Below, piece after piece: positions 1-4,472 of a stretch of 4,472 bases of DNA. Positions within the stretch are counted from its first letter, which is position 1, and the number at the start of each line of letters is the position of its first letter. Made by a program: the position numbers and the translations under genes. This stretch comes from a virus. Taxonomy: Duplodnaviria > Heunggongvirae > Uroviricota > Caudoviricetes. The notes under the pieces were generated by a model. It made no database searches. It was not told the DNA's origin and was given only the letters and a program-made list of their open reading frames with translations. The DNA lies in IMG/VR virus record IMGVR_UViG_2734482536_000008; one strand, written 5' to 3'.

Positions 1-25
1 GGGAAAAATATCATCAGATGGCTGC

Positions 26-378
26 TTAAAAAAAGAACAAATGGTAGTGTCCGCTATTGCCAGTACACCTCAATTGCTCTGCGGCTTCGCTCAGAGCTGG
101 CGTATGTTCCCGGCCTACTGATTCACACAGGTAATCAACGAAACCGGACACCAGTTTTCGTTCGCGAGGCGTGATCGCCCCACCGACCGGAGTCCAGTAA
201 TCGAAACCCAGTTGCAGGAGTTTGAAAAAACGCTTGTGGAATGCGTAGTTACACACACGCTTAAAGTCTGCGTGTATCCACTCACCTATTTTGATTTGAT
301 GCAGAAAATCGCAACTCTCCGGCGTCGCCGGGAGAAGTAATCCGGAAGAGGTTTGTTTGACCAGTTGTATATGTGCCA
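26..378 (-). CDS. Hypothetical prophage protein, 117 aa from the ATG at 376-378 (ORF track extends it to a TTG at 419-421)
   Basis: Open frame with no stops. The ATG at 376-378 is preceded by GGAGAAAG about 7 nt upstream on the minus strand. Reads protein-like (MAHIQLVKQTSSG...), but I recognise no family with confidence. The stop lies 25 nt from the window edge. Confidence 0.45.
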
Positions 379-417
379 TCGGCTTTCTCCGGTGGCACGG
401 TGTTACACAGCAGGAGT

Positions 418-705
418 TCAATCCTGCTCAAGATTGTAGATGAGTTTATTCTTCAGCAAAAGCAGAAAACCAGCCTTAAAACCAATCTCTTTCAAAACCC
501 GTAATGATGTGACAAATTCGTCCTCACGCAAAATAAAACCGTCCGTCAGAAGTCCATTACAAAAATAAAATAACACAGCACCGCTCTTCCTTTGTTGAGA
601 TTGCAAACATCTAATGCGGCAATGGCTGACAATCGCTCCATTCTCAACGCGCACAGCATAGAGGCCATTTTCACTAAAAATTTCACGCAATTCTTCGATT
701 TTCAT
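418..705 (-). CDS. Hypothetical small protein, 95 aa
   Basis: ATG at 703-705 preceded by GGAAGGA (SD-like) on the minus strand; stop at 418-420. No recognisable motif. Confidence 0.45.
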   Translation of the reverse strand: MKIEELREIFSENGLYAVRVENGAIVSHCRIRCLQSQQRKSGAVLFYFCNGLLTDGFILREDEFVTSLRVLKEIGFKAGFLLLLKNKLIYNLEQD

Positions 706-786
706 CTTCAGAATCCTTCCAGATAAATAGCTCTCCCCTGTTCGGGGTCCATCCCTCTTCTCCCTGCGCGCTACTTAAGTGAGTCG

Positions 787-814
787 ATTCTATCTGCGAA
801 GGTGCGCGAATCAA
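787..814 (-). promoter_or_regulatory. Candidate sigma70 promoter for the 95-aa gene (TTGATT, 16-nt spacer, TAGAAT on the minus strand)
   Basis: Minus-strand -35 TTGATT (plus 809-814 aatcaa) and -10 TAGAAT (plus 787-792 attcta); predicted start near 780, giving a roughly 75-nt leader. Sequence match only. Confidence 0.3.
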
Positions 815-830
815 ATTCACCGGAAATAAA

Positions 831-877
831 CAACAAAAAACCCGCCGAAACGCTGAGAGATCACAGCGATGGGCGGG
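831..877 (-). terminator. Rho-independent terminator at the end of the hok transcript
   Basis: Minus-strand RNA CCCGCC-CAU-CGCUG-UGAUCUCU-CAGCG-UUU-CGGCGGG (two-tier GC-rich hairpin, plus 841-877) followed directly by UUUUUUGUUGUUUAUUU (plus 831-840 A-run). Confidence 0.6.
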
Positions 878-883
878 TTAAGT

Positions 884-896
884 GCGGGTGCGTTGA
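884..896 (-). promoter_or_regulatory. 3' fold-back (fbi-like) element of hok mRNA, complementary to the predicted mRNA 5' end
   Basis: Plus 884-896 gggtgcgttgagg is the near-perfect reverse complement of plus 1269-1280 cctcaagcaccc (one extra base). In the minus-strand transcript the 5' end GGGUGCUUGAGG can pair with 3' CCUCAACGCACCC, as described for hok-family mRNAs. Confidence 0.45.
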
Positions 897-918
897 GGAT
901 GCCTGACACATCAGAGGT

Positions 919-946
919 GGGCGGGGATGGGATCAGCTCCCCGCCC
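919..946 (-). promoter_or_regulatory. Perfect 9-bp GC-rich stem-loop immediately 3' of the hok stop codon
   Basis: gggcgggga (919-927), 10-nt loop, tccccgccc (938-946). No U-tract follows on either strand, so it is not a terminator; likely a structural element of the hok 3' UTR. Confidence 0.4.
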
Positions 947-954
947 GGTCACTC

Positions 955-1110
955 TTACTTCCTGGATTCGTAGTCTACGAAGACAGCGACCTCCGTCTGG
1001 CCGGTTCGGATTCGTACCTCACAGAGGTCTTTCCTCGTTACCAGTGCCGTCACTATGACGGTTAAACAGATGACGATCAGGGCGATTAACATCGCCTTTT
1101 GCTGCTTCAT
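955..1110 (-). CDS. hok: Hok/Gef family type I toxin, 51 aa
   Basis: Translation MKQQKAMLIALIVICLTVIVTALVTRKDLCEVRIRTGQTEVAVFVDYESRK is near-identical over most of its length to HokD/RelF and Gef/HokC as I recall them (single transmembrane helix, conserved TRK-LCE-R-G-EVA core). ATG at 1108-1110 with AAGGAG 9 nt upstream. The specific paralog is not resolved. Confidence 0.85.
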   Translation of the reverse strand: MKQQKAMLIALIVICLTVIVTALVTRKDLCEVRIRTGQTEVAVFVDYESRK

Positions 1111-1167
1111 AGCCTGCTTCTCCTTGCCTTTCGGCATGTAAGAGGCTAACCTACATGTGCAAAGCAT
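955..1167 (-). CDS. mok: mok-like in-frame upstream reading frame, 70 codons, sharing the hok stop
   Basis: ATG at 1165-1167 opens a frame that runs into hok in the same frame, 19 codons longer. This matches the mok/hok arrangement in which mok is a 5'-extended frame ending at the hok stop, as I recall for mokC/hokC. Confidence 0.45.
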   Translation of the reverse strand: MLCTCRLASYMPKGKEKQAMKQQKAMLIALIVICLTVIVTALVTRKDLCEVRIRTGQTEVAVFVDYESRK

Positions 1168-1225
1168 GAAATTGGCCTCAGATTAATGTTAAGCGTCTTG
1201 CCGGACGCGTAATGTTAACTGGGGC
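1150..1225 (+). ncRNA. sok: Predicted Sok-like antisense RNA (position approximate)
   Basis: By analogy with hok/sok, the antisense RNA is transcribed opposite the hok leader across the mok initiation region. A weak plus-strand promoter candidate exists (TTGCCT 1124-1129, 17-nt spacer, TAACCT 1147-1152). Ends are not defined and no clean terminator was found. Confidence 0.25.
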
Positions 1226-1268
1226 TTTTCTCTATCTGCCTTTTGGTGTTCATGCCTGAAGCAGATAG

Positions 1269-1280
1269 CCTCAAGCACCC
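1269..1280 (-). promoter_or_regulatory. Predicted 5' end of hok mRNA (5' partner of the fbi pairing)
   Basis: Lies immediately downstream of the predicted -10 on the minus strand and is complementary to 884-896 (see that feature). Confidence 0.45.
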
Positions 1281-1286
1281 GCAGTC

Positions 1287-1316
1287 ATTCTACTTACCTC
1301 GCCAATATGAAATCAA
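1287..1316 (-). promoter_or_regulatory. Candidate sigma70 promoter of hok/mok mRNA (TTGATT, 18-nt spacer, TAGAAT)
   Basis: Minus-strand -35 TTGATT (plus 1311-1316) and -10 TAGAAT (plus 1287-1292); predicted start near 1280. This gives a leader of about 113 nt to mok and 170 nt to hok, consistent with hok-family mRNA architecture. Confidence 0.5.
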
Positions 1317-1337
1317 TCAGAAAGGTGCCCCATAAAA

Positions 1338-2024
1338 TCACTCCTTCTCTTCTTTACCGTAGTGGAGTTGACCAATTTTGATAAGAGGGCGTCCCTGAGA
1401 TTTGCGGTGTAGATTGGTATCGCGCAGAGAATACACACAGCCACAATATTCCTGCTGATAGAATTTTTCGCGCTTGCTGATTTCAATCATACGGGACGAG
1501 CCGCCCTGCTTGCGCCAGTTATAATCCCAGTACACCATGCCCGGATAATGCGCGACGGCTCGCCGCCCACAGTCGTTAACCTGCTGCATATTTTTCCAGC
1601 GTGAAATGCCCAGTGAACTGCTGATCACACTGAAACCATTTTCAGCGGCGTACAGCGCTGTCCGCTCAAAACGCATGTCAAAACACATGGTGCAACGGAT
1701 CCCTCGTTCGGGCTCCCATTCCATTCCTTTGGCTCGTTCAAACCAGTTGTCTGTGTCGTAATCAGCATCAATAAACGGCACGCCGTGTTGTTCAGCAAAG
1801 CGAATATTCTCATCCTTACGAATTAAATACTCTTTCTGAGGATGAATGTTCGGGTTGTAGAAAAAGATGGTGTAGTCGATTCCCGAGGCCTGAAGCGCCT
1901 CCATCACCTCACCGGAACATGGAGCACAGCAAGAGTGCAGTAGTAGTTTGTTTGCCCCGTTTGGGAGCTCCAATTTGGGCCGTTTGAAATCAGCAACTGT
2001 CATAAATATGTTTATTGGGGTCAT
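1338..2024 (-). CDS. queH: QueH-like (DUF208) putative epoxyqueuosine reductase, Fe-S enzyme, 228 aa
   Basis: Contains [11 protein letters not shown] near the N-terminus plus downstream CTMCF and [11 protein letters not shown] cysteine motifs, which I recognise as the DUF208/QueH signature. No obvious Shine-Dalgarno before the ATG at 2022-2024 or the in-frame ATG at 2001-2003, so the start is uncertain. Family assignment is from memory of motifs. Confidence 0.7.
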
Positions 2025-2171
2025 AAAAATATCAAAGAGTGTAGCATTAGAACGGGGCTATCGGAAACAGATGTGTGACTGCTCCCCGCCCTTTCGGGTG
2101 GTCTCCTGATGATTTGAGGGTGCAGAAATCCCTCCGGTTAAGGATTAAATTTTTAACAGTGCTAAATTTAA

Positions 2172-2528
2172 TTATTCAGTTCTGGATTTTGTCGCCCTGC
2201 GTATCCGCGCTTTCGCGTTACGCTCAATCTGTATCAGCTTTTCTATATTTCTCCGCCTTTCCTGTTCCTCCTGGCGCAATAGCCTTACATCATCTGCCAG
2301 TCTGGTTTCTCTTTTTGCCACAGAGAGCATCCAGTCAAACGGCTCCACAACCGCACCGCAGATTTTACAGCGGACCTGACGCTCTTTTTCGTCAACCCGT
2401 ACAGAGGCGTGATGGCAATATGGTCTTTCCGATGGCTCATAAAGAAAATTAACCTGATTACGAGGGTCATCCTCTTTTACCGGAAATAAAACGATATTGC
2501 TTAACTCATCTTCTGGTTTTATTTCCAT
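2172..2528 (-). CDS. Uncharacterised protein, 119 aa: putative zinc-ribbon (C-H-H ... CxxC) followed by a charged, probably coiled-coil, C-terminal half
   Basis: ATG at 2526-2528 preceded by a strong SD AAGGAGAGGAG; the ORF track's longer version starts at 2585 and abuts the upstream stop. Motif YCHHASVRVDEKERQVRCKICG, then RETRLADDVRLLRQEEQERRRNIEKLIQIERNAKARIRR. No family recognised. Confidence 0.6.
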   Translation of the reverse strand: MEIKPEDELSNIVLFPVKEDDPRNQVNFLYEPSERPYCHHASVRVDEKERQVRCKICGAVVEPFDWMLSVAKRETRLADDVRLLRQEEQERRRNIEKLIQIERNAKARIRRATKSRTE

Positions 2529-2585
2529 GCTCCTCTCCTTTGATGCGAATGCCAGCGGTAATTGAAGCCTGATAGCTAATTTCAT

Positions 2586-3008
2586 TCACAGTATCGCCTC
2601 CTGAAAATTACCCTGATAGAAAGCCAGTACACGCTGCATAGCTTCGCTCTTCCGGCACTCGCGACAGATTATATTCAGGCGCCTGTCGTAGCGGCGTATT
2701 TCTCCGTCAGGTAATGACCAGATAAGGTCCGGATCAACAACAACCGGTTTCCTCACCTTTACTCTCGAGAGTTTTTTGCGGGCGCTTTGCCAGTCCTTGC
2801 GAGCCTGTTCAGACGGGAATAAGCCGTAGCCAGAATTATATACATCACCACTTGCGACCAGTTCTATGCATAAGCGACCGACAGACGCACGACTGATACC
2901 TGTTTCATCTGACAACTGCCGAATCGTGACCCGACCGTCCTGATGCACGAGTTCCACAATTCGCGTCTTCAGTTCTTCCCGCTGTTCGGGAGTAAAAGGT
3001 TTCGCCAT
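2586..3008 (-). CDS. ren: Ren-like protein with N-terminal helix-turn-helix, 140 aa
   Basis: ATG at 3006-3008 with AGGAGG 5 nt upstream, 14 nt after the DnaC-like stop. C-terminal ICRECRKSEAMQRVLAFYQG resembles the phage lambda Ren C-terminus (FKECRQSAAMKRVLAVYG, as I recall it). N-terminal TIRQLSDETGISRASVGRL is HTH-like. The position right after the P-like gene matches lambda O-P-ren order. Confidence 0.55.
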   Translation of the reverse strand: MAKPFTPEQREELKTRIVELVHQDGRVTIRQLSDETGISRASVGRLCIELVASGDVYNSGYGLFPSEQARKDWQSARKKLSRVKVRKPVVVDPDLIWSLPDGEIRRYDRRLNIICRECRKSEAMQRVLAFYQGNFQEAIL

Positions 3009-3022
3009 AAATCCTCCTGAAA

Positions 3023-3684
3023 CTACTTAACAACCCTCGAATGGCTAACATTCGGACGCCAGCTCTCCCAGTTAAAATTCACCCAGCGCCCGNNNNNNNN
3101 NNNNNNNNNNNNNNNNNNNNNNNNNNNNNNNNNNNNNNNNNNNNNNNNNNNNNNNNNNNNNNNNNNNNNNNNNNNNNNNNNNNNNNNNNNNNNNNNNNNN
3201 NNNNNNNNNNNNNNNNNNNNNNNNNNNNNNNNNNNNNNNNNNNNNNNNNNNNNNNNNNNNNNNNNNNNNNNNNNNNNNNNNNNNNNNNNNNNNNNNNNNN
3301 NNNNNNNNNNNNNNNNNNNNNGATAGCTGCCGCTAAGTGATTCTTCCCGGTACCAGGTTTTCCGCTGAACGCAAAATTTGTACACCCGGTCATCAGTTCA
3401 TCGGCGATGGATTTCGCCTGGCTTAACGCGTATCGCTGGCCGTCGTTCTGCACCTGGTAATTCGCAAACGAGCATTTACGGTGCAACGGCTGGATGCCTG
3501 AGCGATTCAGAATTTTTTCCACCCGCAACTGGCGATTCAGGCGGTTGATCTCCTCGCTACGTTTCTGGCCTTCAGCAAGTTGCCACTCGCGCCACTCCGC
3601 TACCGTTCTGAATGGGGCGGTTACATGTGGCGGGGTCAGTCGGCGGATGCGTTCCAGAACGCCGCCTGTCGCAATATTTTTCAT
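3023..3684 (-). CDS. dnaC: DnaC-like replicative helicase loader (phage P-function analogue, AAA+ ATPase), interrupted by the N run
   Basis: N-terminal 120 aa align closely to E. coli DnaC, including NRSGIQPLH, CSF-NYQV and the Walker A motif FSGKPGTGKNHLAAAI. The C-terminal tail after the gap (GRWVNFNWESWRPNVSHSRVVK) matches the DnaC C-terminus (LWVIFNWDSYRSRVTGKEY). ATG at 3682-3684, stop TAG at 3023-3025. The two halves are in different frames across a 229-nt N run, so the true length is unknown. Confidence 0.85.
3093..3321. other. Run of 229 N (assembly gap or masked sequence) inside the DnaC-like gene
   Basis: Directly visible. Its length is not a multiple of 3, which explains the frame change between the two gene halves. 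Confidence 0.95.
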
Positions 3685-3690
3685 GGTCCG

Positions 3691-4367
3691 TTACCCCCTG
3701 AAGCCTGGCGGGATCGCACTGTCCGGCAACGAGACGGTGTTAACCTGTCGGAGCAACGTCTCAGGCCGAACACCTTTCGGCGCGAACAGGCCCTGGTATT
3801 CATTGGCGATGCTGTGTCGAATCACCTGCTCAGGTGTAAAACCCTGCTGACGGAATTTTTCCAGTTCCCGTATCGCCCCGTTAGCGCCCTGCTCCGTTCG
3901 AATCGGTTTTCGCAATGCCTGTCTGAACCGGACCCACTCATGCCAGAGTGTTTCCGGCAACCAATCGGGCAGCTCAATAGCCTCCGGCTCGAATTTTTTA
4001 GACGCTCGTTTTTGGCGAGGGGGAGATCAGTATTTAGATCTTCCTCTTCCTCTTCCTCTGGTAACGCTTTTTGATCCGTTTGTGTAACGCTGGCAGCGTT
4101 ACCTTTTCGTTTCAGTTCGCGTATTTTTGTTACTCGCTCGTTTGTAACCGCCCGTTTTTTTTAGAGCTTTTTCCGTTATGACGTTCAAAGTTAGGTAGAG
4201 AAAGCCCTCCGTCATTTTCGACCAGCCATCCAACCTGAATTAACGCATCAGCAAAACCAGACATAAAAGTGATGCGATCTATTGCACTTTTTGTAACGCC
4301 GCGAGCGTTACAATCTGCATTACCGTCTATCATTTGTTGATCCGCCCATGCCCAGAAGCGAATAACC
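3691..4367 (-). pseudogene. Phage replication-initiator/primosomal gene with DnaT-like C-terminal domain, split across three frames
   Basis: The C-terminal segment (3691..about 4026) ends NTVSLPDSAIPPGFRG and contains KFEPEAIELPDWLPE, matching the E. coli DnaT C-terminal domain (NTVSEPDSQIPPGFRG; PDWQPD). Its stop is 6 nt before the DnaC-like start, like chromosomal dnaT-dnaC. Upstream, coding continues without stops in a second frame (about 4160..3996, KKRAVTNERVTKIRELKRKGNAASVTQTDQKALPEEEEEEDLNTDLPLAKNERLK) and a third (4367..4130, ending HNGKSSKKNGRLQTSE stop). The frames change at an A8 tract (plus T8, 4155-4162) and near an A6 tract (plus 3994-3999). The 5' end is either the ATG at 4331-4333 or lies beyond the IS at 4368. 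Confidence 0.55.
4039..4059. repeat. Hexanucleotide tandem repeat (TCTTCC/GAGGAA, about 3.5 units) encoding a Glu6 linker on the minus strand
   Basis: Plus tcttcctcttcctcttcctct; on the minus strand GAG GAA GAG GAA GAG GAA in the middle frame of the replication gene. Confidence 0.5.
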
Positions 4368-4472
4368 TGAGGTAGCCTGAGTTTAACGGACACTCCTTCC
4401 TGAAATAGAATGGCATCAGAAGGAGCTAATAATGAGCAGAAAAACCCAACGTTACTCTAAAGAGTTCAAAGC
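4368..4472 (+). mobile_element. IS3-family insertion sequence, left end (IS600-like), continuing past the window edge
   Basis: A terminal TGAGGTAGCC... at 4368 with GGACAC at IR positions 21-26, the same position as in the IS3 left inverted repeat as I recall it. The orfA ATG follows 64 bp after the IR start with AGGAG 8 nt upstream, a typical IS3-family layout. Only one end is in the window, so the boundary is inferred. Confidence 0.7.
4432..4472 (+). CDS. IS3-family transposase OrfA, N-terminal 13 codons (partial, runs off the window)
   Basis: ATGAGCAGAAAAACCCAACGTTACTCTAAAGAGTTCAAAGC translates MSRKTQRYSKEFK, which I recognise as the start of IS600/IS3-family OrfA (HTH protein). Confidence 0.75.
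   Translation, partial: MSRKTQRYSKEFK

What the first reader, a model, noticed from the sequence alone, without database searches (positions are those of the whole stretch)
831..1316. Complete hok/mok type I toxin locus with promoter, fbi long-range pairing and terminator
Beyond the Hok ORF, the flanking RNA elements expected for a functional hok-family mRNA are all present. There is a TTGATT-18-TAGAAT promoter with a start near 1280, a 5' end (GGGUGCUUGAGG) complementary to a 3' element about 385 nt downstream (CCUCAACGCACCC, plus 884-896), an in-frame 70-codon mok-like frame, a perfect 9-bp GC hairpin just after the stop, and a strong intrinsic terminator. This suggests an active post-segregational-killing or abortive-infection module, not a decayed remnant. 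The Hok C-terminus (VFVDYESRK) differs from the HokD and Gef tails I recall, so it may be a distinct paralog.
Basis: partly seen in the sequence, partly recalled or inferred. Interest (0 to 1): 0.45.

Follow-up and report, generated by a model that had tools for sequence, protein, structure and literature searches.

The report
Complete hokW/hokD-type hok-sok toxin locus
This is an ordinary but structurally complete copy of the well-known hok/mok/sok "host-killing" toxin-antitoxin module, nearly identical to the tested hokW-sokW of Shiga-toxin phages, lying in a decayed E. coli/Shigella prophage fragment flanked by two IS600 elements.

Summary
On the minus strand, 1316-834 holds a full hok-family type I toxin-antitoxin unit. 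It has a TTGATT-18-TAGAAT promoter with a start at G1280, and a 70-codon mok frame (1167-955) that contains the 51-codon hok (1110-955; Pfam HOK_GEF, 4e-23). A 9-bp GC hairpin lies at 946-919, and a hairpin plus U6 terminator at 879-834. Rfam RF01794 matches 1280-1105 at 117 bits against a cut-off of 59. Also present are the 5' metastable hairpin, the ucb/mok-SD lock, the SD/dcb stem, and a Sok gene on the plus strand (about 1159-1229). The Sok -10 (TAACCT) is the element mutated experimentally in sokW. The tac/fbi pairing shows compensatory changes at six positions across 12 hok loci from five genera. The "distinct paralog" idea fails. The toxin is 50/51 identical to HokW of phages 933W/Sp5, and identical DNA in RefSeq carries a hokD annotation. 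The allele-specific features are three indels that leave the elements in place (promoter spacer, hairpin loop, terminator loop). Activity was not testable. This is an already known kind of locus and of low interest.

The parts
1287..1316 (-). hok/mok promoter: -35 TTGATT (1316-1311), 18-nt spacer, -10 TAGAAT (1292-1287); start at G1280
   Evidence: Promoter scan. TAGAAT is kept in 6 of the 10 aligned homologues, with a -10-like hexamer in the same place in the others. This allele has a 10-nt spacer deletion relative to strain C7, which moves the -35 from TTGGCG to TTGATT.
834..1280 (-). Full-length hok mRNA, about 446 nt
   Evidence: MFE -189.6 kcal/mol, z-score -8.4. The 5' end coincides with Rfam model position 1. 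The 3' end is inferred from the hairpin plus U6.
1269..1280 (-). tac (translational activator) element, GGGUGCUUGAGG
   Evidence: It pairs with fbi in the full-length fold, with ucb in the 62-nt and 160-nt folds, and with the segment immediately downstream in the nascent 30-nt metastable hairpin (1278-1252, -16.9 kcal/mol).
1219..1225 (-). ucb / anti-SD, GCCCCAG
   Evidence: It pairs with the mok SD region CUGAGGC (1181-1175) in the full-length fold. It pairs with tac in the open fold, which matches the Rfam consensus.
1105..1280 (-). hok mRNA leader matching Rfam RF01794
   Evidence: 117 bits against a gathering score of 59, E = 3.9e-27, full model 1-157. The model is in hok-sense orientation. 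In K-12 it hits the hokB strand, opposite the annotated sokB.
955..1167 (-). mok reading frame, 70 codons; SD GAGG at 1179-1176; dcb GCCUC at 1146-1142
   Evidence: ORF list. Same frame and stop as hok, as in the annotated mokW of phage 933W. The SD/dcb stem forms in the 160-nt fold.
955..1110 (-). hok toxin gene, 51 aa; SD AAGGAG at 1125-1120
   Evidence: Pfam HOK_GEF 4.3e-23. PHROG 251 'MokW-like host killing' 1.3e-32. 50/51 identical to HokW.
1124..1152 (+). Sok promoter: -35 TTGCCT (1124-1129), 17-nt spacer, -10 TAACCT (1147-1152)
   Evidence: Read directly from the sequence. Both hexamers are identical to those of 933W/Sp5 sokW. That -10 was mutated to abolish antitoxin activity: primer YO-421 and the Figure 1E legend in PMC8621323. 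It falls below the threshold of the consensus scan.
1159..1229 (+). Sok antisense RNA, about 71 nt: 15-nt single-stranded 5' tail, long hairpin, U-rich 3' end
   Evidence: Coordinates transferred from the annotated sokW of 933W through alignment A1. Fold -28.6 kcal/mol. It is complementary to ucb, the Sok-target hairpin, the mok SD and the mok AUG.
919..946 (-). GC-rich 3' stem-loop, 9 bp with a 10-nt loop; the predicted protective 3' end of the processed (truncated) hok mRNA
   Evidence: Folds (-20.9 kcal/mol). Homologues keep a stem at the same place with different sequences. The role is inferred from R1, where mutations in the last stem-loop of the truncated hok mRNA abolish function (PMC9841398).
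886..898 (-). fbi (fold-back inhibitory) element, CCUCAACGCACCC
   Evidence: It pairs with tac in the MFE. Compensatory changes appear at tac positions 4, 7, 8, 9, 10 and 12 across 12 distinct loci.
834..879 (-). Intrinsic terminator: 8-bp stem (879-872/847-840), 24-nt loop containing a 5-bp inner stem, then U6 (839-834)
   Evidence: Fold -22.4 kcal/mol. There is a 23-nt insertion in the tetraloop of the terminator seen in C7, W, PCN033 and J31. The pattern scan did not detect it.
967..973 (-). CUACGAA heptamer around the Tyr47 codon (UAC at 972-970, G at 969): TadA A-to-I editing motif
   Evidence: Identical to the anticodon loop of E. coli tRNA-Arg(ACG). It lies in a predicted 7-nt loop. Editing of the equivalent Tyr in hokC/D/E is reported in PMC5630033. 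It was not tested here.

Best explanation
Window 1316-834 (minus strand), together with the antisense gene at about 1124-1229 (plus strand), is a complete hok/mok/sok type I toxin-antitoxin module of the prophage hokW/hokD lineage.

Inferred mechanism, by homology with plasmid R1 hok/sok and Sp5 hokW-sokW:
1. A weak constitutive promoter makes a hok mRNA of about 446 nt.
2. While the RNA is being made, its 5' end is held in a metastable hairpin.
3. In the finished RNA the 5' tac element pairs with fbi about 385 nt downstream, and ucb covers the mok Shine-Dalgarno. Neither ribosomes nor Sok can bind.
4. Slow 3' exonucleolytic trimming removes the terminator and fbi and stops at the 9-bp GC hairpin.
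5. tac can then pair with ucb. This frees the mok SD and exposes the Sok target.
6. While the unstable Sok RNA of about 71 nt is being made, it pairs across the mok start and the duplex is destroyed by RNase III.
7. If Sok synthesis stops, mok is translated, hok is translated by coupling, and the 51-aa Hok peptide inserts in the inner membrane and kills the cell.

In intact lambdoid prophages the likely trigger is prophage induction. In this IS600-bracketed remnant the only plausible trigger is loss of the DNA segment, which would be addiction. Steps shown here: presence, register, predicted folding and covariation of the elements. Steps inferred: transcription, processing, Sok instability, toxicity and biological role.
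For: - Toxin: Pfam HOK_GEF 4e-23 for Hok and 1e-22 for Mok. PHROG 'MokW-like host killing' 1e-32.
- Leader: Rfam RF01794, full-length hit at 117 bits against a cut-off of 59, starting at G1280.
- Full-length fold: it pairs tac with fbi and ucb with the mok SD, z-score -8.4.
- Other conformations: the nascent 30-mer forms the metastable hairpin. The 160-nt MFE is the open tac/ucb plus SD/dcb conformation of the Rfam consensus.
- Effect of the 3' end: forcing the open form costs 19.7 kcal/mol in the full-length RNA but only 5.6 kcal/mol once the 3' end is removed.
- Covariation: the first six tac/fbi pairs are 100% paired across 12 distinct loci from Escherichia, Kluyvera, Pantoea, Photorhabdus and Ewingella plus K-12 hokB, and the whole helix shows double compensatory changes at six positions.
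- Closest relative: Hok is 50/51 identical to HokW and the DNA is about 92% identical to the 933W/Sp5 hokW-mokW-sokW locus.
- Sok: the -35 and -10 hexamers are identical to those of sokW. Mutating that promoter unmasks HokW toxicity (PMC8621323).
- Integrity: the mok and hok ORFs are intact. The three allele-specific indels (promoter spacer, 3' hairpin loop, terminator loop) leave every element usable, and two other genomes share them.
Against: - No expression or toxicity data exist for this allele.
- The consensus scan did not detect the Sok promoter. It matches TTGACA/TATAAT at 4/6 and 3/6, read directly from the sequence.
- The terminator loop is 24 nt, so termination efficiency is unknown (one search found no terminator).
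- The thermodynamic model still prefers the closed form of the truncated RNA by 5.6 kcal/mol. The switch itself is therefore taken from R1 experiments, not reproduced here.
- Chromosomal hokA/B/C loci were reported unable to mediate post-segregational killing (cited in bioRxiv 10.1101/2025.08.07.668861).
- NCBIfam Hok-family models score below their cut-offs: 55 against 73 bits.
Confidence: 0.85

Rival explanations
1. The locus is structurally intact but physiologically silent. Like several chromosomal hok loci, it is transcribed and fully repressed, is never activated in practice, and persists only because it was acquired recently with the prophage.
For: [quoted passage not shown] The surrounding prophage is defective: the replication initiator gene is frameshifted and both ends are cut by IS600. 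Prophage induction, the known trigger for hokW, is therefore unlikely here.
Against: Every regulatory element is intact, although the neighbouring genes show a frameshift and IS damage. The two substitutions that separate this copy from L016/L017 both fall in stems. In the window both stems are fully Watson-Crick paired. In L016/L017 one pair becomes a G-U wobble and the other a C-A mismatch.
Confidence: 0.3
2. The locus is a phage lysis helper. As for hokW-sokW in Sp5, its function is to produce Hok after prophage induction and so advance lysis and raise phage release. This copy would be a leftover of that function.
For: This is the only experimentally shown role of the 98%-identical HokW: sokW RNA disappears after mitomycin C, HokW appears in a RecA-dependent way, and phage yield halves in the deletion mutant (PMC8621323). 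The QueH-hok arrangement in the prophage early/nin region recurs in more than 2000 E. coli records. hok is sense to early rightward transcription coming through QueH, with no terminator between the QueH stop (1338) and the hok -35 (1316). Convergent read-through could therefore silence the Sok promoter on induction (inference).
Against: In the source genome the prophage is reduced to a 4.3-kb fragment between two IS600 copies with a broken replication gene, so no induction or progeny is expected. In Sp5/933W hokW sits at a different place, near the right end of the prophage.
Confidence: 0.2
3. The locus is an abortive-infection or phage-exclusion module. Infection by a lytic phage shuts off host transcription, Sok decays, and Hok kills the cell before the phage matures.
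For: R1 hok/sok on a high-copy plasmid reduced T4 plating efficiency and plaque size (cited in PMC8621323). The neighbouring DUF977 protein falls in a PHROG annotated 'Ren-like exclusion protein'.
Against: hok genes are not enriched near defence systems (bioRxiv 10.1101/2025.08.07.668861, section listed). The R1 effect was modest and seen at high copy number. No test exists for hokW/hokD-type loci.
Confidence: 0.12
4. The copy has started to decay. The 10-nt promoter deletion and the 23-nt terminator-loop insertion have crippled hok transcription or 3'-end formation, so it is on its way to becoming a remnant like K-12 hokD.
For: Both indels are specific to this small lineage: 2 of 5426 complete E. 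coli genomes carry identical DNA, and L016/L017 are near-identical. K-12-type hokD copies match only from window 1124 downward, so they have lost the promoter, tac, ucb, the mok start and the Sok transcribed region (H131-H137).
Against: The deletion puts a better -35 (TTGATT, 4/6) at an 18-nt spacing, where relatives have TTGGCG (3/6) at 17 nt. The insertion forms its own inner stem and the terminator hairpin is predicted to be more stable: -22.4 against -11.4 kcal/mol. The ORFs, tac, fbi, ucb, dcb and Sok are all unchanged.
Confidence: 0.08

Closest known systems
hokW-mokW-sokW of Stx2 phages 933W / Sp5 (VT2-Sakai) (Takada et al. 2021, PMC8621323; GenBank AF125520 annotation)
   Same: The toxin is 50/51 identical, including the VFVDYES tail. 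DNA identity is about 92% over roughly 420 nt. mok has the same frame and stop. The tac and fbi sequences are identical, and so are the Sok -35 and -10 hexamers. The Sok length and position are the same.
   Different: - One residue differs (E50R).
- The Sok 5' tail and mok-start segment (about 1180-1155) differs at about 7 positions.
- The hok -35 region is unrelated upstream of the -10.
- The sequence downstream of fbi is unrelated: 933W lacks the CCCGCC...GGCGGG-U6 terminator seen here.
- The genomic position differs: here in the early/nin region directly after QueH, in 933W near the right prophage end.
hokD (relF) of the cryptic prophage Qin, E. coli K-12
   Same: Same gene lineage, with 90% protein identity. 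Both lie in the early region of a lambdoid prophage. RefSeq names the window's protein HokD. The TACG editing motif at Tyr47 is kept in both.
   Different: K-12-type copies align only with window 1124-873 (H131-H137). They lack the promoter, tac, ucb, the Sok target, the mok start and the Sok transcribed region, and relBE lies upstream instead. The window copy is the complete form. The tail is TAYEPEE in K-12 and VDYESRK here.
hok/mok/sok of plasmid R1 (archetype; Gerdes laboratory; Le Rhun et al. 2022, PMC9841398)
   Same: The architecture and the element set named in PMC9841398 are all present: tac/fbi closure, ucb sequestration of the mok SD, the SD/dcb stem, the 5' metastable hairpin, a protective 3' stem-loop, and an antisense Sok over the mok start. 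All were found here by folding.
   Different: HokW-type toxins are only about 44% identical to R1 Hok (PMC8621323). The replicon is a prophage remnant, not a plasmid. The 3' tail that would have to be removed is longer here, about 65-85 nt from the GC hairpin to the end of the transcript. The switch has not been tested experimentally for this lineage.
hokB-sokB of E. coli K-12
   Same: Rfam RF01794 hit of similar strength, 109.7 bits. The tac/fbi helix is kept through compensatory changes: GGGUGCCUGAGA with UCUCAUGGCACCC.
   Different: Only 37% protein identity. The mok frame has a different stop. It is a chromosomal, non-prophage locus. The TadA-editable Tyr is at position 29, not 46/47 (PMC5630033).

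Membership tests
[quoted passage not shown] | Small (about 50 aa) Hok/Gef-family membrane toxin ORF | tested here: met
   Pfam PF01848, 81 bits against a cut-off of 22. PHROG 251 at 1.3e-32. The conserved Cys15, Cys30, Leu29, Glu31 and Glu40 align with HokA-E. NCBIfam Hok models score below their curated cut-offs.
[quoted passage not shown] | Overlapping upstream mok reading frame with its own SD, through which hok is translated | tested here: met
   A 70-codon frame at 1167-955 with GAGG 8 nt upstream of the AUG. Same layout as the annotated mokW and mokC. Translational coupling itself was not testable.
[quoted passage not shown] | hok mRNA leader structure (tac stem, Sok-target hairpin, SD-mok/dcb stem, hok SD hairpin) | tested here: met
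   Rfam RF01794 covariance model, full-length match at 117 bits against a gathering score of 59. The MFE of the first 160 nt reproduces the consensus.
[quoted passage not shown] | Long-range 5'-3' tac/fbi pairing that closes the full-length mRNA | tested here: met
   12 bp with one bulge in the MFE. Across 12 distinct loci the first six pairs are 100% paired, and the helix shows double compensatory changes at positions 4, 7, 8, 9, 10 and 12.
[quoted passage not shown] | ucb (anti-SD) sequestration of the mok SD in the closed form, and a 5' metastable hairpin in the nascent RNA | tested here: met
   GCCCCAG pairs with CUGAGGC in the full-length MFE. A 5' hairpin of -16.9 kcal/mol forms in the 30-115-nt folds. 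These are predictions only.
[quoted passage not shown] | Refolding to the open, translatable form after 3' processing | tested here: inconclusive
   Removing the 3' end lowers the cost of the open form from 19.7 to 5.6 kcal/mol, but the closed form remains the MFE of the 366-nt RNA. Processing itself cannot be tested with these tools.
[quoted passage not shown] | Cis-encoded antisense Sok RNA with its own promoter, overlapping the mok translation start | tested here: met
   TTGCCT-17-TAACCT at 1124-1152 (+) has the same hexamers as the experimentally mutated sokW promoter. The 71-nt RNA has a 5' single-stranded tail, a hairpin and a U-rich end. Its position transfers from the annotated sokW. 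Expression was not testable.
[quoted passage not shown] | Hok is toxic and Sok neutralises it | not testable with these tools
   Shown for the 98%-identical HokW/sokW (PMC8621323). Inferred here.
HokW/HokD prophage sub-lineage | High identity to HokW/HokD and location in a lambdoid prophage | tested here: met
   98% identical to HokW and 90% to HokD. The neighbours are QueH, DUF977, ydaV, DUF1367 and YdaT/Cro/CI in the identical FDAARGOS_943 region.

The most novel reading that the evidence does not exclude
The module acts as an anti-deletion addiction device. The 4.3-kb prophage fragment (73-4368) lies between two IS600 copies that appear to be in direct orientation. Recombination between them would excise hok/sok on a non-replicating circle. 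Sok would then decay and the stable hok mRNA would kill the deletant. That would explain why this fragment, with an intact hok/sok but a frameshifted replication gene, survives in a heavily IS-eroded Shigella-like genome. A second layer may exist. Tyr47 sits in an exact copy of the tRNA-Arg(ACG) anticodon heptaloop (CUACGAA), so TadA editing to Cys could tune toxicity.
Probability: 0.2. Interest if true: 0.35.

Novelty: already known. Interest (0 to 1): 0.13.

Why it matters
There is little here for discovery. hok/sok is the textbook type I toxin-antitoxin system, and hok genes occur in about 80% of Enterobacteriaceae genomes and are enriched in prophages (bioRxiv 10.1101/2025.08.07.668861). 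This copy differs by one residue from the experimentally characterised HokW.

It has three practical uses:
- It is a clean example of the complete form of the hokD lineage, with every RNA element in place, and can be compared with the truncated K-12 hokD.
- Genome annotation gives only the hok CDS. mok, sok and the RNA elements are missing from the RefSeq record.
- The three structure-preserving indels and the variable Sok 5' tail could serve as natural variants for studying hok/Sok ratio and cross-talk.

Tried and rejected
- The pattern-based terminator scan found nothing in 700-1450. The cause is the 24-nt loop, which exceeds the tool's 3-8-nt limit. Folding shows the hairpin plus U6.
- The same scan did not report the Sok promoter because its hexamer matches are too weak. 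I accepted the promoter on homology to the mutated sokW promoter.
- The MFE of the 3'-truncated RNA (362-380 nt) did not switch to the open tac/ucb form. A constrained fold shows the open form is 5.6 kcal/mol less stable. I therefore do not claim the switch is reproduced in silico.
- The tac/fbi duplex energy in the single sequence is not decisive on its own, because shuffled tac reaches -23.1 against the observed -21.5 kcal/mol. I relied on covariation for this pairing.
- L033 (an hokC-type locus) and L056 showed no fbi partner and were left out of the covariation table. In L033 the best match lies in sequence that I read as the adjacent IS186/IS421 element.
- One ungapped alignment could not hold the second half of the tac/fbi helix, because the bulge position differs between lineages. 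Only helix positions 1-6 went through the count of structure pairs. Positions 7-12 were tabulated from RNAduplex output.
- NCBIfam gave only sub-threshold Hok hits.
- L016 and L017, which encode the identical protein, are not the window's source. They differ at 2 nt.
- 'Distinct paralog' was rejected.
- The idea that the CUACGAA heptamer is specific to HokW-type genes was rejected. 7 of 34 homologues have CUACGA and all 34 keep TACG.
- I did not use the large protein searches, structure prediction or the metagenome scan. They would not change the verdict.
Full report
**Observation**

- The ORF list gives a 70-codon frame (1167-955) that includes, in the same frame and with the same stop, the 51-codon frame MKQQKAMLIALIVICLTVIVTALVTRKDLCEVRIRTGQTEVAVFVDYESRK (1110-955). 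Both hit Pfam HOK_GEF, at 1e-22 and 4e-23.
- The promoter scan reports TTGATT-18-TAGAAT at 1316..1287 on the minus strand.
- Rfam RF01794 matches 1280..1105 on the minus strand over its full length, at 117 bits against a gathering score of 59 (E = 3.9e-27). The match starts exactly at GGGUGCUUGA.
- The Rfam family is called 'sok' but is modelled in the hok-sense direction. In K-12 it hits the hokB strand, opposite the annotated sokB.

**Structure of the full-length RNA**

Folding 1280..835 as RNA gives -189.6 kcal/mol, a z-score of -8.4, and 0 of 100 shuffles as stable. In that fold:

- Nt 1-12 (1280-1269, tac) pair with 898-886 (fbi), with one bulged C at 892.
- GCCCCAG (1225-1219, ucb) pairs with CUGAGGC (1181-1175), which contains the mok SD.
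- The 9-bp GC stem 946-938/927-919 lies 9 nt after the stop.
- An 8-bp stem (879-872/847-840) with an inner 5-bp stem precedes U6 at 839-834.

**Alternative conformations**

- The first 30 nt fold into a hairpin of -16.9 kcal/mol that sequesters tac. This corresponds to the metastable structure described for R1.
- The MFE of the first 160 nt is the open form, with tac/ucb, the Sok-target hairpin and the SD-mok/dcb stem. It equals the Rfam consensus.
- For the 3'-truncated RNA the model still prefers the closed form.
- The cost of forcing the open form falls from 19.7 kcal/mol in the full-length RNA to 5.6 kcal/mol in the truncated RNA. The direction fits the R1 model described in PMC9841398, but the switch itself is not reproduced in silico.

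**Is the tac/fbi pairing more than chance?**

In the single sequence the duplex energy is only moderately unusual: -21.5 against -15.5 +/- 2.2 kcal/mol for shuffled tac. I therefore collected hok loci from one genome per species and located their 5' ends with the Rfam model. I then searched 250-520 nt downstream of each 5' end for its partner.

Twelve distinct loci have a partner at 340-396 nt. They come from Escherichia, Kluyvera, Pantoea, Photorhabdus and Ewingella, plus K-12 hokB.

- Positions 1-6 are 100% paired, with U-A changing to C-G at position 4 in 5 of 12 loci.
- Positions 7, 8, 9, 10 and 12 also show changes on both sides.

This agrees with the family-wide model summarised in PMC9841398.

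**Sok**

Phage 933W annotates sokW on the opposite strand. Through alignment A1 that interval maps to window 1159-1229 (+).

- Upstream lies TTGCCT(1124-1129)-17-TAACCT(1147-1152). Both hexamers are identical to those of 933W.
- Takada et al. abolished antitoxin activity by mutating exactly this -10. Primer YO-421 changes CTAACCTA to CGAGCCGG. This unmasked HokW toxicity.
- The predicted Sok has a 15-nt single-stranded 5' tail, a long hairpin (-28.6 kcal/mol) and a U-rich 3' end.
- It is complementary to ucb, the target hairpin, the mok SD and the mok AUG.

**Identity**

- The Hok is 50/51 identical to HokW (E50R) and to the E. coli W copy. It is 90% identical to K-12 HokD, 78% to HokC and 36-37% to HokA/B/E. 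The VFVDYES tail is the HokW tail, not a new paralog.
- Identical DNA occurs in E. coli FDAARGOS_943 and 944, where the CDS is annotated hokD (WP_014532198.1) next to QueH, in a lambdoid prophage early region.
- 4713 of 5426 complete E. coli genomes have a related locus, with a median of 2 per genome. 79 phage records also carry one.
- K-12-type hokD aligns only from window 1124 downward. It lacks the promoter, tac, ucb, the mok start and the Sok transcribed region. The window copy is the complete form of that lineage.

**Features specific to this allele**

Compared with the closest complete relatives (C7, W, PCN033), this allele has three indels:

1. A 10-nt deletion in the promoter spacer. 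It replaces TTGGCG-17 with TTGATT-18 as the -35.
2. A 5-6-nt longer loop and a shifted perfect stem in the post-stop hairpin.
3. A 23-nt insertion in the TTCG tetraloop of the terminator. It forms its own 5-bp stem.

The same three indels occur in E. coli ECMA0423 and Shigella flexneri SFBU1023. Those two copies differ from the window at only two stem positions. None of the indels removes a functional element, but their effect on expression is unknown.

**Context**

- Window 1-~79 and ~4365-4472 are IS600 ends. Only 73-4368 matches the FDAARGOS prophage, at 99.4-99.8%.
- The replication-initiator-like gene is frameshifted (T8 against T6 at 4155-4162, plus a repeat indel near 4025-4045) and is cut by the right-hand IS600.
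- The locus therefore sits in a defective prophage fragment.
- This makes the demonstrated role of hokW, helping lysis and phage release after induction (PMC8621323), unlikely here.
- The remaining readings are addiction to the DNA segment, silence, or phage exclusion.

**Verdict**

The finding is correct and well described. It belongs to a thoroughly known family and differs by one residue from a characterised member. Novelty: already known. Interest: low.

Noticed in passing
window 1-79 and 4365-4472: Both ends of the window are IS600 (IS3 family) sequence. The left end is the 3' end of the element. The right end is the left terminus, with the orfA start at 4432 (MSRKTQRYSKEFK...). The 4.3-kb prophage fragment is therefore bracketed by two IS600 copies. 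They appear to be in the same orientation, but that was read from the sequence and not tested.
   Followed up: partly
window 3691-4393 (-): The replication-initiator-like gene (an intact 783-nt CDS in FDAARGOS_943, L001 8997-9779) is a pseudogene here. It has a +2 T in a T-run at 4155-4162 and a repeat-number indel near 4025-4045, and its 5' end is cut by IS600.
   Followed up: yes
window 3093-3321: A run of 229 N lies inside the ydaV/DnaC-like ATPase gene. The matching stretch in FDAARGOS_943 is 314 nt (L001 8314-8627). The masked run is therefore either shortened or hides a deletion.
   Followed up: partly
window 967-973 (-), edited A would be 971: The Tyr47 codon of hok is UAC followed by G. 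The heptamer CUACGAA is identical to the anticodon loop of E. coli tRNA-Arg(ACG) and lies in a predicted 7-nt loop. This is the TadA A-to-I editing motif reported to recode the equivalent Tyr to Cys in hokC/D/E (PMC5630033). All 34 Hok homologues checked keep an in-frame TACG, and 7 of 34 have CUACGA.
   Followed up: partly
window 1126-1185 (both strands): The Sok 5' tail, mok start and dcb segment is one of the most variable stretches of loci that are otherwise about 92% identical. The other variable stretches are the loop of the tac hairpin and the region from the hok 3' end through the post-stop hairpin. This may reflect pressure for Sok specificity in genomes that carry up to 9 hok loci. 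The count is rough, from 7 sequences, one of them IS-truncated.
   Followed up: partly
window 1338-2024 (-): A prophage-borne epoxyqueuosine reductase QueH (Pfam 1.9e-65) ends 21 nt upstream of the hok -35 on the same strand, with no terminator between them. The QueH-hokD adjacency recurs in more than 2000 E. coli records.
   Followed up: no
window 787-814 (-): A second promoter-like site with the same hexamers (TTGATT-16-TAGAAT) lies just downstream of the hok terminator and upstream of the 95-aa ORF 705-418 (phrog_340, unknown function). An ATAGAATC core also occurs in strain C7, displaced by 2 columns in the alignment.
   Followed up: no
window 2586-3008 (-): The DUF977 protein falls in PHROG 142, annotated 'Ren-like exclusion protein'. 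The neighbouring 137-aa ORF (2172-2585) has a weak zinc-ribbon hit.
   Followed up: no
Rfam RF01794, window 1105-1280 (-) and L013: The Rfam family named 'sok antitoxin' is modelled on the hok-sense strand (the leader of hok mRNA), not on the Sok RNA. In K-12 it hits the strand opposite the annotated sokB. Strand calls from this family can mislead annotation.
   Followed up: yes

Follow-up and report, generated by a model that had tools for sequence, protein, structure and literature searches.

The window analysed here, a stretch of 4,472 nucleotides, holds four co-oriented, tightly packed minus-strand genes downstream of a DnaC-like gene, all of them intact: a homologue of lambda Ren, a gene for a small zinc-ribbon protein, queH and a hok/mok/sok locus (Table 1). 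An earlier note on this DNA had reported this run of genes and had called the combination unusual, and both points are borne out, as the whole block was found in only 2 out of 5426 complete Escherichia coli genomes. The setting can be read from an intact relative (L001), which is 99.9% identical and whose similarity by blastn spans 73 to 4368 of the window. In this relative the prophage is integrated at ybhA, and the block sits between ydaU/ydaV and a series consisting of DUF1367, DUF1364, DUF1133, tRNAs and lysis genes. The DnaC-like gene is annotated there as 'ydaV: ATP-binding protein'; in the window it is interrupted by an N-mask at 3093-3321, which corresponds to 314 nt in the intact relative. 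The earlier note had placed 'left-end genes' on the other side of the block, but the actual neighbours downstream of hok are nin/late-regulatory genes, namely a 95-aa phrog_340 ORF and DUF1367. The two edges of the window are formed by IS600 copies in the same orientation, the second of which truncates an O-like replication initiator gene and leaves the initiator broken. We consider it highly probable that positions 955-3008 are the accessory part of the ren-nin region in a lambdoid prophage of the Rac/Qin type that has become defective, and that this part is filled with independent modules. The host of the prophage remnant is most likely Shigella.

Table 1. Features located in the window, with strand and supporting evidence
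Feature	Position	Strand	Evidence
IS600 copy, 3' end; truncates DUF1367 gene	1..72	+	100% match to annotated IS600 ends
Complete hok/mok/sok type I toxin-antitoxin locus, sok predicted	835..1316	-	Rfam, Pfam, promoter-like site, folds
hok terminator hairpin with U-run	880-835	-	fold z -5.6
hok mRNA, 5' end and 3' fold-back element	~1280 (5' end); ~898-886 (3' element)	-	mRNA fold
Hok, 51 aa	1110-955	-	PF01848 E 9.8e-23, 79.9 bits vs cut-off 22
Mok, 70 aa, in frame with hok	1167-955	-	ORF
Predicted Sok antisense RNA: long hairpin then GGGGCUUUUCU	1158..1236	+	fold -30.4 kcal/mol, z -4.4
hok promoter-like TTGATT-18-TAGAAT	1316-1287	-	promoter scan
queH, 221 aa	1338..2003	-	PF02677 E 1.9e-65
Zinc-ribbon/QueH intergenic spacer with recombination junction ~2074-2086	2025..2171	-	blastn module ends
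Zinc-ribbon (CxH...CxxC) and long basic helix protein, 118 aa	2172..2528	-	phrog_1621 E 3e-56
Ren homologue (DUF977), 140 aa	2586..3008	-	PF06163 E 1.1e-33; HTH_24; phrog_142 E 2.7e-44
ydaV / DnaC-like replication ATPase gene	3023..3684	-	weak IstB_IS21 match; coordinates via blastn mapping
Second IS600 copy, 5' end; same orientation	4369..4472	+	100% match to annotated IS600 starts

The four genes and their products

Sequence comparison identifies the first gene as a true Ren homologue, as the earlier note had it. Its product falls into phrog_142, which is described as 'Ren-like exclusion protein', and its ATG lies 14 nt past the stop of the ydaV-like gene (3023), as ren follows P in lambda. 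In a global alignment the protein aligns across the full length of lambda Ren, and both share the HTH and a C-terminal NxxxxECRxSxxMxRVLxxY motif; by BLASTP, 12/20 residues are identical at the C-terminus (E 3e-7). The homologue combines a winged HTH at its N-terminus with the C-terminal motif of Ren and carries ~30 inserted residues that lambda Ren lacks; at 140 aa it is longer than lambda Ren (96 aa), which itself does not reach Pfam DUF977. The dN/dS of the gene is 0.11-0.13. We picture its product as a small winged-HTH protein that occupies the Ren position and would travel with the replication module. A role in replication or in Rex-type exclusion may be proposed solely by analogy with lambda Ren, and no rexAB genes are present within the window.

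The second gene starts at an ATG at 2528 that is preceded by an AGGAG Shine-Dalgarno sequence and agrees with the N-termini of homologues, giving a protein one residue shorter than the 119 aa assumed before; the zinc ribbon that had been proposed for it is confirmed. Among homologues, C38, H40, C54 and C57 are invariant and the C-terminal helix is conserved, and the AF2 model (pLDDT 75) places beta-hairpins at 43-61 and a predicted helix at 63-117. With a dN/dS of 0.03-0.04 the gene is strongly conserved. A sequence search of the PDB returned only noise (S27E, E 0.55), and Foldseek found no PDB match to the model at E <= 0.001; its hits were no more than generic TFIIB-type ribbons. Nor was there any match in NCBIfam or any similarity to lambda Ea22 detectable by BLASTP. 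Most likely the protein forms oligomers through a coiled coil and binds or regulates some macromolecule of the host or the phage, and it possibly interacts with the product of a neighbouring gene.

The third gene had been labelled 'QueH-like', a tRNA-modification-type enzyme. The family was right, and the qualifier can be dropped: to judge from its sequence, the protein is a standard family member and an orthodox cobalamin-independent epoxyqueuosine reductase. It scores 220.6 bits against PF02677 (cut-off 23.5) over profile positions 1-174 of 175, and it matches the solved QueH of Thermotoga maritima, 7lc5, at E 5e-22; NCBIfam gave no match. An alternative upstream ATG at 2024 would extend the protein to 228 aa (2024-1338). 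In this longer numbering, the cysteine motifs CC (32-33), CxxC (111, 114) and CxC (194, 196) align with those of 7lc5. In the solved structure these conserved motifs presumably supply the ligands of the Fe-S/iron centre. Where T. maritima QueH has CCAPD, the prophage protein has CCAPC. No Shine-Dalgarno sequence or promoter of its own could be recognised for queH. Its identity to the QueH proteins of other Enterobacterales, including Erwinia, Photorhabdus, Providencia and Proteus, is 80-90%. Two of these relatives outside prophages were examined; both lie in an ordinary chromosomal context, one of them between purL and glrK-type genes, and neither has a hok gene among its called neighbours. 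The dN/dS of 0.03-0.05 indicates strong purifying selection, which, together with the high identity to cellular QueH, fits an unchanged enzymatic role. All four proteins of the block are already in RefSeq, and the exact QueH protein, which had been put forward as a novel component, is listed there as 'epoxyqueuosine reductase QueH' on at least 1000 contigs.

The last gene belongs to a locus that, as had been claimed, possesses its own promoter-like site and terminator. The hok leader scores 117 bits against Rfam RF01794 (gathering score 59), with the full model 1-157 matched at 1280-1105. In the minimum free energy structure of the full mRNA (z -8.4), 1280-1269 pairs with ~898-886, which corresponds to tac/fbi-type 5'-3' pairing. 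The Hok subfamilies of NCBIfam gave sub-threshold matches only (score 55, cut-off 73), and RefSeq names the exact protein HokD. The predicted Sok is complementary to the mok translation-initiation region, and its position follows known hok/sok architecture; a candidate Sok promoter, TTGCCT-17-TAACCT (~1124-1153), was read by eye, is weak relative to the consensus and was not called by the automatic scan. Equipped with a promoter and a terminator of its own and with the predicted antisense RNA, the locus would be an autonomous type I toxin-antitoxin cassette. In such a cassette the unstable Sok would block translation of mok and hok; once transcription ceases or the cell loses the locus, Sok would decay, 3' processing would activate the stable hok mRNA, and Hok would then depolarise the membrane. 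Such a cassette would stabilise the DNA segment that carries it and may abort some phage infections.

Gene distribution and module boundaries

Our results indicate that the block was assembled from separate pieces. The zinc-ribbon gene occurs in 1679 (31%) and QueH in 985 (~18%) of the 5426 genomes, and the junction between the two in 2, whereas the junction of DUF977 with the zinc-ribbon gene is found in 975. Conserved linkage of several genes across lineages is thus not seen. Prophage-borne QueH also occurs in major Shigella lineages. Gene order varies as well. In phage HannyBb and in E. coli B/C the order is DUF977, a methyltransferase fragment, QueH and hok, while phage vB_EcoS-640R1 has DUF977, the zinc-ribbon gene, other small ORFs and hok, and is devoid of QueH. 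Among the sampled viral contigs, the interval from DUF977 to hok shows at least 15 architectures differing in content and length; an HNH-like ORF is one example of the other cargo found there. The co-variation of the zinc-ribbon gene and queH that the earlier note had suggested looking for is therefore not borne out.

The nucleotide comparison agrees with this picture. By blastn, a QueH module spans 1332-2074 and a zinc-ribbon module 2086-2868, with sharp boundaries at 1332-1335 and 2074-2086. A further mosaic breakpoint lies inside the DUF977 gene near 2868, where similarity to other alleles begins. The 2025-2171 spacer received no minus-strand promoter or terminator call, and its fold z is only -1.4. 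Two common sub-modules, DUF977-zinc-ribbon and QueH-hok, have been joined here by rare recombination, and this rare join has become fixed in a much-sequenced Shigella lineage, probably a clonal one. That the gene combination is rare in E. coli thus reflects shuffled modules rather than a conserved system, and the co-orientation of the four genes is explained by their all riding the early-right transcription unit. The block would then consist of modules that were each acquired, and can each be exchanged, independently of the others, and we regard it as an ordinary, already annotated example of lambdoid nin-region mosaicism. The zinc-ribbon gene would be one of the small early genes that are shuffled in this way, and QueH a housekeeping gene of cells, picked up from the chromosome of a member of the Enterobacterales.

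Functional interpretation

Among the four genes, the captured QueH is the most interesting; it duplicates a host function without requiring vitamin B12. The host enzyme, QueG, depends on B12, and its gene is present in 5426/5426 complete E. coli genomes; the idea that QueH replaces a lost host queG was thus rejected for E. coli. To our knowledge, E. coli and Shigella carry out no de novo B12 synthesis. In host Asp, Asn, His and Tyr tRNAs, QueH would reduce the epoxyqueuosine at position 34 to queuosine by means of an Fe-S/iron site instead of cobalamin, and because it works without cobalamin it may back up the universally present QueG. While the identity of the enzyme is read from its sequence, the physiological benefit of such a backup is something we infer. 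It would be tempting to go further and to see in the prophage QueH a selected lysogenic-conversion gene and, separately, in the zinc-ribbon protein an unrecognised phage regulator or anti-defence factor, although we hold the two claims taken together to be rather doubtful. If they were true, QueH would maintain full queuosine modification of tRNA under conditions in which QueG has no access to cobalamin, for example in an inflamed or B12-competitive gut; this would alter the decoding of NAU/NAC codons and thereby how fit or virulent the lysogen is, or how the phage is translated. Our literature search returned no paper on prophage-encoded QueH of E. coli or Shigella. That a non-homologous, cobalamin-independent epoxyqueuosine reductase resides on prophages in about one-fifth of E. 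coli genomes, always alongside QueG, leads to a testable hypothesis, namely that prophages may keep the queuosine status of tRNA steady when B12 is limiting. Likewise phrog_1621, being widespread, strongly conserved and uncharacterised, would be worth including in screens for small phage regulators or anti-defence proteins.

QueH and hok/sok could also form a functional two-gene cassette, in which toxin-antitoxin addiction retains a QueH moron or Hok is coupled to tRNA modification. In support of this idea, the QueH-hok junction is present in 741 of the 5426 genomes, that is, intact in ~75% of the 985 carriers of QueH; hok lies within 2.5 kb in most sampled QueH-bearing viral contigs; and in HannyBb and E. 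coli B/C QueH still precedes hok, although an extra insert separates the two. However, 4729 genomes contain hok-like sequence, frequently more than one copy of it, so that most hok loci are without QueH, and hok is set off from QueH both by the sharp boundary at 1332-1335 and by its own promoter, predicted antisense RNA and terminator. Moreover, the E. coli copies of QueH are 90-100% identical at the nucleotide level, so that one insertion upstream of a hok gene already in place, passed on by descent, could account for the linkage; the chromosomal relatives mentioned above, with no hok among their called neighbours, argue in the same direction. QueH and hok thus do not assort freely, which we attribute to recent common descent of one cassette, its copies being 95-99% identical in nucleotide sequence, and we consider a functional pairing unlikely.

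That all four genes act as one defence or anti-defence system, with a Ren-type anti-exclusion factor, a sensor, a tRNA-directed effector and Hok as executioner, is very improbable. The four genes are co-oriented and tightly packed, and hok/sok of plasmid R1 was reported to exclude T4 (Pecota and Wood 1996); our literature search on this exclusion found nothing useful. Lambda Ren, for its part, is linked to Rex exclusion and reportedly interacts with the Rex proteins according to two-hybrid data cited in bioRxiv 10.1101/2021.04.19.439022. However, each gene is abundant without the others. The earlier note had marked joint action of the genes as speculation, to be given up should they prove independently distributed; the zinc-ribbon gene and QueH are so distributed, and the idea fails on the note's own terms. 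The distribution thus already brings it close to refuted. The defence search suggested earlier likewise assigned none of the four proteins to a defence family: a scan of six proteins against PADLOC-DB 2.0, whose 2023 coverage is without anti-defence genes or defence systems described later, gave nothing specific: DUF977 did not rise above HTH-level noise (best E 0.0017), and there was no match for the zinc-ribbon protein, QueH or Hok. The orthodox character of QueH, with its close cellular relatives in ordinary contexts and its strong purifying selection, argues against the idea as well. Least credible of all, and rejected, is an action of QueH on 7-deazaguanine-modified phage or host DNA (anti-restriction) instead of tRNA: phages do place 7-deazaguanines in DNA via queuosine-pathway enzymes (PMC6884629 and PMC10516641), but within the 26 kb of L001 that were examined neither a DpdA/Tgt-type transglycosylase nor genes for making preQ0 are annotated, epoxyqueuosine is made on tRNA by QueA (PMC9508795), and the protein is near-identical to cellular QueH.

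Comparison with known systems

Within the QueH (DUF208, PF02677) family, the present copy differs in being borne by a prophage nin region and in residing in a host that already has QueG. The zinc-ribbon protein has ties to the Ead/Ea22-like proteins of the lambdoid exo-xis region. In Stx phage ArgO145 its gene lies in the early-left ead/Ea22 region, far from the other three genes, where it directly follows and overlaps an ead/Ea22-like gene, and in an Escherichia marmotae protein (P0002) an Ea22-type N-terminal module is fused to the whole zinc-ribbon sequence; here, in contrast, the nin region encodes it as a separate protein of 118 aa. The hok locus shares with hok/sok of plasmid R1 and with chromosomal hokD (relF) of the E. 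coli Qin prophage the Hok/Gef toxin, the in-frame Mok, a leader matching Rfam, the 5'-3' fold-back pairing and a predicted antisense hairpin with terminator. In K-12, hokD follows relBE and is not known to have the upstream regulatory elements, whereas here the full leader, mok and the predicted sok region are present and the upstream neighbour is QueH.

The closest parallel to the block as a whole is the lambda ren-nin region. Both occupy the slot after the replication genes and before Q and the late genes, both are co-oriented in the early-right operon with a Ren homologue in first position, and both have the mosaic, dispensable content, drawn from a shared gene pool, of lambdoid ren-nin regions. 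The nin region has been described as a non-essential pool of 30-50 genes, of which each phage carries ~10 (PMC5630979). What differs is the cargo: the slot that in lambda holds NinB-NinI holds here the zinc-ribbon protein, QueH and hok/sok, followed by the 95-aa ORF and DUF1367.

Gene content and prophage position

The minus strand carries all real genes of the window, which in the direction of transcription are the O-like fragments, a ydaV/DnaC-like gene, a block of four genes (a DUF977 gene homologous to ren, a zinc-ribbon gene, queH and hok/mok/sok), a 95-aa ORF and DUF1367. We conclude that the block is an ordinary, already annotated mosaic of accessory genes carried by a prophage remnant that lies between two IS600 copies. 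The intact, 99.9% identical counterpart of the window in Escherichia coli FDAARGOS_944 is part of a lambdoid prophage integrated beside ybhA, in which int-xis, recombination genes, repressor/Cro, YdaT, an O-like gene and ydaV precede DUF977, a hypothetical protein, QueH and hokD; after hokD come another hypothetical protein, DUF1367, DUF1364 and DUF1133, then four tRNAs and the lysis and head genes. In lambda, ren and the nin genes hold the same position, and this gene order therefore places the block at ren/nin rather than beside left-end genes, as the earlier note had described it. Its observation of the four genes is confirmed, and its gene calls are largely right.

Features of the window
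Feature	Position	Strand	Details
IS600 copy, last 72 nt	1-72		same orientation as second copy
DUF1367 gene, truncated	~379-73	minus	
95-aa ORF	705-418	minus	phrog_340
hok/mok/sok locus	~1316-835	minus	
QueH, full length	2003-1338	minus	PF02677, E 1.9e-65
Zinc-ribbon protein, 118 aa	2528-2172	minus	phrog_1621, function unannotated
Ren homologue, 140 aa	3008-2586	minus	DUF977, E 1.1e-33; N-terminal winged HTH
ydaV/DnaC-like ATPase gene	3684-3023	minus	interrupted by N run
O-like replication initiator fragments	4368 down to 3691	minus	
Second IS600 copy, first 104 nt	4369-4472		same orientation as first copy

The label Ren-like is justified by homology, with Rex protection as a putative function, because the protein falls in phrog_142 ('Ren-like exclusion protein', E 2.7e-44) and lambda Ren lines up with it along its entire length in a multiple alignment. 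The two share HTH residues and the C-terminal motif N-x4-ECR-x-S-x2-M-x-RVL-x2-Y, and differ by a ~30-residue insert in the DUF977 protein. BLASTP aligned only the C-terminal 20 residues with lambda Ren (60% identity, E 3e-7), and lambda Ren reached no match to the Pfam DUF977 model. Nucleotide similarity to other DUF977 alleles starts only at ~2868 (blastn), which indicates a mosaic breakpoint within the gene, and thus that the first third of the gene, with the HTH, belongs to another allele than the conserved two thirds at the C-terminus. This N-terminal part may co-vary with the upstream replication gene, whose type is ydaV here and O-only in the loci of E. coli B/C and phage HannyBb (L002, L004) and in a further locus (L006).

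The toxin locus encodes Hok (51 aa) and Mok, its 70-aa in-frame extension (PF01848). A promoter-like site at 1316-1287 is consistent with an mRNA start at ~1280, the leader matches the entire Rfam model RF01794 (117 bits), and the 446-nt transcript is predicted to pair its 5' end with a 3' element (z -8.4) and to end in a hairpin and U-run (z -5.6). On the opposite strand, a long hairpin followed by a U-run at 1158-1236 (z -4.4) is the predicted counterpart of the expected Sok RNA; its predicted promoter is weak relative to consensus and absent from automatic calls. RF01794, the 'sok antitoxin' model, matches the hok-sense strand at 1105-1280, where its 157 positions span the hok mRNA leader from end to end, with no match on the ~70-nt antisense strand expected to encode Sok. 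The 95-aa ORF has no Pfam match, and its markedly low G+C (39.6% versus 46-51% in its neighbours) suggests another foreign insert.

QueH and the zinc-ribbon protein

QueH aligns to the solved T. maritima enzyme with every cysteine motif in register. Its identity to QueH of Erwinia, Photorhabdus, Providencia, Proteus, Pantoea and others is 80-90%, and the two closest relatives whose loci were examined have ordinary chromosomal surroundings: one is flanked by purL and glrK-type genes, and the other adjoins a LysR regulator. Together with a dN/dS of 0.03-0.05, this argues that QueH is probably a captured housekeeping gene whose enzymatic role is unchanged. Since every one of the 5426 complete E. 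coli genomes carries the host gene queG, the prophage enzyme is a second, non-homologous route to the same step. QueG reportedly requires cobalamin whereas QueH does not, and E. coli is not known to synthesise cobalamin de novo; the likeliest benefit would be completion of queuosine independently of B12. The four prophage tRNA genes of FDAARGOS_944 (Ile, Arg, Thr and Gly; L001 9540-9850), upstream of the lysis genes, include none of the queuosine substrates (Asp, Asn, His, Tyr); QueH is therefore not matched by substrates borne on the phage. In E. coli B/C and HannyBb, a truncated DNA methyltransferase fragment replaces the zinc-ribbon gene between DUF977 and QueH (L002 11584-11769; L004 4762-4968), which hints that the QueH cassette inserted into, or recombined beside, a methyltransferase gene.

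A cobalamin-independent QueH on a prophage, beside a universal QueG, is one of two points to remember; the other is the zinc-ribbon/coiled-coil family, widespread yet uncharacterised. Its ~150 homologues mostly carry the name "hypothetical", and all those with source names come from Enterobacterales. C38, H40, C54 and C57 are invariant, the basic C-terminal helix is highly conserved, and dN/dS against three alleles is 0.03-0.04, indicating that the protein is under selection. AlphaFold predicts short beta-hairpins and then a single 55-residue helix (pLDDT 75), and searches of the PDB by sequence and by fold gave no significant match. In Stx phage ArgO145 the gene is located in the early-left ead/Ea22 region; the protein shows no similarity to lambda Ea22, and fusion to an Ea22-type N-terminal module was seen in one protein. 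Across three homologues (P0002, from Escherichia marmotae, P0040 and P0015), the partners of the fused zinc-ribbon sequence are this Ead/Ea22 N-terminal module, the C-terminus of DUF977 and a portion of a DUF1133 protein; the fusions are either genuine recombinants or artefacts of frameshifts or annotation. Some IMG/VR prophage contigs (L103, L113, L124, L024) hold two zinc-ribbon copies 1.7 kb apart, both within the DUF977-to-hok interval. A ~94-nt segment just 3' of the gene (2086-2179) occurs twice in ArgO145, after two different genes (L005 ~4307-4400 and 5630-5718), and may be a recurrent module-boundary sequence for recombination.

IS600 ends and decay of the element

Each IS600 copy cuts a gene: DUF1367 at one end and, at 4368, the O-like gene at the other. 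Compared with the FDAARGOS_944 locus, the O-like gene also lacks 10 bp after 4017 and carries a 2-bp insertion (two extra T in the run 4155-4162), and it is a pseudogene. Region 73-3092 differs from the same relative by only four substitutions and zero indels, and the accessory genes are therefore intact within a dead prophage fragment. Because IS600 stands in the same orientation at both window ends, the 4296-bp piece, which includes QueH and hok/sok, is bracketed like a composite transposon, an arrangement read from these ends, with target-site duplications falling outside the window. The N mask at 3093-3321 (229 N) corresponds to 314 nt in L001 (14194-14507) and is not length-preserving, so that every coordinate past it is offset by 85 nt from the real sequence. 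Exact copies of each of the four proteins occur on at least ~1000 contigs, the DUF977 protein on 997. Where the listed exact matches have source names, these are mostly Shigella sonnei and S. flexneri, in keeping with the IS600 load.

Distribution of the four genes

The earlier note had raised, as speculation, that the four genes might act as one conflict system. Among the 5426 complete E. coli genomes, the zinc-ribbon/QueH junction occurs in two although the genes themselves occur in 1679 and 985, respectively, and the whole block in two; the DUF977/zinc-ribbon junction is found in 975 and the QueH/hok junction in 741. In an IMG/VR sample biased towards the window's own lineage, 12 of 80 QueH loci had a zinc-ribbon gene nearby and 12 of 80 zinc-ribbon loci had QueH nearby. 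Between DUF977 and hok, at least 15 distinct lengths and contents occur, further cargo including HNH-like and DUF551-like ORFs (labels read off translations), and blastn module ends are clean (hok, 873-1335; QueH, 1332-2074; zinc ribbon and DUF977 C-terminus, 2086-2868). A PADLOC scan of defence models found no match. Given this independent distribution of the block as a whole, without conserved linkage, the idea of a system is unsupported.

The sole residual linkage is that of QueH with hok. We consider a functional tie between them unlikely: because all E. coli QueH copies are 90-100% identical, the simplest explanation is that the linkage descends recently from one insertion event upstream of a hok locus already in place. 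The nin region of lambdoid phages has been described as drawing on 30-50 non-essential genes, with about ten carried per phage (PMC5630979), and the distribution and module pattern of the block match that description.

Follow-up and report, generated by a model that had tools for sequence, protein, structure and literature searches.

We consider it likely that the gene studied here encodes a functional QueH enzyme which, carried on a mobile cassette and expressed on its own, serves the lysogen as a B12-independent back-up for QueG. The gene lies on the minus strand of the window, by which we mean the whole stretch of 4,472 nucleotides that was analysed, and judged by its sequence it is an intact, full-length member of the QueH family of cobalamin-independent epoxyqueuosine reductases. 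The features of the window are the following:

1..72, plus strand: terminus of an IS600 element (IS3 family), truncating a DUF1367/NinB gene
955..1280, minus strand: hok/sok type I toxin-antitoxin (hok CDS 955..1110, mok frame to 1167, leader/sok 1105..1280)
1332..2074, minus strand: mobile queH cassette, the stretch common to all genomic contexts, from BLASTN breakpoints
1338..2003, minus strand: queH CDS, 221 aa from the Met8 start, epoxyqueuosine reductase QueH (Pfam, PGAP, comparison of starts, dN/dS, fold match to 7LC5)
2004..2024, minus strand: seven extra codons from a non-conserved upstream ATG, probably 5' UTR
2038..2046, minus strand: extended -10-like element TGCTACACT, about 35 nt upstream of the Met8 ATG, from comparative alignment
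2061..2066, minus strand: weak -35-like hexamer TTCCGA, 17 nt upstream of the -10, a candidate read from the sequence
2172..2528, minus strand: small zinc-ribbon-like gene between the ren-like gene and queH, 118 aa by PGAP (ORF to 2585)
2586..3008, minus strand: DUF977/Ren-like winged-helix protein, the usual upstream neighbour of queH
3023..3769, minus strand: ydaV/DnaC-like replication ATPase gene, from the PGAP annotation of a matching genome mapped onto the window
4369..4472, plus strand: left terminus of a second IS600 and start of its orfA (ATG at 4432), truncating an O-like replication gene

Identity and start codon of the QueH protein

Counted from its first ATG, the open reading frame at 1338..2024 encodes 228 aa and contains the motif HSCCAPCS (residues 30-37) together with two further Cys motifs, CTMC (111-114) and CGC (194-196), as described in the earlier note, which had proposed a QueH-like (DUF208) Fe-S enzyme. 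Profile, residues, fold and genomic context agree with that proposal, and so do the three checks that the note had suggested, namely a profile search, a comparison with the Thermotoga structure and an inspection of the Cys/Asp metal ligands. Nearly the whole profile of Pfam PF02677 (QueH, DUF208) is matched (positions 1-174 of 175) with an E-value of 1.9e-65 and 220.6 bits; the curated gathering cut-off of this family is 23.5 bits, and the match is far beyond chance. PGAP/RefSeq names the protein QueH as well, while NCBIfam returned no model at E <= 0.01, the library copy probably holding no HMM for this family.

Seven cysteines are kept (C32, C33, C36, C111, C114, C194 and C196 in the 228-aa numbering), each in a column that is 89-100% Cys among 61 diverse representatives of the family. 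They make up the candidate metal-ligand pattern of the family: CCxP(C/D) towards the N-terminus, CxxC in the middle and CxC towards the C-terminus. Also kept are H30, A34, P35, N57, N59, E65, Y66, R69, W94, E106, R110, R118, K144, Q191 and G195, and every family-conserved residue of the query is the majority residue among these representatives. Metal ligands were assigned from this conservation and from the positions altered in the PDB point mutants: residues C9 and D13 of Thermotoga maritima QueH (TmQueH), mutated by the crystallographers, correspond to C32 and C36 of the query. All candidate ligand positions are retained, with Cys at the position of Asp13, and the prophage protein is predicted to bind a [4Fe-4S] cluster plus an adjacent iron and to reduce epoxyqueuosine (oQ) to queuosine (Q). 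The change from Asp to Cys was considered as a mark of divergence from TmQueH and rejected, since Cys is the family norm at this position (57 of 61 representatives).

The predicted structure gives the same picture. An AF2 model of the query (pLDDT 81.9, pTM 0.83) has TmQueH entries as its top five Foldseek matches (TM(target) 0.79-0.81, E-values of 1e-10 to 8e-9), the best of them being 7LC5 with a TM of 0.81, while the next matches, TtuA and LarE, have E-values of 4e-5 or weaker and a much higher rmsd. In a sequence comparison, 7LC5 is matched with an E-value of 5e-22 over query residues 27-203. The query thus resembles T. maritima QueH (PDB 7LC5, 7LC7, 9DEU) in its full-length domain, its three Cys motifs and its predicted fold, and differs from it in the Cys at the Asp13 position and in two parts missing from the Thermotoga enzyme, a conserved segment of about 20 residues at the N-terminus and a tail of about 25 residues at the C-terminus.

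It is extremely unlikely that the protein is instead a diverged DUF208 enzyme with another substrate, which could be a small molecule or a derivative of 7-deazaguanine in DNA. Chemistry of the 7-deazaguanine kind is indeed used by phages on DNA (PMC6884629), and the enzymology of QueH has been characterised for few members. However, all the family-conserved residues are retained, stand-alone chromosomal QueH proteins from related genera share 79-92% identity with the query, the PGAP annotation of the prophage contains no DpdA, QueC, QueD or QueE gene, and a 2019 survey of phages with 7-deazaguanines found no QueH (PMC6884629).

Comparison of alleles and homologues indicates that the conserved start of queH is the second ATG (Met8, window position 2003), which gives a protein of 221 aa, and that the stretch 2004..2024 is probably 5' UTR. 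In allele L004, the first ATG is replaced by ATT and followed by an in-frame TAA, and in another IMG/VR allele a 1-bp insertion between the two ATGs puts the first one out of frame. The PGAP CDS of an identical genome, WP_012421537.1, has the same coordinates with the Met8 start, and the 21-23 residues that precede CCAPC in the closest 120 homologues, chromosomal ones included, fit this start. The first-ATG start used in the earlier note is corrected accordingly. The N-terminal segment, which the note had described as an extension, is no oddity either: the approximately 20 residues before the Cys motif are conserved across the same 120 homologues and are modelled with high confidence, and by this evidence they are a conserved feature of proteobacterial QueH, typical of the clade, rather than an anomalous extension. 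No Shine-Dalgarno sequence was found ahead of either ATG of queH, as the note had also observed, so translation of the gene may be weak.

The prophage remnant and the mobile cassette

Homology to the intact prophage begins at position 73 and stops at 4368. Positions 1..72 match an annotated IS3-like element, IS600, and IS600 copies from 3,060 genomes match positions 4369..4472 at 99% identity; the Pfam DUF1367 match at the truncated gene covers only positions 1-102 of the 198 in the profile. What the window contains of the prophage is thus a 4.3-kb remnant with an IS600 copy on either side. The prophage origin given in the earlier note is correct as to the lambdoid context, and in the window it applies to this remnant only, which has lost its phage functions and in which queH stays intact.

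The genes surrounding queH are those of a lambdoid early-right operon, whose order is cro-like, ydaT, O-like, ydaV, ren-like, queH, hok, nin and Q, with queH co-oriented. The middle of the ydaV/DnaC-like gene is masked by Ns (3093-3321). The ren-like protein matches Pfam DUF977 (1.1e-33) and PHROG 142, "Ren-like exclusion protein" (2.7e-44), and the small gene that follows it, found in only a minority of queH prophages, matches PHROG 1621 (function unknown, 5e-56) and is annotated by PGAP as hypothetical protein WP_001343130.1. On the other side of queH, the hok/sok locus comprises a Hok/Gef toxin ORF (Pfam HOK_GEF 9.8e-23, NCBIfam Hok subfamily, PGAP hokD), an overlapping mok frame and a sok/leader RNA (Rfam RF01794, full model at 1105..1280, 117 bits compared to a gathering score of 59); the promoter scan placed a promoter-like site nearby, at 1316->1287.

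The location of queH recurs among the 80 prophage copies in IMG/VR. In about 75 of the 80 loci, queH is preceded by the ren-like DUF977 gene, and it is usually found upstream of hok/sok, while the downstream neighbour varies between hok, an NgoMIV-type restriction-modification pair (in O157:H7) and a DUF1971 gene. This survey, which the earlier note had recommended, bears out its description of a non-core cargo gene between the ren-like gene and hok in a lambdoid prophage, with the addition that one small gene intervenes in the window. The gene is accessory in these prophages: it is present or absent between conserved phage genes, its boundaries are sharp and its neighbours on both sides differ from one prophage to another. 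The cassette itself measures about 740 bp and consists of the CDS and about 50-70 bp upstream of it. In BLASTN comparisons with four other contexts in prophages or phages, its breakpoints lie at 1332-1334 or further downstream on one side and at 2051-2074 on the upstream side, and plasmid copies align up to about 2064-2067. The same cassette is present on IncF plasmids, where it sits beside iron-uptake genes rather than defence genes.

In several respects, queH resembles the known morons of the nin region of lambdoid phages, such as hok/sok and restriction-modification pairs: it is non-essential cargo between conserved modules, is variably present, has sharp boundaries and probably has its own promoter. 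Unlike them, it has no predicted flanking terminator and is also found as a cassette on IncF plasmids, and its product is a tRNA-modification enzyme, whereas theirs are toxins, defence or virulence factors.

This company raises the question of a role in conflict, in which the oQ or Q state would alter the sensitivity of GUN tRNAs to anticodon nucleases or colicins, or would exclude superinfecting phages. Such a role would suit a variable slot that can also hold hok/sok or, in O157:H7, the restriction-modification pair, and a gene adjoining one named for Ren-like exclusion; a 2026 preprint also reportedly links Q to phage resistance in Shewanella. We nonetheless regard it as very improbable. 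The PADLOC search of QueH and its neighbours returned no match for QueH and only two sub-threshold matches, both to the ren-like protein (E-values of 0.0017 and 0.0067); housekeeping QueH proteins encoded on proteobacterial chromosomes share 75-92% identity with the query, and nothing suggests a new specificity; the plasmid copies lie beside iron-uptake rather than defence genes, and we know of no nuclease shown to discriminate oQ from Q.

Distribution, selection and expression signals

Of 5,426 complete E. coli genomes, 995 (about one in five, ~18%) contain queH, and 985 of these 995 matches cover at least 80% of the gene. The queG gene is present in all 5,426 genomes and hence in every carrier of queH, which makes queH redundant in terms of gene content. 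The statement in the earlier note that enterobacteria normally use QueG is therefore right for E. coli, but many other Enterobacterales have a chromosomal QueH: proteins with 79-92% identity to the query are found in Erwinia, Pantoea, Photorhabdus, Providencia, Proteus, Serratia, Dickeya, Enterobacter and Kluyvera, with 89-92% for those of Scandinavium, Kluyvera and Enterobacter, and across the Proteobacteria the range for housekeeping copies is 75-92%. The query differs from these housekeeping proteins in being prophage-borne and in coexisting with QueG. When 80 species-representative queH loci were probed for the prophage neighbours, the lambdoid context was found only in E. albertii. The gene is also carried by an isolated phage, HannyBb. 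Other tblastn matches labelled as phage, with 32-78% identity, were not counted, as they come from unannotated short metagenomic contigs or oversized records.

The dN/dS values of 0.027-0.037, at dS up to 0.45, indicate that queH is under strong purifying selection. All 80 IMG/VR prophage copies are intact, full-length and retain every Cys, and their 18 nucleotide alleles encode only 5 protein variants. The redundancy with a universal queG, the lack of a Shine-Dalgarno sequence and the degraded state of the prophage in the window could each suggest that queH at present has no function and is either cargo that hitch-hikes neutrally or a pseudogene in decay. This reading is largely refuted by the selection analysis, and we find it scarcely credible given a dN/dS of about 0.03, the unbroken set of 80 copies and the near-complete genomic matches.

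The candidate promoter TGCTACACT was found by comparative alignment only; a generic promoter scan called nothing upstream of queH, this element included. Its GCTAC core is invariant and keeps the same spacing in copies from prophages, IncF plasmids and chromosomes, although the flanks of these copies cannot otherwise be aligned. The motif TGnTACA(C/A)T travels with queH onto plasmids and is also found upstream of the closest chromosomal copies; in its more general form, TGnTAnnnT, it is present in 21 of all 79 loci, compared to a background of 5%, and 8 of the 9 closest species loci have it at -37..-44. In allele L004, the -10-like hexamer is TACACA, with the final T absent. Further upstream, around the weak -35-like hexamer, a CCGATAG stretch is conserved in prophage and plasmid copies. 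From these comparisons, we infer that queH is probably transcribed from an extended -10 promoter of its own.

No intrinsic-terminator-like site was found on either strand between positions 700 and 2700 of the window. The gene is thus not a textbook self-contained moron, and it is probably also read through from the early-right promoter in lytic growth. Even at a permissive E-value, the only Rfam match was sok; the search returned no cobalamin or preQ1 riboswitch, nor any other known regulatory RNA that would link the expression of queH to B12 or Q status.

Read-through is the starting point of a further explanation, according to which QueH mainly serves the lytic growth of the phage: as a delayed-early product of pR transcription, it would complete Q on host tRNAs and tune the decoding of NAU and NAC codons in late genes, and any effect in the lysogen would be incidental. 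The co-orientation of queH with the early-right operon, the lack of a predicted terminator on either side and the presence of the gene in HannyBb, a presumably viable phage, speak for this explanation, which we judge unlikely on several grounds. The promoter-like motif stems from chromosomal copies outside phages and is also found on plasmids, which argues for autonomous expression. The gene has been kept intact in the IS600-bracketed remnant, devoid of phage functions, and IncF plasmids, which have no lytic cycle, retain this cassette too. Re-modification of the tRNA pool would also have little time in a lytic cycle, which is short.

It is worth noting that lytic and lysogenic roles of QueH are not mutually exclusive.

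Proposed role and significance

E. coli is unable to make B12 de novo, and the last step of Q formation in this species is believed to need vitamin B12 taken up from outside. As QueG needs B12, a queH cassette would allow the lysogen to finish Q-tRNA when corrinoids are scarce. The gut is generally rich in corrinoids, however, and how large any B12-sparing benefit would be is uncertain.

The back-up role that we favour can be described as follows. The queH cassette would have been captured from an Enterobacteriaceae chromosome into Rac/lambda-like prophages of Escherichia, in an accessory slot between the replication genes (ydaV and the ren-like DUF977 gene) and the nin region. Its own extended -10 promoter would permit expression in the lysogen independently of phage repression, and QueH would then convert oQ to Q at position 34 of tRNA-Asp, -Asn, -His and -Tyr without cobalamin. 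The gene would thus act as a metabolic back-up acquired by lysogenic conversion, of the moron type and analogous to the pairing of MetE and MetH. Both the expression in the lysogen and the B12-sparing benefit are predictions. Among the three options offered in the earlier note, B12-independent Q formation in the lysogen fits best.

This role agrees with reports that QueH can replace QueG (PMC5372724) and is a cobamide-independent alternative to it (PMC6461909); oQ reduction in E. coli is reported to be cobamide-dependent (Frey et al. 1988). QueH is predicted to carry out the same reaction on the same tRNAs as QueG (E. coli b4166, cobalamin/[4Fe-4S]; PMC5372724), with which it shares neither sequence nor fold. 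QueG requires B12 and is a core gene, whereas queH is accessory. Like QueG and QueH, MetH and MetE are cobamide-dependent and cobamide-independent enzymes found in one genome (PMC6461909), the difference being that the B12-independent partner here comes from a mobile element and, according to Rfam, has no cobalamin riboswitch.

Beyond a redundant back-up, mobile queH cassettes on prophages and IncF plasmids might constitute a so far unrecognised class of conversion, by lysogeny or by plasmid, in which the epitranscriptome of the host is rewired; we consider this a long shot. If true, Q34 maturation would be uncoupled from corrinoid supply, or would be active where QueG fails, and NAU/NAC decoding would be altered, with possible changes in stress, metal homeostasis and virulence in ~18% of E. 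coli lineages; alternatively, GUN tRNAs would be protected in nuclease conflicts.

The enzyme family and its reaction are already known and the gene is already named in RefSeq, so the advance lies in ecology and distribution, not in mechanism. A literature search for phage- or prophage-borne QueH returned no paper describing such carriage, several apparent hits being author names or unrelated species, and phage carriage of queH is apparently undescribed in the papers searched. A 2019 survey of viral genomes reported no queuosine-specific tRNA-maturation gene (PMC6884629); the prophage studied here, if our reading is true, would be a clear case of a temperate phage with one. Provided that the prophage QueH is expressed and active, B12 would not be needed to complete Q in roughly one E. 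coli strain in five, O157:H7, ExPEC and APEC lineages among them, which would affect the interpretation across strains of experiments on tRNA modification and B12 limitation.

Identity and start of the queH product

The QueH-like open reading frame proposed in the earlier note, with its Cys motifs HSCCAPCS (residues 30-37), CTMC (111-114) and CGC (194-196), is real and far beyond chance, because it matches Pfam PF02677 (QueH, formerly DUF208) with an E-value of 1.9e-65 (220.6 bits, gathering score 23.5; 1-174 of the 175 profile positions), and its solved relatives are solely the Thermotoga maritima QueH (TmQueH) entries, 7LC5 and variants (E 5e-22, residues 27-203).

1338..2024, minus strand: queH open reading frame, 228 aa from the first ATG

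The comparison with the Thermotoga structure suggested in that note also returned QueH: for the AlphaFold2 model (built from 49 sequences; pLDDT 81.9, pTM 0.83), the top five Foldseek matches in the PDB were TmQueH entries (TM 0.79-0.81, target-normalised; E 1e-10 to 8e-9), and the next ones, TtuA, LarE and other adenine-nucleotide alpha-hydrolase-like proteins, had E-values of 4e-5 or weaker and a much higher rmsd. Conservation of the candidate Cys/Asp ligands was checked in an alignment with 61 full-length representatives, taken from the 4,755 matches (E <= 0.001) of a search among cluster representatives at 50% identity. The protein has the majority residue at all columns conserved in at least 85% of them, retaining H30, C32, C33, A34, P35, C36, N57, N59, I60, P62, E65, Y66, R69, W94, E106, R110, C111, C114, R118, K144, Q191, C194, G195 and C196. 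Cys36 differs from the corresponding Asp13 of T. maritima, which is the outlier, since 57 of the 61 representatives have Cys at this position. C9S and D13N mutants of TmQueH are present in the PDB, marking the positions that the crystallographers considered catalytic. From these comparisons, the gene product is very probably an active QueH, and action on a different substrate is hardly to be expected.

Both annotation and alleles support the second ATG (window position 2003) as the probable start. In E. coli FDAARGOS_944, which has the identical gene, PGAP annotates "epoxyqueuosine reductase QueH" (WP_012421537.1, 221 aa) from that codon; in a Rac-type prophage (L004), ATT replaces the first ATG, with an in-frame TAA after it, and in one IMG/VR allele a 1-bp insertion lies between the two ATGs. 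The 26-residue N-terminal extension that had seemed unusual is therefore spurious in its first seven codons only; the segment before CCAPC is typical of the clade, being mostly 21-23 residues long with a conserved pattern in the 120 closest homologues, and is modelled at high confidence (pLDDT about 92, residues 11-20). The absence of a Shine-Dalgarno sequence was confirmed for both ATGs, and several chromosomal QueH homologues also lack an obvious one.

Prophage context, selection and origin

Among 5,426 complete E. coli genomes, queH occurs in 995, nearly always as a single copy (90-100% nucleotide identity) and named QueH in RefSeq throughout, and queG in all 5,426, so that QueH is always found alongside the B12-dependent QueG. 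The Escherichia copies viewed in context (about 85 of the 995 matches) lie on prophages and, in rare cases, on plasmids. The genome that has the identical allele carries queH inside a complete lambdoid prophage adjoining ybhA/modC, the classical lambda attachment region. Its gene order is cro-like, ydaT, O-like, ydaV, DUF977 (ren-like), a small gene, queH, hokD, a small gene, DUF1367 (NinB), DUF1364, DUF1133, tRNAs and then the lysis genes. The four tRNA genes of this intact prophage (L001, 17102-17412; Ile, Arg, Thr, Gly) include none with a GUN anticodon that would receive queuosine, so the phage tRNAs are not directly linked to QueH.

The upstream order ydaV-(DUF1627)-DUF977-queH is kept in other genomes and the downstream side is variable: hokD in strain CE10, a DUF1971 gene in a Rac-type prophage and, in an O157:H7 strain (L002, Z1832, 2806-4816), an NgoMIV-family restriction endonuclease with a DNA cytosine methyltransferase, not hok/sok. 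Immediately downstream of queH, these prophages have a hot spot for accessory cargo. Recurrence at the same position in lambdoid prophages, which had been left to a survey, is borne out by 80 IMG/VR prophage contigs (99-100% protein identity), with DUF977 upstream in about 75 and hok downstream in about 66. The small gene between the ren-like gene and queH is present in a minority of queH prophages only, and its product has a weak, sub-threshold TFIIB Zn-ribbon match.

2172-2585, minus strand: small zinc-ribbon-like gene (CxxC...CxxC; PHROG 1621, function unknown)

The isolated Escherichia phage HannyBb has queH at 95.6% identity, labelled merely "hypothetical", and the PHROGs family of the product, 3217, is of "unknown function". 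Because this profile begins at residue 41 (window 1338-1904, residues 41-228), many phage annotations seem to start at the internal Met41 and omit the metal motif CCAPC; this may explain why phage databases give the family no name.

Purifying selection acts strongly on QueH during its residence in prophages: pairwise Nei-Gojobori comparison of five alleles gave dN/dS values of 0.027-0.037 (dS at most 0.45), and all 80 IMG/VR copies are intact 221-aa reading frames, whose 18 nucleotide alleles encode five protein variants with every Cys kept. This selection excludes decaying cargo and largely refutes neutral carriage of queH, which is most improbable.

The closest non-Escherichia relatives are in Scandinavium (92%), Kluyvera (91%), Enterobacter (89-90%) and Symbiopectobacterium (87%); numerous further Enterobacterales come next, and even Pseudomonas, Stenotrophomonas and Sphingomonas (75-86%). 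Lambdoid neighbours were found in E. albertii only among 80 species loci, and the Scandinavium, Kluyvera and Enterobacter genes, judged from lists of reading frames alone, have ordinary, mutually different neighbourhoods. Given this spread and these neighbourhoods, QueH is native to many Enterobacterales, and the generalisation that enterobacteria normally use QueG needs qualifying. The clade is unusually conserved across the species-representative loci (L007-L086): protein identities of 75-92% extend from Enterobacterales to Pseudomonas, Stenotrophomonas, Sphingomonas, Rhizobium and Neisseriaceae. The taxon labels of a few records (Bacillus subtilis, an Acidaminococcus-like MAG) are implausible, probably through contamination.

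The IS600-bracketed remnant and the mobile cassette

The window is a 4.3-kb prophage remnant (73-4368) bracketed by two similarly oriented IS600 copies in a composite-transposon-like arrangement, since homology to the intact prophage is limited to 73-3092 and 3322-4368, with IS600 termini outside.

1-72: IS600 terminus
4369-4472: left end of the other IS600 (IS3 family), orfA start at 4432
3093-3321: run of 229 Ns, masking the middle of the ydaV/DnaC-like replication ATPase gene (3023-3769)

The Ns produce artefactual X-containing reading frames. DUF1367/NinB breaks off at 73, its Pfam match spanning 1-102 of 198, and the O-like replication gene is truncated at 4368; the left IS600 junction occurs in no complete E. 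coli genome of the collection. That queH has stayed intact in a remnant of this kind agrees with a function of benefit to the host, as a single case.

The stretch common to all contexts, delimited by BLASTN breakpoints, consists of the coding sequence with about 50-70 bp upstream and next to nothing downstream. With its upstream stretch, it is also found on IncF conjugative plasmids of Klebsiella (about 84% nucleotide identity, 16 records) and Salmonella (91%), and on a plasmid of Enterobacter; its neighbours there are fec iron-dicitrate transport genes, TonB-family fragments and IS elements.

About 1332 to about 2051-2074, minus strand: queH cassette
5988-6656 of K. pneumoniae p90CM2-172k (L167): plasmid queH
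5992-6660 of Salmonella pCFSAN024441_02 (L168): plasmid queH

When prophage, plasmid and chromosomal copies (Scandinavium, Kluyvera, three Enterobacter) were aligned, the upstream flanks were unalignable save for one element, a GCTAC core that is invariant and keeps a fixed spacing to the ATG. The motif, TGCTACA(C/A)T, conforms to the extended -10 promoter pattern TGnTAnnnT.

2046..2038, minus strand: extended -10-like motif, from the comparative alignment
2066..2061, minus strand: weak -35-like TTCCGA

TGnTAnnnT occurs within 116 nt upstream of the start in 21 of 79 species-representative loci, nearly all at -37 to -60 (5% in random 116-nt windows), and at -39 to -44 in eight of the nine closest. 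One allele has TACACA at the -10-like hexamer, and a generic promoter scan made no call at this site. From the alignment, we infer that the native promoter of queH probably entered the prophage together with the gene, which would be expressed independently of phage repression. Because no terminator was predicted on either side of queH, read-through from the phage early-right promoter on induction is also likely. A role for QueH in the lytic phase, compatible with the main explanation, is rather unlikely. The sole Rfam match was the sok/hok leader, with no riboswitch.

1105..1280: sok/hok leader (Rfam)

Proposed queuosine completion in the carrier

E. coli is not known to synthesise B12 de novo. 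In queuosine (Q) formation, preQ1 is placed in tRNA by Tgt and turned into epoxyqueuosine (oQ) by QueA, after which either QueG or QueH carries out the reduction of oQ to Q (PMC5372724). QueG requires cobalamin (PMC4646009, PMC5175355), QueH is its cobamide-independent alternative (PMC6461909), and E. coli and Salmonella depend on cobamides to reduce oQ according to Frey et al. (1988), as cited in a later paper.

The family, its reaction, a structure and the RefSeq name of this protein are already known; the mobile context of this known enzyme is apparently undescribed, with no new mechanism. No paper describing a prophage-borne or plasmid-borne QueH was found in the literature searched, and a 2019 survey of viral 7-deazaguanine genes found no QueA, QueG or QueH homologues (PMC6884629). 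A part for QueH in conflict, through the modification state of anticodons, is highly improbable: PADLOC had no match for QueH, and its only two matches, both sub-threshold, were on the ren-like protein.

The best-supported reading is B12-independent completion of Q-tRNA. Expression of queH in the lysogen as a B12-sparing back-up has slightly better than even chances, and the combined proposal of an active QueH serving the lysogen in this way is, as worded, probable. The cassette would give its carrier a B12-independent route to completed Q-tRNA, acting as a back-up to QueG much as MetE backs up MetH.

What the first reader, a model, noticed from the sequence alone, without database searches (positions are those of the whole stretch)
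2172..2528. Uncharacterised 119-aa zinc-ribbon plus coiled-coil protein with a strong ribosome-binding site
It has the best Shine-Dalgarno in the window (AAGGAGAGGAG) and a clear two-part design: an acidic N-terminal region with a C-H-H ... CxxC putative zinc knuckle, then about 50 residues of highly charged R/E/K/Q-rich sequence typical of a coiled coil or nucleic-acid-binding tail. I cannot assign it to any family. Small zinc-ribbon proteins in this phage region are often regulators or inhibitors of host proteins.
Basis: seen in the sequence. Interest (0 to 1): 0.45.

Follow-up and report, generated by a model that had tools for sequence, protein, structure and literature searches.

The report
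Uncharacterised phage zinc-ribbon coiled-coil protein
This is a real, translated 118-residue early phage gene with a small zinc-binding knot and a long zipper-like helix ending in a conserved basic patch; it belongs to a large, widespread family (also in Shiga-toxin phages such as 933W) that nobody has characterised, so its function is still a guess.

Summary
The ORF is real. It lies on the minus strand at 2172-2528 and encodes 118 aa plus a stop, not 119. An AAGGAG Shine-Dalgarno sits 6 nt upstream; it is strong but not the strongest in the window.

Homologues show saturated synonymous change with strong amino-acid constraint (pN/pS 0.35 overall, 0.11 for residues 84-111). In-frame stops lie just upstream of the shared Met in other genera. 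The frame is therefore translated from this start.

Predicted architecture:
- an acidic disordered N-tail with an N-V/I-V/I-x-F-P motif;
- a zinc ribbon with ligands C38-x-H40-x13-C54-x2-C57 (H39 is not conserved);
- a 55-residue helix with a clean 3.5-residue heptad repeat across 145 relatives;
- a near-invariant basic motif, E102-R-N-x-K-A-R-I/L-R.

There is no Pfam, NCBIfam, PADLOC, PDB or Foldseek assignment beyond a generic TFIIB-like ribbon. It does match PHROG 1621, which has unknown function. The family has about 1,630 50%-identity clusters, always in phage early-gene arrays. It occurs in 1,828 of 5,426 complete E. coli genomes and in 933W and VT2-Sakai.

My best guess, with low confidence, is a zinc-stabilised coiled-coil oligomer that acts in trans and binds nucleic acid, or another conserved polyanionic host target, through the basic helix end. 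Interest is moderate.

The parts
2172..2528 (-). Coding sequence, 118 aa plus TAA stop (2172-2174). Member of PHROG 1621; RefSeq WP_001343130.1-like 'hypothetical protein'.
   Evidence: Purifying selection and a conserved start.
2530..2540 (-). Shine-Dalgarno block AAGGAGAGGAG. The first AAGGAG ends 6 nt before the ATG.
   Evidence: Most homologues also carry an SD-like sequence.
2424..2528 (-). Acidic N-terminal tail, residues 1-35 (net charge -5). Lower model confidence; probably disordered when free.
2481..2504 (-). Short linear motif L-S-N-I-V-L-F-P (residues 9-16). N11, F15 and P16 are invariant in the enterobacterial clade. A looser form of the motif, [VILM]-[VILMAST]-x-F-[PSRTKD], was scored in 60 of 145 diverse relatives.
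2343..2423 (-). Zinc ribbon, residues 36-62. Predicted ligands are C38 (2415-2417), H40 (2409-2411), C54 (2367-2369) and C57 (2358-2360), with a beta-hairpin at 43-46/51-54.
2178..2342 (-). Single long helix, residues 63-117, beginning with the conserved (D/E)-P-F-D cap (E62-P63-F64-D65 here). Heptad coiled coil with d = L77/L84/(R91; Leu in most relatives)/L98 and a = M67/V81/I95/I109.
2196..2225 (-). Conserved basic motif E102-R-N-A-K-A-R-I-R-R111 at the C-terminal end of the coiled coil. This is the most constrained part of the protein.
2529..2588 (-). Junction with the upstream DUF977 gene. Its TGA stop (2586-2588) and a 19-codon linker are in the same frame as the target. There is no promoter- or terminator-like site between the genes, so they are probably co-transcribed.

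Best explanation
Shown:
- This is a translated early accessory gene of a lambdoid (Rac-like) prophage.
- Its product has an acidic flexible N-tail, a C-x-H/C-x-x-C zinc ribbon and a 55-residue heptad-repeat helix. The last two heptads of that helix carry a near-invariant basic motif (E-R-N-x-K-A-R-I/L-R).
- It belongs to a large, uncharacterised, phage-restricted family that moves between early regions as a free-standing cassette.

Inferred:
- The helix makes a coiled-coil oligomer, most simply a dimer. The zinc ribbon caps and stabilises one end.
- The conserved basic end is the business surface. It binds a universally conserved polyanionic target, most likely nucleic acid (DNA or structured RNA).
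- The protein therefore acts in trans, early in infection or induction, on replication, recombination or transcription, or on the lysis-lysogeny decision. It is not a cis regulator of its neighbours.
- The acidic N-tail with the N-V-V-x-F-P motif either masks the basic surface or recruits a host partner.
For: Translation and start:
- pN/pS is 0.35 overall and 0.11 for residues 84-111, with synonymous sites saturated (pS 0.8-0.9).
- In-frame stops lie 1-4 codons upstream of the shared Met in Kluyvera, Pantoea and Erwinia.
- Only this frame is open in all homologues.

Zinc ribbon:
- C38, H40, C54 and C57 are invariant in 32 enterobacterial sequences. In 60 diverse relatives C38, C54 and C57 stay invariant and H40 is His in 58 and Cys in 2. 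In 145 relatives C54 and C57 stay invariant and C38 and H40 are at least 90% conserved.
- The spacer is fixed at 13 residues.
- Nine of 60 relatives give sub-threshold PF08271 hits.
- Foldseek's best match is the TFIIB N-terminal ribbon.

Coiled coil:
- AlphaFold2 predicts helix 63-117 with pLDDT of about 95 or more.
- Family-wide hydrophobic occupancy is 0.59 and 0.66 at positions a and d, against 0.07-0.15 elsewhere.
- Spectral power is 43.8 at period 3.5 and 24.5 at 3.6; every other period tested is 4.6 or below.

Basic functional surface:
- E102, N104, K/R106, A/S107, R108 and R/K110 are conserved from 33% to 72% GC contigs.
- Net charge is +5 over the last 17 residues.

Trans-acting cassette:
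- Flanking genes differ between genomes. They include DUF977; ead/Ea22-like; NinG, RusA, HNH or primase upstream with Q-like downstream; and small unknown ORFs in metagenomic phages.
- In 933W it sits in a block with Ant, a DksA/TraR-like protein and an Ea22-like protein, all modulators of host transcription or lysogeny (PMC8614690, PMC7093339).
Against: - There is no direct evidence for nucleic-acid binding, oligomeric state or zinc content.
- The basic motif shares only N-x-x-A with the bZIP signature and lies C-terminal, not N-terminal, to the zipper. Its likeness to N-protein arginine-rich motifs (N-A-K-T/A-R) covers five residues and is recalled from memory.
- In the enterobacterial clade the central heptads carry E88 and R91 at core positions, which would weaken a classical zipper.
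- Conservation of almost every residue around the helix end fits insertion into a protein pocket equally well.
- No structural neighbour for the whole protein was found.
- In this window the prophage is a remnant flanked by IS600, with the early promoter region gone. Expression here is unproven.
Confidence: 0.33

Rival explanations
1. It is a protein-protein inhibitor or adaptor. The conserved helix end and/or the N-terminal N-V-V-x-F-P motif dock onto a highly conserved host protein, such as a replisome, RNA polymerase, protease or division component, and block or redirect it during host takeover.
For: - The N-terminal motif has invariant N11, F15 and P16 inside an otherwise variable, low-confidence tail. 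This is typical of a short linear docking motif.
- N-I-V-L-F loosely resembles the beta-clamp motif Q-L-x-L-F (from memory; not tested).
- Nearly all-round conservation of residues 94-111 in Enterobacterales suits a buried protein interface.
- Many small early phage proteins work this way (general knowledge).
Against: - The motif's fourth position, which is critical in clamp-binding motifs, is variable.
- Even a looser form of the N-terminal motif was found in only 60 of 145 relatives, whereas the basic helix end is universal.
- The family spans hosts from 33% to 72% GC, so any protein target would have to be extremely conserved.
- No similarity to any known inhibitor family was found.
Confidence: 0.3
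2. It is a functional partner, or detachable C-terminal module, of the ead/Ea22-like proteins. It acts with them on the lysis-lysogeny decision.
For: - In 933W-type Stx phages, ArgO145-type Stx2a phages and Enterobacter phage Tyrion, the family member starts inside or at the stop of an ead/Ea22-like gene (PF13935, E 1e-16 to 1e-40).
- In-frame Ea22-N-terminus::target fusions exist in databases (P0002, P0260, P0268).
- Ea22 is itself a modular coiled-coil protein that favours lysogeny (PMC7093339, PMC10834534, PMC8614690).
Against: - In the window and the closely matching E. coli genomes examined it follows DUF977, not Ea22.
- In other Enterobacterales it follows NinG, RusA, HNH or primase genes.
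- No Ead_Ea22 domain is seen near metagenomic relatives.
- The fusions are single-member clusters and could be recombination or annotation accidents.
Confidence: 0.15
3. It is a local regulator of the adjacent moron genes (QueH, hok/sok) or of the upstream replication genes.
For: - It lies between the replication/DUF977 genes and QueH-hok/sok in the window.
- A family member also lies just upstream of hok/sok in 933W.
Against: - hok/sok is a self-contained type I toxin-antitoxin system.
- QueH is absent from most other contexts.
- No conserved repeat or operator-like site travels with the gene.
- No promoter- or terminator-like site flanks it.
Confidence: 0.04
4. The ORF is not a functional gene. 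It is a chance ORF, or sequence conserved for a DNA- or RNA-level reason.
For: ORFs of similar length occur by chance in the window. The prophage here is a decayed remnant.
Against: - Synonymous sites are saturated while the protein is constrained.
- About 1,630 family clusters are found by profile search.
- The start codon and SD are conserved.
- The other five frames are not conserved as open frames.
Confidence: 0.01

Closest known systems
TFIIB-type / S27e-type zinc ribbon (Pfam PF08271, PF01667)
   Same: Two metal-binding knuckles flank a beta-hairpin. Like human TFIIB, it uses a Cys-His first knuckle and a CxxC second knuckle (from memory). It is the best Pfam hit (E 1.7e-4) and the best Foldseek hit (1pft, 27 residues, rmsd 1.9 A).
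   Different: The score is below the Pfam cut-off (21.5 against 29 bits). The first knuckle is C-x-H, not C-x-x-C/H. There are no cyclin-like or ribosomal context domains. It is followed instead by a coiled coil. The resemblance is at fold level only.
Lambda Orf73 / TraR / DksA-like small zinc-finger proteins of lambdoid early regions
   Same: A small zinc protein with a helix, encoded among early accessory genes. In 933W the family member lies two genes from a DksA/TraR-like gene. Orf73/TraR reprogram host transcription by binding RNA polymerase (PMC9239242).
   Different: There is no match to zf-dskA_traR. It has no DxxDxA acidic tip and uses a CHCC rather than a C4 site. The order is ribbon then helix, with a basic rather than an acidic functional end.
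bZIP transcription factors (and engineered GCN4 variants with a C-terminal basic region)
   Same: A leucine heptad zipper (L77/L84/L91/L98 in the family consensus) is contiguous with a conserved basic helical segment containing Asn, Ala and Arg.
   Different: The basic segment is C-terminal to the zipper. The signature N-x2-A-A-x2-[CS]-R is not met, since only N-x-x-A is shared. It carries an added zinc ribbon. No sequence homology was detected. DNA binding is untested.
Ead/Ea22-like proteins (Pfam PF13935) of lambda, P22 and Stx phages
   Same: They share neighbourhoods and are often translationally overlapped with the family member. Both are coiled-coil early accessory proteins, and natural fusions exist.
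   Different: The target has no PF13935 match. Ea22 has no zinc ribbon. The two are separate genes in most genomes.
Coiled-coil plus zinc-domain regulators such as YabA (Bacillus) or HP0958/CT398
   Same: They combine an oligomerising coiled coil with a small zinc-binding domain, and they bind replication proteins (YabA) or mRNA and sigma-54 (HP0958) (from memory). YabA appears among weak coiled-coil hits (5dol, E 0.35).
   Different: The domain order is reversed (coiled coil first in those proteins). No significant sequence or fold match was found. Those proteins are cellular, not phage-encoded.

Membership tests
PHROG 1621 (phage protein family, function unknown) | Full-length match to the family HMM | tested here: met
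   E 3e-56, residues 1-117 against profile positions 1-120 of 134. The 933W, Tyrion and Parlo paralogues also match, at E 1e-41 to 1e-59.
TFIIB zinc ribbon (Pfam PF08271) | Score at or above the Pfam gathering cut-off (29 bits) | tested here: not met
   21.5 bits, E 1.7e-4. Nine of 60 relatives hit at E<0.01, none shown above the cut-off.
Zinc-ribbon fold (generic) | Four conserved metal ligands in two knuckles around a beta-hairpin | tested here: met
   C38, H40, C54 and C57 are invariant or nearly so, with a fixed 13-residue spacer. A predicted hairpin lies at 43-46/51-54. It superposes on 1pft. Actual zinc binding cannot be tested with these tools.
Coiled coil | Heptad (3.5-residue) periodicity of hydrophobic residues along a long helix | tested here: met
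   Occupancy at a/d is 0.59/0.66 against 0.15 or less elsewhere. Power is 43.8 at period 3.5 across 145 sequences. Helix 63-117 has pLDDT of about 95 or more. Oligomeric state and orientation cannot be tested here.
DksA/TraR/lambda Orf73 (Pfam PF01258) | C4 zinc finger HMM match and a DxxDxA acidic tip | tested here: not met
   No Pfam hit at E<0.1. There is no DxxDxA in the sequence.
bZIP | Basic region N-terminal to the zipper, with the N-x2-A-A-x2-[CS]-R signature | tested here: not met
   The basic motif (102-111) is C-terminal to the heptads (77-98). Only N104-x-x-A107 is shared.
Ead/Ea22-like (Pfam PF13935) | HMM match to Ead_Ea22 | tested here: not met
   The target gives no hit. Only neighbouring or fused N-terminal modules match.
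Characterised nin-region families (NinB/Orf, NinG/Rap, NinH, RusA, Ren/DUF977, Q) | Match to the respective Pfam, NCBIfam or PHROG model | tested here: not met
   The target matches none. DUF977/'Ren-like' is the upstream neighbour. The 'RusA' name in one Serratia cluster is a clustering artefact, as the sequences are unrelated.
Known anti-phage defence proteins (PADLOC-DB) | HMM match | tested here: not met
   0 families.

The most novel reading that the evidence does not exclude
The protein founds a large, unnamed family of phage early 'zinc-ribbon zipper' proteins. A coiled-coil oligomer presents an inverted, bZIP-like or arginine-rich basic helix (E-R-N-x-K-A-R-x-R) to DNA or RNA, or to a universal replisome or transcription component. 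This would be a previously unrecognised host-takeover or lysis-lysogeny factor, carried by a third of complete E. coli genomes and by the Shiga-toxin phages 933W and VT2-Sakai.
Probability: 0.2. Interest if true: 0.6.

Novelty: new variant of a known kind. Interest (0 to 1): 0.38.

Why it matters
The gene is one of the commonest unannotated prophage genes in E. coli and Shigella. It occurs in 1,828 of 5,426 complete genomes, and the exact sequence is on at least 1,000 contigs. A paralogue sits in the Ant / TraR-like / Ea22-like accessory block of the Shiga-toxin phages 933W and VT2-Sakai.

If it modulates replication, transcription or the lysis-lysogeny decision, it could affect Stx-prophage induction and therefore toxin release.

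It would also define a domain architecture with no Pfam entry and no solved structure: a CxH/CxxC ribbon, a zipper and a C-terminal basic motif. As things stand it is a well-delimited, testable hypothetical protein rather than a surprise. Phage early regions are full of such genes.

Tried and rejected
- Sequence family searches. Pfam, NCBIfam and PADLOC gave nothing usable. PHROGs gave only families of unknown function.
- Solved structures. Searches by sequence and by profile returned only coiled-coil noise such as keratin, mitofusin and IF1.
- Foldseek. Two AlphaFold2 models against PDB and one against BFVD gave nothing at E<0.001. Only the 20-35-residue ribbon matched.
- Distant relatives. 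Scanning 60 of them against Pfam for an informative fused domain found none.
- Genomic context. Eleven lookups found no fixed partner gene.
- The 'RusA' annotation in a Serratia cluster was rejected as a clustering artefact.
- The 132- and 137-aa upstream starts were rejected. Homologues in other genera have stops 1-4 codons upstream of the shared Met.
- The antisense 125-aa ORF (2075-2452, + strand) was rejected. It is not conserved as an open frame.
- DNA- or RNA-level conservation as the reason for the invariant C-terminal helix was rejected. Synonymous sites there are saturated.
- Literature. Searches for phrog_1621, WP_001343130, DUF977, 933W locus names, peptide strings and zinc-ribbon/coiled-coil prophage proteins found nothing on this family. 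The exo-xis modelling paper does not appear to cover it, judging from a term search.
- The search for related loci with the diverse alignment failed for lack of a conserved stretch. The genome scan then returned only close relatives.

Full report
**1. Observation**

The window carries an ORF on the minus strand from 2528 to 2172. It has 119 codons including the TAA stop, so the protein is 118 aa, not 119.

The block AAGGAGAGGAG lies at 2530-2540. Its first AAGGAG ends 6 nt before the ATG. Predicted pairing with the 16S 3' tail is -8.7 kcal/mol. That is strong, but DUF977 (-10.3) and ydaV (-10.7) in the same window are at least as strong. 'Best in the window' is therefore not correct.

C38-H39-H40 and C54-K-I-C57 are present. 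Residues 1-35 have net charge -5, and residues 102-118 have net charge +5.

**2. Is it a real gene?**

ORF length alone proves nothing. The same window has spurious ORFs of 125-164 aa. Four other lines of evidence are decisive.

- *Homologues.* 148 close homologues were found in a word-indexed search. An exhaustive profile search found 1,634 50%-identity clusters at E<=1e-3, of which 268 are at E<=1e-10.
- *Codon-level selection.* Codon alignments of the window gene with six homologues were analysed (Kluyvera, Erwinia x3, Photorhabdus, Pantoea). Synonymous sites are saturated (pS 0.80-0.90). pN/pS is 0.35 overall and 0.11 for residues 84-111. This also excludes a DNA- or RNA-level reason for the striking conservation of the C-terminal helix.
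- *Start codon.* The Met is shared by all these homologues. In three genera an in-frame stop lies 1-4 codons upstream, which rules out the 132- and 137-aa forms found in some annotations. Most homologues have an SD-like sequence.
- *Other frames.* Only this frame is open in all nine homologues tested. The antisense 125-aa ORF is not conserved as an open frame.

**3. Where it sits**

The window is a fragment of a Rac-like lambdoid prophage. The gene order on the minus strand is:

1. an O-like initiator;
2. a YdaV/DnaC-like loader (partly N-masked);
3. DUF977 (PHROG 'Ren-like');
4. the target;
5. QueH;
6. hok/sok;
7. a phrog_340 ORF;
8. DUF1367.

No promoter- or terminator-like site separates the target from DUF977, so it is probably read as part of the early rightward operon.

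In this particular window the fragment is bracketed by IS600 ends, at 1-72 and 4368-4472. The O-like gene carries three indels relative to an intact copy. This is therefore a decayed remnant, typical of Shigella. The exact protein sequence is recorded on at least 1,000 contigs, including S. sonnei.

Near-identical DNA is present in 1,828 of 5,426 complete E. coli genomes.

**4. Anatomy**

Two AlphaFold2 runs were made, with 32 and 145 aligned sequences. Mean pLDDT was 73.9 and 84.9. Both give the same topology:

- a low-confidence N-terminal tail (1-35);
- a small beta-hairpin ribbon (strands 43-46 and 51-54);
- one uninterrupted helix from 63 to 117, with pLDDT of about 95 or more over 71-110.

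*Zinc site.* C38, H40, C54 and C57 are invariant in the 32-sequence enterobacterial alignment. In 60 diverse relatives C38, C54 and C57 stay invariant, and H40 is His in 58 and Cys in 2. In 145 relatives C54 and C57 stay invariant, and C38 and H40 are at least 90% conserved. H39 is variable. The spacing C-x-H-x13-C-x2-C is found in 127 of 139 relatives scored. Foldseek also superposes 27 residues on the TFIIB N-terminal ribbon.

*Helix cap.* The helix starts with a conserved (D/E)-P-F-D cap, which is E62-P63-F64-D65 in the window protein.

*Heptad repeat.* Across 145 relatives, strong hydrophobic residues occupy heptad positions a and d at 0.59 and 0.66. The other five positions are at 0.07-0.15. 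Spectral power peaks at period 3.5 (43.8), with 24.5 at 3.6 and 4.6 or less at every other period tested. Leucines fall at 77, 84, 91 and 98 in the family consensus. In the enterobacterial clade position 91 is Arg. This is a coiled coil, so the protein very probably oligomerises.

*Basic motif.* The last two heptads carry E102-R-N104-x-K106-A107-R108-I/L-R110. This motif is conserved from 33% GC to 72% GC contigs. In Enterobacterales the stretch N94-I-E-K-L-I-Q-I-E-R-N-A-K-A-R-I-R110 is essentially invariant in proteins that are otherwise only 45-60% identical.

*N-terminal motif.* In the tail, the motif N-V/I-V/I-x-F-P has N11, F15 and P16 invariant in the close clade. A looser form of it was scored in 60 of 145 relatives.

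**5. What family?**

- Pfam, NCBIfam and PADLOC give no assignment.
- PHROGs places it in phrog_1621 (E 3e-56), with weaker matches to phrog_8538 and phrog_4865. All three have unknown function.
- RefSeq calls it 'hypothetical protein'.
- No solved structure matches by sequence or by profile beyond coiled-coil noise.
- No fold neighbour for the whole protein exists in PDB or BFVD.
- Seven literature searches found nothing on the family.

A 27%-identical paralogue belongs to the same PHROG (E 1.7e-59). It is gene ST933Wp77 of phage 933W, and it is present in VT2-Sakai and dozens of Stx phages.

**6. Context elsewhere**

The gene behaves as a free-standing cassette within early regions.

- *Stx2a phages, ArgO145, Tyrion and 933W.* It starts inside or at the stop of an ead/Ea22-like gene. 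In-frame Ea22-N-terminus::target fusions are deposited.
- *933W.* The block reads Ant, DksA/TraR-like, Ea22-like, family member, hok/sok. The window has the same 'family member then hok/sok' order, with QueH in between.
- *Kluyvera, Erwinia, Pantoea and Photorhabdus prophages.* It follows NinG-like, HNH, RusA, methylase-like or primase genes. It usually precedes what looks, by eye and position and without a family scan, like a Q-type antiterminator.
- *Metagenomic relatives.* They lie in arrays of small unannotated early ORFs, once near RecT and once near a DnaB-type helicase and loader.
- *Cultured phages.* All those carrying it infect Enterobacterales.

There is no constant neighbour. This argues against a dedicated partner or a cis-regulatory role, and for a trans-acting function on something common to many hosts.

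**7. Mechanism**

*Shown:* the gene is translated; it has a zinc-ribbon signature and a heptad coiled coil; the basic helix end is under the strongest constraint; it is a mobile early cassette.

*Inferred (my preferred reading, about one in three):*

- The helix forms a coiled-coil oligomer.
- The zinc ribbon caps and rigidifies the N-terminal end of that helix.
- The conserved basic end binds a universal polyanionic target, most simply DNA or structured RNA. The geometry would resemble a bZIP with the basic region on the other side of the zipper, or an arginine-rich motif.
- The acidic tail could mask this surface or recruit a host factor.

*Weaknesses:* the bZIP signature is not met. The likeness to N-protein arginine-rich motifs is five residues, recalled from memory. 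Polar residues sit at alternate a positions. All-round conservation would equally suit a protein pocket.

*Rivals:*

- The main rival, about equally likely, is a protein-protein inhibitor or adaptor that uses the N-terminal motif and/or the helix end.
- A third reading ties it to Ea22-like proteins and the lysis-lysogeny decision.
- Local regulation of QueH or hok/sok is unlikely.
- A non-functional ORF is unlikely.

**8. Comparison and novelty**

It works like other small zinc-containing early accessory proteins of temperate phages, such as Orf73/TraR, Ogr/Delta, Com and Ea8.5. It is a member of none of them; the Pfam scan matched no such family, and only DksA/TraR was examined feature by feature.

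The architecture is a C-x-H/C-x-x-C ribbon, a zipper and a C-terminal E-R-N-x-K-A-R-x-R motif. It has no Pfam entry and no solved structure. I rate it a new variant of a known kind. It is catalogued but uncharacterised.

**9. Verdict**

Interest is moderate (0.38). The gene is very common, and it occurs in medically relevant Stx phages. However, nothing in the evidence points to an unusual mechanism.

Noticed in passing
window 1-72 and 4368-4472: Both ends of the window are 100% identical to ends of IS600 copies. The right end begins the IS3-family OrfA (MSRKTQRYSKEFK). The 4.3-kb prophage piece is therefore a remnant bracketed by two IS600 elements, as is typical of Shigella, and it has lost its early promoter region.
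   Followed up: partly
window 3691-4393 (minus strand): The O-like replication initiator is a pseudogene here. Relative to an intact copy (L001) it has a 10-bp deletion at 4018, a 6-bp TCTTCC insertion at 4039-4044 and a 2-bp insertion in a T-run at 4155-4156. Its N-terminus is cut off by IS600. The indels lie in a repeat-rich stretch that looks like the origin iterons.
   Followed up: partly
window 2529-2588 (minus strand): The DUF977 gene, its TGA stop, a 19-codon linker and the target ORF all lie in one reading frame. Several database entries encode a 278-aa DUF977::target fusion in which TGA has become TGG (P0255, P0256, P0262, P0264). I did not examine whether low-level TGA read-through has any meaning.
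   Followed up: no
window 955-1280 (minus strand): This is a complete hok/sok type I toxin-antitoxin locus: HokD-like toxin (Pfam E 1e-22) and sok RNA (Rfam RF01794, 117 bits, 1105-1280). A phrog_1621 gene lies just upstream of hokW/sokW in phage 933W too, so the two may travel together. In the window QueH is inserted between them.
   Followed up: partly
window 1338-2024 (minus strand): A prophage-borne QueH (epoxyqueuosine reductase, Pfam E 1.9e-65) has no Shine-Dalgarno-like sequence before either candidate start (2024 or 2003). It follows a 147-bp gap after the target. PAPS-reductase-like genes recur a few kb from family members in other phages (ArgO145, Tyrion, Parlo, L028). A link to nucleic-acid or tRNA modification was not explored.
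   Followed up: no
window 3094-3321: A run of 228 Ns masks the middle of the ydaV/DnaC-like loader gene.
   Followed up: no
L009 (Collinsella MAG), L013 (Ursidibacter contig), cluster member WP_214150725.1 (Campylobacter): Copies of this E. coli prophage gene, 95-98% identical, appear in assemblies of unrelated genera on very short contigs. This is most likely contamination rather than horizontal transfer.
   Followed up: no
L031:2295-2765 (phage 933W, ST933Wp77): The annotated start of the 933W paralogue is probably 25 codons too far upstream. The Met that aligns with the family start is at L031:2370. It overlaps the stop of the ead/Ea22-like gene and has a strong SD (-11.6 kcal/mol).
   Followed up: partly
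window 418-705 (minus strand): A 95-aa ORF between hok/sok and DUF1367 matches only phrog_340 (unknown function, E 6e-20). It is a second uncharacterised small gene in the window.
   Followed up: no

Follow-up and report, generated by a model that had tools for sequence, protein, structure and literature searches.

Does a phage gene whose coding sense steps through three reading frames represent a replication initiator that is recoded during expression, an intact gene that was misread during assembly, or a gene that has been inactivated for good? This question is raised by a stretch of 4,472 nucleotides of prophage DNA (IMG/VR record IMGVR_UViG_2734482536_000008; hereafter the window), in which an initial annotation, made from the letters alone, noticed a split initiator gene on the minus strand at positions 3691-4367. 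Translation bears out that coding sense runs through three minus-strand frames, and the landmarks named at the time, a T8 run on the plus strand at 4155-4162, a T6 run at 3994-3999 and a minus-strand ATG at 4331-4333, are accurately placed. Addition of one A at each of the two proposed switch points indeed yields a single ORF, of 214 amino acids as compared to the claimed 215 or so. Our comparisons lead to a different picture of how the gene was broken: it is very probably a genuine, lineage-fixed pseudogene of the replication initiator of a Rac-like lambdoid prophage in Shigella sonnei, carrying three inactivating lesions.

The identity of the gene is apparent from its intact relatives. A megablast search with positions 3600-4472 as the query against 5,426 complete Escherichia coli genomes resulted in coverage of at least 80% of the query in 681 of them, and the matching regions are annotated as 'hypothetical protein / phage replication initiator YdaU family protein', followed by 'ydaV: ATP-binding protein'. 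In two E. coli loci the intact initiator was found as a single 789-nt ORF encoding 262 amino acids, flanked by a YdaT-family gene on one side and the dnaC-like ydaV on the other, and uninterrupted initiator ORFs are present in E. coli prophages as well as in isolated phages. Comparison with such orthologues, which had been suggested as a check, assigns all three segments to this one 262-aa gene, of which the window retains codons 35-262 up to the stop codon TAA at 3691-3693. With the lesions set aside, an alignment of about 1,050 bases between the window and its nearest intact E. coli counterpart contains a single mismatch, and the three-frame coding sense can therefore not be put down to chance. 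This sole base substitution is synonymous, and with so little divergence the decay of the initiator is recent. Isolated phages, e.g. vB_EcoS-666R9, contain the initiator at 95% identity, annotated as 'DNA replication protein O' and situated beside a 'DnaC-like protein', while the orthologous gene in the record for phage Rac is labelled 'ydaU'. The original call of a replication initiator is supported by the intact orthologue, whose entire length of 262 residues (1-262) matches PHROG 2509, 'replication initiation protein' (E=1.2e-89). The pseudogene in the window belongs to this lambdoid/Rac-type replication initiator family (PHROG 2509; NCBI 'YdaU family'), whose members are YdaU-like or 'protein O'-like.

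The same holds for the DnaT-like domain that had been recognized at the end of the protein. The C-terminal 93 residues of the intact protein (170-262) align with the C-terminal domain of DnaT in a phmmer search of the PDB (2RU8, E=9.5e-5; 9ZBT, E=3.2e-4). This part is encoded in the third frame by the C-terminal segment of the window gene (3691-4017, minus strand), which ends with ...PDSAIPPGFRG. The likeness to the E. coli primosomal protein DnaT comprises about 90 residues including the terminal motif NTVS-PDS-IPPGFRG, whereas the N-terminal part of the initiator is unrelated to DnaT, and a scan of NCBIfam retrieved nothing but a sub-threshold match of the tail, at 16 bits versus the 201-bit cut-off of the DnaT equivalog. 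Judged from these alignments, the gene does not encode DnaT itself but a phage initiator whose tail resembles that of DnaT. No Pfam family was retrieved with either the intact orthologue or the window fragments, even at E<=10, and the N-terminal DUF1376 domain that is present in YdaU from strain K-12 was absent in the scan of the intact orthologue. YdaU of the K-12 type (DUF1376) shares only its C-terminal 124 amino acids with the initiator, at 81% identity, and the N-terminal two-thirds are unrelated, showing that initiators of this kind are modular. Work in the literature on YdaU concerns Rac racR/ydaS/ydaT, and we found no functional study of the initiator there.

The gene neighborhood is that of the Rac-type ydaU-ydaV module of E. 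coli, an analogue of lambdoid O/P (intact initiator orthologues: WP_038340159.1 / WP_001737256.1 and protein O of phage vB_EcoS-666R9), with the order repressor, cro-like gene, ydaT, initiator, dnaC-like ydaV and DUF977. The initiator lies downstream of the cro/cII-like genes (ydaS/ydaT) and directly upstream of the gene for the DnaC-like/P-like loader, and the DnaT-like C-terminal domain is likewise common to the module and the window copy, which differs in being broken by IS600, an A8 tract and a 10-bp deletion. The helicase-loader gene ydaV (3023-3684, minus strand) starts 6 nt past the initiator stop and is interrupted by a run of N in the window; in three S. sonnei loci (L004-L006) it encodes 248 amino acids with matches to IstB_IS21/Bac_DnaA. 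On the other side, the YdaT-family gene encodes 101 amino acids in S. sonnei loci (L004, 4273-4578) versus 140 in E. coli (L001, 898-1320), and may thus be truncated, too, in the S. sonnei prophage.

The largest of the three lesions is an insertion element, whose connection with the initiator was absent from the first reading. Homology to intact initiator genes ends at position 4368, where the left end of IS600, a member of the IS3 family, begins (4368-4472, plus strand, cut by the end of the window). It starts with TGAGGTAGCC... and contains the ATG of orfA at 4432. L004 contains the full element, which shares 99.5-99.8% identity with copies labelled 'IS3-like element IS600 family transposase', has the termini TGAGGT...ACCTCA and carries ORFs with HTH_Tnp_1 and rve domains. 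Its left flank ends with ...GGGAAGGT and its right flank starts with GGTTATTCGC, while the intact gene contains a single GGT; the insertion has thus produced a 3-bp target-site duplication (GGT on the gene strand), one copy of which is located at 4365-4367 on the minus strand. With identity, termini, target duplication and ORFs all in agreement, the element at 4368 is an IS600 insertion. It splits the initiator after codon 34 and separates the start codon and the first 34 codons from the remainder of the gene; the missing 5' 103 nt are kept on the far side of the full IS600 in complete S. sonnei assemblies (L004, 4656-4781). The ATG at 4331-4333, which had been taken as the start of the protein, is consequently an internal codon, Met47, the true 5' end having been displaced by IS600.

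The first frameshift lesion is an A8 homopolymer (4155-4162, minus strand), behind which the shifted frame reaches a stop at TAA 4130-4132. The middle segment of the gene (4025-4154, minus strand; native codons of about 104-151) continues in the second frame only and does not have an ATG, GTG or TTG start of its own. Every complete E. coli genome that contains this stretch (n=162) has an A6 run at this position and none of the 162 matches at 99% identity or more; A8 was not found among the 5,426 complete E. coli genomes. The tract reads A8 in six independent S. sonnei assemblies (L004-L009). Compared with the E. coli orthologues, A8 is an expansion of A6 by two nucleotides and not the undercall that had been considered likely. 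Rare S. sonnei contigs (L010-L012) feature an in-frame A9 tract, encoding one extra lysine, together with an uninterrupted 5' end; these contigs end at an insertion element, before the site of the 10-bp deletion described below. The existence of this allele makes a path from A6 via A9 to A8 plausible, and the initial proposal of adding one A would then match the likely last step. The rare allele has been hit by IS600 in an independent event, after codon 136 instead of within codon 35 (L010, 1755-2161; L011, 1561-1967; L012, 1431-1868).

For the second frameshift, the A6 run at 3994-3999 (minus strand) or its vicinity had originally been proposed, a candidate that is ruled out by alignment to intact orthologues: the run represents native AAA AAA codons (Lys-Lys) and is identical in the window and in intact genes. 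The alignments place the true lesion at 4018-4024 (minus strand), some 20-30 nt upstream and outside the interval 3994-4013 proposed before. Here, a single copy of the 7-bp direct repeat TCCCCCT is kept and the 10 bp TCCCCCTAAA are lost, such that the intact sequence TGATC[TCCCCCTAAA]TCCCCCTCGCC (lost unit in brackets) has become TGATCTCCCCCTCGCC in the window by removal of one unit between two TCCCCCT repeats. The undeleted form of the site reads TCCCCCTAAATCCCCCT. The deletion of the window is present in none of the 551 complete E. coli genomes containing this stretch (5,426 genomes searched), and 549 of the 551, being longer by 10 bp, match at 80-90% identity. Both indels amount to -1 nt modulo 3, which explains why coding sense steps through three frames. 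Three short-read contigs (L013-L015) begin exactly inside the TCCCCCT repeat and start too late to show the state of the deletion; such a position suggests a branch in the assembly graph, perhaps caused by two alleles or copies in those genomes. A further repeat nearby, a GAGGAA hexanucleotide array detected by TRF and encoding a run of glutamates (4039-4059, minus strand), consists of three units in the window, in L004, L005 and L008 and in E. coli, and of six in the S. sonnei chromosomes L006, L007 and L009 (around 6345-6380). As the array is in frame and polymorphic in length, it does not count as a lesion.

Further insertions mark the surroundings. An IS600 end lies at either border of the window, the right one at 1-72 and the left one at 4368-4472, both having the same orientation, so that a 4.3-kb prophage fragment is enclosed by direct copies of IS600. 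The Rac-like prophage from which it comes has been heavily invaded by insertion elements. The left of these copies truncates a DUF1367 ORF (26-379, minus strand). Also on the minus strand reside a hok/sok-type toxin-antitoxin locus (955-1280), with a match to Rfam sok (RF01794) at 1105-1280 (117 bits) and a HOK_GEF-family ORF at 955-1167, and a gene for epoxyqueuosine reductase QueH (DUF208/PF02677; 1338-2024), the exact protein product of which is found in S. sonnei Ss046 and many Enterobacteriaceae. In L008 (contig of GCA_001248565.1, 3176-6264), a ydaU-ydaV pair of the K-12 type precedes the junction of IS600 and pseudogene and the downstream module is a different one (DUF1627). This arrangement could stem from IS600-mediated recombination between prophages or could be a scaffolding chimera.

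Some features of the sequence might be taken to indicate that the locus has retained a residual role. The initiator gene contains the palindromes GTAACGCTG-n-CAGCGTTAC (4084-4102) and TTGTAACGC-n5-GCGTTACAA (4291-4313) and extra GTAAC half-sites in the regions 4060-4150 and 4291-4313, and the hexamer CGTTAC occurs nine times in the window versus 1.4 times expected. Comparable to the situation in lambda (O/ori), these palindromes and half-sites are putative binding sites of the initiator, or parts of an origin, that lie in its own gene. Taken together with the poly-A tract, it is conceivable that the Lys-Lys codons, for which alleles of A6, A7, A8 and A9 are known, form a slippage hot spot, at which A8 might give rise to traces of a frame-restored transcript or protein by slippage of the polymerase or by -1 slippage of the ribosome, and that, separately, GTAACGC...GCGTTAC may serve as an origin fired in trans by the initiator of a related superinfecting phage. 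We consider the combination of both very unlikely.

A more demanding proposal is that recoding restores the initiator, either through two successive programmed -1 frameshifts at A-AAA-AAC and A-AAA-AAU or through transcriptional slippage at A8. Programmed frameshifting had been listed before as the least likely explanation, and we regard restoration by any kind of recoding as extremely improbable. Two slippery heptamers are present, A-AAA-AAC at 4155-4162 and A-AAA-AAU at 3993-3999, and both are in X-XXY-YYZ register, as had been stated. However, this register is a by-product: where native AAA AAA codons meet a lesion of -1 nt modulo 3, A-AAA-AAN in the shifted frame arises automatically and is no evidence of recoding. 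Transcriptional slippage on A/T runs is used in some virulence genes of Shigella, and the genus thereby provides a precedent for the second variant. The start codon and 34 codons of the gene have been lost to IS600. A predicted hairpin of moderate stability (-30.6 kcal/mol, z=-2.55 versus shuffles) lies 3 nt downstream of the A6 run (3924-3990, minus strand), where the coding region of the DnaT-like domain begins; intact genes contain this hairpin just as well, and the 3-nt spacer is short. Downstream of the first site, no RNA structure is predicted (z=+1.13). As the A6 run is separated by some 20 nt from the actual second lesion, which is upstream of it, a slip at this run would scramble 8-9 residues, swapping LNPPRQKRAS for LAKNERL. 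A two-frame architecture is not conserved: both E. coli prophages and isolated phages have the orthologous gene as one uninterrupted ORF of 789 nt with A6, which means that no frameshift signal has been conserved. The window sites resemble those for programmed -1 frameshifting in dnaX and in orfAB of the IS3 family (A-AAA-AAG type) in that a -1 shift on A-rich X-XXY-YYZ heptamers would compensate each lesion and restore the frame, yet they differ from them in being unconserved, in the missing start codon, in the absence of a stimulatory element at the first site and in the position of the second lesion elsewhere.

Could the gene be intact in reality and its homopolymers have been miscalled in a low-quality draft? 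The initial annotation judged such undercalls likely in view of the nearby run of N (3093-3321), which is located 370 bp away, and one of the lesions does fall into a homopolymer. The N run comprises 229 bases and stands for 314 bp of ydaV (L004, 7073-7386), such that its length is not the true length; the window sequence on either side of it shows 100% identity to L004 and L005. The truncated product of the broken gene corresponds to an 87-aa ORF that leads from a GTG inside the IS600 end into the gene and on to the stop that results from the shift at A8. Exactly this product is encoded on 492 contigs in 481 blocks, 14 of which have contigs of more than 1 Mb. The 492 contigs include chromosomes of more than 4.8 Mb and are all named S. 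sonnei (e.g. FORC11_0721), and a 67-aa version with an ATG start is present on 73 further contigs. These are independent assemblies, complete chromosomes among them. All six independent loci compared (L004-L009) combine the junction with IS600, the A8 tract and the loss of the 10 bp. The second lesion, moreover, is a 10-bp deletion and not a homopolymer call, and IS600 alone already breaks the gene. In exact-sequence look-ups, the IS600-disrupted backbone carried A8 on 565 contigs and A7 on three, and A7 may itself be a homopolymer miscall. With the same product on 492 contigs and all lesions in six loci, assembly error is excluded, and the lesions are real and fixed in common S. sonnei lineages; an intact gene behind faulty base calls would be an exceedingly improbable explanation. 

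Hardly credible, finally, is a phase-variable contingency switch in which the tract toggles the initiator on and off within a population: four lengths do occur in related genomes (A6 in E. coli, A9 in rare S. sonnei, A8 in the majority, A7 on three contigs), but in the IS600-disrupted backbone the 565 contigs with A8 stand against those three with A7, and A6, A9 and A10 were not found in the look-ups (with three or six GAGGAA units for A6 and A9), which argues against switching at the population level, the A9 allele is disrupted by IS600 as well, at another site, and toggling would remain without phenotype as the gene is independently dead via IS600 and the 10-bp deletion.

We therefore return to the pseudogene with three lesions, for which the following history can be proposed. 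In the ancestral protein of 262 amino acids, an N-terminal domain specific to the phage was followed by an acidic linker and the DnaT-like C-terminal domain, the latter presumably recruiting the helicase of the host and YdaV, the DnaC-like product of the neighboring gene. Three independent mutations destroyed this gene. Transposition of IS600 into codon 35 with duplication of GGT has cut off promoter, ribosome-binding site, start codon and 34 codons. Replication slippage probably turned the Lys-Lys tract into A8, either by addition of two nucleotides to the A6 of E. coli or, more likely, by loss of one from an A9 intermediate that rare S. sonnei isolates still carry, and a slipped-strand deletion would have removed one 10-bp unit between the two direct TCCCCCT repeats. 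The lesions, their positions, their occurrence in many independent assemblies and the intact state of the orthologues are demonstrated by the sequences, whereas the order of events, the slippage mechanism and the biochemical role of the domains are inferred. The earlier suggestion of real slipped-strand frameshifts in a cryptic prophage was correct insofar as the inactivating mutations are real; of the two frameshifts, though, one lies in a homopolymer and the other is a direct-repeat deletion of 10 bp, and the insertion of IS600 was missed. As far as can be deduced from its sequence, the window copy does not give rise to a functional product, and the prophage appears as a cryptic, IS-riddled remnant that is unable to initiate its own replication.

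Decay of this kind is well documented for the host. For S. sonnei, 50% of the pseudogenes have been attributed to insertion sequences and a further 12% carry an IS together with other inactivating mutations, and IS600 is one of five elements that have expanded in Shigella (Hawkey et al., 2020, PMC7373316). The initiator falls into the class of 12% with an IS plus other mutations and does not differ in substance from the IS- and indel-driven pseudogenization described there, although the parts of that article considered here do not mention the locus itself. The gene is an ordinary, already understood kind of pseudogene and a textbook case of multi-hit decay in Shigella by IS insertion and slippage indels. 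Its significance extends little beyond annotation, where 'hypothetical' or 'bacteriophage' proteins of S. sonnei such as FORC11_0720/0721 turn out to be pieces of one dead initiator gene. The automatic X-XXY-YYZ register of frameshift lesions inside Lys-Lys codons cautions against inferring recoding from such heptamers, and the IS600 site, the length of the A tract, the 10-bp deletion and the GAGGAA copy number could serve as lineage markers.
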